Part shown: piece by piece, positions 1 through 64,000 of the stretch
Layout: the number at the start of each line of letters is the position of its first letter
Position numbering within the stretch: position 1 is the first letter of the stretch
Source of the DNA: Octopus sinensis
Taxonomy: Eukaryota
Assembly: GCF_006345805.1 (NCBI RefSeq)
Contig: NC_043013.1
Location: 6,324,001-6,388,000 of the forward strand
Length of the DNA stretch: 64,000 nt
Direction of reading: 5' to 3'
Position numbers and translations under genes: made by a program
Notes under the pieces: model-generated
What the model was told of the DNA's origin: nothing
The model's database searches: none
The model's input: the letters and a program-made list of their open reading frames with translations, nothing else

Positions 1-437
1 ATACTTTTCTACTCTAGGCACAAAGCCTGATATTTTAGGGGATGGGGACCAATCGATTAGATCAACACCAGTATAAAACTGGTACTTAATTTATCAACCC
101 TGAAAGGATGAAAGGCAAAGTCGACCTCAGTGGAATTTGAGCTCAGAATATAAAGACAGACGAAATACCACTAAGCATTTCACCCGGCATGCTAACGTTT
201 CTGCCAGCTGGCCTTAAATTATATTCTTTTCTATTGTAGGTACAAGGCCTGAAATTTCTGGGGAGGGGTCAGTCGATTAGATCGACCCCAGCATGCAACT
301 GGTACTTAATTTATCGACCCTGAAAGGTTGAAAGGCAAAGTCGACCTTGGTGGAATTTGAACGCAGAGCATAAAGGCAGATGAAATGCTGCTAAGCATTT
401 TGCCTGGTGTGCTAACAATTTTGCCAGCTGACCACCT
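1..437 (-). mobile_element. Two tandem copies of tRNA-derived SINE family A (head AAGGCGGCGAGCTGGCAG)
   Basis: Reverse complement matches the many + strand copies (e.g. 21024-21255): B-box-like GAGTTCAAATTCC, GTCGACTTTGCCTTTCATCCTTTC core, and tail ending AGTAGAAAAG. Confidence 0.8.
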
Positions 438-440
438 TTA

Positions 441-990
441 TAATAATAAATGCCCTGATGCAATACCAGACGGTGGCACTCATGGCTTCAGACATTAACT
501 GACTGGAAGTGTTATCATGTACATGCTCTGTCTTAGTGTAAAAGATGGGCTACAACAAATACTCTGCTCAATACAGATTTGCTTGTCAGTTGCTTGATCA
601 TAAGCAGTCGAGTATGTCCCTTAGTGCCTGATGATATGTGCATCTATGATCACAAGCAGGAGTAGTGGAAGGGCATTATAACCATGTTATTGAGAGGAAT
701 TCTTTGGTGTTTGAATAAGTCACCTTTGGAAACACAGTAGTTTCATTCATCATCCTTAAACAACCCTTATTCAGGGAACTTTTGAGCAGGATTGGCTACT
801 TGACTTAAAGAAAATTCTAACTGGGCCCCACCATCTGCAAGGTCATGTGTTGTTTATCTTGATACAAAATCACCATGTTGCACACATGGTTGTGATGCAT
901 GTGCCTGGTGTACCCTTATCAGATGGATATATTAGGCTTCATATATTCATACCCCAGCATCACTTTGATGGCATGTGTTGCTCGCTTGCT
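441..990 (+). mobile_element. 3' region of an (AAT)n-associated non-LTR element, possibly R4/Dong-like
   Basis: Its last ~200 bp is the reverse complement of 43381-43590; both copies end in or sit within (AAT)n. The clade assignment is inferred from the microsatellite target. Confidence 0.45.
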
Positions 991-1019
991 CAATAAATAA
1001 TAACATGAAGAAAATGAGG

Positions 1020-1490
1020 AAGGAACAAAGAAAACATTACATAGAAAAAAATTATAAGAGATACAGAAGAAATGAGAAGTATTGAATCTTGGAAATAGAT
1101 ACAAAATGGCTTTTTGAAGAAAGAAATACAAGGGTTGGTATTTGCACCCTGCAAACTGTCGTAAAAGTTGAATGAAGAAAAATATCAATAGCGAAAGTGC
1201 ATCAGAAAAGTGTAACTGTGTAATGAAAGCGGCAAGTTAATCTTCCAGTTAACATCAGAATGGCCAAAAATAGCACCAACGGAATATAAGTTCAGACATG
1301 ATGATGAAGTCTGGATCATCCATCTAAAAAAAGCTATGTTAGAAAAATGGTCTTATAGGTGAGTTCAGATGGAATAACCACAAACAACAAATAGTCAAGG
1401 AAAATACCAATGTTAAAATCTGGGACTGTAACATAAAGTCTGCCCATGTGACAGAACACAGAAGGATCTAGGAGTAGTGGTGACTTAAGG
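1020..1490 (+). mobile_element. Degenerate non-LTR ORF fragment (zinc knuckle / REL-endonuclease region, R4/Dong-like)
   Basis: Broken frames give KEIQGLVFA, EYKFRHD, KIWD and DLGVVV-like motifs resembling the C-terminus of REL-type LINEs; many stops and frameshifts. Confidence 0.45.
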
Positions 1491-2216
1491 GTGGTAACCC
1501 CGTACTAACCAAAACCCTTGAACTCCTAAGCTGGGACCTCAATACTGAATGTAGTTTAATGTCTTATCTCCAAGACAAATTACAGTATAAGCAGATATCT
1601 TCAGTTTCCAGATCAAGCAAATATCTCTCACAGCTCAATCAATGTTTGTGACCGTGTGTACTTTCGACATGGCAGTTTCTAAACGTTTTTGATTACTTCT
1701 AACCGTAAACCAGATTTGTAATATAATCAAGATTTGAGAATGGCATGAACATTTTGAAATCTAACCACCTGAAAGTAGTCATGTTCTATCACTAAAGCTT
1801 ATTTTTAACCATCTAGCATTTTAACCGACCATATCCGGCCCAAATATTCTACCTTTTTTTTGTGGAGAAAATGACTAAATCTGGCCTATCACACCTATTC
1901 TACAATGTAATTCTGAAAACAATCATCATTGAAAATTCAAAATTTGAAATGATTAATTCAAAACAATTTGAATAATTAAATCTTATATTTGACAGAATAA
2001 TCAGAATGCTAAAGGATTAAAGTAATCTACTTTCAAATCTTCCATCAAAATTTCATGTTAATTTATATTCAAAAATGACAAAGTTATTTCACTAAATCTT
2101 TTTTTAATTTTCTAGATTAATAGAATCAAAGCCAGTATATTTCAACAGAAATCTGGTAATAAAAGGGTTAATAATGACAAAACTATTTTAATCAGTTGCT
2201 GATTATTTTGAAAATT

Positions 2217-2651
2217 AAGGCGGCGAGCTGGCAGAAACGTTAGCATGCTGGGCGAAATGCATAGCTGTATTTCATCTGCCGTTACATTCTGAGTTCAAAT
2301 TCTGCTGAGGTCGACTTTGCCTTTCATCCTTTCGGGGTAGATAAATTAAGTACCAGTTGTGTACTGGGGTTGATCTAATTGACTGGCCCCTCCTCTCCAA
2401 AATTTTCGGGCCTTGTGCCTAGAGTAGAAAATATTTTCATTCCTTATCTTTAAGGCAGCAAGCTGGCAGAAATGTTAGCATGCAGGGTGATATGCCTAAC
2501 TGTATTTCATCTGTCTTTACATTCAGAGTTTGAATTCTGCCAAGGTCAACTTTGCCTTTCATCCTTTCAGGGTTGATAAATTAAGTACCAGTTGCATACT
2601 GGGGTTGATCAAACTGACTGGCCTTTCAGGCCTTGTGCTTAGAGTAGAAAA
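2217..2651 (+). mobile_element. Two tandem SINE family A copies
   Basis: Heads AAGGCGGCGAGCTGGCAG and AAGGCAGCAAGCTGGCAG, with the shared core and AGTAGAAAA tails. Confidence 0.85.
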
Positions 2652-2942
2652 GTTTATTTTGAAAATTAATTGAAAACTCACTGAAACAAAGGCAGTGAAT
2701 TTCAATAGCAGTATAGTAACCGAAGAATGAATTACAGGTACCAGCCATGCTTACAGAACCAAATATCTAACCAAAGGTTATATTTACTTAAGTTTCATGA
2801 AAATATTTCTAAGGATGGCCATGTAGTAATCAACAGAAATATGGTGACAAAAAGGTGAAGATGTGCTCAAGGAACAACTATCTGTCCAACCAGAAGTAAA
2901 AATAAAATGCTACATTTACCAAAGAGAAGCGTCTATATTTAC

Positions 2943-3094
2943 CTTGGCTTCATGCAAGCGTCTCCTTTAAGGACGGCATTAAGTATCAGCTGCTGAATAT
3001 CGGTAATGAACAAAGACGGTGACTGAGATGGTGTGTCGGCTTTGGCATCTCCCACATCCAAACTGGGGAACTTGAGGTTAATTTGGGGGTAATT
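2943..3094 (-). CDS. REXO5: Internal coding exon of a REXO5-like RNA exonuclease (N-terminal conserved region)
   Basis: Flanked by gtgcag and AG/gtaaat. The 152-nt open frame reads NYPQINLKFPSLDVGDAKADTPSQSPSLFITDIQQLILNAVLKGDACMKP, which resembles the LFxTDIQxLLxxALLG..P.WC motif of REXO5/NEF-sp proteins as recalled; no search was run. Confidence 0.7.
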
Positions 3095-3441
3095 CTGCAC
3101 AGCAACATGTGGTTACATGCAAAAGAGAATAACAAGAAAAATAACAATACAAACACTGTCAACTGTCAAAACAGTTGCACATAAAGAAAGAAAAACATTA
3201 GCAGTTTGATAATATTCCTGTCATGGAAACCTCAATATCAGCAATTCCAAACATGGGGACCTGCAAACCCTTGGAGGCCTTCAACGTAAATATAGCTTTG
3301 GGGTCAAGGTCTATGAGCTGTATTTAAAATCATAAAAGGGTGGCAGTGTAGATAAACCCTTTAGCATTCAAACTATTGTCAAATGTAATGCTTATTTATT
3401 CACAATGCTTTGAATTAATCACGCATTATTTTATGGTTTCA

Positions 3442-3838
3442 AAGGCTGCAAGCTGGCAGAAATGTCTGCCATTACGTTCTGAGTTCAAATTCCACCAAGA
3501 TCGACTTTGCCTTTCATCCTTTCGGGGTCAATAAATTACATACCAGTTACGCACCGGGGTCAATGTAATCGACTTAACCCTTTTGTCTGTTCTTCTTTAT
3601 CCCCTCTATGTTTAGCCCCTTGTGGGCAATAAAAAAAATAAGAAACGTTAGCATGCCAGGCGAAATGCTTAGCAGTATTTCGTCTGTCTTTACATTCGGA
3701 GTTCAAATTCCGCCAAGGTTGACTTTGCCTTTCATCCTTTTGGGATCAATAAATTAAGTACCAGTTGCGTACTGGGGTTGATCTAATCAAGTGGCCCCCT
3801 CCCCCAAATTTTGGGCCTTGGGCCTAGAGTAGAAAAGA
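3442..3838 (+). mobile_element. Dimeric SINE family A nested in a TTAA-type MITE (about 3355-3990)
   Basis: Two SINE cores lie inside a segment with ends CCCTTTAGCATT and AATGCTAAAGG. Confidence 0.7.
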
Positions 3839-4374
3839 TTATTTTATGGTTTCAAGATTTCAATGATATGTCAGTATATTTCTAGAATGGCATTGTATGA
3901 TAGGTGTGAGATGTTGGATCTAGTCAGTTTTAACATAAAACAGGCAGAATATTTGGGCTGGATATGGCCAGGTTAAATGCTAAAGGATTAAATAAGATGT
4001 GCAGTTAAGCAGTTACCTATAATTATTAAATCCTCATCATCATTTAAATGTCCACCTTTCCATGCTTGCATGAGTGAGATAGAATCTCTTGAGACAGATT
4101 TTCCACAGCTAGATGCCCTTCCTGATGCCAGCGCTCACTTGTTTCCAAGCAAGGTGATATTTCCTCATGGCCAGACATGTCTTTGTGGAAGATTGGAAGC
4201 AAGCAACACAGCTTGTATGATGGTGACACTCATTTACAACGATCACGTAACATCAAGTTATCAAGAAACAGACACACAGATCTCAAACACATGATGGGTC
4301 TCCATTCAATATGCATCTACCAAAATTCATGGACAAGCTTCTTAACCATACAGCCATGCCTGTGCCTACATAAT

Positions 4375-4730
4375 CATTCAGTTGAGATCAACCCTGACAC
4401 CTGGGAAACGCAAGCACAAGACCACCATGCCTGGCAAAGCTGCACCAACAGAGGTGTCATCTTCTACGAACAGATCAAGATCGCAGGGGCACAAAGAGAA
4501 TGCAAGCTGTGCAAACCCAGAGCTAAATCCTTGCCTTCAGTCTCAATAAACCACCAGCACCCAACCTGTGGAAGAGCCTTCCAATCATGCATTGGACAGA
4601 TTGACCACAGCCAGGCACACCATGCCCTGACTTCTTCACCTGTGTATTGTCTTTGGTCATAACTGATAATGACAGATATAATAATAAAAATAAAAATAAT
4701 AATAATATTAATAATAATAATAATAATGGT
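4375..4730 (+). mobile_element. 3' end of an RTE/BovB-like LINE with degenerate C2H2 finger and (AAT)n tail
   Basis: ORF 4177-4662 contains EINPDTWETQAQDHHAWQS and PTCGRAFQSCIGQIDHSQAH, typical of the RTE C-terminus, followed by (AAT)n. Confidence 0.7.
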
Positions 4731-4970
4731 TTCAAATTTTGCCACAAGGGTAGCAATCTTGGGTGGGAGTGGGGGGATGAGTTGATTACATTGACCCAGT
4801 ACTCAACTTGAACTTATTTCATCGACCCTGAAAGGATGAAATGCAAAACTGACCTTGGCAGAATTTGAACTCAGAACACAGCAGCAGAAGAAATACTGCT
4901 AAGCATTTCACCTAGCATGCTAACGATTCTGCCAGCTTGCCAACTTAATAATAATAATAATAATAATAAT

Positions 4971-5558
4971 TAATTCGTTTATTGGCCTCAAGGGCTAACA
5001 AAAATCAATTATAACATTTAGGGACAAAACACAGGACGAAAGTTACAAAGGGTTTTGTCCGTTTGAAAAATCCGTGTAAAAAAAACAGTGTAACAGCGAA
5101 AATATTTAACAATGAAAAACTCCCTAAAGGGGGAGGTGCTTCGAAAGGTTACTCGTGGAAAAACCCATATAAGCAACGAGAGCCTTGTCAAAAGGGGGGT
5201 AGAGAGCCCCTTTCTCCTTTTGTAATACCTTTTTATATTACAGGTGTATCCTCAGAATTGGTCCGTTCATAATGGCCATTCTTGCTTCATTCACCCACCT
5301 TTCAATAAACTTGCTACCAGACAGCACTTCACTCTCTACTCTCATCTTCCTTTTCAAGTGAAACTTGAAAAAGTTGATGAGGCCTTGGCCAAAGAGGAAA
5401 GTGTCTGACCTTAGCCCTTTCAAATGGGTCCACCATATCACCTCTTTCGTTACAGCCACTAGGCAAAGGAAAACTGCCTTGCCCTCCTGGCTAAAGGAGG
5501 TCAGCGGGGCAATCTTCACTATGGATTCAGCTGATAGCCGGATCCGTCCTATACGCGA
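4971..5558 (-). mobile_element. 5'-truncated Tx1/L1-clade LINE (ORF2 C-terminus and 3' UTR)
   Basis: ORF 5238-5585 reads LSAESIVKIAP...VFLCLVAVTKEVIWWTHLKG...KFIERW; poly(A) signal AATAAA at 4977-4982 and (ATT)n tail at 4946-4970. Confidence 0.7.
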
Positions 5559-6419
5559 CAGTAAGTCTGTCTTTGTCAAGTTCAAAATAAGAAGTGATGA
5601 AAATTTTAAATTATTGAATCACGCTCTTCGTCTTGACTGCTTACCTTTATGAAGAGTTACGTTAATCCTTTTTAAAATATCAAAACCAAGTAGATTGAGA
5701 TGATTGATTTCATGGTACACAGAATAAAAATTGGATCATAGAGAAATTCTGGAAGTTATCAAAGCAGTTGGTTGTCTAAGGAAAACTGTAATGTAAATTA
5801 CAGCTTTTGCATTTCATTCCTTCTTACAGTTGGCTTGTCAGCCCTGTTAGTTTTCTTAGACACCCATGTTGAGTCCAATCCTGGGCCAATGGATTTTGTA
5901 TCATTCAAATATTCAATGTGTGGACACTGGTTGCTCTCGTTCATACTTTATGTTTAAATTTCTGTAATTTTGAATTTTTATCACTTCTTATTTTGAACTT
6001 GACACAGACAGACTTACTGTTGAAATATCGTTCAACCAATAAAATATCTTACAATCGAATTGCGCTCTTCGCCTTAACTGTTTACCTTTCTGATGAGTTA
6101 TGTCAATCCTTTTAGAATCATCATCATCGTTTAACATCCATTTTCCATGCTAGCATGGGTTGGACGGTTCGACTGGGGTCTGGGAAGCCAGGAGGCTGCA
6201 CCAGGCTCCAGTCTGATCCGGCAGTGTTTCTACAGCTGAATGCCCTTCCTAATGCCAACCACTCCGTGAGTGAAGTGGGTGCTTTTTACGTGCCACCAGC
6301 ACAGGGGCGAGAGGAGGCTGGCAACAGCCATGATTAGTTGGTGCTTCTTACATGCTACTGGCACGGACGACAGTCAAGGAGGTGCAGGCATCGGCCACGT
6401 TTGGATGGTGCTTGACCAC

Positions 6420-6893
6420 TGACCACCTCATCTCATGTCTTCCTGGGTCTACCGCTACCCTGGATTCCTTCATCTGTATATAATATAATAATAAAAATCC
6501 TTTCTACTATGTATCTGTTTCTTGATAACTTGATGTTACGTGATCGTTGTAAATGAGTGTCACCATCATACCTGGCACGGGTATCACAACTACAATTTCC
6601 ATTGGATTTTAATTTTGACATTGATGTACTTGACTCAATAGGTCTCCTCAAGCACAGCAGGTTGCCCTACGATCCAAGGTAAGCACAGCAGGCCATCCTG
6701 TGAGCCATGAACTCATTTCATTTGTTGGGACTTCACAGTCACAGCATATCTCCAGTCTTTTGACATTGCCTCTGTGAGGCCCAACGTTCGAAGGTCATGC
6801 TTGACCACCTCATCTCATGTCTTCCTGGGTCTACCTCTACCCCGGATTCCTTCAACTGTATATAATATAATAATAAAAATCCTTTCTACTATG
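6420..6893. repeat. 92-bp direct repeat (6420-6511 and 6802-6893)
   Basis: TGACCACCTCATCTCATGTC...AAAAATCCTTTCTACTATG occurs twice with about 3 mismatches. Confidence 0.85.
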
Positions 6894-7469
6894 GGCACAA
6901 AGCCTGAAATTTGGTGGGAGGGAGGGGGGAAGAGTGGTTAAGTCGATTACATCAACCTCAGTACACAACTGGTACTTAATTTATTGACCCAAAAGGATGA
7001 AAGACAAAGTCAACCATGGTGGAATTTGAACTCAGAATGTAATGATGGGCAAAATGCCTCCAAGCATTCCCTCCAGTATGTTAATGATTCTGCCAGCTTA
7101 TCATAATAATAATAATAATAATAATAATGGTTTCAAATTTGCCACAAGGGCAGCAGTTTTGGGGGAGGGGATGAGTTGATTACCTTGACCCGAGTGTTCA
7201 ACTGGTCCTTATTTTATCGACCCCGAAAAGGATGAAAAGTAAAGTCGACCTCGGAATAGTGATAATGATAACAAGAGTACAATACGATGTTAACATGTGT
7301 TTGTCATTATTCAGTTCCATATTTCTTTCAATTGAGAGAGGAAACAAGTCTGTGGTAAACAACATTGCTTTGTTGAGTGAAAGGGGCCTTTCAAAGCCCT
7401 GGGGGTGTCTGTGGGAACACTGTAGAATTGCATTGCTCAGTGTTTTTACGGGACACATTGAATGGAATG

Positions 7470-7852
7470 GAAGCACTCCATCAGTTACGACGACGAGGGT
7501 TCCGGTTGATCCGAATCAACGGAACAGCCTGCTCGTGAAATTAACGTGTAAGTGGCTGAGCACTCCACAGACACGTGTACCCCTTAACGTAGTTCTCGGG
7601 GATATTCAGCGTGACACAGAGAGTGACAAGGCCGGCCCTTTGAAATACAGGTACAACAGAAACAGGAAGTAAGAGTGAGAGAAAGTTGTGGTGAAAGAGT
7701 ACAGCAGGGATCACCACCATCCCCTGCCGGAGCCTCGTGGAGCTTTAGGTGTTTTCGCTCAATAAACACTCACAACGCCCAGTCTGGGAATCGAAACCGC
7801 GATCCTATGACCGCGAGTCTGCTGCCCTAACCACTGGGCCATTGCGCCTCCA
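7470..7852 (-). mobile_element. tRNA-derived SINE family C (head GGAGGCGCAATGGCCCAGTGG)
   Basis: Near-identical reverse complement of 20622-21006, with A and B boxes. Confidence 0.85.
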
Positions 7853-7971
7853 CTACACATTGAATAATGCAGTTCTAGATACATCGTGACAGGGAAAAAG
7901 AAAAAAAAAATCTGTGATGGTCATGGCTAGAATGCCTTTGATCACAGGTTTGCTTAATCAGGGCTGAAACA

Positions 7972-8205
7972 ATATGGCGTAATGGTTAAGAGCACAGGCT
8001 ACTAACCCCCAACATTCTGAGTTCGATTCCAGTCAGTGACCTGAATAATAATACTAACATCAGAAAAATACCTTAGGAATGAGAACCCAGGTACGAAATT
8101 TTCCCAGGACACCTGATGAAGACTGGAGGGTATATCAGCTGAAACGTTGAGTTAACAACAAACAAGATGAGGACAAATATCTGTCAAATGTAAATAATGT
8201 AAATG
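7972..8205 (+). mobile_element. tRNA-like-headed element with Penelope-like tail containing a minimal hammerhead motif
   Basis: A box TGGCGTAATGG (7975-7985), B box GAGTTCGATTCC (8019-8030), then CTGATGA...GAAACGTT (8113-8148) and a TGTAAATAA-type tail. Confidence 0.65.
8108..8153 (+). ncRNA. Minimal type I hammerhead ribozyme-like motif (decayed)
   Basis: GACAC-CTGATGA-A-GACTG(GAGGGTATAT)CAGCT-GAAAC-GTT-GAGTT. Helices I and II each have one mismatch; palindromic AACGTT forms helix III. Confidence 0.55.
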
Positions 8206-8509
8206 TTTGTTGGGACAAGGAAGCTTTATATAAGGGTGTTAGGCCTGATAAAAATAGCAGCCAGATCACCCTCATTTTATACTGCTGATATTTCAAAGAT
8301 AAAAAAAATATGAAAGAAACATTAAGGTACGTTTTTCATGTATTATAACAAGGTTGGGGTGGGGTGGGGTGGGGGCAAGACGGGATGGTCATGGTTGGAA
8401 TGTCTCTGATCATAGAATAAGTGTACTAGATCAGAACCACATTGGATTTCAACAACTCCCATCCACCGGCCCCACCCCCGCGCGTAACTAAAACGTCTTA
8501 AAAACAAAG

Positions 8510-8562
<53 letters not shown>

Positions 8563-10260
8563 ACCAACCTTGATTGCTGACATGGTAAAATATTGTTATT
8601 ATTATTAAATCCGTCACTCTTGAGGCAAATAAATAAACGATTATTGTTGTTGTTGTTGTTGTTGCTGTTTTTGTTATTGTCAGTAAATCGTACAGGGTAT
8701 CGGCTCCGAGTTCGATCGCCAAAGTACAGGTACAAAAAACCCCACCGGAAACGGGAGTAGGAAGGCCAAAGGGAGTTTGCAAAATAAAAACGAAAAAGGG
8801 AAAAAAAACAACAAAAAATATAAAAGGAAGAGAAAAAAAGAAGGGTAAAAAAAGTGGGGGGTGCAATCCTAATCAGTAGAGGTCGGCAGAGGGTTTAACG
8901 AGGACGAGGGGCTCGGGTTTTCATATCCACACACATACACACACACACACATATGTGTGTGTGACTGAATCGCCAAGAAAGGAACGCTTTTGTCTTTTTT
9001 TTGTTTGTTTTTTACTTTTGGGTTGGTTGTTTTTGTTTGTTTTTGTTTTTAGCAAAAGTAGCGTCAAATCGAAACAGTCAAATTTCCTTCAAGATTCGTT
9101 AACGTGTGGCTGTTGTTGTTGTTGTGCTGGTGCTGGTGGTGGTGGTGACTGTGGTTGTTGTTGTTGTTGTAGTTGCTGCCAGCGGTGTTGTTGTTGATGA
9201 TGATGATCATAACCACGATGATGACGACAACAGCGATGATGATGATGACGACGACGATGATAGCCGCGACGACAACAGTGATGATGATGATGATGATGAT
9301 GATGATAATCATAACGATTGCGGTTGTGCCGCCTTATTTGCTCCGGCTCTTTACGACCCGAGTTCAAATCCCGCCGAGGTCAACTGAGCCTTTTTTTTTC
9401 CTTTTCTTTTCTTTCGGGGGCGATATAATAAAAAGTAACCGGTCAAGTGCTGGAGTCGAAGGGTTTCGACTGACACCCGTTCCTCGACAAAATTTCAAAC
9501 CTTGCGTGTCAATGTTTTTGTCAAAGCCACCCTCCACCTCGACCCTCACTTTCCATAAAAGAAAATGCTTTTAACTTTTAACTTTATTATAATTTTTCCT
9601 AAATAATGAATGCAATATACGTCATCAACATGCAAAACTACATCGAAAGAACATTGTTTGAAAATTTCCAGATAAAAATTTGTGGCTGGGAGAAAACGAA
9701 AAAGATCCTGGACCTATTCTTAGCATGCGCTTCTAGATAGGACACCAGTTGGGTGAGAGCTAGAGCCCTTGAGCCAGGATAATCCTAGATTTGTGAGGTT
9801 CTTTGATTAGCTCTAGTTGGGGGTTCTCCTGTATCATCCATATGTTCATATATTTTGTACACAATGTATCATACCGGTAATCTCGTTTCCCCGTCGTCCT
9901 ATCCCGTTCTTCCCTTCATCTTTTATGTAAACCCCACGGACAAATTGTTTAAAGTCCTTATGATGTTCCCCTGTGGCAAAACTGAGAAACCTTCATCATT
10001 TCCATCATCATCGAGGATGCTTCGAAGAAGTTATTGACGTTGGCTGCTACTCGGCTTAGTCATTGGACTATGGCCATGCTGGGGCACTGCCTTGAAGGGT
10101 TTTAGTCCGACCCCAGCACTCTTTATTTATTTATTTATTTTTTCCTTTTAAGTCTGGTACTTATCCTATCGGCATCTTTTGCAGAACCGCTAAGTTAGAG
10201 GAACGTAAACAAACCAACGCTATTTGTCAAGCGGTAGAGAGGACACACATACACACAGAC

Positions 10261-10291
<31 letters not shown>

Positions 10292-10300
10292 ATATATATA

Positions 10301-10436
10301 GGTAAACAGTAAAAATAATTACAGACATGGACAAGAACATGAAACACCACAGAGACGACACAAGAACCACGGGACGGGACATTCGAAGCCCTCAGTCATC
10401 AGTCAAGAACCAGATCATCTTAGCAATTTCGGCTGA

Positions 10437-10437
<1 letters not shown>
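10301..10437 (-). mobile_element. Short (TA)n-embedded element, Penelope-like tail; second copy at 19651-19780
   Basis: Two related copies, both flanked by (TA)n on each side and both starting TCAGCCGAAATTGC on the minus strand. Confidence 0.55.
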
Positions 10438-10470
<33 letters not shown>

Positions 10471-11751
10471 AGTGATGAGGAAACAAAGTCGATGTAGTCA
10501 GACTTGTGTAGGTATCCTTACATACATACACACACACATAATACATACATACATACATACATACATACATACACGATGGGCTTCCACTGTTTCCGTTTAC
10601 CAAATCCACTTAAAGGTAAATGGCCGACCTGGGGCTATAGTAAAAGACACAGCAGTTCCTTCATTATTATATATATATATATATATATTTTTTTTTTCTT
10701 TGATAACAGAAGTGGAAGCAATAGAGAGAGAGAGAGAGAGAAAGAGTGAGTGAGTGGAAAGGGACGATGAAGTGAGGTACAAGATTACAGACAAGATTCG
10801 ATTCGATTCGATCCGGCAACCCCTGTGCATGTTTAAAAAACAATGAGACAACGTAGTAAAACACAAATTTTACTTACAACCAGAGGGAGTGAGTGTGTCG
10901 GCCATGGATACATTAAACTAAATGTAACTGGGAACGAACCACCGATCCTTCGGTATCCGACTGACTCGGCCATTCGTAGTTCACTGATGTTGATGTTGTT
11001 GTTTGTAGTGGTGGTGGTGGTGGTGTTGACGGTGGTGGTGGTGGAGGTGGTGGTAGTGGTGTTGGTGGTGGTGGTGGTGGCGGTGGTGACGGTGGTGGAG
11101 GCAGCAGCGGCGGCCGATATAGAGGAAGTGTTAGTTTTGTTGCACATCACGTTAGTATTGTTGTTGCTGTTGTCTGCCGTGTCATGACTACTGCGATGGT
11201 GATGGCGATGGTGGTGAAAGAGTTTGTATTACAGTTGAAGTGTGGTTGCTGTTGTTATTGTTGTTAAGGAAGGGGAAAGGGAAGAGGCGAAGGAGAAGGA
11301 GGAAGAGGAACGCGGTCGTCACGGCTTCGGGCAGCACGAGCGGAGGAGTTGAATAAACGAAACGTTCGCTCGGCGCTCCTTAGTCGTGACCACCTCGTCT
11401 TTGTTGCAGGCAGACAATTTTACTCTGGTGGACCTTCATAACCAGTCAATGTTTGAAAAATCCTATTACATTTTTTATATTTAAATATTGTCGGGAATTG
11501 TATTTAAAAAATCGTTAAAATATTTTGTGTACAGAAGAAGTATAAACGATCTCTTCTTGTAGATGAATTTTAATAACAAATCTCATATGGACCCCACTCC
11601 ACAAGGGTCGTATGACCCCCGTTTAGAATCACTGCTGTAGATTAAGCTCGAAGTCAACTCTGACCGAACGGACTGATCATCAAAGCACGAAGAACTGAGG
11701 GTATGTTATGTTCAAGGAAGAGGTACAGCAAAGAGACACCCTACACCTATT

Positions 11752-11978
11752 TCTTTATTACCCACAAGGGGCTAAACACAGAGGGGACAAACAAGGACAG
11801 ACATAGGTATTAAGTCGATTACATCGACCCCAGTGCGTAACTGGTACTTAATTTATCGACCCCGAAAGGATGAAAGGCAAAGTCGACCTCGGCGGAATTT
11901 GAACTCAGAACGTAACGGCAGACGAAATACCGCTTAGCATTTCGCCCGGCATGCTAACGTTTCTGTCAGCTCGCCTTT
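11752..11978 (-). mobile_element. SINE family A with 9-bp target-site duplication
   Basis: Full head-to-tail copy flanked by CCCTACACC on both sides. Confidence 0.9.
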
Positions 11979-12273
11979 ACACCCTACACCATTGGATCAA
12001 AGACATTCCAGCAAAGACCATCTCGTCTTTTTCTTTTCCAGATGGACAATGAAATACACGGTCGCGTGCGCGCACACATACATACATACATACATACACC
12101 ATTGTCTTTGACGTCCACGAGAGAGCGTGTTAAACAGTGAAACACAAACTTGAACACACACACACATACATCTGTTATGTTTTCACAAATCGTTAATGTA
12201 TATATGTGTATATATAAATATTTGTGTAAGTTTATATACGTATGTTCTATATAGGCGCAAGAGTGGCTGTGAT

Positions 12274-12650
12274 AGGCGCAGGAGTGGCTGTGTGGTAAGT
12301 AGCTTGCTTACCAACCACATGGTTCCGGGTTCAGTCCCACTGCGTGGCATCTTGGGCAAGTATCTTCTGCTATAGCCCCGGGCCGACCAATGCCTTGTGA
12401 GTGGATTTGGTAGACGGAAACTGAAAGAAGCCTGTCGTATATATATGTGTGTGTGCCTGTGTTTGTCCCCCTAGCATTGCTTGACAACTGATGCTGGTGT
12501 GTTTACGTCCCTGTAAAAGAGACCGATAGAATACGTACTGGGCTTACAAAGAATAAGTCCCGGGGTCGATTTGCTCGACTAAAGGCGGTGCTCCAGCATG
12601 GCCGCAGTCAAATGACTGAAACAAGTAGAAGAGTAAAAGAGTAAAGAGTA
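12274..12650 (+). mobile_element. tRNA-derived SINE family B (head AGGCGCAGGAGTGGCTGTGTGG, CORE-like middle)
   Basis: A/B boxes, TTGGGCAAGT core, internal (TA/TG)n, and GAGTAAAA-repeat tail; the head is locally duplicated at 12252-12273. Confidence 0.85.
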
Positions 12651-12754
12651 ATCGGTCTCTGAGTAAGTTGAAAAATAATATTAAAGAAATAAAAATCTTT
12701 TACAGAAACTGCCGAACAAAATGTTTCAGATTGGTGATACAATCTCCGAAGAGT

Positions 12755-14550
12755 CATCATCGTTTAACGTCCGTTGTCCATGCTGGCATGGGTTGGACGG
12801 TTTGATCAGAGCTGGTAAGCTGCATCAAACTCCAGTCTGATTTGGCATGGTTTCTAAGGCTGGATGCCATTCCTAATGCCAACCACTTTACCGCCACGAG
12901 TGCTTTTCACCACTAGATGAGCAGTCTTAACACTTCTGCTGCGGAGTACAGGTCTTCTTGAGTACAGCAAGGCGCCAGGCATTTCGATCCCCTGAAAGGT
13001 TCAGCGCCCTGAGGTCATTCTTCAGTACTTCCTCCGATGCCTTCCTGGGTCTGCAATTTCCACGTGTTCCATCTACTTTGAGAGATCGGTGCTTCTTTAT
13101 GGCATCCATCTGCATAACCTGACCAAACTAGCGTAGTCTTCTCTCTTGCACACTAATTCCTCTTATGCGTAACTTTTCTCTCAAAACACTAGTACTCTGT
13201 CGAACATGTACACTTACATTACACATCCAGCGGAGCATACCAGCCTCATTCCTTTCTAACCTTCGCATGTCCTCTGCATTTAGGGCCCACGTCTCACTAC
13301 CATGTAGAAGTGCTGTCCATACACATGCATCACACAATCTTCCTTTCACTCGGAAAGAGAAGCTTTTCGTGGCCAACAGAAGTAACAGCTCTGAATTTCC
13401 TTCATCCTATTCTTATTCTAGCTATCACACTCTCCGTGCATCCTCCCCCGCTACTAATTTGGTACCCTGGGTAGCAGAAATTATCGACTACCTCTAATGA
13501 GACCCCAGGGTATTTGAGAGAATCAATTTCCTGAGTCTCTAAAGTTTTTCTGGATCCTGTGCATTTCCACATACGAAAACCATCTTCTCTGATAACCTTC
13601 TTATTAATTGACCACACCTCTTGTGTGTCCATAGCTCACACTGGGTACACTGTATGAAGTCCCTGCCTACACCTTTCCTACAAATCAAATAGTACCACCT
13701 ATCTGAGTGGGGTAGGGTCCTGTCAGTTTTCTTGCTTACGAGGACCTTAGTTTTTGCTAAGTTAACCTTAAGGCCCTTAAATTCCAAGTTTTGCTTCCAC
13801 ACCTGGAATTTCTCGTCAGGCTCAGATATAGAATCCGCTATGAAGGTAAGATCATGAGCATATAGTAGCTCCCCAGGGCCCACCGGTCTTGAATTCTTCT
13901 GTTGTGGCCTGGCAGACAGTGATGAAAAGGAGGGGACTAAGGACTGAGTCTTGATGGACCCCTACCCTGTACACCAAACTCTTCACTGTACTCATAGTAA
14001 ACTCTCACCTTACTAACAGTGACTTTGTACATGGCCTGTACAGCTTTCACCAGCCACTCGTCAATCCCTAGCCCCCTCGGAGCCCACCATATCACACAGC
14101 GGGGCACTCTATCAGAGGCTTTTCCTAGATTAACGAATGTTATGTATAATGGTTTATTCTTAGCTAAGTACTTCTCTTGCGGTTACCTGACGATGAAATA
14201 GTGCCAGAAATGTTTTCCTTTTCCCTGGACGAAGCCGAACTGCATTTTGTCTCGCCTAATTCTTCTCCTAATTAATTGGACTAAAACTCTCTCCATTATT
14301 TCCATCACCTGGTCCAGGAGTTTGATGCCTCTATAATTGCTTCTATCTAAAGCATCACCCTTACTCTTGTAGCAGCTAACAATTATGTTACTACGCCAGT
14401 CATTGGGGACTACACCTTCCTGAATGACCGGATCATCTATGCGGGTGACTAACCCGTATCCTACTTCACTGGATACTTTGAGCATCTCGGCTGTGATTCC
14501 GGATGGACTAGGGGCTTTCTCGGTTTTCATGTTTTTAATTGCCTTATCTA
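12755..14550 (-). mobile_element. 5'-truncated, frameshifted RTE-clade LINE (RT domain, PHD-like insert, C-terminus, 3' UTR with (GAT)n tail)
   Basis: ORFs read KAPSPSGITAEMLK...NYRGIKLL...QFGFV, ELLYAHDL (YADD motif), and DACVWTALLHGSETW...RRLERNEAGMLRWMC. Confidence 0.9.
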
Positions 14551-14940
14551 GGCTAATCTAGACTTAGCTGTTATTTCTAGGAGGCCAAGTGACCTGATAG
14601 GGCAATGTTTATCGACCTCCTTTGTTCCACACTTCACTTTGATTTTCCTCCAGGAACACGGACTCAATTTTCAATGGACAAGTCACACACACACACACAC
14701 ACACGCATATATGATCTTTTACTTGTTTCAGTCATTGGACTGTGGCCGAGCTGGGCACTTGTTTACTCAAACAAATTAATCCCACTACTGTTTTTTTTTT
14801 GGTCTGGTGTATATTTTTGTTGGTCTCTTTTGCTAAGTTTTTAGATTACAAGGACGTAAACAAACCAACACCAGCTGTTGAACGATAGCAGGAACAAACA
14901 CAAACACACGTATGTGTGAGTGTGTGTGTGTGTGTATGTA

Positions 14941-16129
14941 CAGGGTGCTTTAGGTATTTGAGGACATACCTTTTTTGGGGGTCATTGCTGCATTTTTGCT
15001 AACTCTGTATAATCTTTGTTTCAAAAAATAAAAATAGCAGACCCTCAGCTTACTCAAGAAATGACAAGGCCTGCTGTTATTGTGGTTATAAAGGCTGAGC
15101 ATAGCGATTTAGAAATGTCTCAATTTTTAAAAGTTGCCAGAGCTTTCATCTACAAAGTTTGTAAGGAGCTAGAGACTGAAGATGAAAACGGATCACCAGT
15201 ATCAAAGCATAAAAAGCATTCTAAACGCTCTGAAATCATCAGAACACCTGAATTTATCCAGCAAGTTCAACAGACCATTAGTTGCAACCCCAGAAAGTCA
15301 ATGAGGTCAAATGCAAAGATCTCCATGTGTCAGAAGGAACAGTCAGAAATAAGTCTTATATGATGAGGAAAGGTCAATTTGTCAAAAAAAGCAAAAGAAA
15401 ATCACTACATCAGATCTAAAAGGCTCTTAAACAAACTGAAAAATCCAGCAGAAGACTTGATTTGGTTTAAAAAGTTAACAGAAGAAATGACAGATGGCTA
15501 TGTGCAAATCCTTCTGCAGTTCCAAGTGTTATGCACACAAAATTTCTTGCAACTATCATGGTTTTAGAGGTTGTCAGCAATGACCGACATGAGATACAGC
15601 CTTAAGGCCTTAGAGTTAACCTAAATTGAGGTCTTGGAAATAATTGTTAAACCCTGGATAGGCAGTGCATGCAATAGAAGGCCATATGTGTTTCAGTAAG
15701 ACTCTGCACTATCACACATGGATCTAGTAACACAGGAATCGACGGCTGAAAATTTTCATGATCAGGTAAACCCTAACATCTAGCCTCCTAATTTCCCACA
15801 TCGCAATCCATTGGACTATTATATGTGGAGTGGTGTTGAGAGAGAGGTCAATGAACACACGCATAACACCAAAGATTCTATGAAAGCTGCCATAGTCAGA
15901 GTAATGTCCAAAATGAACCAGGACCACTTGATTTGAGCATGTAGATGATTTAGATCTCATATAGAAGCAGTTGTTGGAGTTGAAGATGACTTTATTGAAT
16001 AACATTAGAGAAAAGAAAGTTTATTTTTATCCTCATAGAATTTTTGGATAAATAAAGTTATTATATGTTATTATATATCTGTTTTTTTTTATAAACATAA
16101 ATCTGTCCTCAAATACCTTACACACCCTG
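14941..16129 (+). mobile_element. Defective Tc1/mariner (maT/DD37D-like) DNA transposon
   Basis: TIRs CAGGGTG....AGGTATTTGAGGACA with TA on both sides. Transposase remnants include RTPEFIQQVQ..PRKSMR, a *PPNFPHRNPLDYYMW motif (decayed WPPNSPDxNPLDY), and IEAVVGVEDDFIE. Confidence 0.85.
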
Positions 16130-16150
16130 TATATATTACATACATATATA

Positions 16151-16380
16151 TTTCTTTATTACCCACAAGGGGTTAAACATAGAGGGGACAAACAAAGACA
16201 GACAAAGGGATTAAGTCGATTACATCGACCCCAGGGCGTAACCGGTACTTTATTTTTCGACCCCGAAAGGATGAAAGGCAAAGTCGACCTCAGCGGAATT
16301 TGAACTCGGAACGTAACGACAGACGAAATATGGCTACACTTTTCGCCTGGCGTGCAAACGTTTCTGCCAGCTCGCTGCCT
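16151..16380 (-). mobile_element. SINE family A
   Basis: Reverse complement of the family A consensus seen elsewhere in the window. Confidence 0.85.
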
Positions 16381-18082
16381 ATATATACACACAAACACAC
16401 ATATATAGAAGTAACAAGGACGTTGAGGTATCAGTGTGTTACGGCCGTTTCAAGCAGCTCCATTTAATCAATCAATGCAAACATTACATCAATTATAAAT
16501 AAACTACTCTCCTCAGACACATAAGACCATATAGATTTCCAACAAACAGGATACTCCATTATAATTTTTTACCAAATTTTTCATCAGTGCTATAGACTAA
16601 AATAATTACATATATATCATTATCATCCTTTCTTTACCATCCATTCTCCATGCTGCTGGCATGGTTTGGGCGTTTTGACCAGAGCTGGGAAACAGCATCA
16701 GGTTCTAGTCTGATATGGCTTGGCATCTATGGCTGGATGCCCTTCCTAATGCCAACCATTTTACAGTGTGCACTGGATGCTTTTAATGCACCATACATAT
16801 AGCACAGGCTTACACACAGTTTCTGTTCCCAAATTCACTCACAAGTCACTAGTCGGCCCAGGGTTATAGTAGAAGATACTTACCTAAGATTTCACATGGT
16901 GGGACTGAACCCAAAACCATGTGCTTGCAAAGCAAGCTTCTTAAGCATGCAGTTATGCCATAGATAGATATATAGATAACCAGCAGCTAAGCTCGGTTTC
17001 ACCCAGTTGGTTTGGATGATGTGGCTGTAAAACCTGCTCTGTGTAAGCATTCAACTTGTTTGGGCACGCTTACATTAAAAAGCAATTTTAGAATTATTTT
17101 TTTCTGTCAAAATGCTAAAAAAATAACCAACAAAAAAACCAGTCAAGATTCAACCAAATCAAAAAATAAACCCAAATACTAAGCGAGCAAAAATGAACCA
17201 TCCCACTTCCATTGCGCATGTGCGCGCACATACACATACCCCCCCCCTTTTACATACACACATATATTCACAGAGTTGAATTATTTTTGCAGCGTACAAT
17301 TTCCATCATCCCACTACCAAGTATGACACCACCCCTTCCTTCCTTATTCACCTATCAACCCTTCCTTTCTCATTCATAAACACAAGAGTATCATTATAGT
17401 AGATTATCTCGGTAACCATGGGAGCTATGAAAAAAATATAATGCCCAGCATCACCACTGGATCATTCTACACTTCTGTGTAATTTTTCACGCAATTCCAC
17501 CCAGTCATTTGACTGTGAATCCCAGCTACAGCCGGATGCTCTTCCTACAGAGTAAAGAAGGTAAAGTTACCTTCTCGAGTCACACTGACTCATAAGGGCC
17601 AGTTTCCCTGTTTCCCTGGCGTATTTATTCCCCTCCTGGATGGGATGCCAGTCCATCGCAGAGTTACTCATTTTTGCCTGCTAAGTGGACTGGTGCAATA
17701 TGAAACGAAGTGTTTTGCTCAAGAGCACAATGCATCGCCCGATTAAGGAATTGAAACTACAATCTTACAATCATGAGTCCAGCACCCTAACCACTAAGCC
17801 ACATGTCACTACTTTTACAGAGTGTACTGGGTACTTTTTACATGGCACCAGCACCAGTGGTTTTTTTATGTGGCACTATCACCTGTAGTTTTTACATGTC
17901 CCACCAAATTCCCTCACAAGGCATTGGTTAGGCTGAGACTATAGTAGAGGATACTTGCACTAGCTCAAGGTGCCACACAGTAGGACTGAACTCAAAACTA
18001 CATGGTTGCAAAATGAGCTTCTTAACCATTGTGCCTATAAAACATTTTCTTTCTTTTTATTTTTTTTACCTTTCAAACACAG

Positions 18083-18150
18083 AGACAGCAAAACATGCTA
18101 AAGCACAAACTGATGCTACAGAAGTTAGCAAGATAACCACAGAGCAAAAG
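18083..18150 (+). CDS. Candidate internal exon of an unidentified + strand gene
   Basis: Long polypyrimidine tract with acacag acceptor and AAG/gtaatg donor; only one open frame (xTAKHAKAQTDATEVSKITTEQK). No homology recognised. Confidence 0.35.
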
Positions 18151-18649
18151 GTAATGACCATCACCTCTTGAAACATTGTCTGGATATGTATTTGGCTTGA
18201 ATTTGTGATTCTTGGGATTATCTTCCCTTCTCATATAGAGCTCGTCTTAACTACCATTTGGTTATTATGATACATGTTCTGGACAGTCGAAGCAGATATG
18301 GGGCTTGTTTCTAGCCCTCAAGTCTTTGGCATTCATCACAGGAACCGGGAATGGCTTCAATACACAGCTGGATCAGCTGCCAACAGTCATGCATGGACTA
18401 CTTTGACCCGTGACAGTGAACTCTGTAACAGCCAGCTTAAACCTTCCTGGGTGAATGCTGTTACAAGAAGATGATTTCAATAAACCAAGAATTTTTGTTG
18501 TGTGGTATTTGATATACCTGTATTTGTCTGTGCAGTTCAAATGCATGCCACTGATCACCCTTGACCATAAATGTGTCCTACTCTTTTTTGCATATGTCTG
18601 GAAATAACACTGCAAGTAATATCCGTTGAGCCAGAAACCTGTGACAACA

Positions 18650-18990
18650 AGGTAAAGACCCTCACTGGTCATGAATGACCATGGGATCACACCTAGAAAG
18701 TTCCCCTCTGAGGCACAAGTCTGGCATGGTTGTTTATGGAAAACCAGCAGCCACCCATGCATACCGGCCTCCCCTCTCTGTGCCACCAATGTTACCCAAG
18801 GGAAAGGCAAAGGCTGGTATCGCTTGGTACCAGTAAATGTCGCAACTCATTTCTACAGCTGAGTGAACTGGAACAACATGAAATAAAGTGTCTTGCTCAA
18901 GAACACAACACACAGCCCGGTCCAGGATTCAGACTCACTACCTCATGACTGTGATCCCAACGCTCTAACCACTGAGCCATGCGCCTTCAC
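18650..18990 (-). mobile_element. tRNA-derived SINE family D (related copies at 24440-24700, 36080-36400, 50560-50875, 61020-61310)
   Basis: Shared core GTGTTCTTGAGCAAGACACTTTATTTC...CACTCAGCTGTAGAAATGAGTTGCGAC. Confidence 0.75.
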
Positions 18991-19533
18991 AAACTGCCCT
19001 CTTTATCTCCAGACAATAAACTCGTCCTTTTCCTTAATGGCATGGCAATTTTCTTGTCTTTTACTTGCTTCAGTCAGCAACTGCGACCATGCTGGAGCAC
19101 CGCCTTTAAGAATTTTTAGTTCAATGAATTGACCCCTAATTTAGCGGTTAGGCATGCTATAACAGCATCATTAGACTGTGGCCAGCATAATGGAAAGCGA
19201 TGATCTTCTTCTTCAAATGTAAACAAAAGTACGTGCTCCAGTTTGACAGTAACGGTACTCATACCGTAATTTTGCCCAATTTTTTTATATATATATAGCT
19301 TTTACTTGTTTCAGTCATTGGACTAGTCATGTTGGGAGAATCACCTTGACTGATTTAGGTGTACAAATCGACTCCAATACTTTATTTAAAAAAAAATCTG
19401 GTGCTTATTTCGAAACGTTATATTAGGGGGACGTAAACAAAACTAGCTATCAAGCGCAGATGTACACAGATAAAGAAATTTTAGCCACCAATGCGATGTT
19501 GAGCACTCATTCTCATTGTTCAACATTTGCGTC

Positions 19534-19655
<122 letters not shown>

Positions 19656-19776
19656 AGTAAGAAAATACAAACTGGGACAAGAACGTGAAACATTAGAAGA
19701 CGACACAAAAAACACGGATAGTACATACGAAGCCTTCAATCTTCAGTCAAGAACCGGATCATCTTCGCAATTTCGG

Positions 19777-19829
<53 letters not shown>

Positions 19830-20159
19830 TAACCTCAGTAGATTGTTGGGTGGTTAGTGACTAAACCTTCGATTTCCACACAGTTTTCTGGACAAAGAAG
19901 GTATAAGGGCCCAGTAGGATTACGACACAGATCATGTGTCGCATAGCCAGCTCCTGGGGCTAAGCAACGGTAGCATTCGTCCCAAAATGGGACTGCCACA
20001 TTAGGTTGGCAAAAAATCCTTACTTTATACATATATACGTAAATATCGAACGATGAAAATATATGCTCAACACTGCATTGATGGATATATATCTAATGTA
20101 TGTATGTATATGGCAATCAATATATTACTATATATATAAGTGTGTAGAATATTTCTTAC

Positions 20160-20336
20160 CGTTTTTTGTTTCTTCCGGGGATTCGTTGACCAAAGTGTAA
20201 AGAGAGAAATCGCCTTGTTAATTTTTCTCTCTTGTCGTGCTTTCTTTTTGGTAGAAAGGTTGTCTTCATCGACAGCGGAATATTTCCTTTTTAATTTCTT
20301 TAAATGATCGGATGAATTGTGAGAAGATGTAAACAT
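20160..20336 (-). CDS. REXO5: Probable first coding exon of the REXO5-like gene
   Basis: Upstream acceptor ctttcctgtctctcag, CAAAATG start, and ACG/gtaaga donor in phase 0, compatible with exon 2943-3094. The basic segment LSTKKKARQERKINKAISLF resembles the recalled N-terminus of insect REXO5. Confidence 0.55.
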
Positions 20337-20621
20337 TTTGAAGATGAAAATGACACTCAGCGAATCTGAGAGACAGGAAAGTATGAAATAAATAGAACTG
20401 AACTAATACAAAGTTTAGTAAGTCCTTTTTTCGATTTCTTCTTTGGAAGTTGATTCCTTGTGGCTAATTATTCCATGATGGGACGAAAAAGATGAGAATT
20501 CCCCAACACATGGCTTTGAGACGACATGCGAGGTGTTATTTCAAGGGAGATAACTCTCAACGAAGCGCTACATTTCCTTCTCACTAGAGAGCTTCCTACA
20601 TGATGTCCTCGATCTATACGT

Positions 20622-21006
20622 GGAGGCGCAATGGCCCAGTGGTTAGGGCAGCGGACTCGCGGTCATAAGATCGCGGTTTCGATTCCCAGACCGGGCGTTG
20701 TGAGTATTTATTGAGCAAAAACACCTAAAGGCTCCACGAGTTTCTGGCAGGGGATGGTGGTGATCCCTGCTGTACTCTTTCACCACAACTTTCTCTCACT
20801 CTTACTCCCTGTTTCTGTTGTACCTGTATTTCAAAGGGCCGGCCTTGTCACTCTCTGTGTCACGCTGAATATCCCCGAGAACTACGTTAAGGGTACGCGT
20901 GTCTGTGGAGTGCTCAGCCGCTTACACGTTAATTTCACGAGCAGGCTGTTCCGTTGATTCGGATCAACCGGAACCCTCATCGTTGTAACCGACGGAGTGC
21001 TTCCAC
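20622..21006 (+). mobile_element. SINE family C
   Basis: tRNA-like head with A and B boxes; matches 7470-7852. Confidence 0.85.
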
Positions 21007-21023
21007 CTGATCTATACTAACAG

Positions 21024-21255
21024 AAGGCGGCGAGCTGGCAGAACCGTTAGCACGCCGGGCGAAATGCGTAGACGTATTTCGTCTGCCGTTACGTTCTGAG
21101 TTCAAATTCCGCCGAGGTTGACTTTGCCTTTCATCATTTCGGGGTCGATAAATCAAGTACCAGTTACGCACTGGGGTCGATGTAATCGACTTAATCCGTT
21201 TGTCTGTTCTTGTCTGTCCCCTCTATGTTTAGCCCCTTGTGGGTAATAAAGAAAC
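21024..21255 (+). mobile_element. SINE family A
   Basis: Complete copy from AAGGCGGCGAGC to AATAAAGAAA. Confidence 0.9.
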
Positions 21256-21379
21256 ATATATACTAACTGCTAAATCTCTCTCAAATTGCTCCCTTATTGT
21301 CTTCAAACAGGGCGCAATGAGTAGTGTTGTCCAAGGTACACTATTCACTATGTTCTTAAACAAGACTGAGCACTTCTCA

Positions 21380-21523
21380 ACCAAAAAGAGAAAGTTCCTT
21401 TTAAAATTCTTTCTCCCTTTTCCGTGCTCTCTTTCTGGTAGAAAGTGTGTTTTCATCGATAACAGAATATTTCCTTTTTAAATCTTTGAAATATTCGGTC
21501 GAAGCAGATGAAGATGTTAACAT
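21380..21523 (-). pseudogene. Decayed duplicate of the REXO5-like first exon
   Basis: MLTSSSASTEYFKDLKRKYSVIDENTLSTRKRARKREKEF* aligns to exon 20160-20336; in-frame TAA followed by residual homology (KELSLF). Confidence 0.7.
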
Positions 21524-23419
21524 TTTAACGATGCATTTAATCATAAAGGTGACTTGATTACTGAACAACATAACTCGACGGACTTAACTACTGACTTGTA
21601 TTTCTCCACATCACCCTTAAATTCCTTCCTTATCGTCTCGAAATAGGGTCTGCAGAGTAGTGTTCTTCCAAGGCATACTACTTAATGTCTCCTGAAACAA
21701 AATCGGAATGATAATGACTAAAATATATCTAATTATAGAATCAACTTAAAACTAAACAACAACACTCGTCGAACACAACAGCAGATTGGTGTCCCGCCAC
21801 CGAATTTGTTTCTTTTATGTTTTACTAGTTTCAGTCATTAAATTGCGGCCATGCTGGGGCACCGGCTTGAGGAATTTTTGGTCGAACCAATCAACCCCAG
21901 TGCTTATTCTCTTTAAGCCTGGTACTTATTCTATCGTTTCCCTTTGCCGAGCCACTAAGTTAGGGTCACGTAAACACTGGTTGTCAAGTGGCAGTGGGGG
22001 GATAAACACAAAGACATATACTCATATATATAATTGATGCAATAGTCGTCTGCAGTAAAGGAACTTCTACACATCTAACTGAAGTAGACAACCAATTTTT
22101 TACATGGGATGCATCAATGACAAAAGTTCCATGGGATAGTGGTCACTATAGAAAGATGAATCTTCTCTTTATGCCAATGGTGTGTGTGTGTATTGCTGCA
22201 CGTTTGTCAAACTAATCCCTTTTAAACCTCAGAGTTGAAATGTTGAATTGACTATAAACTTTTTTTACATGGTTTCTATGGGCAAAAACTTCTCGAATAC
22301 TTGATAAATGACCGGTGCTTTAACAGTGATTTATTTTGAGGTTACATTGTATTACAGGATATTTCCATAGCTTTTCAAACACTTTATTTACAGATAAATA
22401 TAAACACTTTACCTGTAGATATAGTTACCTTTGAGCACTCTCTAGCTAATCCATCTTTTATCTGTTGAATAAGAGATTGTATAAACAAACTATTTACATT
22501 TGTTAATACCTGCAGTGTTGGTTAAACATTTGTAGATATATTTTGTAGTACAGCACAGCAATTAGGAATAAGTCTATGTTTTACGATTAATCCATGCTCT
22601 ACCTGTTTCAGAAACCATCTAACTCAGTAGATTGTGGGGTGGTTAATGACTAAACCTTCGATTTCCACACAGTTTTCTGGACAAAGAAGGTATAAGGGCC
22701 CAGTAGGATTAAATAAAACCTGTCAATGTTTGGTGGAGCTCCTGAGAGAAAAGCCAATAGCTAAGCATATCTGGAGAGAGATATCACCAGATTATGCATT
22801 TAATAAAAACATTATAACATGAAGTGAGTAGGTTGTCTGTCTTGCAGTGTAAGTGTTGACACAGTTTAGCTTATTGTAATAATGGTGAAAACTCAATTTT
22901 CTTGTTACTATCCTGAATATCATGGCGTTGTATGTACAATTATTTTATACTATGGTCGACCACACTATTTCAGGTTGCACCATTTGGTTCTTATTGTAAG
23001 TATGGGAACCAATATGCATGCACTTTAATTTGCAGTAATGTTTCATTCTTCCTGCCTAGAAAACTAAGCCTCTTGCAATATTATATGATTTTAAAGGACT
23101 TCTCCCACTCAAAGTTTTGGTACACAACTAAGTCTCCTTGGTTCCTTTGGCTTTGCTGTTTCATCACCCTCCACCCTATGACTTGTTCTATCATCTTTAT
23201 TGGCTTGTCCTGCTGGTATTGGGTGTCTTTTATTTTGTTCCAAAATATATGTAGACATGAGGTGCCAAATCCCTTACAGAATTAGCAGACTCCTGTCCTT
23301 CTGCATGTATGATAGTTGCATAAGTTGATTTAAAATTAGTTCCTTCTTGTGGTTTCTCCAGAAATTTCCATTTCATTGGTCTTGGTGAAGCAGACTAGTT
23401 GTCAAATAGATTGGCAATC

Positions 23420-24000
23420 CCTTGTGAGTCAAAGACATGCTGAAGATGTCACTAACTTCACCTTCTGTGCCAGCATTATTGCTACAGAACAGGGTTCTGA
23501 GGCAGAAGTCAACCTGAAAACCAGGCAAGCAGTGGCAGAATTTGGAGAAATGAACTAGATCTGGGATATCACTTCAAAAAACAACTAAATGAAGATCCTA
23601 ATGTGTCAAAGCAGTGTCTTGCCAACAGTCGTCTGTGCATGAGAAACTTGGAAAATGACTGTCAAGCTCATTCCGCGGTTGGATGCATTCCATCAACAGT
23701 GTCTATGCAGAATACTCAAGAGCACCTTTAGGGACAGAATCTCAAACTCTGAAGTCCCAACAAGAGTCAATCTGTGCAGCCTGCAAGATATTGTGGTGGG
23801 AAGAAGAATGAGGTCGTTTTTCAACTGCTCAGAAGAACAAATATTCTGGACAGCCATACAATGAGTATCACCAGAAAGTTGAAGAAAGAGAAAGAGACCT
23901 GAGAAGACATAGCATGTCACCTTCAAACGTCTGAGGCAACTTCAAATCGCTTGAAAAGATGTGGGCAACTATACTCAAAACCGGAGTTATTGCAGATGTC
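23420..24000 (+). mobile_element. Degenerate RTE-like LINE C-terminal fragment
   Basis: VTNFTFCASII...RQAVAEFG and LDAFHQQCLCRILK..RISNSEV motifs. Confidence 0.65.
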
Positions 24001-25408
24001 AAGCTGCCCAAAGTATGAAAGGAATTATATCTAAGACTGGCCTAGGAGTCTTTAGCCAGCGGGGCATTGAAATTCTAAGGCAGGATCTTGAAGTTAGTTG
24101 TGTCTTTTGTCACCAAGATATAAAGACAATTAGAGCTTATGACTGAATTTTGGATTTCCTTTCCCTATCATGTATAATATCTAATCCCAAACTATACCTT
24201 TTGAGATACATAACTGTTCAGGCAGGAGTTAAATACTACAAGATATAGTGGTTTTGAAGCCAAATCTCTGGACACTCAGACATCATGACCAAACCACAAT
24301 ATTTCACAGCTATTTGGTTTATTCAGCCTCAAGCCATTGCAGGATTCAATCTTCTAGAATCTTCTTGTGCCCTACAAAAAAGGCCACTTTTGGTGGAAAT
24401 TAATTGAAGAATGAGGTGGTGAATTTGATTACTGGAATAGGTTGTGTGTTGTGTTCTTGAGCAAGACACTTTATTTCACGTTGCTCCAGTTCACTCAGCT
24501 GTAGAAATGAGTTGCGACGTCACTGGTACCAAGCTGTATCGGCCTTTGCCTTTCCCTTGGATAACATTGGTGGTGTGGAGAGGGGAGGCTGGTATGCATA
24601 GACTGCTGGTCTTGCATAAACAACCTTGCCTGGGCTTGTGCCTCAGGGGTTTAACCGTGTAGGTGCAATCCCATGGTCATTCATAACCAATGGAGATCTT
24701 TTTCTAATATATGCTTATTATTTTGTTGTTCGTCTGAAAGGAACTGGGATTTTTTTGTTTGTTTTAAGTTGGGTAATTTTATTTGTTTTTATTTGAATAA
24801 TAATTTTAACTTCATCAACTGATTATTTTCAAGTGCATACCTTAACATGATATCAATTAGTTTGAGGTTAAAATCTAGTTTACCACTGTATAAAATAGTG
24901 TATAGACACAGGCATTGCTGACCAAAACTTTGCGAGTGGATTTGGAAGGCGGAAACTGAAAGAAGCCCATCATATATATATATATTGGCCTGCTCGCTTA
25001 GCCAGCGGGATGGCGTCATTTGAAGGCTAAAACAATGCGAAGCGCATTGTGACCAGCGATGTGTAGCAACATCTGATAGCCTGATTGGTCATGGTGATCA
25101 TGGTGATATATATATATATTTGTTTGTGTGTGTCTTTGCCTACCCCAACTCTCTTGACAACCAATGTTGGTATGTTTATGCCCCTGTAACTTAGAGGTTC
25201 AGCAAAAGGGACCAATAGAATAAGTATCGAGTTTACAAAGAATAAGTATTGGGGGTCGATTTGTTCGACTAAAAGGCAGTGCTCCAGCATGGTCGCGGTC
25301 AAATGACTGAAACAAGTAAAAGATTAAAAGAAAAATACAATACAGTGTTTATTATAGAGTTGTAGAATTGCTTAGTTCTGGGGTTCGGAGTATTTGGTCT
25401 GGTAATGT

Positions 25409-25850
25409 GAGCTGGCAGAAACGTTAGCATGCCGGGTGAAATGCCTAGAGGGTATTTCGTCTGGCCGTTATGTTCTGAGTTCAAACTCCACCGAGGTCGA
25501 CTTTGCCTTTTATCCCTTCGGGGTCGATAAATTAAGTACCAGTTACGCACTGGGGTCGATGTAATCGAGTCAATCCCTTTGCCTGTCCTTGTTTGTCCCT
25601 TCTATGTTTAGCCCCTTGTGTGCAATAAAGAAATAAGAATCGTTAGCACGCCAGGCAAAATGCTTGCGGTATTTCGTCTGGTTTTATGTTCTGAGTTCAA
25701 ACTCCATCGAGATCCTTTGCCTTTCATCCTTTCGGGGTCGATTAAATAAGTACCAGTTACGCACTGAAGTCAATGTAATCGACTTAAATCCTTTGTCTTT
25801 CCTTGTCTGTCCCCTCTATGCTTAGCCCCCTGTGAGCAATAAAGAAACAA
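25409..25850 (+). mobile_element. Dimeric SINE family A
   Basis: Two consecutive family A cores. Confidence 0.85.
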
Positions 25851-26026
25851 ATGTGCTGTTCCCAAATAAACCTAATCAGCGTCTACGTTACAATCGAAAA
25901 TATTCAAGTTATCGGATATCTTAGAATTATATTGGAGTCAGCTATTCATAAAGTCGGAAATATTTTTAATTAAAAAAACAAAATGCATGAACATAATCGA
26001 AAGCTACACATTTAAAAATGCCTGCA

Positions 26027-26438
26027 TGGCGATCTTTCGTCTCTAGTAGACCTTTTCGTCGATTTCCTTAAAAAAATTTTTTTTTTTACATATGGGCTTG
26101 CGGGAACTTTTGAAGTAATGAGAGCGAAAGAGACTAAGAGAAAGCGATTTTACGACGACGGAAGTTCTTTTGAAGTTACTGTGCATGGCAAGCATTGATG
26201 TACATGTGTGTGTCTGTGCGTGTGTGTGTTTGATGGGGTGTGGGAGACAGACAGTATGTTGTGTAAGTGAAGTGCTTCTGTTAGTGTGTGTGAAAGAAAG
26301 AGATAACTGAAATTTTTTACTCTGTGTATGTGTATATGTATGTATATTACTTCAAAAGTTCCCGCAAGCCCATATGTAAAAAAAAATTTTTTTTTTCAGA
26401 AATCGACGGAAAGGTCTACTAGAGACGAAAGATCGCCA
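26027..26438. repeat. ~93-bp inverted repeat pair (26027-26119 and 26346-26438)
   Basis: Arms are near-identical apart from the A/T run; ~225-bp spacer. Confidence 0.85.
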
Positions 26439-26844
26439 AATGCATCTCTGCAAAATTTCCGTAAGAAATATGCAGCGAAACAGAATGTTTTGAAGGTGAA
26501 AAATCGGTTCGGGGCACCAAACTGTAGTTACGCCACATTTTAAAGCCAAAAAAAGCAATAGTTTCAAATTTTGGCACAAGGCCAGCAATTTCGGGGTGGA
26601 TGGGTAGGTGGGAAGGTCGATTATATTAACCCCGACTTCTCAACTGATACTTATATGACCCCAGTTCATTCCTATTGCTGTGTGTGTGTGTGACTTGTTC
26701 ATGAACACGGACAGAACATTCCTGAAGACCGGTGTTGATAGAATGAAGTTCTCCGAGTAAAAGATGTTCCCTTGCAGAAGTGCATTGAACTAGGAAATAG
26801 ACAGACCGTCGGAAAACTGGAACCAAAGAAGACTATTAAAAGAT

Positions 26845-27217
26845 GGTACTACTTGAGAACAGTGGTCCCGGTGCGCGCACTCGCGTAGTCGCGCATCCGC
26901 TCTTGCTAGTTGTGACTAGTCGATCCTACGACTACTAGCAAAGTAAATAAAACACAAAATAAATAATTTTTTTACACAAAATAAATAAATAAGGAAACAC
27001 AAAGTAAATAATTTTTTAAACAAAGTAAATAAAACAAAAAATAAATAATTTTTGTTAAACAAAATAAATAAAACACAAAAAAAACAAGTAATTAATTTTT
27101 TAAACAAAGTAAAAAAATACAAAAAAACAAAGTAAGGATCGACTAGTCATGACTAGCTGGCGCGGGTGCGCGAGTACGCGAGTGCGCGCACCGGGACCAC
27201 TGTTCTCAAGTCGTGCC
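26845..27217. mobile_element. Non-autonomous foldback element with 77-bp CpG-rich TIRs
   Basis: 26851-26927 is the reverse complement of 27135-27211 (first 37 nt perfect). The interior is A-rich and tandemly repetitive; the right end is followed by TTAA. Confidence 0.75.
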
Positions 27218-27369
27218 TTAAAAAGTTGCATGAAATATATAATTAAAACTTAGAAATAAATATTCTTAAAATTCCGGGAGAGTGTCTATCTAAGGGAAAT
27301 AACCGGAGTGGCGCCCGGTGAAAGCGAGATAAGTCCTGGAAACTGACGGAGGAAAAATTATCTCCAAAC

Positions 27370-28848
27370 ATGAACCGAAATGATGGAAGCGAACTGGTTA
27401 TTGGTGATCGTATCGAATGTGATGATTATTTTGGGACGATAAAATATATAGGAGAAGTTGACGCGATGGAAGGTGTTTGGTTTGGCATTGATTGGGATGA
27501 AATTCATCGGGGAAAACATGACGGTAGCTATAAAGGTAGGCGTTACTTTCAAGCAGGACATCCTAAATCTGGTTCGTTTATTAAACCAATAAAGGCTAAA
27601 TTGGGACAATCTTTCCCTGAGGCTTACGTCTGTAAAGTTAAAGATGTTATTGATGTGCCTTCAAGAATTTTGATTCTCAATAATCATGCAATCTATGGAC
27701 TTGGTTCCCAGGAAGTGACCAGTCAGTTTTCGGCGATTGCGTCAAAAATAACAGAACTAGATCTTTCTGGTAATTTGTTGAAGAACTGGACTCAAGTTGC
27801 TGAAATTACTAACTTAATTCCTAATCTGTTGAAGTTAAATGTAAGTAATAACCGTTTAATAATTCCTGAACACGCGGAAAACTTGTCAAAATCTTTTGCC
27901 AAAGTAGAAGATCTGGTTTTAAACCGAATGAACTACGACTGGGCCAACATTTTATCTGCTGCGTCGATGTTTCCGTCCCTTCGAGGTTTGTACGTGTGTT
28001 TTAATAATTTGGAAAAATTGGATGATTCCACGGGGAAATTGACAAACCTGAAATTTCTCTCATTAATAGACAATCGCTTAAGTGACTGGAACGAACTTTT
28101 AAAACTTGGTCAACTTCCTCAATTGAGCACACTTTATGTAAGTAACAATCAACTGACAGCTGTCTCCTTCAATGACGTACCTTTGGAAGACGGCGAGAAA
28201 ACCACATATTTTCCTTCTCTGAAGTGTTTAGATTTAAGCAGCAACCTCATCGATAACCTGTCATCAATCGATGAGCTTAGTAAATTAGCCAACCTTGCCG
28301 AGTTTTCTTTCCTTCATAATCCAGCAGCAGATATAGATGAGGACAAACTATTTAATTTGATAATTGCCAAAATTGGCAGTTTAAAAAAATATTCAAAAGC
28401 CGAATTCCTTGTCGAAGAACGGAAAAGTGCTGAAATATTTTATCTTCGCATGGTTGAGAAACTGGCATTAGAGAAAAATATCAGTGAAGAAGACACAGCT
28501 AAAACATGTTCAAGATACAAAGAACTGGTAAAGTTGTATGGACATGCAAGTCCTGAATCATTAATAACCAAGACAACTGTTCTACGAGATAAATTAATTG
28601 CAGTTGACATTGAAACTGTTAATATTCCTGATAAAGTGTTCAAGAACAAGAAATTATCTCCAACCATGACCATTCTAAAACTGAAGTTACTTGTACAAAA
28701 ACTCTTTAAAATTCAAGAAATAACTAACCTAGAATTATCTTATATCAGTAAAAACAATTCTCAATTGAAAGTTCACTTAGAGAATGATTTGCATGAACTG
28801 TCGTTTTACAGTATAGAAAATGGTGATAATCTCGTTGCAAAATGGTAA
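27370..28848 (+). CDS. TBCE: Intronless TBCE-like protein (CAP-Gly, LRRs, UBL), 492 aa; copy A
   Basis: CAP-Gly motif GVWFGIDWD..RGKHDG, about 8 LRRs, EERKSAEIFY cap, and C-terminal UBL ending SFYSIENGDNLVAKW. ORF is intact; ATTAAA near 28934. Paralog rather than confirmed ortholog. Confidence 0.9.
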   Translation: MNRNDGSELVIGDRIECDDYFGTIKYIGEVDAMEGVWFGIDWDEIHRGKHDGSYKGRRYFQAGHPKSGSFIKPIKAKLGQSFPEAYVCKVKDVIDVPSRILILNNHAIYGLGSQEVTSQFSAIASKITELDLSGNLLKNWTQVAEITNLIPNLLKLNVSNNRLIIPEHAENLSKSFAKVEDLVLNRMNYDWANILSAASMFPSLRGLYVCFNNLEKLDDSTGKLTNLKFLSLIDNRLSDWNELLKLGQLPQLSTLYVSNNQLTAVSFNDVPLEDGEKTTYFPSLKCLDLSSNLIDNLSSIDELSKLANLAEFSFLHNPAADIDEDKLFNLIIAKIGSLKKYSKAEFLVEERKSAEIFYLRMVEKLALEKNISEEDTAKTCSRYKELVKLYGHASPESLITKTTVLRDKLIAVDIETVNIPDKVFKNKKLSPTMTILKLKLLVQKLFKIQEITNLELSYISKNNSQLKVHLENDLHELSFYSIENGDNLVAKW

Positions 28849-30059
28849 TTTATGCTTTACTTCATTCCTGTCTATGATAACTTTAAACCGGCAACTATTG
28901 TGTTTTGTAAAATATTTCCTGCATGAACTTTTATTAAAAGTGTGAGACACTTCAGTTTTTTTTCTTTTTTTTGTTTTAGTATTTTAGTTTTGTTTTCACC
29001 ATGAAAGCTAAGCTCATGCTGGAGTCCTTCTTTCAGAACTGTAATCATGTTTATGTTTGTCTCGCTCTCTCTGTACTTGACAACTAGTGTTGGTCTGTTT
29101 CCATACTTGTAACTTAGCGGTTCAGCAAAAAGTGCCCGATGTAATAAGTACTAGACTTAAAAATTCACACTGGGGTCGGTTTGATTGACTTAACCCTTTA
29201 TGATAGTACCCCTGCATGGCTGTAGATAATGACTGAAACAAGTAAAATGAACTCATTTCACGTTGCTCCAGCCTACTCAGCTGGTAAAAATGAGTAATCC
29301 TGCGATGGACCGGCGTCCCATCCAGGTGGGGAATTTCTACGCCACTGAAACTGGGAAACCAGCCCTTATGAGCCTGGCATGGCTCGAGAAGAAGGAAAGA
29401 TGCCCTTCCTGTCACCAGTCCTCACTTGTTTCCAAGCTAAGTAATATTTTACAGTTGTCAGACATGTTTTGATACAAGATTGGAAATGAGAGTTGTAAAC
29501 AAGCATCACTGTCATACAAGCAGTGTTGCTCATTCCCTGTCTTTCATGAAAAAAAACCCAGAAATATTTGCACATGCGGAAATATTACTTTGCTTGGAAA
29601 CATGTATGGGTTGGTGATAAGGTGGACATCTCGTGACGAGAAATTCTTATTATTTGAAAGGGGACAAGCTGGCAGAGTCATTAACATGCCAGACAAAATG
29701 CTTAGAAGCATTCCATCTGTCTTTAGGTTCAAATGCTACCAAGGTTGATTTTATCTTTCATCCTTTTGGGAGATGAGGAAGCATGAAATAAATACCAGTT
29801 GAGCATGAGTGTTGATGTAATTGACTAACTCCTTCTACAAGAAATTTCGGGACTTATGCTTGTAGAAGTACGGATTATTTGAGAGAGAAGTGGTTTACAG
29901 AATCAGTGGAGTATTAGACAAAATGTCTTGTAATTAAATACTTTACATCTGATTTCAAAACCCACCAAACTGAAGTTGATCTTTAATCCATGCAGTTAAT
30001 AAAATATACACCAATCATGTAACAGATACTATTTAACCCTTTCGTTACCATTCACTGCC

Positions 30060-30470
30060 TTTACTCTTTACTCTCTTTTACTCTTTTATTTGTATTTGTT
30101 TCAGTCATTTGACTGCGGCCATGCTGGAGCACCGCCTTTAGTCGAGCAAATCGACCCCGGGACTTATTCTTTGTAAGCCCAGTACTTATTCTATCGGTCT
30201 CTTTTGCCGAACTGCTAAGTGATGGGGATGTAAACTCACCAGCATCGGTTGTCAAGCAATGCTAGAGGGACAAACACAGACACACAAACATATACACACA
30301 CATACATATATACGACAGGCTTCTTTCAGTTTCCATTTACCAAATCCACTCACAAGGCATTGGTCGGCCCGAGGCTATAGTAGAAGACACTTGCCCAAGA
30401 TGCCATGCAGTGGGACTGAACCTGGAACCATGTGGTTGGTAGGCAAGCTACTTACCACACAGCCACTCCA
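30060..30470 (-). mobile_element. SINE family B
   Basis: Reverse complement of 12274-12650. Confidence 0.85.
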
Positions 30471-31611
30471 GTGCCTTTGTTTCAATTGATTTTGCAATTA
30501 AACACTTAGTAGAGTAATTGTTGTCATTTAGGTGTAAGGGGGGTGAGCTGGCAGAATCGTTAGCATCATGGACAAAATTCTTAGTAGCATTTCATCCTTC
30601 TTTATGCTCTGAGTTAAAATTCTGTGAAGCTTGACTTTGTCTTTCATCCTTTCAGGGTTGATGTAAAAATAAGCACCAGCTGAGCTCTGGGTTCAGCGTA
30701 ATTGACCAGCACCTTCCCCTAAAATTTCCACCTTTATGCCTACAGCAGAAAGGATTTTTAAACTGTTGTAAGGCAGTGAGCTGGCAGAATCATTAGCATG
30801 CTTAGCCGCATTTCACCTGCCTTTAGGTTCTGAGTTCAATTTCTGCCAAGGTCGACTTTGCTTGTATTCTTTCAGGATTGATAAAATAAGTACAAGTCAA
30901 GCACCAGAGTAGAGGTAATCGACTTCTCCCTTCTCTGGAACATGCTAGCAATGGTTTACATGTAATATTTAATTAGAATACATCCTTGAGATATTAAATA
31001 TTACATTCTTTTGCAAAATTCAGTGGTGTCCACTGTGATGTACATTTAAGATTGTTCTCTACTGACAAAGACGTGGGTATGGGGTTAAGAAGTTTGCTTC
31101 AGTAATCACATGGGTTGAGGTTCAATTTCACTGAACAGCATTTTGGGTAAATGCCTTCTACAACAGCCCTGCACTAATCAAAGACTTGTGAGAAGATTTG
31201 GCTGATGAAAACTGAAAGACGCTCATCATGTGGGTTATGCGCTTGCATGCATAAATACATTTGTGTCCCCTTGTCTTGACATTGTGTCATAATTGAAAAT
31301 GAGAACCCCTGTCATGCAAGCAGTAACATTCATTTCCATTATTCTGTGGAAACATGTCTGGTAATTGGGGAAATACTATCTTGTTTAGAAGCATGTGAGG
31401 GTGGACAACAGGAAGGGCATCCAGCTGTAGAAAATCTGCCCAAATAGACTCCATCAGACTCATAGAAAAGTGGATGTTAAAATGATGGTGATCTATCATT
31501 TATTTGCTTCAGTCATTAGACTGCAGCCATGCTGGAGCACTGCCTTGAAGAATTTTAAGTCCAATGAACTGACCCTGCTACTTTTATTCTTTTTCTTTTT
31601 TAATAGTACAT

Positions 31612-32015
31612 AGGCGCAGGAGTGGCGGTGTGGTAAGTAGCTTGCATACCAACCACATGGTTACGGGTTCAGTCCCACTGCGTGGCATCTTGGGCAAGTG
31701 TCTTCTGCTATAGCCCCAGGCTGACCAATGCCTTGTGAGTGGATTTGGTAGACGGAAACTGAAAGAAGCCTGTCGTATATATGTATATGTATGTGTCTGT
31801 ATATGTTTGTATGTCTGTGTTTGTCCCCCTAGCATTGCTTGACAACTGATGCTGGTGTGTTTACGTCCCCGTCACTTAGCGGTTCGGCAAAAGAGACCGA
31901 TAGAATAAGTACTGGGCTTACAAAGAATAAGTCCCGGGGTCAATTTGCTTGACTAAAGGTGGTGCTCCAGCATGGCCGCGGTGAAATGACTGAAACAAGT
32001 AAAAGAGTAAAAGAG
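31612..32015 (+). mobile_element. SINE family B
   Basis: Complete copy with GAGTAAAA tail. Confidence 0.85.
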
Positions 32016-32904
32016 AGTATTCTGTTGGTTTGTCTTGCTAAATGACCAAGTTATGGGGATGTAACCACCAACATCAATTGTCAAACAGTGGAAGACAAAT
32101 ACACACAAACACACACACATTCAATTTCTGCCAGCTTGCCACCTTATTAACAATAATAATCTTTTCTATTAGAAGTACAATGCCTGATAATGATAATAGC
32201 ATCCACTTTTCTGTCTTTTATGATCAGATGCCCTTCCTGTGGAGGCACGTAGCTTAGTGGTTAGGGTGTTGAACTCATGATCGTAAGGTTGTGGTTTCAA
32301 TTCCTGGACTTCATTTTCCCATTGCTCCAGTCCGCTCAGCTGGCAAAAGTGAGTAATCCTGTGATGGACCGGCGTCCCATCCAGGTGGGGAATTTCTACG
32401 CCACTGAAACTGGGAAACCAGCCCTTATGAGTCTGGCATGGCTCGAGAAAAGGGAAAGATGCCCTTCCTGTCACCAGTCCTCACTTGTTTCCAAGCTAAG
32501 TAATGTTTTACAGTTGTCAGACATGTTTTGATACAAGATTGGAAATGAGAGTTGTAAACAAGCATCACTGTCATACAAGCAGTGTTGCTCATTCCCCGTC
32601 TTTTATGAAAAAAAACCCAGAAATATTTGCACATGCAGAAATATTACTTTGCTTGGAAACATGTATGGGTTGGTGATAAGGTGGACATCTGGCCATAGAA
32701 TATCTGCAGAAAGAAATTCCACCTGAGCCATGCAAGCATGAAAAAAAAGAAAAAAACCTGATGTTGAAACAATGATGGTGATGATATGGTGATTCTGTGA
32801 CCTCTTCAGAAATAATATCTGTTGCCACACACTTGGTCCTTCCTTAAGTTTCCAGTTGCTATGTGTTGACAGGTATTTATGCAGCTTTCTAACTTACTTT
32901 ATAT

Positions 32905-33540
32905 ATCATCATCATCATCATCATCATCATCATTTAGCGTCCGTTTTCCATGCTAGCATGGGTTGGACGGTTCTACTGGGGTCTGTGAAGCCAGAAGGCT
33001 TCATCAGGCCCAGTCAAATCTGGCAGTGTTTCTACGGCTGGATGCCCTTCCTAACGCCAACCACTCCGTGAGTGTAGTGGGTGCTTTTTACGTGCCACCC
33101 GCACTGGTGCCAGACAGAGCTGGCAAACGGCCACGAACGGATGGTGCTTTTTATGTGCCACCGGCACGAGGGCCAGGCGAGGCTGGCAACGGACACGAAA
33201 CGGGGCGGTGCTGGCAACGGTCGCGAAACGGAAAGTTCTCTTACATGCCACCGGCACTGGTAACACATCTGCAATTTCCATTGATCGATTTCGATTCTGA
33301 TCCTCACTTACCTCAATGGGTCTTCACAAGCAGAGTTTCGACATGCCACCGGCACTGGTAGCACATCCGCAATTTCCATTGATCGATTTCGATTCTGATC
33401 CTCACTTGCCTCAACACGTCTTCACAAGTAGAGTTTTGTGTCCCAAGAAGGGAAGGTATGCATACGTAGGCTGGCTCCATCCCATGTAGAAGGCCACGGG
33501 TTGTGGACTCACTTGTCCTGCCGGGTCTTCTCGCGCATAT
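32905..33540 (-). mobile_element. RTE-associated 3' UTR element with (GAT)n tail and internal ~98-bp tandem duplication
   Basis: Shares its 3' end with the RTE copy at 12755; ACATGCCACCGGCACTGGTA...CTTCACAAG is repeated twice. Confidence 0.7.
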
Positions 33541-34242
33541 ATATAATGTGTGTATATATATATATATATAAAAATAAATAAATGCACCCTTTTTAAAGCC
33601 TAGCCAGGCTCATGGGCCCAGTTTCTATGGCGTATGTGCTCCCCAGCGACATGAAATGAAGTGTTTTGCTCAAGAACATAAACGCATTGCCCGGTCCAGG
33701 AATCAAAACCACAATCTTACGATCATGATGCTGACACCCTAACCACTAAGCCACGTGCCTCCACAAAAATGTTCCTTCTTAAACCATGCCAGACTCATAA
33801 GGGCCGGTTTCCCGGTTTCGGTGGCTTAGAAATTCCCCACTTGGATGGGAGACCGATCCATCGCAGGATTACTCATCTTTGCCAGCTGAGTGGACTGGAG
33901 CAATGTGAAAATGAAGTGTTTTGCTCAAGAACACAACGCATCACCCGGTCCAGGAATTGAAACCACAACCTTACGATCATGAGTTCAACACTCTAACCAC
34001 TAAACTATGTGCCTCCACGACTTATTGTATATATATCATCATCATCATCATCATTTAGCGTCCGCTTTCCATGCTAGCATGGGTTGGACGGTTCAACTGG
34101 GGTCTGTGAAGCCAGAAGGCTGCATCAGGCACAGTCTGATCTGGCAGTGTTTCTACGGCTGGATGCCCTTCCCAACGCCAACCAATATATATATACATAT
34201 ATATATACACACACACACACGTGTGTATAAATATATATAATC

Positions 34243-34467
34243 TATATAAAGGTTACAATACATGTATTAAAGTGTTAATAATAGTTTCATACGTTGAGAA
34301 ATATCTCAAACATAATCTTCAGATGCAAACCACATATCATAATGAACCAAAGACATTTTCTGTAGTTCATTATGATATGTGGTTTGCGCCTGAGGAATAT
34401 GTTTGAGTTTTCTCAACACATGAAACTATTTGTAGCACTTTAATACATGTATTGTAACATTTATATA
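34243..34467. repeat. ~105-bp imperfect inverted repeat with 17-nt spacer; each arm carries CTGANGA...GAAAC
   Basis: 34243-34347 pairs with 34365-34467. Confidence 0.85.
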
Positions 34468-34742
34468 AATTATATTTATCTCTCACAGATGGAGTACATT
34501 TTTTGTTGAATTTTCTACCACAGATCAGTACATTATATATATGTGTGTGTGTGTGTGTGTAGTTGTTTTTTGTTCATTACCTTCCACCATTTCTATCTAA
34601 TTTACTACTCATTTACAAACTTACATTATTTAGGTGTCTTCTTATATACATACATAATATATATAGATATGTAAGTATGTACATATATGTACGTATATAT
34701 ATATATATATATAATATATATATATATATTATATATATATAT

Positions 34743-34865
34743 TTTTATAGAAGGAGCTTCTACAGGACTAGAACTGTTTCATTCAGATGAAATCTTCAGG
34801 AATGCTTCCTGAAGATTTCATCTGAATGAAACAGTTCTAGTCCTGTAGAAGCTCCTTCTATAAAA
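34743..34865. repeat. Perfect palindrome: 60-bp arms, 3-nt loop
   Basis: 34743-34802 is the exact reverse complement of 34806-34865; loop is TGC. Confidence 0.95.
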
Positions 34866-35280
34866 TAAATTACTTTACTCTGCTATGTATTGAGTACCTT
34901 ATTTACTGTGGTTAACCCCGACTCAACCCGGGACCTACATATATATATATATATATATTTATATTACATATATATGCATATATTATACATACATATATAT
35001 ATATATATATATTATACATACATACAAACAAACAGTATACATATATAACAAAACAGGAAAGTGGAAATGTTTTAGTATAATTTATTCTGCATTTGACATG
35101 TTTCATTTGCTGATAGGTGCTACAAAGATTTACATGTTATATACATATGTAAAGAATTTCTTATGAGAAATTTATCAGATAAAGAGAAAATTTTTACTAC
35201 ACAATACAAAAATACACCTAGATGAAGCGTTTATATATACAACCTCCAATACCGTTCATAGCCATGACTTGATCCCTTAA

Positions 35281-35500
35281 CCCTTTCGTTACCATATCTA
35301 TTTTGAGATGTTCTGTGTTTCTTTCAATTACGTTAAATATAACAAAGAATTTAGTAAATTAACTCAGTTATCATTCAACTAGTGTTAGGAACATAAATTG
35401 TGACTAATGTTTGGTGGAAGATTTTAATTCAAATTTTATGAAAACAAGACATTTGTACTCAAAGCAAGAGCCAGTTTCAGCCAGGTTGGTAATGAAAGGG
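35281..35500. mobile_element. piggyBac-type MITE with TTAA TSD
   Basis: TTAA/CCCTTTCGTTACCA ... TGGTAATGAAAGGG/TTAA. Confidence 0.85.
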
Positions 35501-37129
35501 TTAACTTGACATTATCCATGGCATCCATCATAATCCCATAATGTTGAACTTTCCCAGACATCTTTCACACTAGCATTATCTATCCTGTCAACTGCTTTCC
35601 TACTTTGTCCAAAAATTCTTTCCAGATAATAAACCTTGAAGTTAACTAAGTCACCTTGATCCATTGACTGGAGCAAAGAATCTGTGTTCTTAAGGTTGTG
35701 TTCCATTCTGATGTTATCAGAAACATCACCATCATCATCGTTTAACGTCCGTTTTCTATGCTGGCATGGGTTGGACGGTTTGACTGGGGACTGGCAAACC
35801 AGAAGGCTGCACCAGGCTCCAATCTGATCCAGCAAGGTTTCTACAGCTGGATGCATTTCCTAATGCCAACCACTCCGAGGGTATAGTGGATGCTTTTTAT
35901 GTGTAACTGGCATGGGAACCAGTCAGGCAGCACTGGCAACAACCACATGTGGATGGTACTTTTTATGTACCACCATTTATGTCTATTTGGTGGGTTAGTG
36001 CCACATGTAAAAGGAGCAATACTTTGTAAGAAATATTACACCTAACAGTGTACCTTTGTATAGCAGGGCAGTAGGCTTGGAAAAGCACATGGCCCAGTGG
36101 TTAGAGCGTCAGGCTCTCAAGCATGAGGTAGTGAGTTTGATTCCTAGACTGGGCTGTATTCTTGAGCAAGACATTTTATTTGATGTTGCTCCATTTTACT
36201 CAGTTGTAGAATTGGGTTGTGATGTCACTGGTGCCAAGCTGTATCAGCCTTCCCCTTGGATAACATTGGTGCCATGGAGAGGGGAGGCTGTTATGCATGG
36301 GTGACTGCTGGTCTTTCATAAACAGCCTTGCCCAGATTGATACCTTGGAGGAGAACTTTCTACGTGCAATCCCATAGTCATTCATGACCGATGAGGGTCT
36401 TTATCCCTTTAGTCTTGGAAAAGGTTCATAGTCACCCAATTCTTTTTATTTGAAAGCCAAATCACAGCTTGATTAAACTTAACACCTGAAACCTACCTAT
36501 TGGTTAATTGTAATGATGCAAAAACAGAGACTTTCATTTCATATCACCAACATCATCGACAGTATTTCCTCATTCAAGAATTGTCATGGAATTATAAAAA
36601 CCTTAATTCTTTAGCTTTTGAACTGACCATATATGGCCCAAATATTCTTCCAGTTATATGCTCAAACTGTCAAAATCTGATCTCTTACACCTACCCTACA
36701 ATGTCTTTGTAAAAATGAACAGTTACATCTCTGAGTAATTCAAAGCAATGCAAACTAATATACATTTGACAGAGTAATCATCATCATCATTTAATGTCTG
36801 CCTTCCATGCTGGCATGGGTGGGATGGTTTGACAAGAGCTGGCCAGGCAGAAGCCAGCAACACTCTTCTGTAACTGTTTTGCAGGATTTTTACAGCCGGA
36901 TGCCCTTCCAAACACCACCATTCAGCAGAGTGGACTTAGTGTTTCTTACATGGCACAAGCACAGGTGAGGTTAGTTTTGGCAAGGTTTTTACAGCTGGAT
37001 TCCCTTCCAAACAACAACCACTTTATAGTGTGGACTGGGTGCTTTTAAGTGGCACCTGCACTGACAGGGTCACCAAGTACTTGCAAGACAAAAAAAAAAA
37101 ATTAAATGCTAAATGGTTAAAGTTTGGTA

Positions 37130-37360
37130 TCAGTTTTCTTCACCAGAAATTTTTTTAAAATGTCCTGGCAGGCAATCACTTCCAGAAAAGCCAAACTTCA
37201 TCAAAATTGTACACTCGTTCTGGTATGTAGCTTCTTTCAGCAATCAATTTCTTTGGTTTTTCAGGATAATTAATAACAGCCCCTACAACAGCAGTGGCAG
37301 TTTCACTGACTATTTTAATGTTGTACAAAATAAGGCACTTCTTTAAACCTTTCAAACCAG
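37130..37360 (-). mobile_element. pogo/Tigger transposase remnant
   Basis: The minus frame reads NYPEKPKKLIAERSYIPERVYNFDEVWLFWK*LPARTF, matching the pogo YxPxQVFNxDETGLFWKxMPxRT motif. Confidence 0.6.
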
Positions 37361-37528
37361 TAGTTAATAACCAGAAAAGGATTTTGCATTACATGTTGCT
37401 CCATGGCCATTTTGCAAATTGCCATAAAAACTTTTAGCTTTCATATAGAAAAAACAATTTTGTTTATCAACACATAGCATTTCATCTGATCAGCAATCTA
37501 CACACACAATAGAGACATTCCATATTAA

Positions 37529-37733
37529 CCCTTTTGTTACTGTATATATTTTGAGATGCTCTGTGTTTCTTTCAATTACTTTAAATATAACAAAGAATTT
37601 AGTAAAATAACTTAGTTATCATTCAGCTTGTGTCAGGAACATAAATTGTGACTTAGGTTTGGTGGAAGATTTTAATTAAAACCTTAAGCAAACAAGACAT
37701 TTGTACAACAAAGCCGGGTTGGTAACAAAAGGG
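37529..37733. mobile_element. piggyBac-type MITE with TTAA TSD (same family as 35281-35500)
   Basis: Perfect 12-bp TIR CCCTTTTGTTAC with TTAA on both sides. Confidence 0.85.
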
Positions 37734-37903
37734 TTAAACATTGTATCAGATCTAAGCAAGAGAATATTTCTCCATGGTTGGTCATGTTTTTCTCAGAAGA
37801 TTGGAAACAAAGGACACGTCTTGTGTGACAGTGATGCTCATTCATGACTAGTGTGTGATATTAATGATATCAAAGTATAGAGTCATATACACATGCACAC
37901 AAA

Positions 37904-37977
<74 letters not shown>

Positions 37978-38015
37978 CAAATTAGCTTGTTAGAAAACCA
38001 CTGTAAAAGATGAAA

Positions 38016-38285
38016 CTATCTATACTGAGTAGTAATGCTTATCACCACTTGAGGCTTGAGGCTTCCACTTAAGGACTTGATTGATGAATTTTGTTCATCT
38101 GCTGAGCATTGGTCTGTTCTTCTTTTGACCTCCTCACTGCTGATAAAGTTGTTCCATTTGATGTCCAGTATTTTCTGGAGACATCTGCTATCAAAAGTGT
38201 CCACTTTCTTTGACTGGTTTTCAGTTGCTATGGTTAAATTCAATGACAATACTAAACAGGTGGGCAGAACAAAGTTTCTACTCAA
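38016..38285 (-). mobile_element. Degenerate RTE-like LINE fragment
   Basis: KVDTFDSRCLQKILDIKWNNFISSEEVKRR motif. Confidence 0.6.
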
Positions 38286-38473
38286 AAATTAATTTAGAGC
38301 ATGTAAAAAAATATTTCTTTATTATTAAAATATATGAGCAAATGATATGAAATTTATATAAAGCATATATCAACTACAGTTTTATATATATAGATATTAT
38401 TTCCTCAATTTTATGAAAGCAGAATAATTGCCTGTTTAACGTTATCATAGACAGGAATGTATTAAAGCCAGAA

Positions 38474-41218
38474 TTACCACTTTGCAATTAAACTATCGCC
38501 ATTTTCTATGCTGTAATGAGACAGTGGCTTAAAATCATCGTCTAATTCAACTTTTACTTCAGGATTTTCTCTGCTGATATAAGATAGTTTTAGATTAGTC
38601 ATTTCCTGAATTTTAAAGAGTTTTTGTACAAGTGACTTCAGTTTTAGAATGGTTATGTCTGGAGACAATTTCTTGTTCTTCAATACTTTATCAGGAATAT
38701 TATCAGTTTGGATATCAACAGCAATTAATTTATCTCGTAGCAGAATTGTTTTAGTTATCAATGATTGTGGACTCGCATGTCCATATTTCTTCACCAGTTC
38801 TTTGTACCTTGAACAGGTTTTAGCTGTGTCTTCTTCACCAATATTTTTTTCTAATGCCTCCCTCTCAACCATATCTAGATAATATACTTCAGCATTTTTC
38901 CTTTCTTCATCACGAATAAGGGTTTTATCATATTTTTTTAAACTGCCAATTTTACCAACGGTAATATAAAATAGTTTGTCCTTATATACAGCTCCCAATG
39001 GGTTATTTGCTAAAATAAGCTCAGTCAGGTTGGCCAGTTTGCTAAGCTCATCGATTGATGACCGGTTATTGATGTCATTCTTGTTTAAACTTAGACATTC
39101 AAGAGAACGAAAATGTGATGTTTTCTTGCCATCTTCCAAAGATACGTCATTAAAAGAGACGGATGTCAATTGATTGTTATTTACGTAAAGTGTGCTCAAC
39201 TGAGGAAGCTGACCAAATTTTAAAAGTTCATTTTCATCACTAATACGATTGTTTGACAATGAGAGGAATTTTAGCTTTGTCAATTTTCCTGTGGAATCAA
39301 TAAATGTTTCCAAATTATTGAAACTTGCATACAAACGTTGAAGTGATGGAAACATTGATGTAACAGATAAAATGTTAGCCCAGTTATAGTCCATCCTGTT
39401 CAGAATAAGTTCTTCTACATTTGTAAAAGATTTTGCAAACATTTCTACATTTTCAGGAATTATCAAACGGTTACTACTTACATTTAATAGTATTAGATTA
39501 GGAATAATGTTAGCAATTTCCACAACTTGAGTCCAACTCTTCAACAGGTTAGTAGAAAGATCTAGTTCTGTTAATTTTGAGGCAATTGACAAAAACTGAC
39601 TGGTCACTTCCTGGGAACCAAGACCATAAATTCCATAATTATTGAGAATCAGAATTCTTGGAGGCATAATTAAAACATCTTTAGCTTTACAGGCATAAGC
39701 ATCAGGAAAAGACTGTCCGAGGTTAATGTGAAGTGGGTTAATAAAGGAACCAGATTTAGGATGGCTTGCTTGATAATAACACCTACCTTTATAGCTACCG
39801 TCATGTTTTCCCCGATGAATTTCATCCCAGTCAATGCCAAACCAAATACCTTCCATTGTGTCAACTTCTCCTATATATTTTATCGTCCCAAAACAATTCT
39901 CACTTTCAATACGATCACCAATAACCAGTTTGCTTCCATCATTTCGGTTCATATCTGGAAATAATTTCTTGTTTCTGATCATTTCTTCTGGAATATCACC
40001 ATCTGTTAAATGACTTTGGAGGGAATGCTTTTCAGGATATTCATAACCATATTTCTGTCCTAGTTCTTTGTACCTTGAACACGTTTTAGTTAAGTCTTCT
40101 TCACTGATATTTTTCTCTAATGCCTGTTTCTCAATCATGCGAAGATAAAATATTTCAGCATCTTTCTGTTTTTCATCATGGATAATAGTTTTTGCATACT
40201 TTTTTAAACTGCCAATTTTGGCAATTATCAAATTAAACAGTTTGTCCTCATCTATATCTGCTGTTGGATTATGAAGGAAAGAAAACTCGGTAAGGTTGGC
40301 TAATTTACTAAGCTCATCAATTGATGACAGGTTATCGATGAGGTTGCTGCTTAAATCTAAACACTTTAGAGAAGGAAAATATGTGGTTTTCTCACCGTCT
40401 TCCAAAGGTACGTCATTGAAGGAGACGGCTGTCAGTTGATTGTTATTTACATAAAGTGTGCTCAATTGAGGAAGTTGACCAAGTTTTAAAAGTTCGTTCC
40501 AGTCACTTAAGCGATTGTCTATTAATGAGAGAAATTTCAGGTTTGTCAATTTCCCCGTGGAATCAGCCAATTTTTCCAAATTATTAAAACACACGTACAA
40601 ACCTTGAAGGGACGGAAACATCGACGTAGCAGATAAAATGTCGGCCCAGTCGTAGTTCATTCGGTTTAAAACCAGATCTTCTACTTTGGCAAAAGATTTT
40701 GACAAGTTTTCCGCGTGTTCAGGAATTATTAAACGGTTATTACTTACATTTAACTTCAACAGATTAGGAATTAAGTTAGTAATTTCAGCAACTTGAGTCC
40801 AGTTCTTCAACAAATTACCAGAAAGATCTAATTCTGTTATTTTTGAGGCAGTCGCCGAAAACTGACTGGTCACTTCCTGGGAACCAAGACCATAGATTAC
40901 ATAATTATCGAGAATCAAAATTCTTGAGCGCACATCTACGATATCGCCATGTTTACAGACGTAAGCGTCAGGGAAAGATTGTCCCAATTTAGCCTTTATT
41001 GGTTTAATAAACGAACCAGATTTAGGATGTCCTGCTTGAAAGTAACGCCTACCTTTATAGCTACCGTCATGTTTTCCCCGATGAATTTCATCCCAATCAA
41101 TGCCAAACCAAATACCTTCCATTGCTTCAACTTCTCCTATAAATTTTATCGTCCCAAAATAATCATCACATTCGATACGATCACCAATAACCAGTTCGCT
41201 TCCGTCTTTTCTCTTCAT
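38474..41218 (-). CDS. TBCE: Intronless double TBCE-like protein, 914 aa: [CAP-Gly-LRR-truncated UBL] fused to [CAP-Gly-LRR-UBL]; copies B1 and B2
   Basis: Two GKHDG CAP-Gly domains and two LRR arrays in one uninterrupted frame; single complete UBL at the C-terminus. Paralog rather than confirmed ortholog. Confidence 0.9.
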   Translation of the reverse strand: MKRKDGSELVIGDRIECDDYFGTIKFIGEVEAMEGIWFGIDWDEIHRGKHDGSYKGRRYFQAGHPKSGSFIKPIKAKLGQSFPDAYVCKHGDIVDVRSRILILDNYVIYGLGSQEVTSQFSATASKITELDLSGNLLKNWTQVAEITNLIPNLLKLNVSNNRLIIPEHAENLSKSFAKVEDLVLNRMNYDWADILSATSMFPSLQGLYVCFNNLEKLADSTGKLTNLKFLSLIDNRLSDWNELLKLGQLPQLSTLYVNNNQLTAVSFNDVPLEDGEKTTYFPSLKCLDLSSNLIDNLSSIDELSKLANLTEFSFLHNPTADIDEDKLFNLIIAKIGSLKKYAKTIIHDEKQKDAEIFYLRMIEKQALEKNISEEDLTKTCSRYKELGQKYGYEYPEKHSLQSHLTDGDIPEEMIRNKKLFPDMNRNDGSKLVIGDRIESENCFGTIKYIGEVDTMEGIWFGIDWDEIHRGKHDGSYKGRCYYQASHPKSGSFINPLHINLGQSFPDAYACKAKDVLIMPPRILILNNYGIYGLGSQEVTSQFLSIASKLTELDLSTNLLKSWTQVVEIANIIPNLILLNVSSNRLIIPENVEMFAKSFTNVEELILNRMDYNWANILSVTSMFPSLQRLYASFNNLETFIDSTGKLTKLKFLSLSNNRISDENELLKFGQLPQLSTLYVNNNQLTSVSFNDVSLEDGKKTSHFRSLECLSLNKNDINNRSSIDELSKLANLTELILANNPLGAVYKDKLFYITVGKIGSLKKYDKTLIRDEERKNAEVYYLDMVEREALEKNIGEEDTAKTCSRYKELVKKYGHASPQSLITKTILLRDKLIAVDIQTDNIPDKVLKNKKLSPDITILKLKSLVQKLFKIQEMTNLKLSYISRENPEVKVELDDDFKPLSHYSIENGDSLIAKW

Positions 41219-41299
41219 GTTTGGAGATAGTTTTTCCTCCGTCAGTTTCTAAGAAATTATCTCGCTTCCACTGGAAACTATGAGAGTGATTTCCCTTAG

Positions 41300-41600
41300 A
41301 TAAACACTCTTTTTTCCCCCTCTTTTGTTTGTTCTTTTTATATATAAAAGATAAAAAGAAACAAGTTTTGTAACGAAGGGGGGGGGGGAGAAAACGTGGA
41401 GTGTCACGTGGGGAAGGCGGTGGCAAACCCGCGGGAATAAAACTGATTTACTATGGTAGCTGGTTATTTTTTTTCTCTCTTTTACCAACTTTTCTGGAAG
41501 TTTGTCCTCTTCAAGTCAACCCCTAGCGGCACCTCGCACCCGAAAAATTCGGCGCAAACAATGTCGTTATGTAATTGATACCTGATGACGTAAACTATCA
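41300..41600 (-). promoter_or_regulatory. Candidate promoter of the fused TBCE-like gene
   Basis: TATAAAA (41342-41336, minus strand) lies ~32 nt upstream of where leader homology with copy A begins. GTCACGTG E-box at 41403-41410, TGACGTAA CRE-like site near 41586, and locally CpG-rich sequence. Confidence 0.45.
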
Positions 41601-41852
41601 GATATAGTGTTTAGTGCTCCAGCATGGCCGTAGTCAAAATGACTGGAGCAAGTAAAAGAATAGAAAATATAGTTATTTAAGTTTTTTGCTTTTATTTTTT
41701 TATCGTTTTTTTTTTTCCTGAAATATGATCTCAAGGACACCTGTACCAGAGTGTCACTCAGTAGAATGGCGAAGGTTTCCGATTATAAATGTTATTTTAA
41801 ATTAAATTAAACCTTTTATTAACGTGAATTCACAGTATAAAGAAAGGTGGGT

Positions 41853-41884
<32 letters not shown>

Positions 41885-43380
41885 ACACACTTATTCTTTT
41901 ACTTGTTTCTGTCGTTTTGATTGTGGCCATGCTGGAGCACCGCCTTTAGTCGAACAAATCGCCCCCCTGGATTTAGTCTTTGTAAGCCTGGTACTTATTC
42001 TATCGGACGCTTTTGCCGAACCACTAGCTTATGGGGACGTAAGCACACCAAGATCGATTTTTCAAGCGATGGGGTGCGCGCGCGCGTGTGTGTGTGTGTG
42101 TTCAATTACATCAAGGATATAAAATCGAATACAGGTAAAAAAAAACCCGATAGAATAAGTACTAGGCTCACAAAGAATAAGTCCTGGGGTCGATTTGCTC
42201 GACTAAAGGCGGTGCTCCAGCATGGCCACAGTCAAATGACTGAAACAAGTAAAAGTAAGTATTTATATATAATCTTTCAAGTAGGATTTAATGAGGCTGC
42301 GCTGTAAGAAGTTCATTTCCCATCCATATAGTTTTGGACAAATGTCTTCTATTATAGCCCTGGGTTGATCAAAGGTTTGAGACTGGTAGCCGTTGTGTGT
42401 GCGTGTGTATAGGGGGGGGGTGTTACTGTCTTCTTGCCTTGACATTGTGTGACAGTTGTAAACAAGTGTCATTCTCATGCAAGCTGTGTCCTTTGATTTC
42501 AGTCTGGCCATGGGAAACCTCATTTGGGAAAAAATGAGAGTTGGCCACAGGGAGGACGGTAGAAAAATCTGCTTCACCAAATTCTGTCAAACTCATGTAA
42601 GCAGCTGGGAAAAGGGAACATTAAAATGATGGTGATGATGATGACGACGGCGACGACGCTAATGATGGTGATGATGATGATGATGACGACGGCGACGACG
42701 CTAATGATGGTGATGATGATATTTCGCTGCTAAAATAGGTCATGAGAATTTTATTGAACATGGCCTTCACATTTATCTTAAACGTGTATAAATTTTGAGA
42801 TTAGATTAGGCCGTCCATATTTCTCTGATAACTCAGTAGATTTTTTTCATTTGAATAACATTCGCCGCGTGTTATTAATTTTATTGTTGATATATAAATA
42901 AAAGCCCCTCTTATCGAAGTTGAAACTGATAACAGAATTGCGAGGACTGTTCCACTGTGACATAAACTTATTTATATGAGAAATTAACAATGTTGAATTA
43001 ACATTCAATAAAATGCAAATTTATACTTTTGTTACGTTTTTACTATTATACCCATCATAAGTAAGTTGGAAAAATTCTTAGCATGCTAGACAAAATGTCT
43101 AGCAGCATTTCATCCATCTCTACATTCTGAATTTAAATTCCACTTATGAGAGCGGTTGGGTTTGTTTTCAGTAATCTCGCTTGTGTGAGCAGACGAGTTT
43201 ATTTCAGATATTCTCATTTTAAAAATCATCTCTGACTAATTGTTGAGAGGATGTTGGTGTTGCCTTGGCGGAAGTTTGCGCTCTCTGAGTGCTCTTGTTA
43301 TTATTATTTTTACAATTATTATTATTATTATTACAATTATTATTATTATTATTACAATTATTATTATTATTATTATTATT

Positions 43381-43590
43381 GAGTGAGAGAGCAGAGCATG
43401 CCATCAAAGTGACACTGGGGTAAAATATACGAAGCCCAGTATACCCATCATGACTACCCATCTGATAAGGGTACACCAGGCACATGCATCACAACCATAT
43501 GTGCGCGACATGGTGATCTCATATCAAGATAAACAGCACATGACCTTGCAGGTGGAGCCCAGTTAGAATTTTCTTCAGATCGAGTAACCC
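43381..43590 (-). mobile_element. 3' end of the (AAT)n-associated non-LTR element, flanked by long direct (TTA/TACAA) repeats
   Basis: Same family as 441-990; TTATTATTATTTTTACAATTATTATT occurs on both sides. Confidence 0.6.
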
Positions 43591-43652
43591 ATATTATTAT
43601 TATTATTTTTACAATTATTATTATTATTATTATTATTACAATTAATATTATC

Positions 43653-43852
43653 ATTTCCTCAATTTTATGAAAGCAGAATAATTACCTGTTTAAAGTTATC
43701 ATAGACAGGAATGTATTAAAGCCAGAATTACCATTTTGCAATTAAACTATCGCCATTTTCTAAGCTGTAATGAGACAGTGGCTTTAAATCATCGTCTAAT
43801 TCAACTTTTACTTCAGGATTTTCTCTACTGATATAAGATAGTTTTAAGATTA
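43653..43852 (-). pseudogene. 3' remnant of a further TBCE-like copy (last ~40 codons plus 3' UTR)
   Basis: About 95% identical by eye to 38397-38600; encodes KLSYISRENPEVKVELDDDLKPLSHYSLENGDSLIAKW*. Confidence 0.9.
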
Positions 43853-44512
43853 ATGAAATACAGAGTGGTATAAAAAAGTCCCCGGAATAATTATGGTTAA
43901 TAAAAAAAAACTAACTTATTTACCTGAGTTTTAACATCATCTCCTTCGAAATAATCACCTTGCGCAGCAATACACCGGTCTCAGCGTTCCTGTCACTTCT
44001 GGAATCCGGCCTTGAAGTCGTTTTCCGTAAACGAGTCCAAAACACACACACAAATACATATATACCGAATATATGTATTTGTGTGTGTCCTTGTCTTGAC
44101 ATTGTGTGATAGTTGTAAAGGATTGGTCTTGCTATACAACCAGCATCATTCATTCTTAATATTCTACAAAAGCCACGAGGAGATTGTTTTAAACAGTCAC
44201 CTGAAGAAATGTATCTTGAATGTTTGATAACACAATATGTTAATTATATCATCTTACCAATGTACTACAAGTGTAAAAATGTGTCGAAACACTTGTAGCG
44301 ATTTAAATAAAGAATGTCCTTCAATCCATTTTCTATTATCTATTTATGTAAGCTTTACGGATAGTGTAGAATTTCTGATGTATATCTAGTAGCAAGAATA
44401 TTTCTAGTTTGCTAACATTCAGTAGTCAATAATACGGACAAGCTTTGCATAGCATTCTACTAAACACATAGATATATAGATATATACACAGAAACATATA
44501 TACATGTATAAA

Positions 44513-44547
<35 letters not shown>

Positions 44548-44551
<4 letters not shown>

Positions 44552-44701
44552 AGAATTTACGAAAAAAAAACAAAAGACGAAGACAGGTGGAGTACAAAAC
44601 AAACAGATGTATTAGTATAACGCTCAGGAATAGAAAAAGTCTTTTACGTTTCGAGCCTACGCTCTTCTACAGAAAGGGACACAGAAAAAACAAGGAGAGA
44701 A

Positions 44702-44704
<3 letters not shown>
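44548..44704 (-). mobile_element. (TA)n-embedded Penelope-like terminus with hammerhead-like motif at 44639-44680
   Basis: CTTT-CTGTAGA-A-GAGC(GTAG)GCTC-GAAAC-GTA-AAAG; (TA)n on both sides. Confidence 0.65.
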
Positions 44705-44778
<74 letters not shown>

Positions 44779-45152
44779 TCTTTACTCTTTTACTTGTTTC
44801 AGTAATTTGACTGCGGCCATGCTGGAGCACCGCATTTAGTCGAGCAAATCGACCCCAGTACTTATTCTTTGTAAGCCCAGTTTTTATTCTATCGGTCTCT
44901 TTTGCCGAACCGCTACCAGTACCAGCACCAGCGGGGTCACCAAGTAACTTGCAAGACAAGGCAAAGTTCCCTTTTACTGGGGGAAGTAGTATTGAGAAGG
45001 ATAGGTTTGTGCCAGCTGATCAGAGGTTAAAAGAACAATAAAGGGATGGAGATAGGTGTCCTGCAGATGACGAGATACAAGGATATCCCTATTGGAGGGG
45101 AAGGGAGAAGTAGGCTTGTGTGTGTGTGTGTGTGTGTGTGAGTGTATACATA

Positions 45153-45896
45153 TGTAGCGAATCCTGCAAGCATGAAGTGGATTCGATCCACCACAGCCAA
45201 ATTTAAATCAACACTGCTACATAACTTTTCCCACGATGGAACAATGGTTTTTCTCTGACAGCAGTTTTACATTTCTCAGATGCCTTTAGCTAGGCCAAAA
45301 CAATGCCTTCACCACTTGACCCTATCTAACCTCTTCTACTTCACCAAAAGCTAGAATAAGAGATAACAAGACCACAAACTAAATCTATTGTTCTCAACGA
45401 TATATCTATCCTTCTGGATCTTAATATAAGCAAGCACATCCCAAGCAAAAATCAGTTAGTCACCAGCCGGGTGACGACTCCTGCAGTCAGTCACATCGTG
45501 ACGACTCAACGAGATCTAGCTGACCAACCTTGGTCAGAGGGAGAAAGCAACTGTGAGACAACACCCTATAATTCTCTCTAGTTCTAATTCTGTTCTCTTA
45601 CACACCTATCTATCTGTCTCAGCAATTACTACTAGACAATGAAAAGAACCCAAACACATCTAACTTTCTTTCGCATGCTTTTGGATTTATCAAAACCTGC
45701 CCGTCGAGGTAAGGTATTGTAACGTAACGGTAAAATAAAATATTTCCTTAAAACTTTATACACTTTGTTCTTACACATCTTACAACATGCAATTATGACA
45801 ACAAATTATTATCGTTACCACTGTCTCCACCGACATTTCAATAATATTGTCAACAAATCAATTTAAATCCGTTACAACTAAAAATTCGATACCGTT

Positions 45897-45899
<3 letters not shown>
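45153..45899 (+). mobile_element. Solo LTR (Gypsy-like)
   Basis: Inverted termini TGTAGCG ... CGTTACA and internal AATAAA near 45735; diverged relative at about 55980-56340. Confidence 0.6.
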
Positions 45900-45995
<96 letters not shown>

Positions 45996-46000
45996 CACAT

Positions 46001-46199
46001 TCAAAATGTGACTGCGTGTGTACCGTTGGCGATTTTTTTCCTCTGTCTTCCCTTCTCTCGATCTTTCCTTCTCCTATGTTTCCGACGAAACGTTAAACCC
46101 TCCTTCTTTCCTTCCTTCCTGAGCGTCCAACAATACTATATTTGTTCCACGTCCTCGCGTTGTTGTGTTTTTTCTTTGTGTTTTCATGTTTGGATTAAC
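46001..46199 (+). mobile_element. (TA)n-embedded Penelope-like terminus with helix-II-deleted hammerhead remnant
   Basis: GTTT-CCGAC-GAAAC-GTT-AAAC at 46078-46098; the 3' tail is near-identical to 52333-52443. Confidence 0.6.
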
Positions 46200-46223
46200 T
46201 ATATATATATATATATATATATA

Positions 46224-46602
46224 CACTACCGTCAGAAATTAATTAGCACCCTTGATTTGCTCTTCACTCAAGGTATGTGCTGTCACCTAGTGGCCATATC
46301 TCGAACTATTTCTTTGTTGCGAGTTCACTGTTGCGCAGAACGATGACGTAACTTTGTTTGCAGAGCAGTTTGAGAGTCTACACCCTTATGATGTTGACAT
46401 AGCAGTGCAACAACAACTTGGAGTGCGGATACAGACAAATCTTCCTTTGTTAATAGATATAGGTAGCGCCTCGCAAGGACAGAAATCACACCATACTAAG
46501 TTTTCTCATCGCGTAAGACGTTTTGAACAGCTCATAGGTTAATTGATTTAACCTATTTAATGTAGAAATTTGAGAAGTGCTAATTAATTTCTGACGCAAG
46601 TG
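46224..46602. mobile_element. Tc1-type MITE
   Basis: TIR CACT..CGTCAGAAATTAATTAGCAC with TA on both sides. Confidence 0.85.
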
Positions 46603-46624
46603 TATATATATATATATATATACA

Positions 46625-48504
46625 CTAGCAGCATAGCCCGGCGTTGCCCGGGTATGTAAGAGCCCCTAGTAGGCAACGACTAATCCCAATCTAGTCCTTT
46701 CCCTCTAGGGAACGAAGGCGCATGTGTAGGTTGCAATGTCTTCTCTTCACTCCCAAATAACTATCAAACAGCTATCGATAATTCAACCCAACCAATTCCT
46801 ACCAGAAAGAAATTACATTCGAGACTTTACCCCCAACACCGCCACTTCTGCTAATAGCTGCTGCAGCCGCAAGTTATTCGAATACTTTTTTTGTTTACAC
46901 TTTCTTTATAACTACCACCCCAAACGTTTTACCTTAAATTTTTGACGTACCCTAAGGGTCCTCGGACGCTACTTGCAAACTCTTGGTTTATTATAAACCG
47001 CTTTTGCCGTGTGCACCAAAAAACCTTTTCCATTCGTTTGTTCAGTTTGGTCACTTTTGACTTTTTCGTTGTTGTCACTCACATTGCTGCCCGCTTTTTT
47101 TGCTGTTTTTGTACATTTTTATACATTTTGGGATACTTACCCCACGTGTTCCGAGAGTTAAAAAGGTCGAGTTGCGTCCCCTAGACAGTCTGTGGTTTGT
47201 GTTTAATACACAAAATCGGTTTGCTATGTGTGCCACATATAATAATAATGAAATTAATTGTATACAGTGCTCAGGTGCACCACAACTTGTCAGAAAGTGC
47301 ATATAAAGTACATGCAGTAATGTAGAAATGTCTGGAAAGCGAACAATGTATGAGTCAGATACATGCTTGCGTGTGTATGGAGGGGAGAAAATCAGGTGTA
47401 GTGTTGGCGAATCTCAGGAAGCATGGAAGTTTTGAAGGATGCAGTGCTCCGACAACTAACAACTGATGCCGGCAGTTTGTTCCATGCTTCAGCAACTCTC
47501 AGCGTGAAAAAATGTTTCCTGAAGTCATGGGAGCTGTGCTGTTTTCTTACTTTGTAAATATGTCCACGGGTGTTAGATGGGTGGAGTTTGAAAAGGTGCT
47601 CAGAGTTATTGTTTGTACGATGGTGATAATTTTATGGGTGTCTGCCAAGTCAGCTGCCAGACGTCGGAGTTTCAATGTGTCCATGCCCAGGGAAGTAAGG
47701 CGTTCAGGATATGGCAAATGCCTGATGGAGGGTATTCTTTTGGTTGCACGTCGCTGAACAGCTTCCAGACGATTGATATCCTGGGCAAGATAGGGATTCC
47801 AGACCGGTGATGCAAATTCCAGGTGAGGTCTTACTATAGCTATATAAAGCCGCAGATAGATAGCCGGAGAGCGGCTCACAAAGGATTTGGTGAGTGATGC
47901 CAAGACACCCTCAGCCTTCTTGACAATTTTAGCGATGTGTTTTGTCCAACGCAAATCACTGTCGACAATAACACCCAGGTCACGTTCAACCGATTTTTTC
48001 CAGTAATAAAGTATCCTATTGGAATAAAAAGGGCCATATAGCTCCTTGGAGCAGATACGATGCTCGTTGTGAATTTAAAAAAAAATTCCTGCCAATTTGT
48101 GAAAGATATTGTCGAAAATACGTCATCTTGAATTTGAACGCGATTTCCCAAAATGGCATGATTTTATCGATTTTTTCTGATGGTAAGGTATTGCATGGAA
48201 AACTAACGTCAGAATTAAGTTTCTTAGGGTAACATTAAGCTTCACCATGAGTTTGGTGAAAATCGATTGCAAGTTGCGAAAACTACAACAGAAAATGTGT
48301 TGCATATAAAAAGCTTAGATTCTCGACCCCATGTCGAATTTATCGATTTTTTTTCAGAACTGGGGGAACTTTTCAAAATTTTCGCTGCGTTAGTTTTGAA
48401 TTATGACATTGGGCTATGTGTGTGTCAAGTTTCATCAGAATCGGTTGAAAGCTGTGGTCAGGGTGAGGGTACAACCTGACAGACACACAGACAGACAAAC
48501 TGCC

Positions 48505-48515
<11 letters not shown>
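46625..48515 (-). mobile_element. Non-autonomous Helitron-like element
   Basis: The minus-strand 3' end has hairpin CCCGGGCAACGCCGGG then CTAG-T. The other end has TATATAAACGGCAG and (TGTC)n typical of Lep1/HINE-like Helitrons; inserted in (TA)n. Confidence 0.65.
47243..48000 (-). mobile_element. 5'-truncated CR1-like LINE inside the Helitron-like element
   Basis: ERDLGVIVD..RWTKHI...VRPHLEFASPVWNPY...LEAVQRRATK...YPERL...LKLRRL; ATT tail near 47243. Confidence 0.9.
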
Positions 48516-48558
<43 letters not shown>

Positions 48559-48572
48559 TTTTATTCGTTTTA

Positions 48573-49954
48573 CTAGTATGCTATTAAAACCTTTTTCTAC
48601 TATAGGCACAAGGCCTGAAATTTGGGGGAGAGGGTAATCGATTACATCAACACCAGTACTTAACTGATACTTAATTTATCGACTCCGAAAGGATGAAAGG
48701 CAAAGTTGACCTCGGTAGAATTTGAACTCAGAACGTAAAGACAGACGAAATACTGCGAAGCATTTCGCCCGGCATGCTAACGTTTCTTATTTCTTTATTA
48801 CCCACAAGGGGCTAAACATAGAAGGGACAAACAAGGACAGACGAACGGATAAAGTTAATTATATCGAACCCAGTGTGTAACTGGTACTTAATTTATTGAC
48901 CCCGAAAGGATGAAAGGCAAAGTCGACCTCGGCGGAATTTGAACTCAGAACGTAACGGCAGACGAAAAATTGCTAAGCATTTCGTCCGACGTGCTAACGA
49001 TTCTGCCAGCTCACCGCTCATTCATGCTGAAAGTATGTGTGTTCGTCAGAGTATGTGTATATAAGTGTGTAAGAAATTTCATTAGGACGGCAGAGTGATT
49101 TTAGAAAGGTGTGTAAAAGAGACTTTATTTGAATAGCATACTAAGGCAGCGAGCTGGCAGAAACGTTAGCACGCCGGGCGAAATGCTTAGCGGTATTTCG
49201 TCTGCCGTTACGTTCTGAGTTCAAATTCCACCGAGGTCGACTTTGCCTTTCATCCTTTCGGGGTCGATAAATCAAGTACCAGTTACGCACTGGAATCGAT
49301 GTGATCGACTTAATCCGTTTGTTTGTCCTTGTTTATCCCCTCTATGTTTAGCCCCTTGTGGGTAATAAAGAAACAGGTATTTCGTCTGCCGCTACGTTCT
49401 AAGTTCAAATTCCGCCGAGGTCGACTTTGCCTTTCTTCCTTTCGGGGTCAATTAAATAAGTACCAGTTACGCTCTAAAGTCGATATAATCGACTTAATCC
49501 GTTTGTCTGTCCTTGTTTGTTCTCTCTGTGTTTAGCCCCTTGTGGGTAGTAAAGAATTAGGTATTTCGTCTGCCGCTACGTTCTAAGTTCAAATTCCGCC
49601 GAGGTCGACATTGCCTTTCATCCTTTCGGGGTCAATTAAATAAGTACCAGTTACGCACTGGGTCGATATAATCGACTTAATCCGTTTGTCTGTCCTAGTT
49701 TGTCCCCTCTGTGTTTAGCCCTATGTGGGCAATAAAGAAATAAGAAACGTTAGCATGCCGGGCGAAATGCTTAGCAGTATTTCGTCTGTCTTTACGATCT
49801 GAGTTGAAATTCTACCGAGGTCAACTTTGCCTTTCATCCTTTCGGAGTCGATAAATTAAGTACCAGTTACGCACTGGGGTCGATATAATCGATTACCCTC
49901 TCCCCCAAATTTCAGGCCTTGTGCCTATAGTAGAAAAGGATTTTAATAGCATAC
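48573..49954. repeat. Head-to-head SINE family A clusters forming a ~1.4-kb foldback
   Basis: Minus cluster 48588-49015 and plus cluster 49143-49938 share private variants and the same 3' flank TTTTAATAGCATACT. Confidence 0.75.
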
Positions 49955-49976
49955 TTTTCCATTAATAAATGTTTTT

Positions 49977-50013
<37 letters not shown>

Positions 50014-51654
50014 CTCGCTTGTTGCTCAATGGGGTTTAAAATTTAAATTTACCAAATGTTTTTGCTCGTTAAATCTCAACAATGGACCACCGCATCATCA
50101 TTGCATGAAATATGCTGAAGGGGAAGGAATATTGGAAAATATCAAGGCATGTCATAGTGACAAAAAAACAAAGCAAAAAACATTGAAGGCACCAGGTGGT
50201 CGTGGGATGTACTAGAAACAACAGCTAAATCTCCCTTAAATCACACACGTTTTCGTCTGAAAATCACGTTTAAATTATAAACAGATACAAATTGCAGATT
50301 CGGATTGTCTGTATTTTAAAATTATGATTTTAAAAAATTTCGAAAAATGTCGAAATTTTAGGATTTATGGGTTGTGATGGGGTGGGAAGCTGGGGGTTAA
50401 TGAAAAAATTTAAATGGTCTTGGTGGTCTGAATCGTTTAGCTAAAGTATGAAAACCAGCAATCTCAGGCCCAAATAGTCTACTTGCTTTACGTTGAAGGT
50501 CTGGTCCCTAATTCCACTCAACAAGGTCATTCTAAAAGTAAACAATCACATCATGAAACCCATGAAACTGAGTGACCATGGGATTGCACCTAGAAAGTTA
50601 CCTTCCAAGCCACAAGTCCAGATATGGTTATTTATGGAAGACCAGCAGTCTCCCATGCATGCCAGCCGCCCCTCTCCCCGCCACTGATGTTATCCAAGGA
50701 AAAGGCAAAGGGGCCGATACAGCTTGGCACCTGTGACGTCGCAACTCATTTCTACAGCTGAGTGAACTGGAGCAACGTGAAATAAAGTGTCTTGCTCAAG
50801 AACACAGCACACAGCCCGGTCTGAGAATCGAACTAATTACCTCATGATTGTGAGTCCGATGCTCTAACCACTGAGCAAGAAAAAAAAAAAACCAAAGTCG
50901 GTGTTTGAAGACTTCACAAAATTTTGAATTTTTTTTTCTTTTCAATATAAAAATAGGCGTGTCACATAGTTTCTAGGTGCGCAAATTGGACAAAATCGGT
51001 CTAGAAAGGTAAGTTTGTACGTTGACTGCTGATTTCACTAAATGAAATTGGTAATAAATTAAGTTCTGTGTGTGTTTTCAACTAATTTAACATCCGTAAA
51101 GCTTTGTTATGGATTTCTTTTGTCCGGAAGCGGTGGTGTGGAATGGGACGGATAAATTACCTTTACAATTTGAAGTTCGTAAGTGTGGAAGTTGTAAAGG
51201 TAATTTATGGACAGCTTTCTGTCTAGTCAGTTGGAAAAGAAAGCTAAAAGAAATTGAATTTAGTTTATCAGTTTCACACACACACACACACACACACGCA
51301 CGCACACACACACACACACACACACACAGTCACACACACACACACACACACGCACGCACACACACGCACGCACGCACACACACACACACAAATAAGAAAT
51401 TAAATATTAAACTCATTTCTTTTATTTCCTTTTCCAAGAATAACATATTTTACAGATTTCATAAAGAAACATGCGCGCACGCACAGACATTCACCCACCC
51501 CCGCACACGCACGCACACACACACACACACACGCACGCACACACACGCACGCACACACACACGCACACACACACACACACATGCATGTTAATACATAGGA
51601 GTTAATAAATATGTTTGCGTATGTATGAGTTACACACACATATCAAAAGAATAA

Positions 51655-52040
51655 TCTTTTCTACTCTAAGCACAAAGCCTGAAAGTTTTGGGGAGGGGAC
51701 CAGTCGATTAGACCGATCCCCAGTACGCAACTGGTACTTAATTTATCGACCCCCAAAGGAGGAAACGCAAAGTCGATCTCGGCGGAATTTGAACGCAGAA
51801 CGTAAAGACAGACGAAATACTTATTTCTTTACTACCCACAAGGGGCTAAACACAGAGGGGACAAACAAGGACAGACAAAGGGATTAAGTCGATTACATCG
51901 ACTCCAGTGCGTAACTGGTACTTAATTTATCGACCCCGAAAGGATGAAAGGCAAAGTCGACCTCAGCGGAATTTGAACTCAGAACGTAGCGGCAGACGAA
52001 ATACGGTTACGCATTTCGCCCGGCTTGCTAACGATTCTTA
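51655..52040 (-). mobile_element. Dimeric SINE family A
   Basis: Two family A cores on the minus strand. Confidence 0.85.
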
Positions 52041-52205
52041 TTTCTTTATTGACACGTGTGTCAATAGCCAGCTGGAGGAGGTGTCCTCCTGGGGCTACAA
52101 GCTACAGTAGCATCCACCCTTATGGGTTAGCCACATTTAAGTGGCAAATGTACTTCATGATGTCGTGCAGCTACTGTTCATACCTCCCTCAGAGATTTAT
52201 TATTG

Positions 52206-52237
<32 letters not shown>

Positions 52238-52239
<2 letters not shown>

Positions 52240-52440
52240 CCGAGTCAGACGCCATGATAGATCGTTAGCCACTACACACATTTTTTTCTCTCCTTGTTTT
52301 CTATGTCCCTTTCTGTAGAAGAGCGTAGGCTCGAAACGTTAAACCCTCCTTCTTTCCTTCTTCCCTGAGCGTCCAATAATACTATATTGTTCCACGTCCT
52401 CACGTTGTTGTGTTTTTTTTTTGTGCTTTCTTGTTTGGAT

Positions 52441-52443
<3 letters not shown>
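52238..52443 (+). mobile_element. (TA)n-embedded Penelope-like terminus with hammerhead-like motif at 52310-52343
   Basis: TTT-CTGTAGA-A-GAGC(GTAG)GCTC-GAAAC-GTT-AAA. Confidence 0.65.
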
Positions 52444-52522
<79 letters not shown>

Positions 52523-52533
52523 CACACACACTC

Positions 52534-52571
<38 letters not shown>

Positions 52572-52581
52572 GCACGCACAC

Positions 52582-52612
<31 letters not shown>

Positions 52613-52853
52613 TGTATGTATGTATGTATGTATGTATGTGTCTACGTATGTGCGCATGGATATTTGTGATTCTCCCCACCGCCACTTGGCGACTAGTGTT
52701 ACTTGTTTATATTTCAAGGCAAAACGAAAACAATTAGCAAGAGCTTAAAAAGAAAATAAAGTAGTGAAGTCACTGCATTCGGCAAAAAATTCTTCAAGGC
52801 CGTGCCCCAGCATGGGCGCGGCGCAGTCTAATGTATAAATAAAAGATATACAC

Positions 52854-52884
<31 letters not shown>

Positions 52885-53257
52885 ACCTGTTAGTCACATG
52901 CTGACGTAGGAATAAGAAACAGGGTTAATGGGGGAAGGTTATGCTGTGTGAGTAGGTGTGCTCATTTCGATTTTCTTGGAATTCATTAGCGGCAGAAACT
53001 GCTAGAAATTCCAGGAATCGGCCAGAAATGTCATTTCTTGGAATCGGCAAACAATATATTTTCTCAGAAAATGCCTCCCCACACTACATCTCTATGCAAG
53101 TCGATCGTTCGCCGACATGAATTATCGGCTGCTGTTGAAATGAATAAAGCAGGCGTGCAATGTTTCCATTACCGTCAGCTGGCGTCTTCCCCGCTCTTTC
53201 TCTCGTTAAACATGATAGCTTTCCTGCAGGTGTAAAGTGCTGATACTACTGCTACTG

Positions 53258-53300
<43 letters not shown>

Positions 53301-53314
53301 GATGTCTCATATAC

Positions 53315-53521
53315 TCTTTTACTCTTTTTACTTGTTTCAGTCATTTGACTGCGGCCATGCTGGAGCACCGCCTTTAATCGAGCAACTCGACCCCGGGACT
53401 TATTCTTTTTGTAAGCCCAGTACTTATTCTATCGGTCTCTTTTGCAGAACCGCTAGGTGACGGGGACGTAAACACACTAGCACAATGCTAGGGGGACAAA
53501 ACAGACACATACACATACACA

Positions 53522-53582
<61 letters not shown>

Positions 53583-53748
53583 GACAGGCTTCTTTCAGTT
53601 TCCGTCTACCAAATCCACTCACAAGGCATTGGTCGGCCCGGGGCTATAGCAGAAGACACTTGCCCAAGGTGCCACGCAGTGGGACTGAACCCGGAACCAT
53701 GTGGTTGGTTAGCAAGCTACTTACCACACAGCCACTCCTGCGCCTATC
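53315..53748 (-). mobile_element. SINE family B with expanded internal (TA)n
   Basis: Reverse complement of the family B consensus. Confidence 0.85.
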
Positions 53749-53760
53749 TCTGTTGATATT

Positions 53761-53982
53761 TAAGGCGGCGAACTGGCAGAGTCGTTAGCATGCCGGGCGA
53801 AATGCGTAGCCGTATTTTCGTTCTAGGTTCAAATTCCGCCGAGGTCGACTTTGCCTTTCATCCTTTTGAGGTCGATGAATTAAGTACCAGTTACGCACTG
53901 GAGTCGATGTAATCGACTTAATCCCTTTGTCTGTCCTTGTTTGTCCCCTCTGTGTTTAGCCCCTTGTGGGTAGTAAAGAAAT
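53761..53982 (+). mobile_element. SINE family A
   Basis: AAGGCGGCGAACTGGCAG head and family A core. Confidence 0.85.
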
Positions 53983-53993
53983 ATATTTATGTA

Positions 53994-54213
53994 CAGGGCT
54001 GGCCAAAATTCAGCCGACAGTAAATCAAAATTCCATAAATACTACCTGTAATACTGTATTGACTCGAATGAAAAAATGTGTCACACAGGAAGGACTTCAG
54101 TTTGAACAATATTCATGATGTTTCATATTTAGATGCTTGTATTAAATTCATTCAGTTGTTGAACATAAATAATTCCTGGAAATAAATGGTCAGGTAACTT
54201 TTGGCCGACCCTG
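53994..54213. mobile_element. Tc1/mariner-type MITE
   Basis: Ends CAGGGCTGGCCAAAA and TTTTGGCCGACCCTG. Confidence 0.65.
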
Positions 54214-54519
54214 TGTACACACACGTATATATATATATATACGTATACTCACATAAATATTTATATACATATCCACACACACACATACACACACACACAC
54301 ACACACGCATACACACACATGTCATGTGTATGTTAATAAGTGAAATGATATATTTAATTAATTCATTAATAGTTTGGTGTCATTAACTACCGCCTATCTA
54401 TTATTCATTTATTTATTTATTTTTGAACTTTCATTAGATCTGTTCCGCACTGGGTTTTCGGAATCTGGTCCTGAATTGTATGTCTCTGTTATACAATTTA
54501 TGTATGTATTCCTATACAT

Positions 54520-54997
54520 TGTATGTATGTATGTATGCATGCATGTATGTATGTATGTATGTATGTATGTATGTATGTATGTATGTATGTATGTATGTAT
54601 GTATGTATGTATGTATGTATGTATGTATGTCATTATTCAGTTTTATTTCAATATTTCTTGCGAGAGAGTGAGAGAGAGAGAGAGCCGGTTTCTAACCTAG
54701 ATCCAAGATTCCTTCATTGGAAGTTCAACATCAACAACAATGTATTTTTGTATGTATGTATATGTGTAGATTTATGTTTTACTTTATGTATGTATGTATG
54801 TATGTATTATGCATGTATGTATGTATGTATGTATGTATGTATGTATGTATGTATGTATGTATGTATGTATGTATGTATGCATGCATGTATGTATGTATGT
54901 ATGTATGTATGTATGTATGTATGTATGTGTATGTATGTATGTATGTATGTATGTATGTATGCATGCATGTATGTATGTATGTATGCATGTATGTATG

Positions 54998-55028
<31 letters not shown>

Positions 55029-55700
55029 GTATGTATGCATGTATGTATGTATGTATGTGTATGTATGTATGTATGTATGTATGTATGCATGCATGTATGT
55101 ATGTATGCATGTATGTATGTATGTATGTATGTATGTATGTATGCATGTATGCATGTATGTATGTATGTATGTATGTATGCATGTATGCATGTATGTATGT
55201 ATGTATGTGTATGTATGTATGTATGTATGTATGTATGCATGTATGTATGTATGTATATATGTATGCATGTATGTATGTATATATGTATGCATGTATGTAT
55301 GTCATTATTCAGTTTTATTTCAATATTTCTTGCGAGAGAGAGAGACAGAGAGAGAGAGCCGGTTTCTAACCTAGATCCAAGATTCCTTCATTGGAAGTTC
55401 AACATCAACAACAATGTATTTTTGTATGTATATGTGTAGATTTATGTTTTACTTTATGTATGTATGTATGTATGTATGTATGTATGTATGTATGTATGTA
55501 TGTATGCATGCATGTATGTATGTATGTAAGTATGTATGTATGTATGTATATATGTATGTATGTATGTACGTATGTATGTATGTATGTATGTATGCATGCA
55601 CGTATGTATGTATGTATGTATGTATGTATGTAGTATGTATGTATGTATGTATGTATGTATGTATGCATGCACGTATGATTGCATGTATGTATGTATGCGC
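54520..55700. repeat. (ATGT)n arrays with a duplicated ~165-bp unique unit
   Basis: 54626-54790 and 55298-55460 are near-identical and separated by (ATGT)n. Confidence 0.9.
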
Positions 55701-56355
55701 GTACATAGATACATGTATGTATCTATATTCCAGGTACGACTTTAAACTGCATCCGGGTTCTGATTCGGGTGTTCCGGGGTTTTGAGGAGTGTGGTCCCAT
55801 CCCTTAGCTACTATTGTTACCAGGTTTACTCTGATCTCGAATAGTAGCATTTGTCATGGTGCCAGCTATGGGCTAATCAGCATATTAGGGCATGTCTATT
55901 TAGGCATGTGAAGACAGCAGTTTAGACATGTGTGACATCAGTTTGCATTGTCCAGATGCTGTAGCCAGGCCGAAATAATGTCTTCACCATTTGACCCTTC
56001 TAACCTCTCCTAGACCACCAAAAGCAAGAATTAAAATAACAAGACCACCAACGAAATCCATTGTTCTCAACGATATGTCTATCCTTCTGGATAGTTATAA
56101 AAACAAGAACCTCCAAGCAAAAATCAGTTAGTCACTGGGTGACAACTCAGTTAGTGAGAACGGAGTCTAGCTGACAGACTGGACAAAACGCCGTCTCTAA
56201 AGAAAAGGGCACAAAAATGACAACAATGGTAACTCACCAACGAAGCAATTGCTTCGTCCCACATTCTCTCACTCTCACTAGCTCATTTTAATTTTTCTCA
56301 CAACATCACTCTATCTCCATCTGTAATTACTACTACGCAATGACGAGGACATAAG

Positions 56356-56590
56356 CGAGGCACGTGGCTTAGTGGTTAGGGTGTCAGCATCATGATCGTA
56401 AGATTGTGGTTTCGATTCCTGGACCGGGCTACGCGTTGTGTTCTTGAGCAAAACACTTCATTTCACGTTGCTTCAGTCCACTCAGCTGGCAAAAATGAGT
56501 AACGCTGCGATGGACTGGCGTCTCGTCCAGCTGGGGAATACATACGCCATAGAAACCGGGAAACCGGGCCCATGAGCCTGGCTAGGCGTT
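56356..56590 (+). mobile_element. tRNA-derived SINE family D subtype (related copies at 17560-17800, 32240-32450, 33590-34020)
   Basis: A box TGGCTTAGTGG, B box GTTTCGATTCC, and GTGTTCTTGAGCAAAACACTTC core. Confidence 0.8.
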
Positions 56591-57350
56591 AAAGCGGCGT
56601 ATTTATTATTTTTTATTATACAAGGAAAATATACGACATCTATCTTTACTTCGCATGCACTTAACTAAAGTACTACATGATAAGACTTCCCCTGTTTCAT
56701 TATCAATGGTCTGCTAGTGATCGACCCCCTTAGTTGTCAGCTAACATCTTGTTTTAAGTTTTCCTTTACCAAAACTCATGATATTACTTCTAATAAATCT
56801 TGTTTTTTATTACTATACCAACAATGATTTCTGTCTGCTCCCTCAGCCCTACTCCTACCAGATACTGCACTTTATTCTCTCAGCCTTAGATATACAAGGA
56901 ATTTGATAAACTAGTCTCTAAATTAAAACTAACCCCATAAAATCAAATAAAATCAGTGACACGCAGAGTCTTCTTGATAATTTAGTAACTTCTATGCTGA
57001 AGTAGAGACAACATGTTCTTTGTCTATCTTCTTAACTCCTTGGAGATTTTAGGTATAATTATACTAATGTGTCATGTTCTAATTTAATTAAATTCTACGT
57101 CTTTGTGCAGCTGAGGATTGCTCTGCATTTTAAATTGATGCAATGATTGCATTGTTCAATTAAATGGAGTTGCATGAAACGATCGTACTGCATTACCTCT
57201 GGATATCCTTGTTGCTTATTTTGATTTTAATCACCTTACTTTGAAATTGTATAGGTAATACCGTACTAAATTCTGGTGCCTCAACTTAAGCACCATATTC
57301 ACCTGAATCTAAATTTTTGCTGAACTCATCTACCATACCCAATATATATA

Positions 57351-58235
57351 TTCGAGGGGCTACCTAAATGTAACCGGAAACGTTCTCTGAGGGACAAAAA
57401 CCCATTGTAGTTCAGGCTTATGCCTCTCGAAGCCACTTGATGCAACCCTCAGGCATCAGTCTGCCGACCGGCGTCGTCCAATGGAGCTCTACTGCCACAT
57501 GGTACGTCTTTCTTTTGCAGTGCGTATCCCTTATTCGTCGATTTTCGCGATGGCTGAAATGAAAGAACAGCGTGCTTCCGTGAAATTCTGTTTCGTGTTG
57601 GGGAAAACGGCCGCCAAAACAGCCATCATGCTTCAAAAAGCTTACGAGGACGCTGCCATGAGCAAAACACAAGTTTCTGAGTGGTTTCTACTCTTTAGGA
57701 ATGGTCACTTGTCGCTTGAACACCAGCCTCATTCAGGGCAACCGTCGATCTCCTGAAAATATCATGAAAATTCATGAACTGATCTTCTCCGAACAGTTGA
57801 CAAACTTGTTGATATGACAAGTGTGTCCTGGAGCTTCTACCAACGATTTTTGAACGAGGAATTGCGAATGAAAAGAGTCGGAGCAATATTTGTGCCTCGC
57901 TTGCTCACGGAAGATCAAAAGCAGTCACGACTGAGTGCGTGTCGTGAACTGAAAGAACAATTGGAAGTTGATCCAAGTCTGTTTTCGAAGGTCATCACAG
58001 GTGACGAAAGCTGGTGCTATGGAATTTGAAGATGTGGAAGAGGTGAAGAAAAAAAGGCATTAAAAGGCATCACTTCGCAAGAGTTCCAGGACTGCTTCAA
58101 ACAGTGGAAAACGCGTCTGAACCGATGCATTGCTTCAAATGGAAAATACTTTGAAAGCGATAAAAGTCTAAACACGTAAAACTAACTGTATAAAATAATA
58201 TTGCAACATTCAAGCTTCTTTTGGGTACCCCGTCG
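57351..58235 (+). mobile_element. Internally deleted mariner transposon
   Basis: MAEMKEQRASVKFCF..GK, FVPRLLT, and VITGDESWCYG joined directly to the C-terminal RCIASNGKYFE; degenerate CGAGGGG TIRs with TA. Confidence 0.85.
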
Positions 58236-59454
58236 TATACGAAGGGATTCTGCACAAATTCCATCAGGCAAATTCACTCACAAGACACTGCTCAAGCAGG
58301 GGTACAGTAGCAGACACTTGTCTGTTGTGCCGCGCTGTGGGACTGAACTCGAACCCCAAGTGGTTTCAAAGTGAACTTCTCAACAACAGCCATTTTTGAA
58401 AATTAATTTGAAGGCGAGGATTTATAGTAAAACTGTCGGATCATTACGAAAAGTGCGGCTTCCGGTATAACAGGAAAGAGGTCACATTGAAAGCACATCG
58501 GAACCACGAGGAAATTCGGTGACATTCACTCAATTTAATCATCATTTTATATAAGTGACTACTGAGCTTAATTATAATTAAACTAATTACAGTTTTGTGG
58601 CGTATTTTGTAGACGTAACATAACACACTTTAAAATTTCTGTAGTCATTTGGGGATTCTGTTACGAAGTTTTGGCTGGAAAAATATTTTAGGAGCCAATA
58701 ACGGAGCCTATGGTTGATTAAAATGACTTAATTACTGCTTTATTATATATTTTGTAAACAATTAAAAGCCACGCTCTCGAATTTTTGTTGACATTCGGGA
58801 ATATCTTTGCGATGTTTTGTGAAAATAATGCTTTATGAGGCAATGAAGGAGCCAGTGATTACTAGGACTAATTAGGCTATCTTAATTATTGTTTTATGGT
58901 ACACACACATGCGCACAAGCGTGCACAGACATGCACATACGGATACTCTCTCACGCACTAACTCGTCAGGGCTGTTTTAGCATTATAATAGGTTTCTCCA
59001 TAACTGGCACTCTGTTGGTTACGGCGATGAGGGTTCTAATTGATCCGTTGGTCCCAGGGTTCCAGTCTGCTCATGAAATGAACGGGCAAATGGTTAAGCA
59101 CTCCACAGACAGACGTATCCTTAACGTAGTTCTGTGGGAGATACAGCGTGACACAATAAATGTGACAAGACTGGCCCTTTGATATTACAGGTACTATTCA
59201 TTTTTACTAGCCGAGTGGACATGAAACAAAGTGTGCTGGTCAAGGATAGAATACGTAGCCAGGAATCGAACTCAGTTTCTGACGATCGTGAGCCGAATAC
59301 CTTAACCACTAAGCCATGCGCACTACATCCTATTATATGTATTCATTGGCAGGAAGCCACAGCATACATAGATTGGAATTAGGATCCCAAGGGCAGCGAG
59401 GCCCACGGGCAGCTGTAAATGTACCCACCCCTTAGAACGGCACCATTTTCCAGC

Positions 59455-59828
59455 AGGCGTGGCTGTGTGGTAAAAAGATTGTTTCCCAGTCACGTGGTTC
59501 CGGGTTCAGTCCCACTGCGTGGCACCTGGTGCAAGTGTCTTTTACTATAGCCTCGGGACGACCAAAGCCTTTTGAGTGGATTTGGTAGACGGAAACTGAA
59601 AGAAGCCTGTCCTGTGTGTGTGTATGTGTGTTTGTCCCCGCACCATCGCTTGACAACCGATGTTGGTGTGTTTACGATCCCGTAAATTAGCGGTTCAGCA
59701 AAACAGACCGATAAAAAATGTCTTTGGTTTACAAAGAATACGTCCTGGGATCGATTTGTTTGACTAAAACCCCTTATGGTGGTGCTCTAGCATGGCCACA
59801 CTCAAATGACTGCTACAAGTAAAAAAGA
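59455..59828 (+). mobile_element. SINE family B
   Basis: Family B head and core. Confidence 0.8.
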
Positions 59829-60359
59829 ATAAATGACTAAAGAAAGGAACATCCTTGTCTAATTTAAAACGTCAAGGTGTAATTTGAGGAAAATTTAGTT
59901 GCTATATCTAGCATACCGTGCGCTCGCACCGAAGCCTTGCATCATTGGCTAGAAACTAACTTTGGTGTTATCGTGAAGAAAAGCATCCCAGTAATGACCA
60001 GCCCGTTGCTTGTACATTAGGAACAATAATATTCAATACTACGTTTCAAGATAACGTTATTCAATATAAGACGAGGAACGATATTATTCAATATAATGTA
60101 TGCAAGAGTGTTGGCTGCTATTTTCAGCAAGTTAAGTAACAATGTATTAGCAGCTTACACAAGCTGAGAAAATAAACATTTCTCTCTCCCACTCCATGTT
60201 CTTCTTCTTCTCCCACCATCTCTTGTTTTGTTTTTCGTTTCATTTTCTATATCTTGTCATCAGAGCTGGTGGTTGGACTAACAAGATAGTCACCTTTAGA
60301 AAACAGGTGAGCCTCACCCTGTGTGGTCATTCTCTTTCAAATAGTGATTAGGATTTTCT

Positions 60360-60810
60360 TTTATTCTTTTATTTGTTTCAGTCATTTGATTGCGGCCATG
60401 CAGAAGCACCGCCTTCAGTCAAACAAATCGAACCCTGGACTTATTCTTTGTGAGCCTAGTACTTATTCTATCGGTTCCTTTTGCTGAACCGCTAAGTTAC
60501 GGGATCGTAAACACACCAACATCGGTTGTCAAGCGATGGTGCGGGGATAAACAGACAGACACACAGACACACACACACATACACATACATACATACATAC
60601 ATACATACATACATACATACATGCACACACACACACACACATACACACACAAGACGGGCTTCTTTGAGTTTCTGTTTACCAAATCCACTCAGAAGGCTTT
60701 GGTCGGACCAAGGCTATAGTAGACGCTTGCCCAAGGTGCCCCGCAGTGGGACTGAACCCGGAACCATGTGGTTGGGGAGCAAGCTACTCACCACACAGCC
60801 ACGCCTGCGC
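60360..60810 (-). mobile_element. SINE family B with internal (ACAT)n
   Basis: Reverse complement of the family B consensus. Confidence 0.8.
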
Positions 60811-61920
60811 CTTCTAGATCATACTTTGCTTTCTCTCCATGTCTTGCTCTCCTTATCACTTTCCTTTCTCTCTCATTCCTATTCTTGAATCCTTTGTTGC
60901 TATTCTCATTATTTTATACTTTTTTCTCATATTCTCTTCTCACAGACGCTGCAGCGGTCACACGTTCTATTCTGCTGAGACCCTCTTCGGTCACGGTACA
61001 GACCATGAGATTGCACCTAAAATGTTACCCCCCCCTCCCAGGCACAAGTCCGGGTAAGGTTGTTTATGGAAGACCAACAGTCGCCCATGCATACCGGCCT
61101 CCCGTCTCCACGCCACCAGTATTATCCAAGGGGAAGGCAAAGGGACCGATACAGCTTGGCACCTGTGACGTCGCAATTCATTTCTACAGCTGAGTGAACT
61201 GGAGCAACGTGAAATAAAGAATACAATACGCAGCCCGGTCCGGGATTCGAACTCACAACCTCGCGATCGTAAGCTCGACGCTCTAACCACAGAGCCATGC
61301 GTCTTCACACGTTCTATTTTACTGCCTCTATAACGAAGTGGTATTGTTACAAAAGCCATTGCGCTAGCATATTCTGTATTTGTTTCCTTCCTAAGCAGAA
61401 AAAATTCATACCTTTAAAGTTTATATGTAATAATTTGTATTTGGATGCATTTGCCTCCATTTTGTTTGAATACCGCTGATCCCCAAGTTTTACGTCGTTA
61501 GAGTTTGTATTTAGCTGTCCTATACTCTAGTGATGTTCATTATCACTGGAACTATTTTATAGAATGATGCGCATGCAATTCTTTTTAAGTGATGAAACTG
61601 CTATGATTCTGGCTAACGCAGCTGATGAGGAGTTTCCCACGACTGTTTTTGTTCTTTTCATTACTTGTTTTCTAAATCGCCCCATTTCATATACATATAT
61701 AAGCATTTGTTTGGTCTAAGTCAGTATATACCTCTTTTATTTGTAAACTTAACAATACTTAAGGCGGTGCCCCAGCATGGCCACAGTCAAATGACTGAAA
61801 CAAGTAAAAGAATATTGAACAGTGTCAAAGACATTTTACATGTTGGATACCTGTGTTGTTGTCTAATTACTTTCGTCTTGAACATTTGATTCAAGATACA
61901 TGCAGTAATATTATATTATC

Positions 61921-61971
<51 letters not shown>

Positions 61972-62440
61972 TATACTTATGCTTATATATGGGTACAGGA
62001 CAACAGTAAACAAAATGAAATACGAAAACAAATCAGTTAAATGCACAAATAACGAGAGAGAGAAGGACAAGTAATACAAAAACAACCCTTCATCAGATGT
62101 CGGCTGTCTATCTACTCCACATTTCGAGCAATCAACGATAATCTGAGTCTCCAAAGACAGTTGCTCCCATTAATACCAAATAGGTGTAGGACATAAAGTT
62201 CTTTATTTTTTCATTTTTTTTAGTGGGACATGGAACTGTGAAAGCCCTTTTTTTTTTCGTCACAGCAAACATACTACTCCTGTACATTTTTTTCACTACC
62301 GGTGGCGCATGGGTGAAAAAGGGTCGGAAAACACTGCTCTAGTTTAATCCGCTGTAAATTAGTCCCAGTTCTGCTGCATACCCCACCCCTCTCTCTCTTT
62401 CTTCCTATATATCATCACATCCTGTCCGTGTCTCTTTCTA

Positions 62441-62968
62441 TTGGGTTGTCCGGAAAGTTCGTGCCGATTTATAGTAGCTTAACTTTCGACTTATTTTAGA
62501 ACATGGTTGAGTTCATAAAATAGGATTTGACTACACTTCGATTTAGAGCACAGTTTTATGTTCCTATAACCTGTGTTAATTCTGTAACCCTTTAAAATAG
62601 AAGATAAGAAAGTACATTTTCGGCACTTGATGCTTTGGGAACCAGACAAAAATTGCTGCAGCTCGGCTGAGATGTATTACCCCACCCTCCATATTACTCC
62701 TTCGGATTTCCACTTATTCAGATCTCTGCAGAATAGTCTTAATGGTAAAAATTTCAATTCCTTGGATGACGTAAAAAGATACCTTGATGAATTCTTTGCC
62801 ATGAAACCACCTCAATTTTGGGAAGAGGGTATTTTCAAGTTAAAGGAAAGATGGAGACTCATTGGCAACAAAATGGTTCATATTTGGTTGATTAAAAATG
62901 TAATGGCAAGTATTTATTGACCTTTTTCTTTCCTTTAAAAATCGGCACGAACTTTCCGGACAACTCAA
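62441..62968 (+). mobile_element. Internally deleted mariner (Hsmar1/cecropia-like)
   Basis: 30-bp TIR TTGGGTTGTCCGGAAAGTTCGTGCCGATTT (1 mismatch), TA TSD, and PSDFHLFRSLQNSLNGKNF motif. Confidence 0.9.
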
Positions 62969-63319
62969 TACTTACGACAGTATAAGGACCTAAAACAATT
63001 GCTCGCTCGCAGATGACAGCTGTCTCTACTTTTACGTACCCACACTTACGCGTGCGCGCACGCACACACACAATACACACACACACAAGTAGGCATTCAT
63101 ATATATATATATTCTTTTATTCAATTACTCGTTTCAGTCATTTGACTGCGGCCATGCTGGAGCACCGCTTTTAGTCGAGCAAATCGACCCCAGGACTTAT
63201 ACTTTGTAAGCCTAGTACTTATTCTATCGTTCTCTTTTGCCGAACCGCTAAGTTACGAGGACGTAAACACCCGCATCGGTTGTCAAGCGATGGTTGGGGA
63301 GACAAACGCAGACACACGA

Positions 63320-63950
63320 GCATACATACATATACATACATACATACATACATTACATACATACAGCACTTGGCATACATGCATACATGCATGCATACAT
63401 ACATACCTACCATAACATTACATACATACATACATTTACATCATAACATACATACATACATACATCATACATACATAACATACATACCTACTACATACAT
63501 ACATACAGTACCACATACATACATACATACATAACATACATACATACACATACAATACATACATAACATTTTACATACATGCATACATAATACATACATA
63601 CATAACATACATACATCCATTACATACATACAGCAATACATACATACATACATACATGCATACACGCATGCATGCATTACACGCATGCATGCATACACAC
63701 ATGAATGCATACATTACATGCATACATACATACATACATATATTACATACATGCATACACATTATACAAATACATACATGCATACATAACATACATACAT
63801 GCATTACACACATGCATGCATACATTTTACATGCATGCATACATACATACAATACATACATACATACATACATACATACATACATACATACATACATACA
63901 TACACACATGCATGCATGCATACATGCATACATACATAATACTTACATAA
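63320..63950. repeat. Degenerate (ACAT)n microsatellite
   Basis: Directly visible tetranucleotide array. Confidence 0.95.
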
Positions 63951-64000
63951 ATATATATATAGGACGGGCTTCTTTCAGTTTCCGTCATCCAAATCCACTC

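What the first reader, a model, noticed from the sequence alone, without database searches (positions are those of the whole stretch)
27355..28669. 5' leader/start codon is an 18/19-nt copy of the gene's own UBL-coding sequence, and the fusion occurs exactly there
Seen: 27355-27373 AAATTATCTCCAAACATGA versus 28651-28669 AAATTATCTCCAACCATGA, in the same reading frame (KLSPNM vs KLSPTM). The B1 leader carries the same motif (AAACTATCTCCAAACATG). The B1/B2 junction reads DIPEEMIRNKKLFPD-MNRNDG, i.e. UBL sequence up to the Met and then the next N-terminus. Inference: this microhomology lets head-to-tail copies fuse in frame. Present-day start codons may themselves be relics of an older fusion whose first unit was lost, giving a fuse/split gene accordion.
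Basis: partly seen in the sequence, partly recalled or inferred. Interest (0 to 1): 0.72.

Follow-up and report, generated by a model that had tools for sequence, protein, structure and literature searches.

The report
UBL-derived patch before octopus TBCE start
Just before its start codon, an octopus tubulin-chaperone gene carries a real 15-base copy of its own coding sequence, and it sits at the exact point where two gene copies were joined into one double-length gene; the evidence points to one ancient join, not a repeated fuse-and-split cycle.

Summary
27355-27373 and 28651-28669 match at 18 of 19 bases, in frame, both ending in ATGA. The motif also lies before the B1 start and at the B1/B2 junction. 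This is not chance and not a repeat family.

- The genome has no intron-bearing parental TBCE. Gene A, B1 and B2 are its only TBCE units.
- Gene A is the positional orthologue of the single intronless Argonauta gene.
- The 914-aa fusion, with an identical junction, is also present in O. vulgaris and O. bimaculoides, and it is under purifying selection. It is therefore one old, fixed event.
- Argonauta and two other cephalopod assemblies have one unit and no leader motif.
- The copy is only 15 nt plus ATGA. It replaces 9 nt of an old N-terminal coding extension whose ATG is CTG in Octopus.
- A and B1 exchange sequence by ongoing gene conversion.
- The junction is UBL-type at the one informative position, so only the final bases are shown to have been used.

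I could not resolve whether the patch caused the fusion or followed from it. No evidence supports an accordion. This is a new example of known rearrangement types, of modest interest.

The parts
27370..28848 (+). Gene A: intronless single-unit TBCE of 492 aa (CAP-Gly, LRR, UBL). It is the positional orthologue of the single Argonauta gene.
   Evidence: ORF. Pfam CAP_GLY 1e-20, LRR families and Ubiquitin_2. 90% identical to O. bimaculoides TBCE. Synteny with Argonauta's RNase_T neighbour.
27355..27373 (+). Leader patch of gene A: 15 nt (AAATTATCTCCAAAC) copied from UBL-coding DNA, followed by the start ATGA.
   Evidence: It replaces 9 nt (TGGCAGAAA) that are present in Argonauta.
27279..27354 (+). 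Older part of the A leader. It is shared with the B1 leader and with Argonauta. CTG at 27343-27345 stands where Argonauta, two other cephalopod assemblies and a gastropod have the ancestral start ATG.
   Evidence: blastn shows A~B1 homology starting at 27279. N-terminal extensions are shown.
28651..28669 (+). Source-type 19-mer in the UBL of gene A (KLSPTM). The Met is the conserved UBL Met (KKLP.[ST]M in other animals).
   Evidence: protein comparison.
39953..41218 (-). Unit B1 of fused gene B (codons 1-422): CAP-Gly and LRR, plus a UBL truncated at its Met. The tail has a 10-codon deletion and diverged rapidly.
41215..41233 (-). Leader patch of B1 (AAACTATCTCCAAAC plus ATGA).
   Evidence: The B1-specific C at position 4 is shared with O. 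bimaculoides B1, so this patch predates that speciation.
39949..39967 (-). B1/B2 junction 19-mer (AAATTATTTCCAGATATGA): UBL-derived sequence running into the ATG of unit B2.
   Evidence: It is identical in O. vulgaris and O. bimaculoides.
38474..39952 (-). Unit B2 of fused gene B (codons 423-914): a complete CAP-Gly, LRR and UBL unit with the stop codon.
38653..38671 (-). UBL 19-mer of B2 (AAATTGTCTCCAGACATAA). The Met codon here has become ATA.
43649..43858 (-). Young partial copy (96% identical) of the last 39 codons and 3' UTR of B2, lying 2.4 kb upstream of B1. More B2 3' flank follows at 43144..43344. Its 5' break is not at the 19-mer.
   Evidence: It is present in O. vulgaris and absent upstream of O. 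bimaculoides B.

Best explanation
The locus holds the only TBCE genes of an Octopus genome very close to O. vulgaris.

Inferred history. After the split from Argonauta, the ancestral intronless gene (now gene A) gave rise to a second copy, in inverted orientation about 10 kb away. In that copy a 1.3-kb head-to-tail duplication ran from the start ATG to the conserved UBL Met. It joined ATGA to ATGA in frame and created a CAP-Gly-LRR-(UBL stub)-CAP-Gly-LRR-UBL gene. That gene has stayed fixed and under purifying selection.

The motif. The 'leader' motif is a 15-nt templated copy of the UBL bases that precede that Met. It sits directly before the start ATG, inside a former N-terminal coding extension whose own ATG is CTG in Octopus. 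It comes from the same ATGA-to-ATGA pairing as the fusion. Ongoing gene conversion keeps it alike in A and B1.

My leaning on direction (inferred, not shown). The fusion came first, using ATGA microhomology with selection for the in-frame product. The patch arose later, when a break before a start codon was repaired from the B2 copy. Synthesis ran past the ATG into the junction's UBL-derived bases before end-joining. Conversion then spread the patch.

Shown:
- the copy is real;
- there is a single fusion, shared by three species;
- the outgroups lack both features;
- gene conversion occurs;
- all units are under selective constraint.

Inferred: the repair mechanism and the order of events.
For: Non-chance copy.

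Only three TBCE units in the genome and no intron-bearing parent.

A 914-aa fused gene with an identical junction in O. bimaculoides and O. vulgaris.

A single unit without the motif in Argonauta and two other assemblies.

Gene A is syntenic with the Argonauta gene.

The patch is confined to 15 nt plus ATGA and is flanked by sequence orthologous to Argonauta.

Gene conversion:
- In alignment nt 451-1050, Ow_A differs from Ow_B1 at 13 of 600 sites, but from Ob_A at 38 of 600.
- The O. vulgaris B1 5' end differs from the window's B1 and equals the A type, although the two B genes differ at only 27 of 2745 nt.
- dS between B2 and A/B1 is 0.25-0.30 in the 5' third and 0.6 in the LRR region, so the region next to the junction also exchanges.

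dN/dS between species is 0.24-0.35 for all units and 0.19 for the B1 stub.

The junction has the UBL-type G at position 13.

Tandem duplications of 1 kb and more with junction microhomology, and templated insertions, are documented outcomes of polymerase-theta end joining (PMC7368036, read).
Against: - The order of events is not resolved. A pre-existing patch would equally predict a junction at this spot.
- The argument from position 13 rests on one base.
- Templated insertions usually copy from the immediate vicinity of the break. Here the template is 1.3 kb away or in the paralogue.
- Conversion has overwritten most of the phylogenetic signal. The claim that B began as a single unit and was then duplicated internally rests on few sites: shared derived bases at alignment positions 1057-1071 and 1321-1322.
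- No transcript data were available to show that the 914-aa ORF is made as one protein.
Confidence: 0.55

Rival explanations
1. Patch first. A 15-nt copy of UBL sequence was already in the leader of the ancestral Octopus gene. The resulting 19-nt identity then guided an unequal exchange or template switch that fused two units in frame.
For: - The patch is in both A and B1 leaders in two divergent species, with a B1-specific variant shared across species. It is therefore at least as old as the Ow/Ob split.
- The junction lies exactly in the 19-mer.
- This history needs no more rearrangements than the fusion-first history.
Against: - The junction is UBL-type at the only informative position, so just the last six bases or fewer are shown to have been used.
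- The origin of the patch still needs an unexplained ATGA-primed copying event.
- Conversion can explain the presence of the patch in both leaders.
- No second fusion has formed in three species, although the homology has persisted in Ow and Ov.
Confidence: 0.3
2. Accordion or relic. Present start regions are leftovers of an earlier fused gene whose first unit was deleted, and units are repeatedly gained and lost at the motif.
For: - The upstream frame is open and reads KLSPN-M.
- A young partial copy of the B2 3' end lies upstream of B1, which shows that the locus still rearranges.
Against: - No homology exists beyond 15 nt plus ATGA.
- The sequence immediately upstream is orthologous to Argonauta's leader and N-terminal extension.
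- Only one fusion exists, identical in three species.
- There are no other copies.
- The break point of the 3' fragment is not at the 19-mer.
- This history needs more events than either alternative.
Confidence: 0.07
3. RNA-level origin. Exon-to-exon joining (exon repetition or trans-splicing) in an intron-containing ancestor, followed by retroposition, because both break points lie next to ancestral phase-1 intron positions.
For: In the gastropod Babylonia one phase-1 intron splits codon 7 (G|AC), 2 nt before the residue aligned with the Octopus start. Another splits KKLP G|CC ACA ATG, 5 nt before the UBL Met. Under one of two equally plausible local alignments, joining those exon ends reproduces ...CCA A|AC ATG exactly, including the single mismatch.
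Against: - All sampled cephalopod TBCE genes are already intronless, including the syntenic Argonauta gene, which lacks the patch. No splicing was therefore available when the patch arose.
- The fit depends on a one-codon alignment choice.
- The coincidence was noticed post hoc. My rough estimate of its chance probability is about 0.02, reasoned from intron spacing and not computed by any tool.
Confidence: 0.04
4. Coincidence or functional convergence, for example a shared translation-start context or a shared KLSP peptide motif.
For: CAAACATGA and CAACCATGA both resemble good start contexts (my own knowledge of Kozak-type consensus).
Against: - AAATTATCTCC is 11 of 11 identical, including all synonymous positions.
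- 0.04 hits are expected against 5 found.
- O. bimaculoides has deleted or mutated the patch without losing the genes, so it is not constrained.
- The UBL ATG is ATA in B2.
Confidence: 0.02

Closest known systems
Microhomology-mediated tandem duplication (polymerase-theta end joining, or replication template switching)
   Same: A head-to-tail duplicate of 1.3 kb, with a junction at a short shared sequence (ATGA, up to 19 nt) and no filler. Outgroups show the unduplicated state. PMC7368036 reports tandem duplications from 1 kb upward with junction homology.
   Different: This duplication is in frame, fixed, and kept by selection as a double-length gene in at least three species. The enzyme pathway cannot be known from sequence.
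Templated insertions at repaired breaks (hallmark of polymerase-theta end joining), or homologous repair completed by end joining
   Same: A 15-nt tract, 14 of 15 identical to another sequence of the same gene, lying directly next to a 4-nt microhomology and replacing 9 nt of the older sequence.
   Different: The template is 1.3 kb away or in the paralogue, not in the immediate vicinity of the break as in most reported cases.
Concerted evolution of inverted paralogues by gene conversion
   Same: A and B1 within a species are more alike than orthologues over a 600-nt block. The 5' ends were reshuffled between very close species.
   Different: Conversion is patchy. It stops where the B1 tail diverges and it affects B2 less.
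Canonical tubulin-specific chaperone E (TBCE)
   Same: CAP-Gly, LRR and C-terminal UBL in that order. The best hits are all TBCE.
   Different: The cephalopod genes are intronless and about 46 aa shorter between CAP-Gly and LRR. The octopus B gene has two units in tandem, an arrangement not seen among the top 150 representatives.

Membership tests
TBCE | N-terminal CAP-Gly domain | tested here: met
   PF01302 at 1e-20 in A and two copies in B at 1e-40.
TBCE | Central leucine-rich repeats and a C-terminal ubiquitin-like domain | tested here: met
   LRR_4, LRR_8 and LRR_9 hits. The Ubiquitin_2 hit at the C-terminus is below Pfam's cut-off, but the alignment with TBCE of other animals is end to end.
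TBCE | Tubulin-folding cofactor activity | not testable with these tools
These are the only TBCE-like genes in the genome, which suggests they carry the function.
Microhomology-mediated tandem duplication | Head-to-tail copies with a junction at a short shared sequence and no filler | tested here: met
   B1 and B2 abut at ...CCAGAT|ATGAACCGA. ATGA is shared by the start and by the UBL Met.
Microhomology-mediated tandem duplication | The unduplicated state is present in an outgroup | tested here: met
   Argonauta and a further cephalopod assembly (L013) have one unit within +/-10 kb; a third assembly (L012) has one unit on its 4.2-kb contig.
Templated insertion | A short insertion identical to a nearby template, adjoining a microhomology | tested here: inconclusive
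   The tract is 15 nt, 14 of 15 identical to UBL DNA, and abuts ATGA. The template is 1.3 kb away or in the paralogue, whereas reported cases mostly copy from the immediate vicinity.
Gene conversion / concerted evolution | Paralogues within a species more similar than orthologues between species over a block | tested here: met
   13 of 600 differences against 38 of 600 in Ow, and 27 of 600 against 36-42 of 600 in Ob. There are no fixed A/B1 differences shared by both species in nt 451-1050.
Recurrent fuse/split 'accordion' | Different unit numbers or independent junctions among copies, species or alleles | tested here: not met
   There is one two-unit gene with the same junction in three species and no other copies. 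Within-species polymorphism was not testable, because only one assembly per species was available.
Retrogene | Intronless copy of a gene that has introns in relatives | tested here: met
   Uninterrupted ORFs in Octopus, Argonauta and two other assemblies. The gastropod gene has at least 13 coding exons over 14 kb.
Retrogene | Poly(A) remnant and target-site duplications | not tested
   Neither was searched for systematically. By eye, no obvious poly(A) follows the end of A/B2 homology at 28913 or 38408.

The most novel reading that the evidence does not exclude
The 15-nt UBL copy in front of the start codon pre-dates the fusion and acts as a built-in docking site. It makes in-frame head-to-tail joining of TBCE units (and their loss) recurrent in octopods, so unit number would vary among lineages or individuals that have not been sampled.
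Probability: 0.1. Interest if true: 0.6.

Novelty: new member of a known kind. Interest (0 to 1): 0.3.

Why it matters
The locus is a clean natural example of how a few shared bases at two in-frame ATG codons can join two gene copies into one double-length, selectively maintained gene. It also shows how that event, or its precursor, leaves a short footprint in front of a start codon, which gene conversion then keeps alive.

The locus also shows that Octopus has no conventional TBCE. Its only tubulin cofactor E genes are an intronless single unit and a unique tandem double unit. That may interest people who work on cephalopod cytoskeleton and neurons.

It does not reveal a new mechanism.

Tried and rejected
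1. I looked for homology between the leader and UBL DNA upstream of the 19-mer, using local alignments of four leaders against six UBL or junction segments with shuffles. Nothing exceeded chance. An apparent GAAACTG match is part of the leader shared with Argonauta.

2. I tested whether the 19-mer belongs to a repeat family. It does not.

3. I searched the whole genome for an intron-bearing parent or further copies, using the octopus protein and a gastropod TBCE. Apart from the 3' fragment in this window (43731-43847), only unrelated CAP-Gly and similar weak hits turned up elsewhere.

4. I searched 1.8 billion representatives for other TBCE-TBCE tandems. The long hits were CAP-Gly arrays or unrelated fusions.

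5. I tried to order the duplications from shared derived sites and dS. Conversion between A and B1 has erased the signal over most of the gene, and the unconverted 3' part is too short and too fast-evolving in B1.

6. I considered an RNA-level exon-joining origin, because both break points lie next to ancestral intron sites. I rejected it on timing and synteny.

7. I considered whether B is a retrocopy of an A transcript, because homology is limited to -91..+65. I saw no poly(A) or signal placement to support this, and left it open.

8. An exact-sequence look-up of the window's A protein found nothing, so the O. vulgaris A leader could not be read.

9. Literature searches for TBCE in octopus or cephalopods found nothing relevant.

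Full report
**What is there**

The window is G000:C17:6324001-6388000 of a 2.7-Gb genome. Two genes are relevant.
- Gene A (27370..28848, +) is an uninterrupted 492-codon ORF.
- Gene B (38474..41218, -) is an uninterrupted 914-codon ORF.

Pfam finds CAP-Gly, leucine-rich repeats and a C-terminal ubiquitin-like domain in A. In B it finds two CAP-Gly and two LRR blocks but one UBL. B consists of two units:
- B1 (codons 1-422), whose UBL stops at its conserved Met;
- B2 (codons 423-914), a complete unit.

The best protein hits are TBCE of O. bimaculoides (90% to A) and a 914-aa 'TBCE-like' protein of O. vulgaris (97% to B). B differs from the O. vulgaris gene at 27 of 2745 nt. The window therefore comes from a very close relative of O. 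vulgaris. I call it Ow, with Ov for O. vulgaris and Ob for O. bimaculoides.

**The observation**

The two 19-mers are as reported: 18 of 19 identical, in frame, both ending in ATGA. At up to 3 mismatches the window holds five copies against 0.04 expected: the A leader, the A UBL, the B1 leader, the B1/B2 junction and the B2 UBL.

The A leader's best local match to its own CDS scores 33. The best of 300 shuffles scores 26. Genome-wide there are 11 sites at up to 1 mismatch. Three are at this locus and the others are scattered. Eleven consecutive bases, including every synonymous position, are identical. This is a copy of DNA, not convergence.

1. No intron-bearing parent exists. Searches of the whole genome with the octopus protein and with a gastropod TBCE find only A, B1, B2 and one short 3' fragment in this window.

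2. Cephalopod TBCE is intronless. This holds in Octopus, in Argonauta hians and in two unnamed cephalopod-like assemblies. The gastropod Babylonia gene has at least 13 coding exons over 14 kb.

3. Gene A sits at the ancestral locus. Exons of the RNase_T-domain gene that lies upstream of the Argonauta TBCE match the window at 2936-3105 and 10871-10988, in the same order and orientation. B is the derived copy.

4. Ob has the same arrangement: A, and a 914-aa B in inverted orientation about 7 kb away. Ov has the same 914-aa B; its A lies outside the fetched locus and was not seen. The junction 19-mer is identical in all three species. Argonauta and the further assembly L013 have one unit within 10 kb either side; the third assembly (L012) is a 4.2-kb contig with one unit.

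5. All three units are under purifying selection between Ow and Ob. dN/dS is 0.24-0.35, and 0.19 for the UBL stub of B1. dS between the species is about 0.15.

6. Among the 150 best of 1.8 billion representative proteins, no other TBCE-TBCE tandem appears.

**Anatomy of the leader copy**

The four Octopus leaders read as follows:
- Ow_A: ...CTGACGGAGGAA AAATTATCTCCAAAC ATG
- Ow_B1: the same, with C at position 4
- Ov_B1: the Ow_A 19-mer exactly
- Ob_A: a 12-nt deletion leaving ...TGAAATCTCCAAAC ATG
- Ob_B1: AAGCAATTTCCAAAC ATG

The patch was therefore present in both genes before the Ow/Ob split. The B1-specific C at position 4 is shared by Ow and Ob. In Ob the patch is decaying, so it is not under constraint. 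Only the Ow_A leader beats shuffles against its own CDS.

Argonauta, P0003 and P0004 lack the patch. Upstream of the 19-mer there is no similarity to UBL DNA. Instead, the Octopus leader aligns with the Argonauta leader (A1).

Argonauta has an in-frame ATG 21 nt upstream of its annotated start (MSDNWQK-MKRSDDS). Its length and position match the N-termini of P0003 and P0004 (MAS..TM-KRPDGS) and of Babylonia (MAAQDAD-LLRKDGS). Octopus has CTG at that place (27343-27345).

The 'leader' is therefore a decayed N-terminal coding extension. The patch is a 15-nt replacement of the 9 nt that precede the second Met in Argonauta (TGGCAGAAA).

**Gene conversion**

In alignment nt 451-1050 the difference counts are:

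| Comparison | Differences per 600 sites |
|---|---|
| Ow_A vs Ow_B1 | 13 |
| Ow_A vs Ob_A | 38 |
| Ob_A vs Ob_B1 | 27 |
| A vs B1 across species | 36-42 |

No A/B1 difference in that block is shared by both species.

The first 24 nt of B1 differ between Ow (ATGAAGAGAAAAGAC...) and Ov (ATGAACCGAAATGAT..., equal to Ow_A), although the two B genes are 99% identical.

dS between B2 and A/B1 is 0.25-0.30 in the first 450 nt and 0.6 in the LRR region. Exchange therefore also reaches the region next to the junction.

Two consequences follow. The greater similarity of A to B1 cannot be read as duplication order. A patch that arose in one leader would also spread easily to the other.

**The junction**

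| Sequence | Bases (15 nt \| ATGA or ATAA) |
|---|---|
| Junction | AAATTATTTCCAGAT\|ATGA |
| B2 UBL | AAATTGTCTCCAGAC\|ATAA |
| A UBL | AAATTATCTCCAACC\|ATGA |
| Leaders | AAA[T/C]TATCTCCAAAC\|ATGA |

The only position that separates leader type (A) from B-type UBL (G) is position 13, and the junction has G. If a leader and a UBL 19-mer recombined, the exchange was resolved within the last six bases. A join that used only ATGA would give the same result.

The shared GA of the junction and the B2 UBL, plus three shared derived bases at alignment positions 1057-1071, suggest a sequence of events. B first existed as a single unit, diverged from A, and was then duplicated internally. The number of sites is small.

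**Mechanism**

Two histories need the same number of rearrangements.

*Fusion first.* An internal tandem duplication from the start ATG to the UBL ATG joined at ATGA, and selection kept the in-frame product. Later a break just before a start codon was repaired from the B2 copy. Synthesis ran 15 nt past the ATG into the junction's UBL-derived bases, and the end was then joined back. Conversion carried the patch to the other leader.

*Patch first.* An ATGA-primed templated insertion created the patch, and the 19-nt identity then guided the duplication.

In each history one step is a lucky 4-nt pairing and the other step is predicted by the first. Tandem duplications of 1 kb or more with junction homology, and templated insertions, are documented products of polymerase-theta end joining (PMC7368036). 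In that work the templates lie close to the break.

The UBL-type junction mildly favours fusion first, or at least shows that the patch was not needed. I put fusion first at about 0.45, patch first at 0.30, and the remaining histories together at about 0.25.

**The accordion**

Nothing supports repeated fusing and splitting. There is one junction, identical in three species. There are no extra copies and no triple unit. There is no extended homology that would mark a lost first unit.

The locus does still rearrange. A 96% copy of the last 39 codons and 3' flank of B2 lies 2.4 kb upstream of B1 (43858..43649 and 43344..43144). It is present in Ov and absent in Ob. Its break point is 56 nt past the 19-mer, so it does not use the motif.

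**An unexpected coincidence**

In Babylonia, phase-1 introns split the codon just before the residue aligned with the Octopus start (G|AC), and the codon two before the UBL Met (G|CC ACA ATG). Under one of two equally good local alignments, joining those exon ends would give ...CCA A|AC ATG, which is exactly the leader sequence including its single mismatch. That would suggest an RNA-level join followed by retroposition.

I reject this on timing. Argonauta's syntenic gene is already intronless and has no patch. The coincidence was also noticed post hoc; my rough estimate of its chance probability, about 0.02, is reasoned from intron spacing and was not computed by any tool.

**Verdict**

The feature is a real molecular scar tied to a single ancient in-frame tandem fusion of the only TBCE genes of Octopus. 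It is a new example of known kinds of rearrangement: microhomology-mediated tandem duplication, short templated copy and gene conversion. I found no paper on it. The fused gene is already annotated in public records as 'TBCE-like'. Interest is modest.

Noticed in passing
window 27370-28848 and 38474-41218; L011, L012, L013, L016: TBCE is a single uninterrupted ORF in all cephalopod-like genomes sampled. The gastropod Babylonia gene has at least 13 coding exons over 14 kb. Octopus has no other TBCE, so an intronless (retrogene-like) copy appears to have replaced the parent early in cephalopods. The cephalopod proteins also lack about 50-60 residues between CAP-Gly and LRR (gastropod residues ~90-150 have no match).
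   Followed up: partly
window 27343-27369; L011 9980-10000: Argonauta's annotated start is probably 7 codons too short, because an in-frame ATG lies 21 nt upstream and matches the N-termini of other cephalopods and a gastropod. Octopus has CTG at that position. The frame from CTG to ATG is open in Ow_A, Ow_B1, Ob_A (12-nt deletion) and Ob_B1, but a 1-nt deletion breaks it in O. vulgaris B1. CUG initiation cannot be excluded for A.
   Followed up: partly
L016 518-522, 1500, 13130-13136, 13777: Both octopus break points (start ATG and UBL Met) lie within one or two codons of ancestral phase-1 intron positions seen in Babylonia (G|AC and G|CC ACA ATG). This is probably coincidence.
   Followed up: partly
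window 43649-43858 and 43144-43344 (-): A young (96%) partial duplicate of the B2 3' end (last 39 codons, stop, 3' UTR and flank) lies 2.4 kb upstream of B1. It is interrupted by an AAT-rich microsatellite and about 250 nt of other sequence. It is shared with O. vulgaris and absent in O. bimaculoides. Its ORF is intact.
   Followed up: partly
window 2936-3105 and 10871-10988: Exons of an RNase_T-domain gene, conserved with the gene next to the Argonauta TBCE (82% and 66% at amino-acid level). They establish synteny.
   Followed up: partly
window 26027-26119/26346-26438, 26845-26927/27135-27217, 26939-27126: Two inverted-repeat pairs (93 nt at 94% and 83 nt at 89%) and a tandem A-rich repeat lie just upstream of the A leader. 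The nearest arm ends about 60 nt before the A/B1 homology starts. This may be a small transposon insertion next to the promoter.
   Followed up: no
window 38653-38655 (-) and orthologues: The conserved UBL Met is ATA (Ile) in B2 of all three Octopus species. The preceding residue is Asp in both the junction and the B2 UBL, but Thr in A.
   Followed up: partly
window 54523-55374: The 283-codon 'ORF' is a TGTATGTA-type simple repeat (MYVC...), not a gene.
   Followed up: no

What the first reader, a model, noticed from the sequence alone, without database searches (positions are those of the whole stretch)
38474..41218. Intact in-frame fusion of two diverged TBCE-like units (double CAP-Gly/LRR protein)
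Seen: one 914-codon ORF with two CAP-Gly+LRR units that differ at roughly a quarter of residues by eye, with no stop or frameshift and only one complete UBL. Known: TBCE is normally a single CAP-Gly-LRR-UBL protein that binds alpha-tubulin with TBCD and Arl2. Inference: a bivalent tubulin-binding protein kept open by selection, possibly a lineage-specific microtubule regulator or tubulin-sequestering factor.
Basis: partly seen in the sequence, partly recalled or inferred. Interest (0 to 1): 0.8.

Follow-up and report, generated by a model that had tools for sequence, protein, structure and literature searches.

The report
Conserved double-unit tubulin chaperone E gene
Octopuses carry an intact, intron-free gene in which two copies of the tubulin-folding cofactor TBCE are fused head to tail into one 914-residue protein. 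Selection has kept it for at least about 34 million years, but nobody has tested what it does.

Summary
Window 38474-41218 (-) is one 914-codon ORF made of a first TBCE unit without its ubiquitin-like domain (B1, aa 1-422) fused in frame to a complete 492-aa TBCE unit (B2, aa 423-914).

It is not an assembly artefact. The same 914-codon ORF, with an identical junction, is present in Octopus vulgaris and O. bimaculoides and is already annotated there as "tubulin-specific chaperone E(-like)".

Both halves are under purifying selection. Orthologous dN/dS is 0.24 for B1 and 0.33 for B2, and the 2745-nt ORF has no indel, whereas the flanks show about one gap per 77 nt.

A single-unit, intronless paralogue (A, 27370-28848 +) lies 9.6 kb away and repeatedly gene-converts B1.

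The fusion point sits on a short homology between the 5' leader/start codon and an internal site of the ubiquitin-like domain (TCTCCAANCATGA). This explains how an in-frame fusion arose.

No other cephalopod TBCE was found, and gastropod TBCE is multi-exon. The octopus genes therefore look like retrogene-derived TBCEs.

The protein most likely has one TBCD-docking domain and two alpha-tubulin-binding arms, but this function is inferred, not shown. I could check no transcript or protein evidence.

The parts
38474..41218 (-). Gene B: 914-codon intronless ORF plus stop, the double-unit TBCE
   Evidence: Identical length in O. vulgaris and O. bimaculoides.
39953..41218 (-). Unit B1 (aa 1-422): CAP-Gly, LRR and three-helix bundle; ubiquitin-like domain truncated
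   Evidence: Alignment with A and B2. Orthologous dN/dS 0.24.
40997..41188 (-). CAP-Gly domain 1 (aa 11-74)
   Evidence: Pfam PF01302 best stretch 11-74. GKHDG and the W/G core are intact.
40259..40921 (-). LRR solenoid 1 (about aa 100-320)
   Evidence: Pfam LRR families. AlphaFold2 strand/helix repeats, pLDDT 75-94. Homogenised with A by gene conversion.
40049..40249 (-). Three-helix bundle 1 (about aa 324-390)
   Evidence: AF2 helices 324-335, 348-368 and 373-390. The domain is named in PMC12881605.
39953..40048 (-). Inter-unit linker (aa 391-422): degenerate remnant of the start of B1's UBL, carrying a 10-codon deletion
   Evidence: Alignments. AF2 pLDDT 31-49 over aa 396-420.
39938..39976 (-). 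Fusion junction (codons 415-427, AACAAGAAATTATTTCCAGATATGAACCGAAATGAT). Met423 is the former start codon of B2.
   Evidence: Identical in three species. Lies on the leader/UBL short homology.
38474..39952 (-). Unit B2 (aa 423-914 plus stop): complete 492-aa TBCE unit
   Evidence: Orthologous dN/dS 0.33. All 36 non-octopus TBCEs in alignment A1 align to this half.
39731..39922 (-). CAP-Gly domain 2 (aa 433-496)
   Evidence: Second PF01302 stretch. AF2 pLDDT 84-94. Conserved core retained.
39014..39661 (-). LRR solenoid 2 (about aa 520-735)
   Evidence: Pfam LRR_4 best stretch 647-689. AF2 pLDDT 80-97.
38783..39001 (-). Three-helix bundle 2 (about aa 740-812)
   Evidence: AF2 helices 740-756, 770-790 and 795-812.
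38480..38725 (-). The only ubiquitin-like domain (aa 832-913)
   Evidence: Pfam Ubiquitin_2 832-907. PDB TBCE UBL structures 1wjn and 4icu match 830-914. dN/dS 0.26.
41219..41310 (-). About 91-nt leader upstream of B1, shared with A (likely 5' UTR); ends in TCTCCAAACATGA
   Evidence: blastn A vs B; sequence view; motif search.
38408..38473 (-). About 65-nt trailer after the stop of B2, shared with A (likely 3' UTR)
27279..28913 (+). Paralogue A: single-unit intronless TBCE (CDS 27370-28848, 492 aa) with the shared leader and trailer. Convergent with B and the gene-conversion partner of B1.
27361..27373 (+). Short-homology site 1 in A: leader/start codon, TCTCCAAACATGA
   Evidence: 3 matches in the window, 0.02 expected by chance
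28657..28669 (+). Short-homology site 2 in A: inside the UBL (SPTM), TCTCCAACCATGA. This is the position at which B1 is cut.
43594..43852 (-). Young partial copy of the 3' end of B2 (last ~39 codons plus trailer), 2.4 kb upstream of B1
   Evidence: Present in O. vulgaris, absent at the orthologous place in O. bimaculoides.

Best explanation
Gene B is a real octopus protein-coding gene kept by selection. It encodes a TBCE paralogue made of two TBCE units in one polypeptide: [CAP-Gly - LRR - three-helix bundle] - about 25-residue flexible linker - [CAP-Gly - LRR - three-helix bundle - ubiquitin-like domain].

SHOWN:
- The architecture.
- Its conservation, with an identical junction, in three Octopus species.
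- Purifying selection on both halves, including the parts of B1 that paralogue A does not overwrite.
- The CDS has no introns.
- Recurrent gene conversion between A and B1.
- A short homology (TCTCCAA-N-CATGA, longer in two species) between the leader/start codon and an internal Met codon of the UBL, exactly where the fusion lies.

INFERRED (origin):
- An intronless, retrogene-type TBCE was duplicated.
- Two head-to-tail copies, or two mRNA templates during reverse transcription, were then joined at that short homology.
- This removed the end of copy 1's UBL, any spacer, and copy 2's leader, and kept the reading frame because ATG was aligned on ATG.

INFERRED (function), from published TBC-DEG structures:
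- In those structures the TBCE ubiquitin-like domain docks on the TBCD spiral. The LRR-CAP-Gly arm holds alpha-tubulin and its C-terminal tail.
- B can therefore dock once on TBCD through B2's UBL while presenting two alpha-tubulin-binding arms.
- The extra arm, B1, cannot dock on TBCD by itself. It most likely captures a second alpha-tubulin or a tubulin tail on a neighbouring dimer or the microtubule lattice.
- That would change avidity or stoichiometry rather than chemistry.
- A, the single complete unit that keeps most of the conserved TBCE residues, most likely does the ordinary TBCE job.
For: - ORF and domains. AF2 model with two confident CAP-Gly/LRR/3HB sets, one UBL and a low-confidence linker at aa 396-420.
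- Same 914-aa protein in O. vulgaris (CAI9735554.1) and O. bimaculoides (XP_014777048.1), each encoded by one uninterrupted 2745-nt stretch. Ungapped orthologue alignment and identical junction DNA.
- Species split of about 34 My.
- dN/dS, window species vs O. bimaculoides: A 0.35, B1 0.24, B2 0.33, all p < 1e-5. Parts of B1 not homogenised with A: 0.25, p = 2e-4.
- Collinear non-coding blocks show 50 gap openings in about 3.9 kb, against 0 in the 2745-nt CDS.
- CAP-Gly core residues, including GKHDG, are retained in both units. Of 87 columns conserved in 40 other TBCEs, A keeps 67, B2 keeps 63 and B1 keeps 57; 6 of B1's 30 losses are alignment gaps in the region it lacks.
- Best solved relative is human TBCE, 9m1k_E, E = 3e-72.
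- Short homology at the junction. The motif occurs 3 times in the window (A start, A UBL site, B1 start), with 0.02 expected.
- Domain roles in TBC-DEG: PMC12881605 and PMC13155304.
- Gastropod TBCE is multi-exon, 538 aa spread over 14.1 kb.
- Closest non-octopus relatives of A are only 40-42% identical, and every one I could name is a non-cephalopod.
Against: - I could check no transcript, 5'-end or peptide evidence. The existing gene models may rest on ab initio prediction or protein alignment, and no independently assembled transcript-like contig carrying the protein is in the protein collection.
- Selection was measured on effectively two independent lineages with a simple counting method.
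- Gene conversion from the constrained paralogue A overwrites much of B1. This could help keep B1 open without selection on B1 itself, although the unconverted parts still show dN/dS of 0.25.
- B2 has changes at a few otherwise conserved CAP-Gly positions: F60Y, R72N, K75H/N, and R47W in O. vulgaris.
- Binding to tubulin or TBCD is untested.
- pTM of 0.50 gives no information on how the two units sit relative to each other.
- No poly(A) remnant or target-site duplication supports retroposition.
Confidence: 0.6

Rival explanations
1. Only B2 matters. B1 is a functionally inert N-terminal extension or leader. It stays open because a stop would abolish translation of B2, and because gene conversion from A keeps repairing it. 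The protein then works as an ordinary one-armed TBCE.
For: B1 lacks the TBCD-docking UBL. A overwrites the LRR of B1: 1-2% difference within a species against 6-8% between species. The linker is predicted to be disordered.
Against: Selection against stops alone does not lower dN/dS. B1 has the lowest value of the three units at 0.24, and 0.25 (p = 2e-4) in the parts A does not convert. The CAP-Gly core residues of B1 are all retained.
Confidence: 0.2
2. B1 and B2 are expressed as two separate products from the one locus: an internal promoter or start gives B2 alone, and premature polyadenylation gives B1 alone. In that case the long ORF is not the functional unit.
For: Met423 is the ancestral start codon with a purine at -3. 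No transcript data were available here.
Against: No stop codon separates the units in any of three species, and the junction DNA is identical over 36 nt. B2's own leader was deleted by the fusion, so no ancestral promoter-proximal sequence is left. Scanning ribosomes would meet many upstream AUGs.
Confidence: 0.1
3. Assembly artefact or decaying processed pseudogene: a collapsed or chimeric tandem duplicate, or a dead retrocopy whose frame is open by chance.
For: The sequence is intronless, sits in a repeat-rich region, and has rearranged flanks: a partial 3' copy at 43594-43852 and a missing 1.2-1.7 kb downstream.
Against: Three independent chromosome-scale assemblies of three species carry the same ORF and junction. 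dN/dS is far below 1. There are no indels over 2745 nt, where about 36 would be expected at the flank rate.
Confidence: 0.02

Closest known systems
Tubulin-specific chaperone E (TBCE; yeast Pac2), a subunit of the TBCD-TBCE-Arl2 (TBC-DEG) tubulin chaperone
   Same: Each unit has the TBCE order CAP-Gly, LRR, three-helix bundle, and B2 adds the C-terminal ubiquitin-like domain. All best database and PDB matches are TBCE. The CAP-Gly GKHDG core is conserved.
   Different: There are two units in one chain, and the first lacks the UBL. The CDS is intronless, whereas a gastropod TBCE spans 14.1 kb. Each unit is about 40 residues shorter than usual. Identity to other animals' TBCE is only 31-42%, and 20-30 of the 87 conserved positions are changed or missing in each unit. 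Among about 400 relatives fetched, none has the double architecture apart from one partial fish model.
TBCEL / E-like (LRR plus UBL, no CAP-Gly), a TBCE paralogue of vertebrates reported to destabilise microtubules (from my own knowledge, not checked here)
   Same: It is a precedent for a TBCE-derived paralogue with changed domain content taking on a regulatory rather than a folding role.
   Different: E-like lost the CAP-Gly and kept the UBL. B1 did the opposite, and it is not a separate protein.
Tandem CAP-Gly proteins such as CLIP-170/CLIP-115 (Restin)
   Same: They have two CAP-Gly domains in one chain. In CLIPs this gives avidity for tubulin and EB C-terminal tails. Their CAP-Gly domains match both B units.
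   Different: In B the CAP-Gly domains are about 420 residues apart, each with its own LRR arm. B has no coiled coil or zinc knuckles and descends from TBCE, not from CLIPs.
Fused or chimeric duplicate genes, and retrogenes that replace their intron-bearing parent (general class, from my own knowledge)
   Same: The copies are intronless while relatives have introns. The in-frame junction lies at a short homology, as expected for microhomology-mediated deletion between tandem copies or for template switching by a reverse transcriptase.
   Different: No poly(A) tail, target-site duplication or parental gene could be found. The RNA-based origin is therefore inferred only from the lack of introns.

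Membership tests
TBCE (tubulin-specific chaperone E) | N-terminal CAP-Gly domain with the GK(N/H)DG tail-binding motif | tested here: met
   PF01302 E = 1.4e-40 with two stretches. GKHDG and the invariant W/G/D residues are present in B1 and B2 in all three species.
TBCE (tubulin-specific chaperone E) | Central leucine-rich-repeat arm followed by a helical (three-helix) bundle | tested here: met
   LRR_4, LRR_8 and LRR_9 hits in both halves. The AF2 model shows two LRR solenoids, each followed by three helices, at pLDDT 66-97.
TBCE (tubulin-specific chaperone E) | C-terminal ubiquitin-like domain (the TBCD-docking domain) | tested here: met
   Met once, at aa 832-913 (Pfam Ubiquitin_2; PDB 1wjn and 4icu). 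Not met for unit B1, which stops about 15 residues into the UBL.
TBCE (tubulin-specific chaperone E) | Closest relatives across eukaryotes are TBCE proteins | tested here: met
   Nearly all named hits are TBCE or TBCE-like. Human TBCE 9m1k_E matches at E = 3e-72.
TBCE (tubulin-specific chaperone E) | Binds alpha-tubulin and assembles with TBCD and Arl2 | not testable with these tools
   Needs biochemistry. Only the roles of the homologous domains are known, from PMC12881605 and PMC13155304.
Processed retrogene | Intronless coding sequence where orthologues elsewhere have introns | tested here: met
   A and B are single uninterrupted ORFs in three species. Babylonia TBCE has 538 aa spread over 14.1 kb.
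Processed retrogene | Poly(A) remnant and target-site duplications at the ends of the copy | tested here: not met
   None is recognisable after the shared ~65-nt trailer or around the ~91-nt leader. At this age they may have decayed.
Processed retrogene | An intron-bearing parental gene elsewhere in the genome | tested here: inconclusive
   No other cephalopod TBCE appeared in the exhaustive search with A (best non-octopus 40-42%) or among the 120 best relatives of a gastropod TBCE. Only 20 of the 150 listed hits could be named, and unannotated genes cannot be seen.
CLIP-type tandem CAP-Gly microtubule plus-end proteins | Adjacent CAP-Gly domains followed by a long coiled coil and C-terminal zinc knuckles / EEY tail | tested here: not met
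   Only the CAP-Gly domains match. The Pfam scan shows no coiled-coil or zinc-knuckle domain. It is not a member; any resemblance is functional only.

The most novel reading that the evidence does not exclude
Octopuses no longer have a conventional intron-bearing TBCE. The essential cofactor has been replaced by fast-evolving retrogene copies. One of them, the fused gene B, is a new kind of tubulin cofactor. It docks once on TBCD but carries two alpha-tubulin-binding arms. It therefore either loads or holds two alpha-tubulins per chaperone cycle, or tethers the TBC-DEG machine to the microtubule lattice. This would be a lineage-specific change in how the soluble tubulin pool is managed in an animal with very large, microtubule-rich neurons.
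Probability: 0.15. Interest if true: 0.75.

Novelty: new variant of a known kind. Interest (0 to 1): 0.5.

Why it matters
TBCE is a universally conserved, essential, normally single-copy cofactor. Its three parts have clear separate roles in the recently solved TBC-DEG structures.

A naturally occurring version with two alpha-tubulin-binding arms and one TBCD anchor, kept by selection, is a ready-made experiment on stoichiometry and avidity in tubulin biogenesis and recycling.

If the octopus genes are the only TBCEs in these genomes, this is also a clear case of an essential housekeeping gene replaced by retrocopies that then duplicated, fused and kept exchanging sequence.

The fusion junction is a textbook-quality example of how a short homology that happens to align ATG with ATG can create an in-frame gene fusion.

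No paper in the searched library mentions it, although the proteins are in public databases under a generic name.

Tried and rejected
- **Assembly artefact:** rejected, because three assemblies of three species agree.
- **Pseudogene:** rejected on dN/dS and the absence of indels.
- **Retrocopy hallmarks:** I looked for poly(A) tails and target-site duplications at the ends of A and B and found none.
- **The 3' fragment at 43594-43852:** I first read it as a relic of an older tandem copy, or as a 5'-truncated retrocopy with an A-rich tail. It is 96% identical to the end of B2. Flanking DNA that lies just 3' of B2 in the other two species has a copy about 250 nt from it. It is also absent at the orthologous place in O. 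bimaculoides. It is therefore a young DNA-level partial duplication.
- **Star-like origin of A, B1 and B2:** raw nucleotide distances in codons 346-395 suggested that all three arose at once, which would have favoured a one-step template switch. Synonymous distances do not support this (A/B1 0.27-0.44, against 0.57-0.79 to B2), so the order of events stays open.
- **A conventional cephalopod TBCE:**
  - The search with B, the exhaustive search with A and the search with a gastropod TBCE found none.
  - Naming 20 of the best hits also found none.
  - Two unnamed candidates come from metagenome assemblies of unknown organisms. P0176 is an unrelated frameshifted intronless copy. P0008 could not be assigned.
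- **Other double TBCEs:** among about 400 relatives fetched, I found only one partial fish model.
- **Literature:** searches for TBCE with octopus or cephalopod found nothing relevant.
- **Structure prediction:** all outside homologues aligned to B2, so B1 was modelled from three sequences only. pTM of 0.50 says nothing about contacts between the units.
Full report
**1. The observation**

- Window 38474..41218 (-) is a single ATG-to-stop ORF of 914 codons.
- Pfam finds two CAP-Gly stretches, LRR families in both halves, and one ubiquitin-like hit at aa 832-907.
- Splitting at the internal MNRNDGS gives B1 (aa 1-422) and B2 (aa 423-914, 492 aa).
- The window also holds a single-unit copy, A, at 27370..28848 (+). 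It is 492 aa, convergent with B and 9.6 kb away.
- Identities are A/B1 86%, A/B2 73% and B1/B2 68%. The two units of B therefore differ at about a third of residues, not a quarter.
- B1 follows the TBCE plan up to the first ~15 residues of the ubiquitin-like domain (UBL). It then runs straight into the start Met of B2, in the peptide ...NKKLFPD|MNRNDGSK....
- A and B are the only long real ORFs in a repeat-rich window of 33-45% G+C.

**2. It is real and conserved**

- The exact window proteins are in the public collection. They cluster with Octopus vulgaris CAI9735554.1 (914 aa) and CAI9735553.1 (492 aa), and with O. bimaculoides XP_014777048.1 (914 aa) and XP_014777020.1 (492 aa). All are named "tubulin-specific chaperone E(-like)".
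- In both other genomes the 914-aa protein is encoded by one uninterrupted 2745-nt stretch. A lies nearby in convergent orientation.
- The orthologues align without a single gap. The 36 nt around the junction are identical in all three species.
- The window differs from O. vulgaris by dS of about 0.036. It is therefore a very close relative, probably O. sinensis; that is my inference.
- A published estimate puts the O. bimaculoides split at about 34 My and the O. sinensis/O. vulgaris split at about 2.5 My.

**3. Selection**

| Unit | dN/dS, window species vs O. bimaculoides | Synonymous / non-synonymous changes |
|---|---|---|
| A | 0.35 | 39 / 54 |
| B1 | 0.24 | 39 / 39 |
| B2 | 0.33 | 42 / 55 |

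- These are Nei-Gojobori counts. Each unit departs from neutrality at p < 1e-5.
- Collinear non-coding blocks between the two species carry 50 gap openings in about 3.9 kb, roughly one per 77 nt. The 2745-nt CDS carries none, where about 36 would be expected.
- A caveat came out of the data: A and B1 exchange sequence.
  - In LRR codons 121-300 they differ by 1-2% within a species but 6-8% between species.
  - O. vulgaris B1 codons 1-60 have recently been overwritten by A, at 0.6% difference.
- Conversion from a constrained donor could therefore prop up B1. However, the parts of B1 that stay distinct from A (residues 61-120 and 301-422) still give dN/dS of 0.25, p = 2e-4.
- B2 is not converted and is constrained on its own, including its UBL at 0.26. 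The UBL of A gives 0.93, but from only 14 changes.

**4. Anatomy**

An AlphaFold2 model (mean pLDDT 82, pTM 0.50) gives these segments:

| Segment | Residues |
|---|---|
| CAP-Gly 1 | 1-88 |
| LRR 1 | about 100-320 |
| Three helices 1 | 324-390 |
| Low-confidence stretch (pLDDT 31-49) | 396-420 |
| CAP-Gly 2 | 423-510 |
| LRR 2 | 520-735 |
| Three helices 2 | 740-812 |
| UBL | 832-913 |

- All 36 outside homologues aligned to B2. B1 was therefore modelled from three sequences.
- Nothing can be said about contacts between the units.
- Of 87 columns at least 90% conserved in 40 non-octopus TBCEs, A keeps 67, B2 keeps 63 and B1 keeps 57. Six of B1's 30 losses are alignment gaps in the region it lacks.
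- The CAP-Gly core (G, W, D, GKHDG, YF, GSF) is kept in both units of B. The exceptions are in B2: F60Y, R72N and K75H/N.
- The octopus family as a whole is divergent. It is 31-42% identical to other animals' TBCE, with a deletion between the CAP-Gly and the LRR.

**5. How the fusion arose**

- The 15-20 nt before and including the start codon of A and B1 read AAA(T/C)TATCTCCAAACATGAAC.
- The UBL of A reads AAATTATCTCCAACCATGACC at exactly the position where B1 is cut (SPTM).
- The junction in B reads AAATTATTTCCAGATATGAACCG.
- The core TCTCCAANCATGA occurs three times in the 64-kb window: at the start of A, at the UBL site of A, and at the start of B1. By chance 0.02 matches are expected.
- Joining at this short homology aligns the UBL's internal ATG with the start ATG, which is why the frame is preserved.
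- Two routes give this product:
  - microhomology-mediated deletion between two head-to-tail DNA copies;
  - a reverse transcriptase switching from the leader of one TBCE mRNA to the UBL site of another.
- The data do not separate the two routes.
- The detectable shared unit is about 91 nt of leader, the CDS, and about 65 nt of trailer. This is mRNA-sized, but at this divergence neutral flanks would have faded anyway.
- After the fusion, the B1 tail lost 10 codons and diverged into the linker.
- Synonymous distances place B2 as the most distant unit: 0.45-0.8, against 0.04-0.44 for A/B1. Because of conversion, the order of events cannot be fixed.

**6. Are these the octopus TBCEs?**

- The coding sequences have no introns. 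A gastropod TBCE of 538 aa spans 14.1 kb.
- An exhaustive HMMER search with A against 1.84 billion representatives finds the O. bimaculoides A at 90%, and then nothing above 42%.
- The hits I could name were a gastropod, an annelid, insects, a mite, echinoderms, a hemichordate, a coral, shrimp, a priapulid, horseshoe crabs, nematodes, a sponge and a tuatara. None was a cephalopod.
- The 120 best relatives of the gastropod TBCE include gastropods, bivalves, nemerteans, a brachiopod, an annelid and vertebrates, but again no cephalopod.
- The annotated proteomes of three Octopus species therefore seem to hold no conventional TBCE. This points to a retrogene that replaced its parent.
- That is not proven. 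Only 20 of the 150 listed hits could be named, unannotated genes are invisible to these tools, and no poly(A) remnant or target-site duplication survives.

**7. Likely mechanism (inferred)**

- In the yeast and human TBC-DEG structures, the TBCE ubiquitin-like domain is anchored on the TBCD spiral.
- The three-helix bundle acts as a hinge.
- Applied to B: the protein has one TBCD anchor and two alpha-tubulin arms. The second arm (B1) hangs from the N-terminus of B2's CAP-Gly on a flexible ~25-residue tether.
- I consider it most likely that B still enters a TBCD/Arl2 complex through B2. B1 would then add a second alpha-tubulin or tail-binding site. It could queue a second alpha-tubulin, or bind a neighbouring dimer or the lattice. 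A would perform the standard job.
- The main rival is that B1 is a passive extension. Its low dN/dS argues against this but does not exclude it.

**8. Comparison and novelty**

- B passes every sequence-level test for TBCE membership, but with the unit doubled and one UBL lost.
- It is not a CLIP-type tandem CAP-Gly protein and not an E-like protein.
- Among about 400 TBCE relatives fetched, only a partial fish gene model shows any doubling.
- No paper in the searched library links TBCE with octopus or cephalopods in this sense.
- The proteins are already in GenBank and RefSeq under a generic name. The sequence is therefore not new, but the architecture, its origin and its conservation appear undescribed.
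- I rate it a new variant of a known kind, of moderate interest. The structural and evolutionary case is solid. The functional case is open and directly testable.

**9. What could not be done**

- No RNA or proteome data and no other cephalopod genomes are reachable with these tools.
- Expression across the junction, the phylogenetic age of the fusion, and the absence of a parental gene therefore remain to be tested.

Noticed in passing
window 43594-43852 (-) and 43144-43344: A young partial copy of the last ~39 codons of B2 plus its trailer lies 2.4 kb upstream of B1 and is followed by an (AAT)n-rich stretch. About 250 nt away is a copy of sequence that lies just 3' of B2 in the other two species. 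The partial copy is about 96% identical to the end of B2. It is present in O. vulgaris (L002 7399-7602) but absent at the orthologous place in O. bimaculoides.
   Followed up: partly
window about 38373-38395, compared with L001 12824-14039 and L002 12848-14574: Directly 3' of B2 the window lacks about 1.2-1.7 kb that both O. bimaculoides and O. vulgaris have. The missing piece includes the segment whose paralogous copy sits at window 43144-43344.
   Followed up: partly
window 27370-28848 (+) versus 39953-41218 (-); L001, L002, L003: There is mosaic, recurrent gene conversion between the inverted paralogues A and B1. LRR codons 121-300 are 1-2% different within a species and 6-8% between species. 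In O. vulgaris alone, B1 codons 1-60 were recently overwritten by A (0.6% difference). B2 is untouched.
   Followed up: yes
window 28585-28845 (UBL of A, codons 406-492): The ubiquitin-like domain of the single-unit paralogue A shows dN/dS of about 0.93 between the window species and O. bimaculoides (3 synonymous, 11 non-synonymous changes). The UBL of B2 gives 0.26. The numbers are small, but the asymmetry is odd if A is the ordinary TBCE.
   Followed up: partly
L002 (O. vulgaris) B2, unit residue 47; window B2, unit residues 57-60: O. vulgaris B2 has Trp at a CAP-Gly arginine that is invariant in 40 other TBCEs. The window's B2 has Cys at unit residue 58, where every other octopus unit has Arg. 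Both O. vulgaris and the window have Tyr at unit residue 60, a Phe that is invariant in the 40 other TBCEs. These may be polymorphisms, sequencing errors or early relaxation.
   Followed up: no
L005 9983-11536 (ENA ERZ26859052, contig ctg304613): An unrelated intronless TBCE copy with two frameshifts sits on a metagenome-derived contig of an unknown animal. It is closest to a bivalve TBCE at 45% and is probably a processed pseudogene. This shows that TBCE mRNA is retroposed elsewhere too.
   Followed up: partly
protein P0332 (Coryphaenoides rupestris, 670 aa, partial): This is the only other TBCE relative among about 400 with a repeated N-terminal part (residues 5-210 and 244-657 both match A from residue 10). 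It looks like a gene-model or assembly artefact in a draft fish genome.
   Followed up: no
window 13539-14530 (-) and 47547-47954 (-): Short ORFs look like remnants of a non-LTR retrotransposon. Only 13539-13883 gives weak, sub-threshold Pfam hits (RVT_1 E = 0.0025, PHD E = 8e-5). The others gave none.
   Followed up: partly
window 51100-51600 and 54370-55850; also 63570-63930: Long (CA/TG)n and ATGT/ACAT-type microsatellite arrays produce spurious ORFs of 100-283 aa on both strands, along with a strong local GC skew.
   Followed up: no
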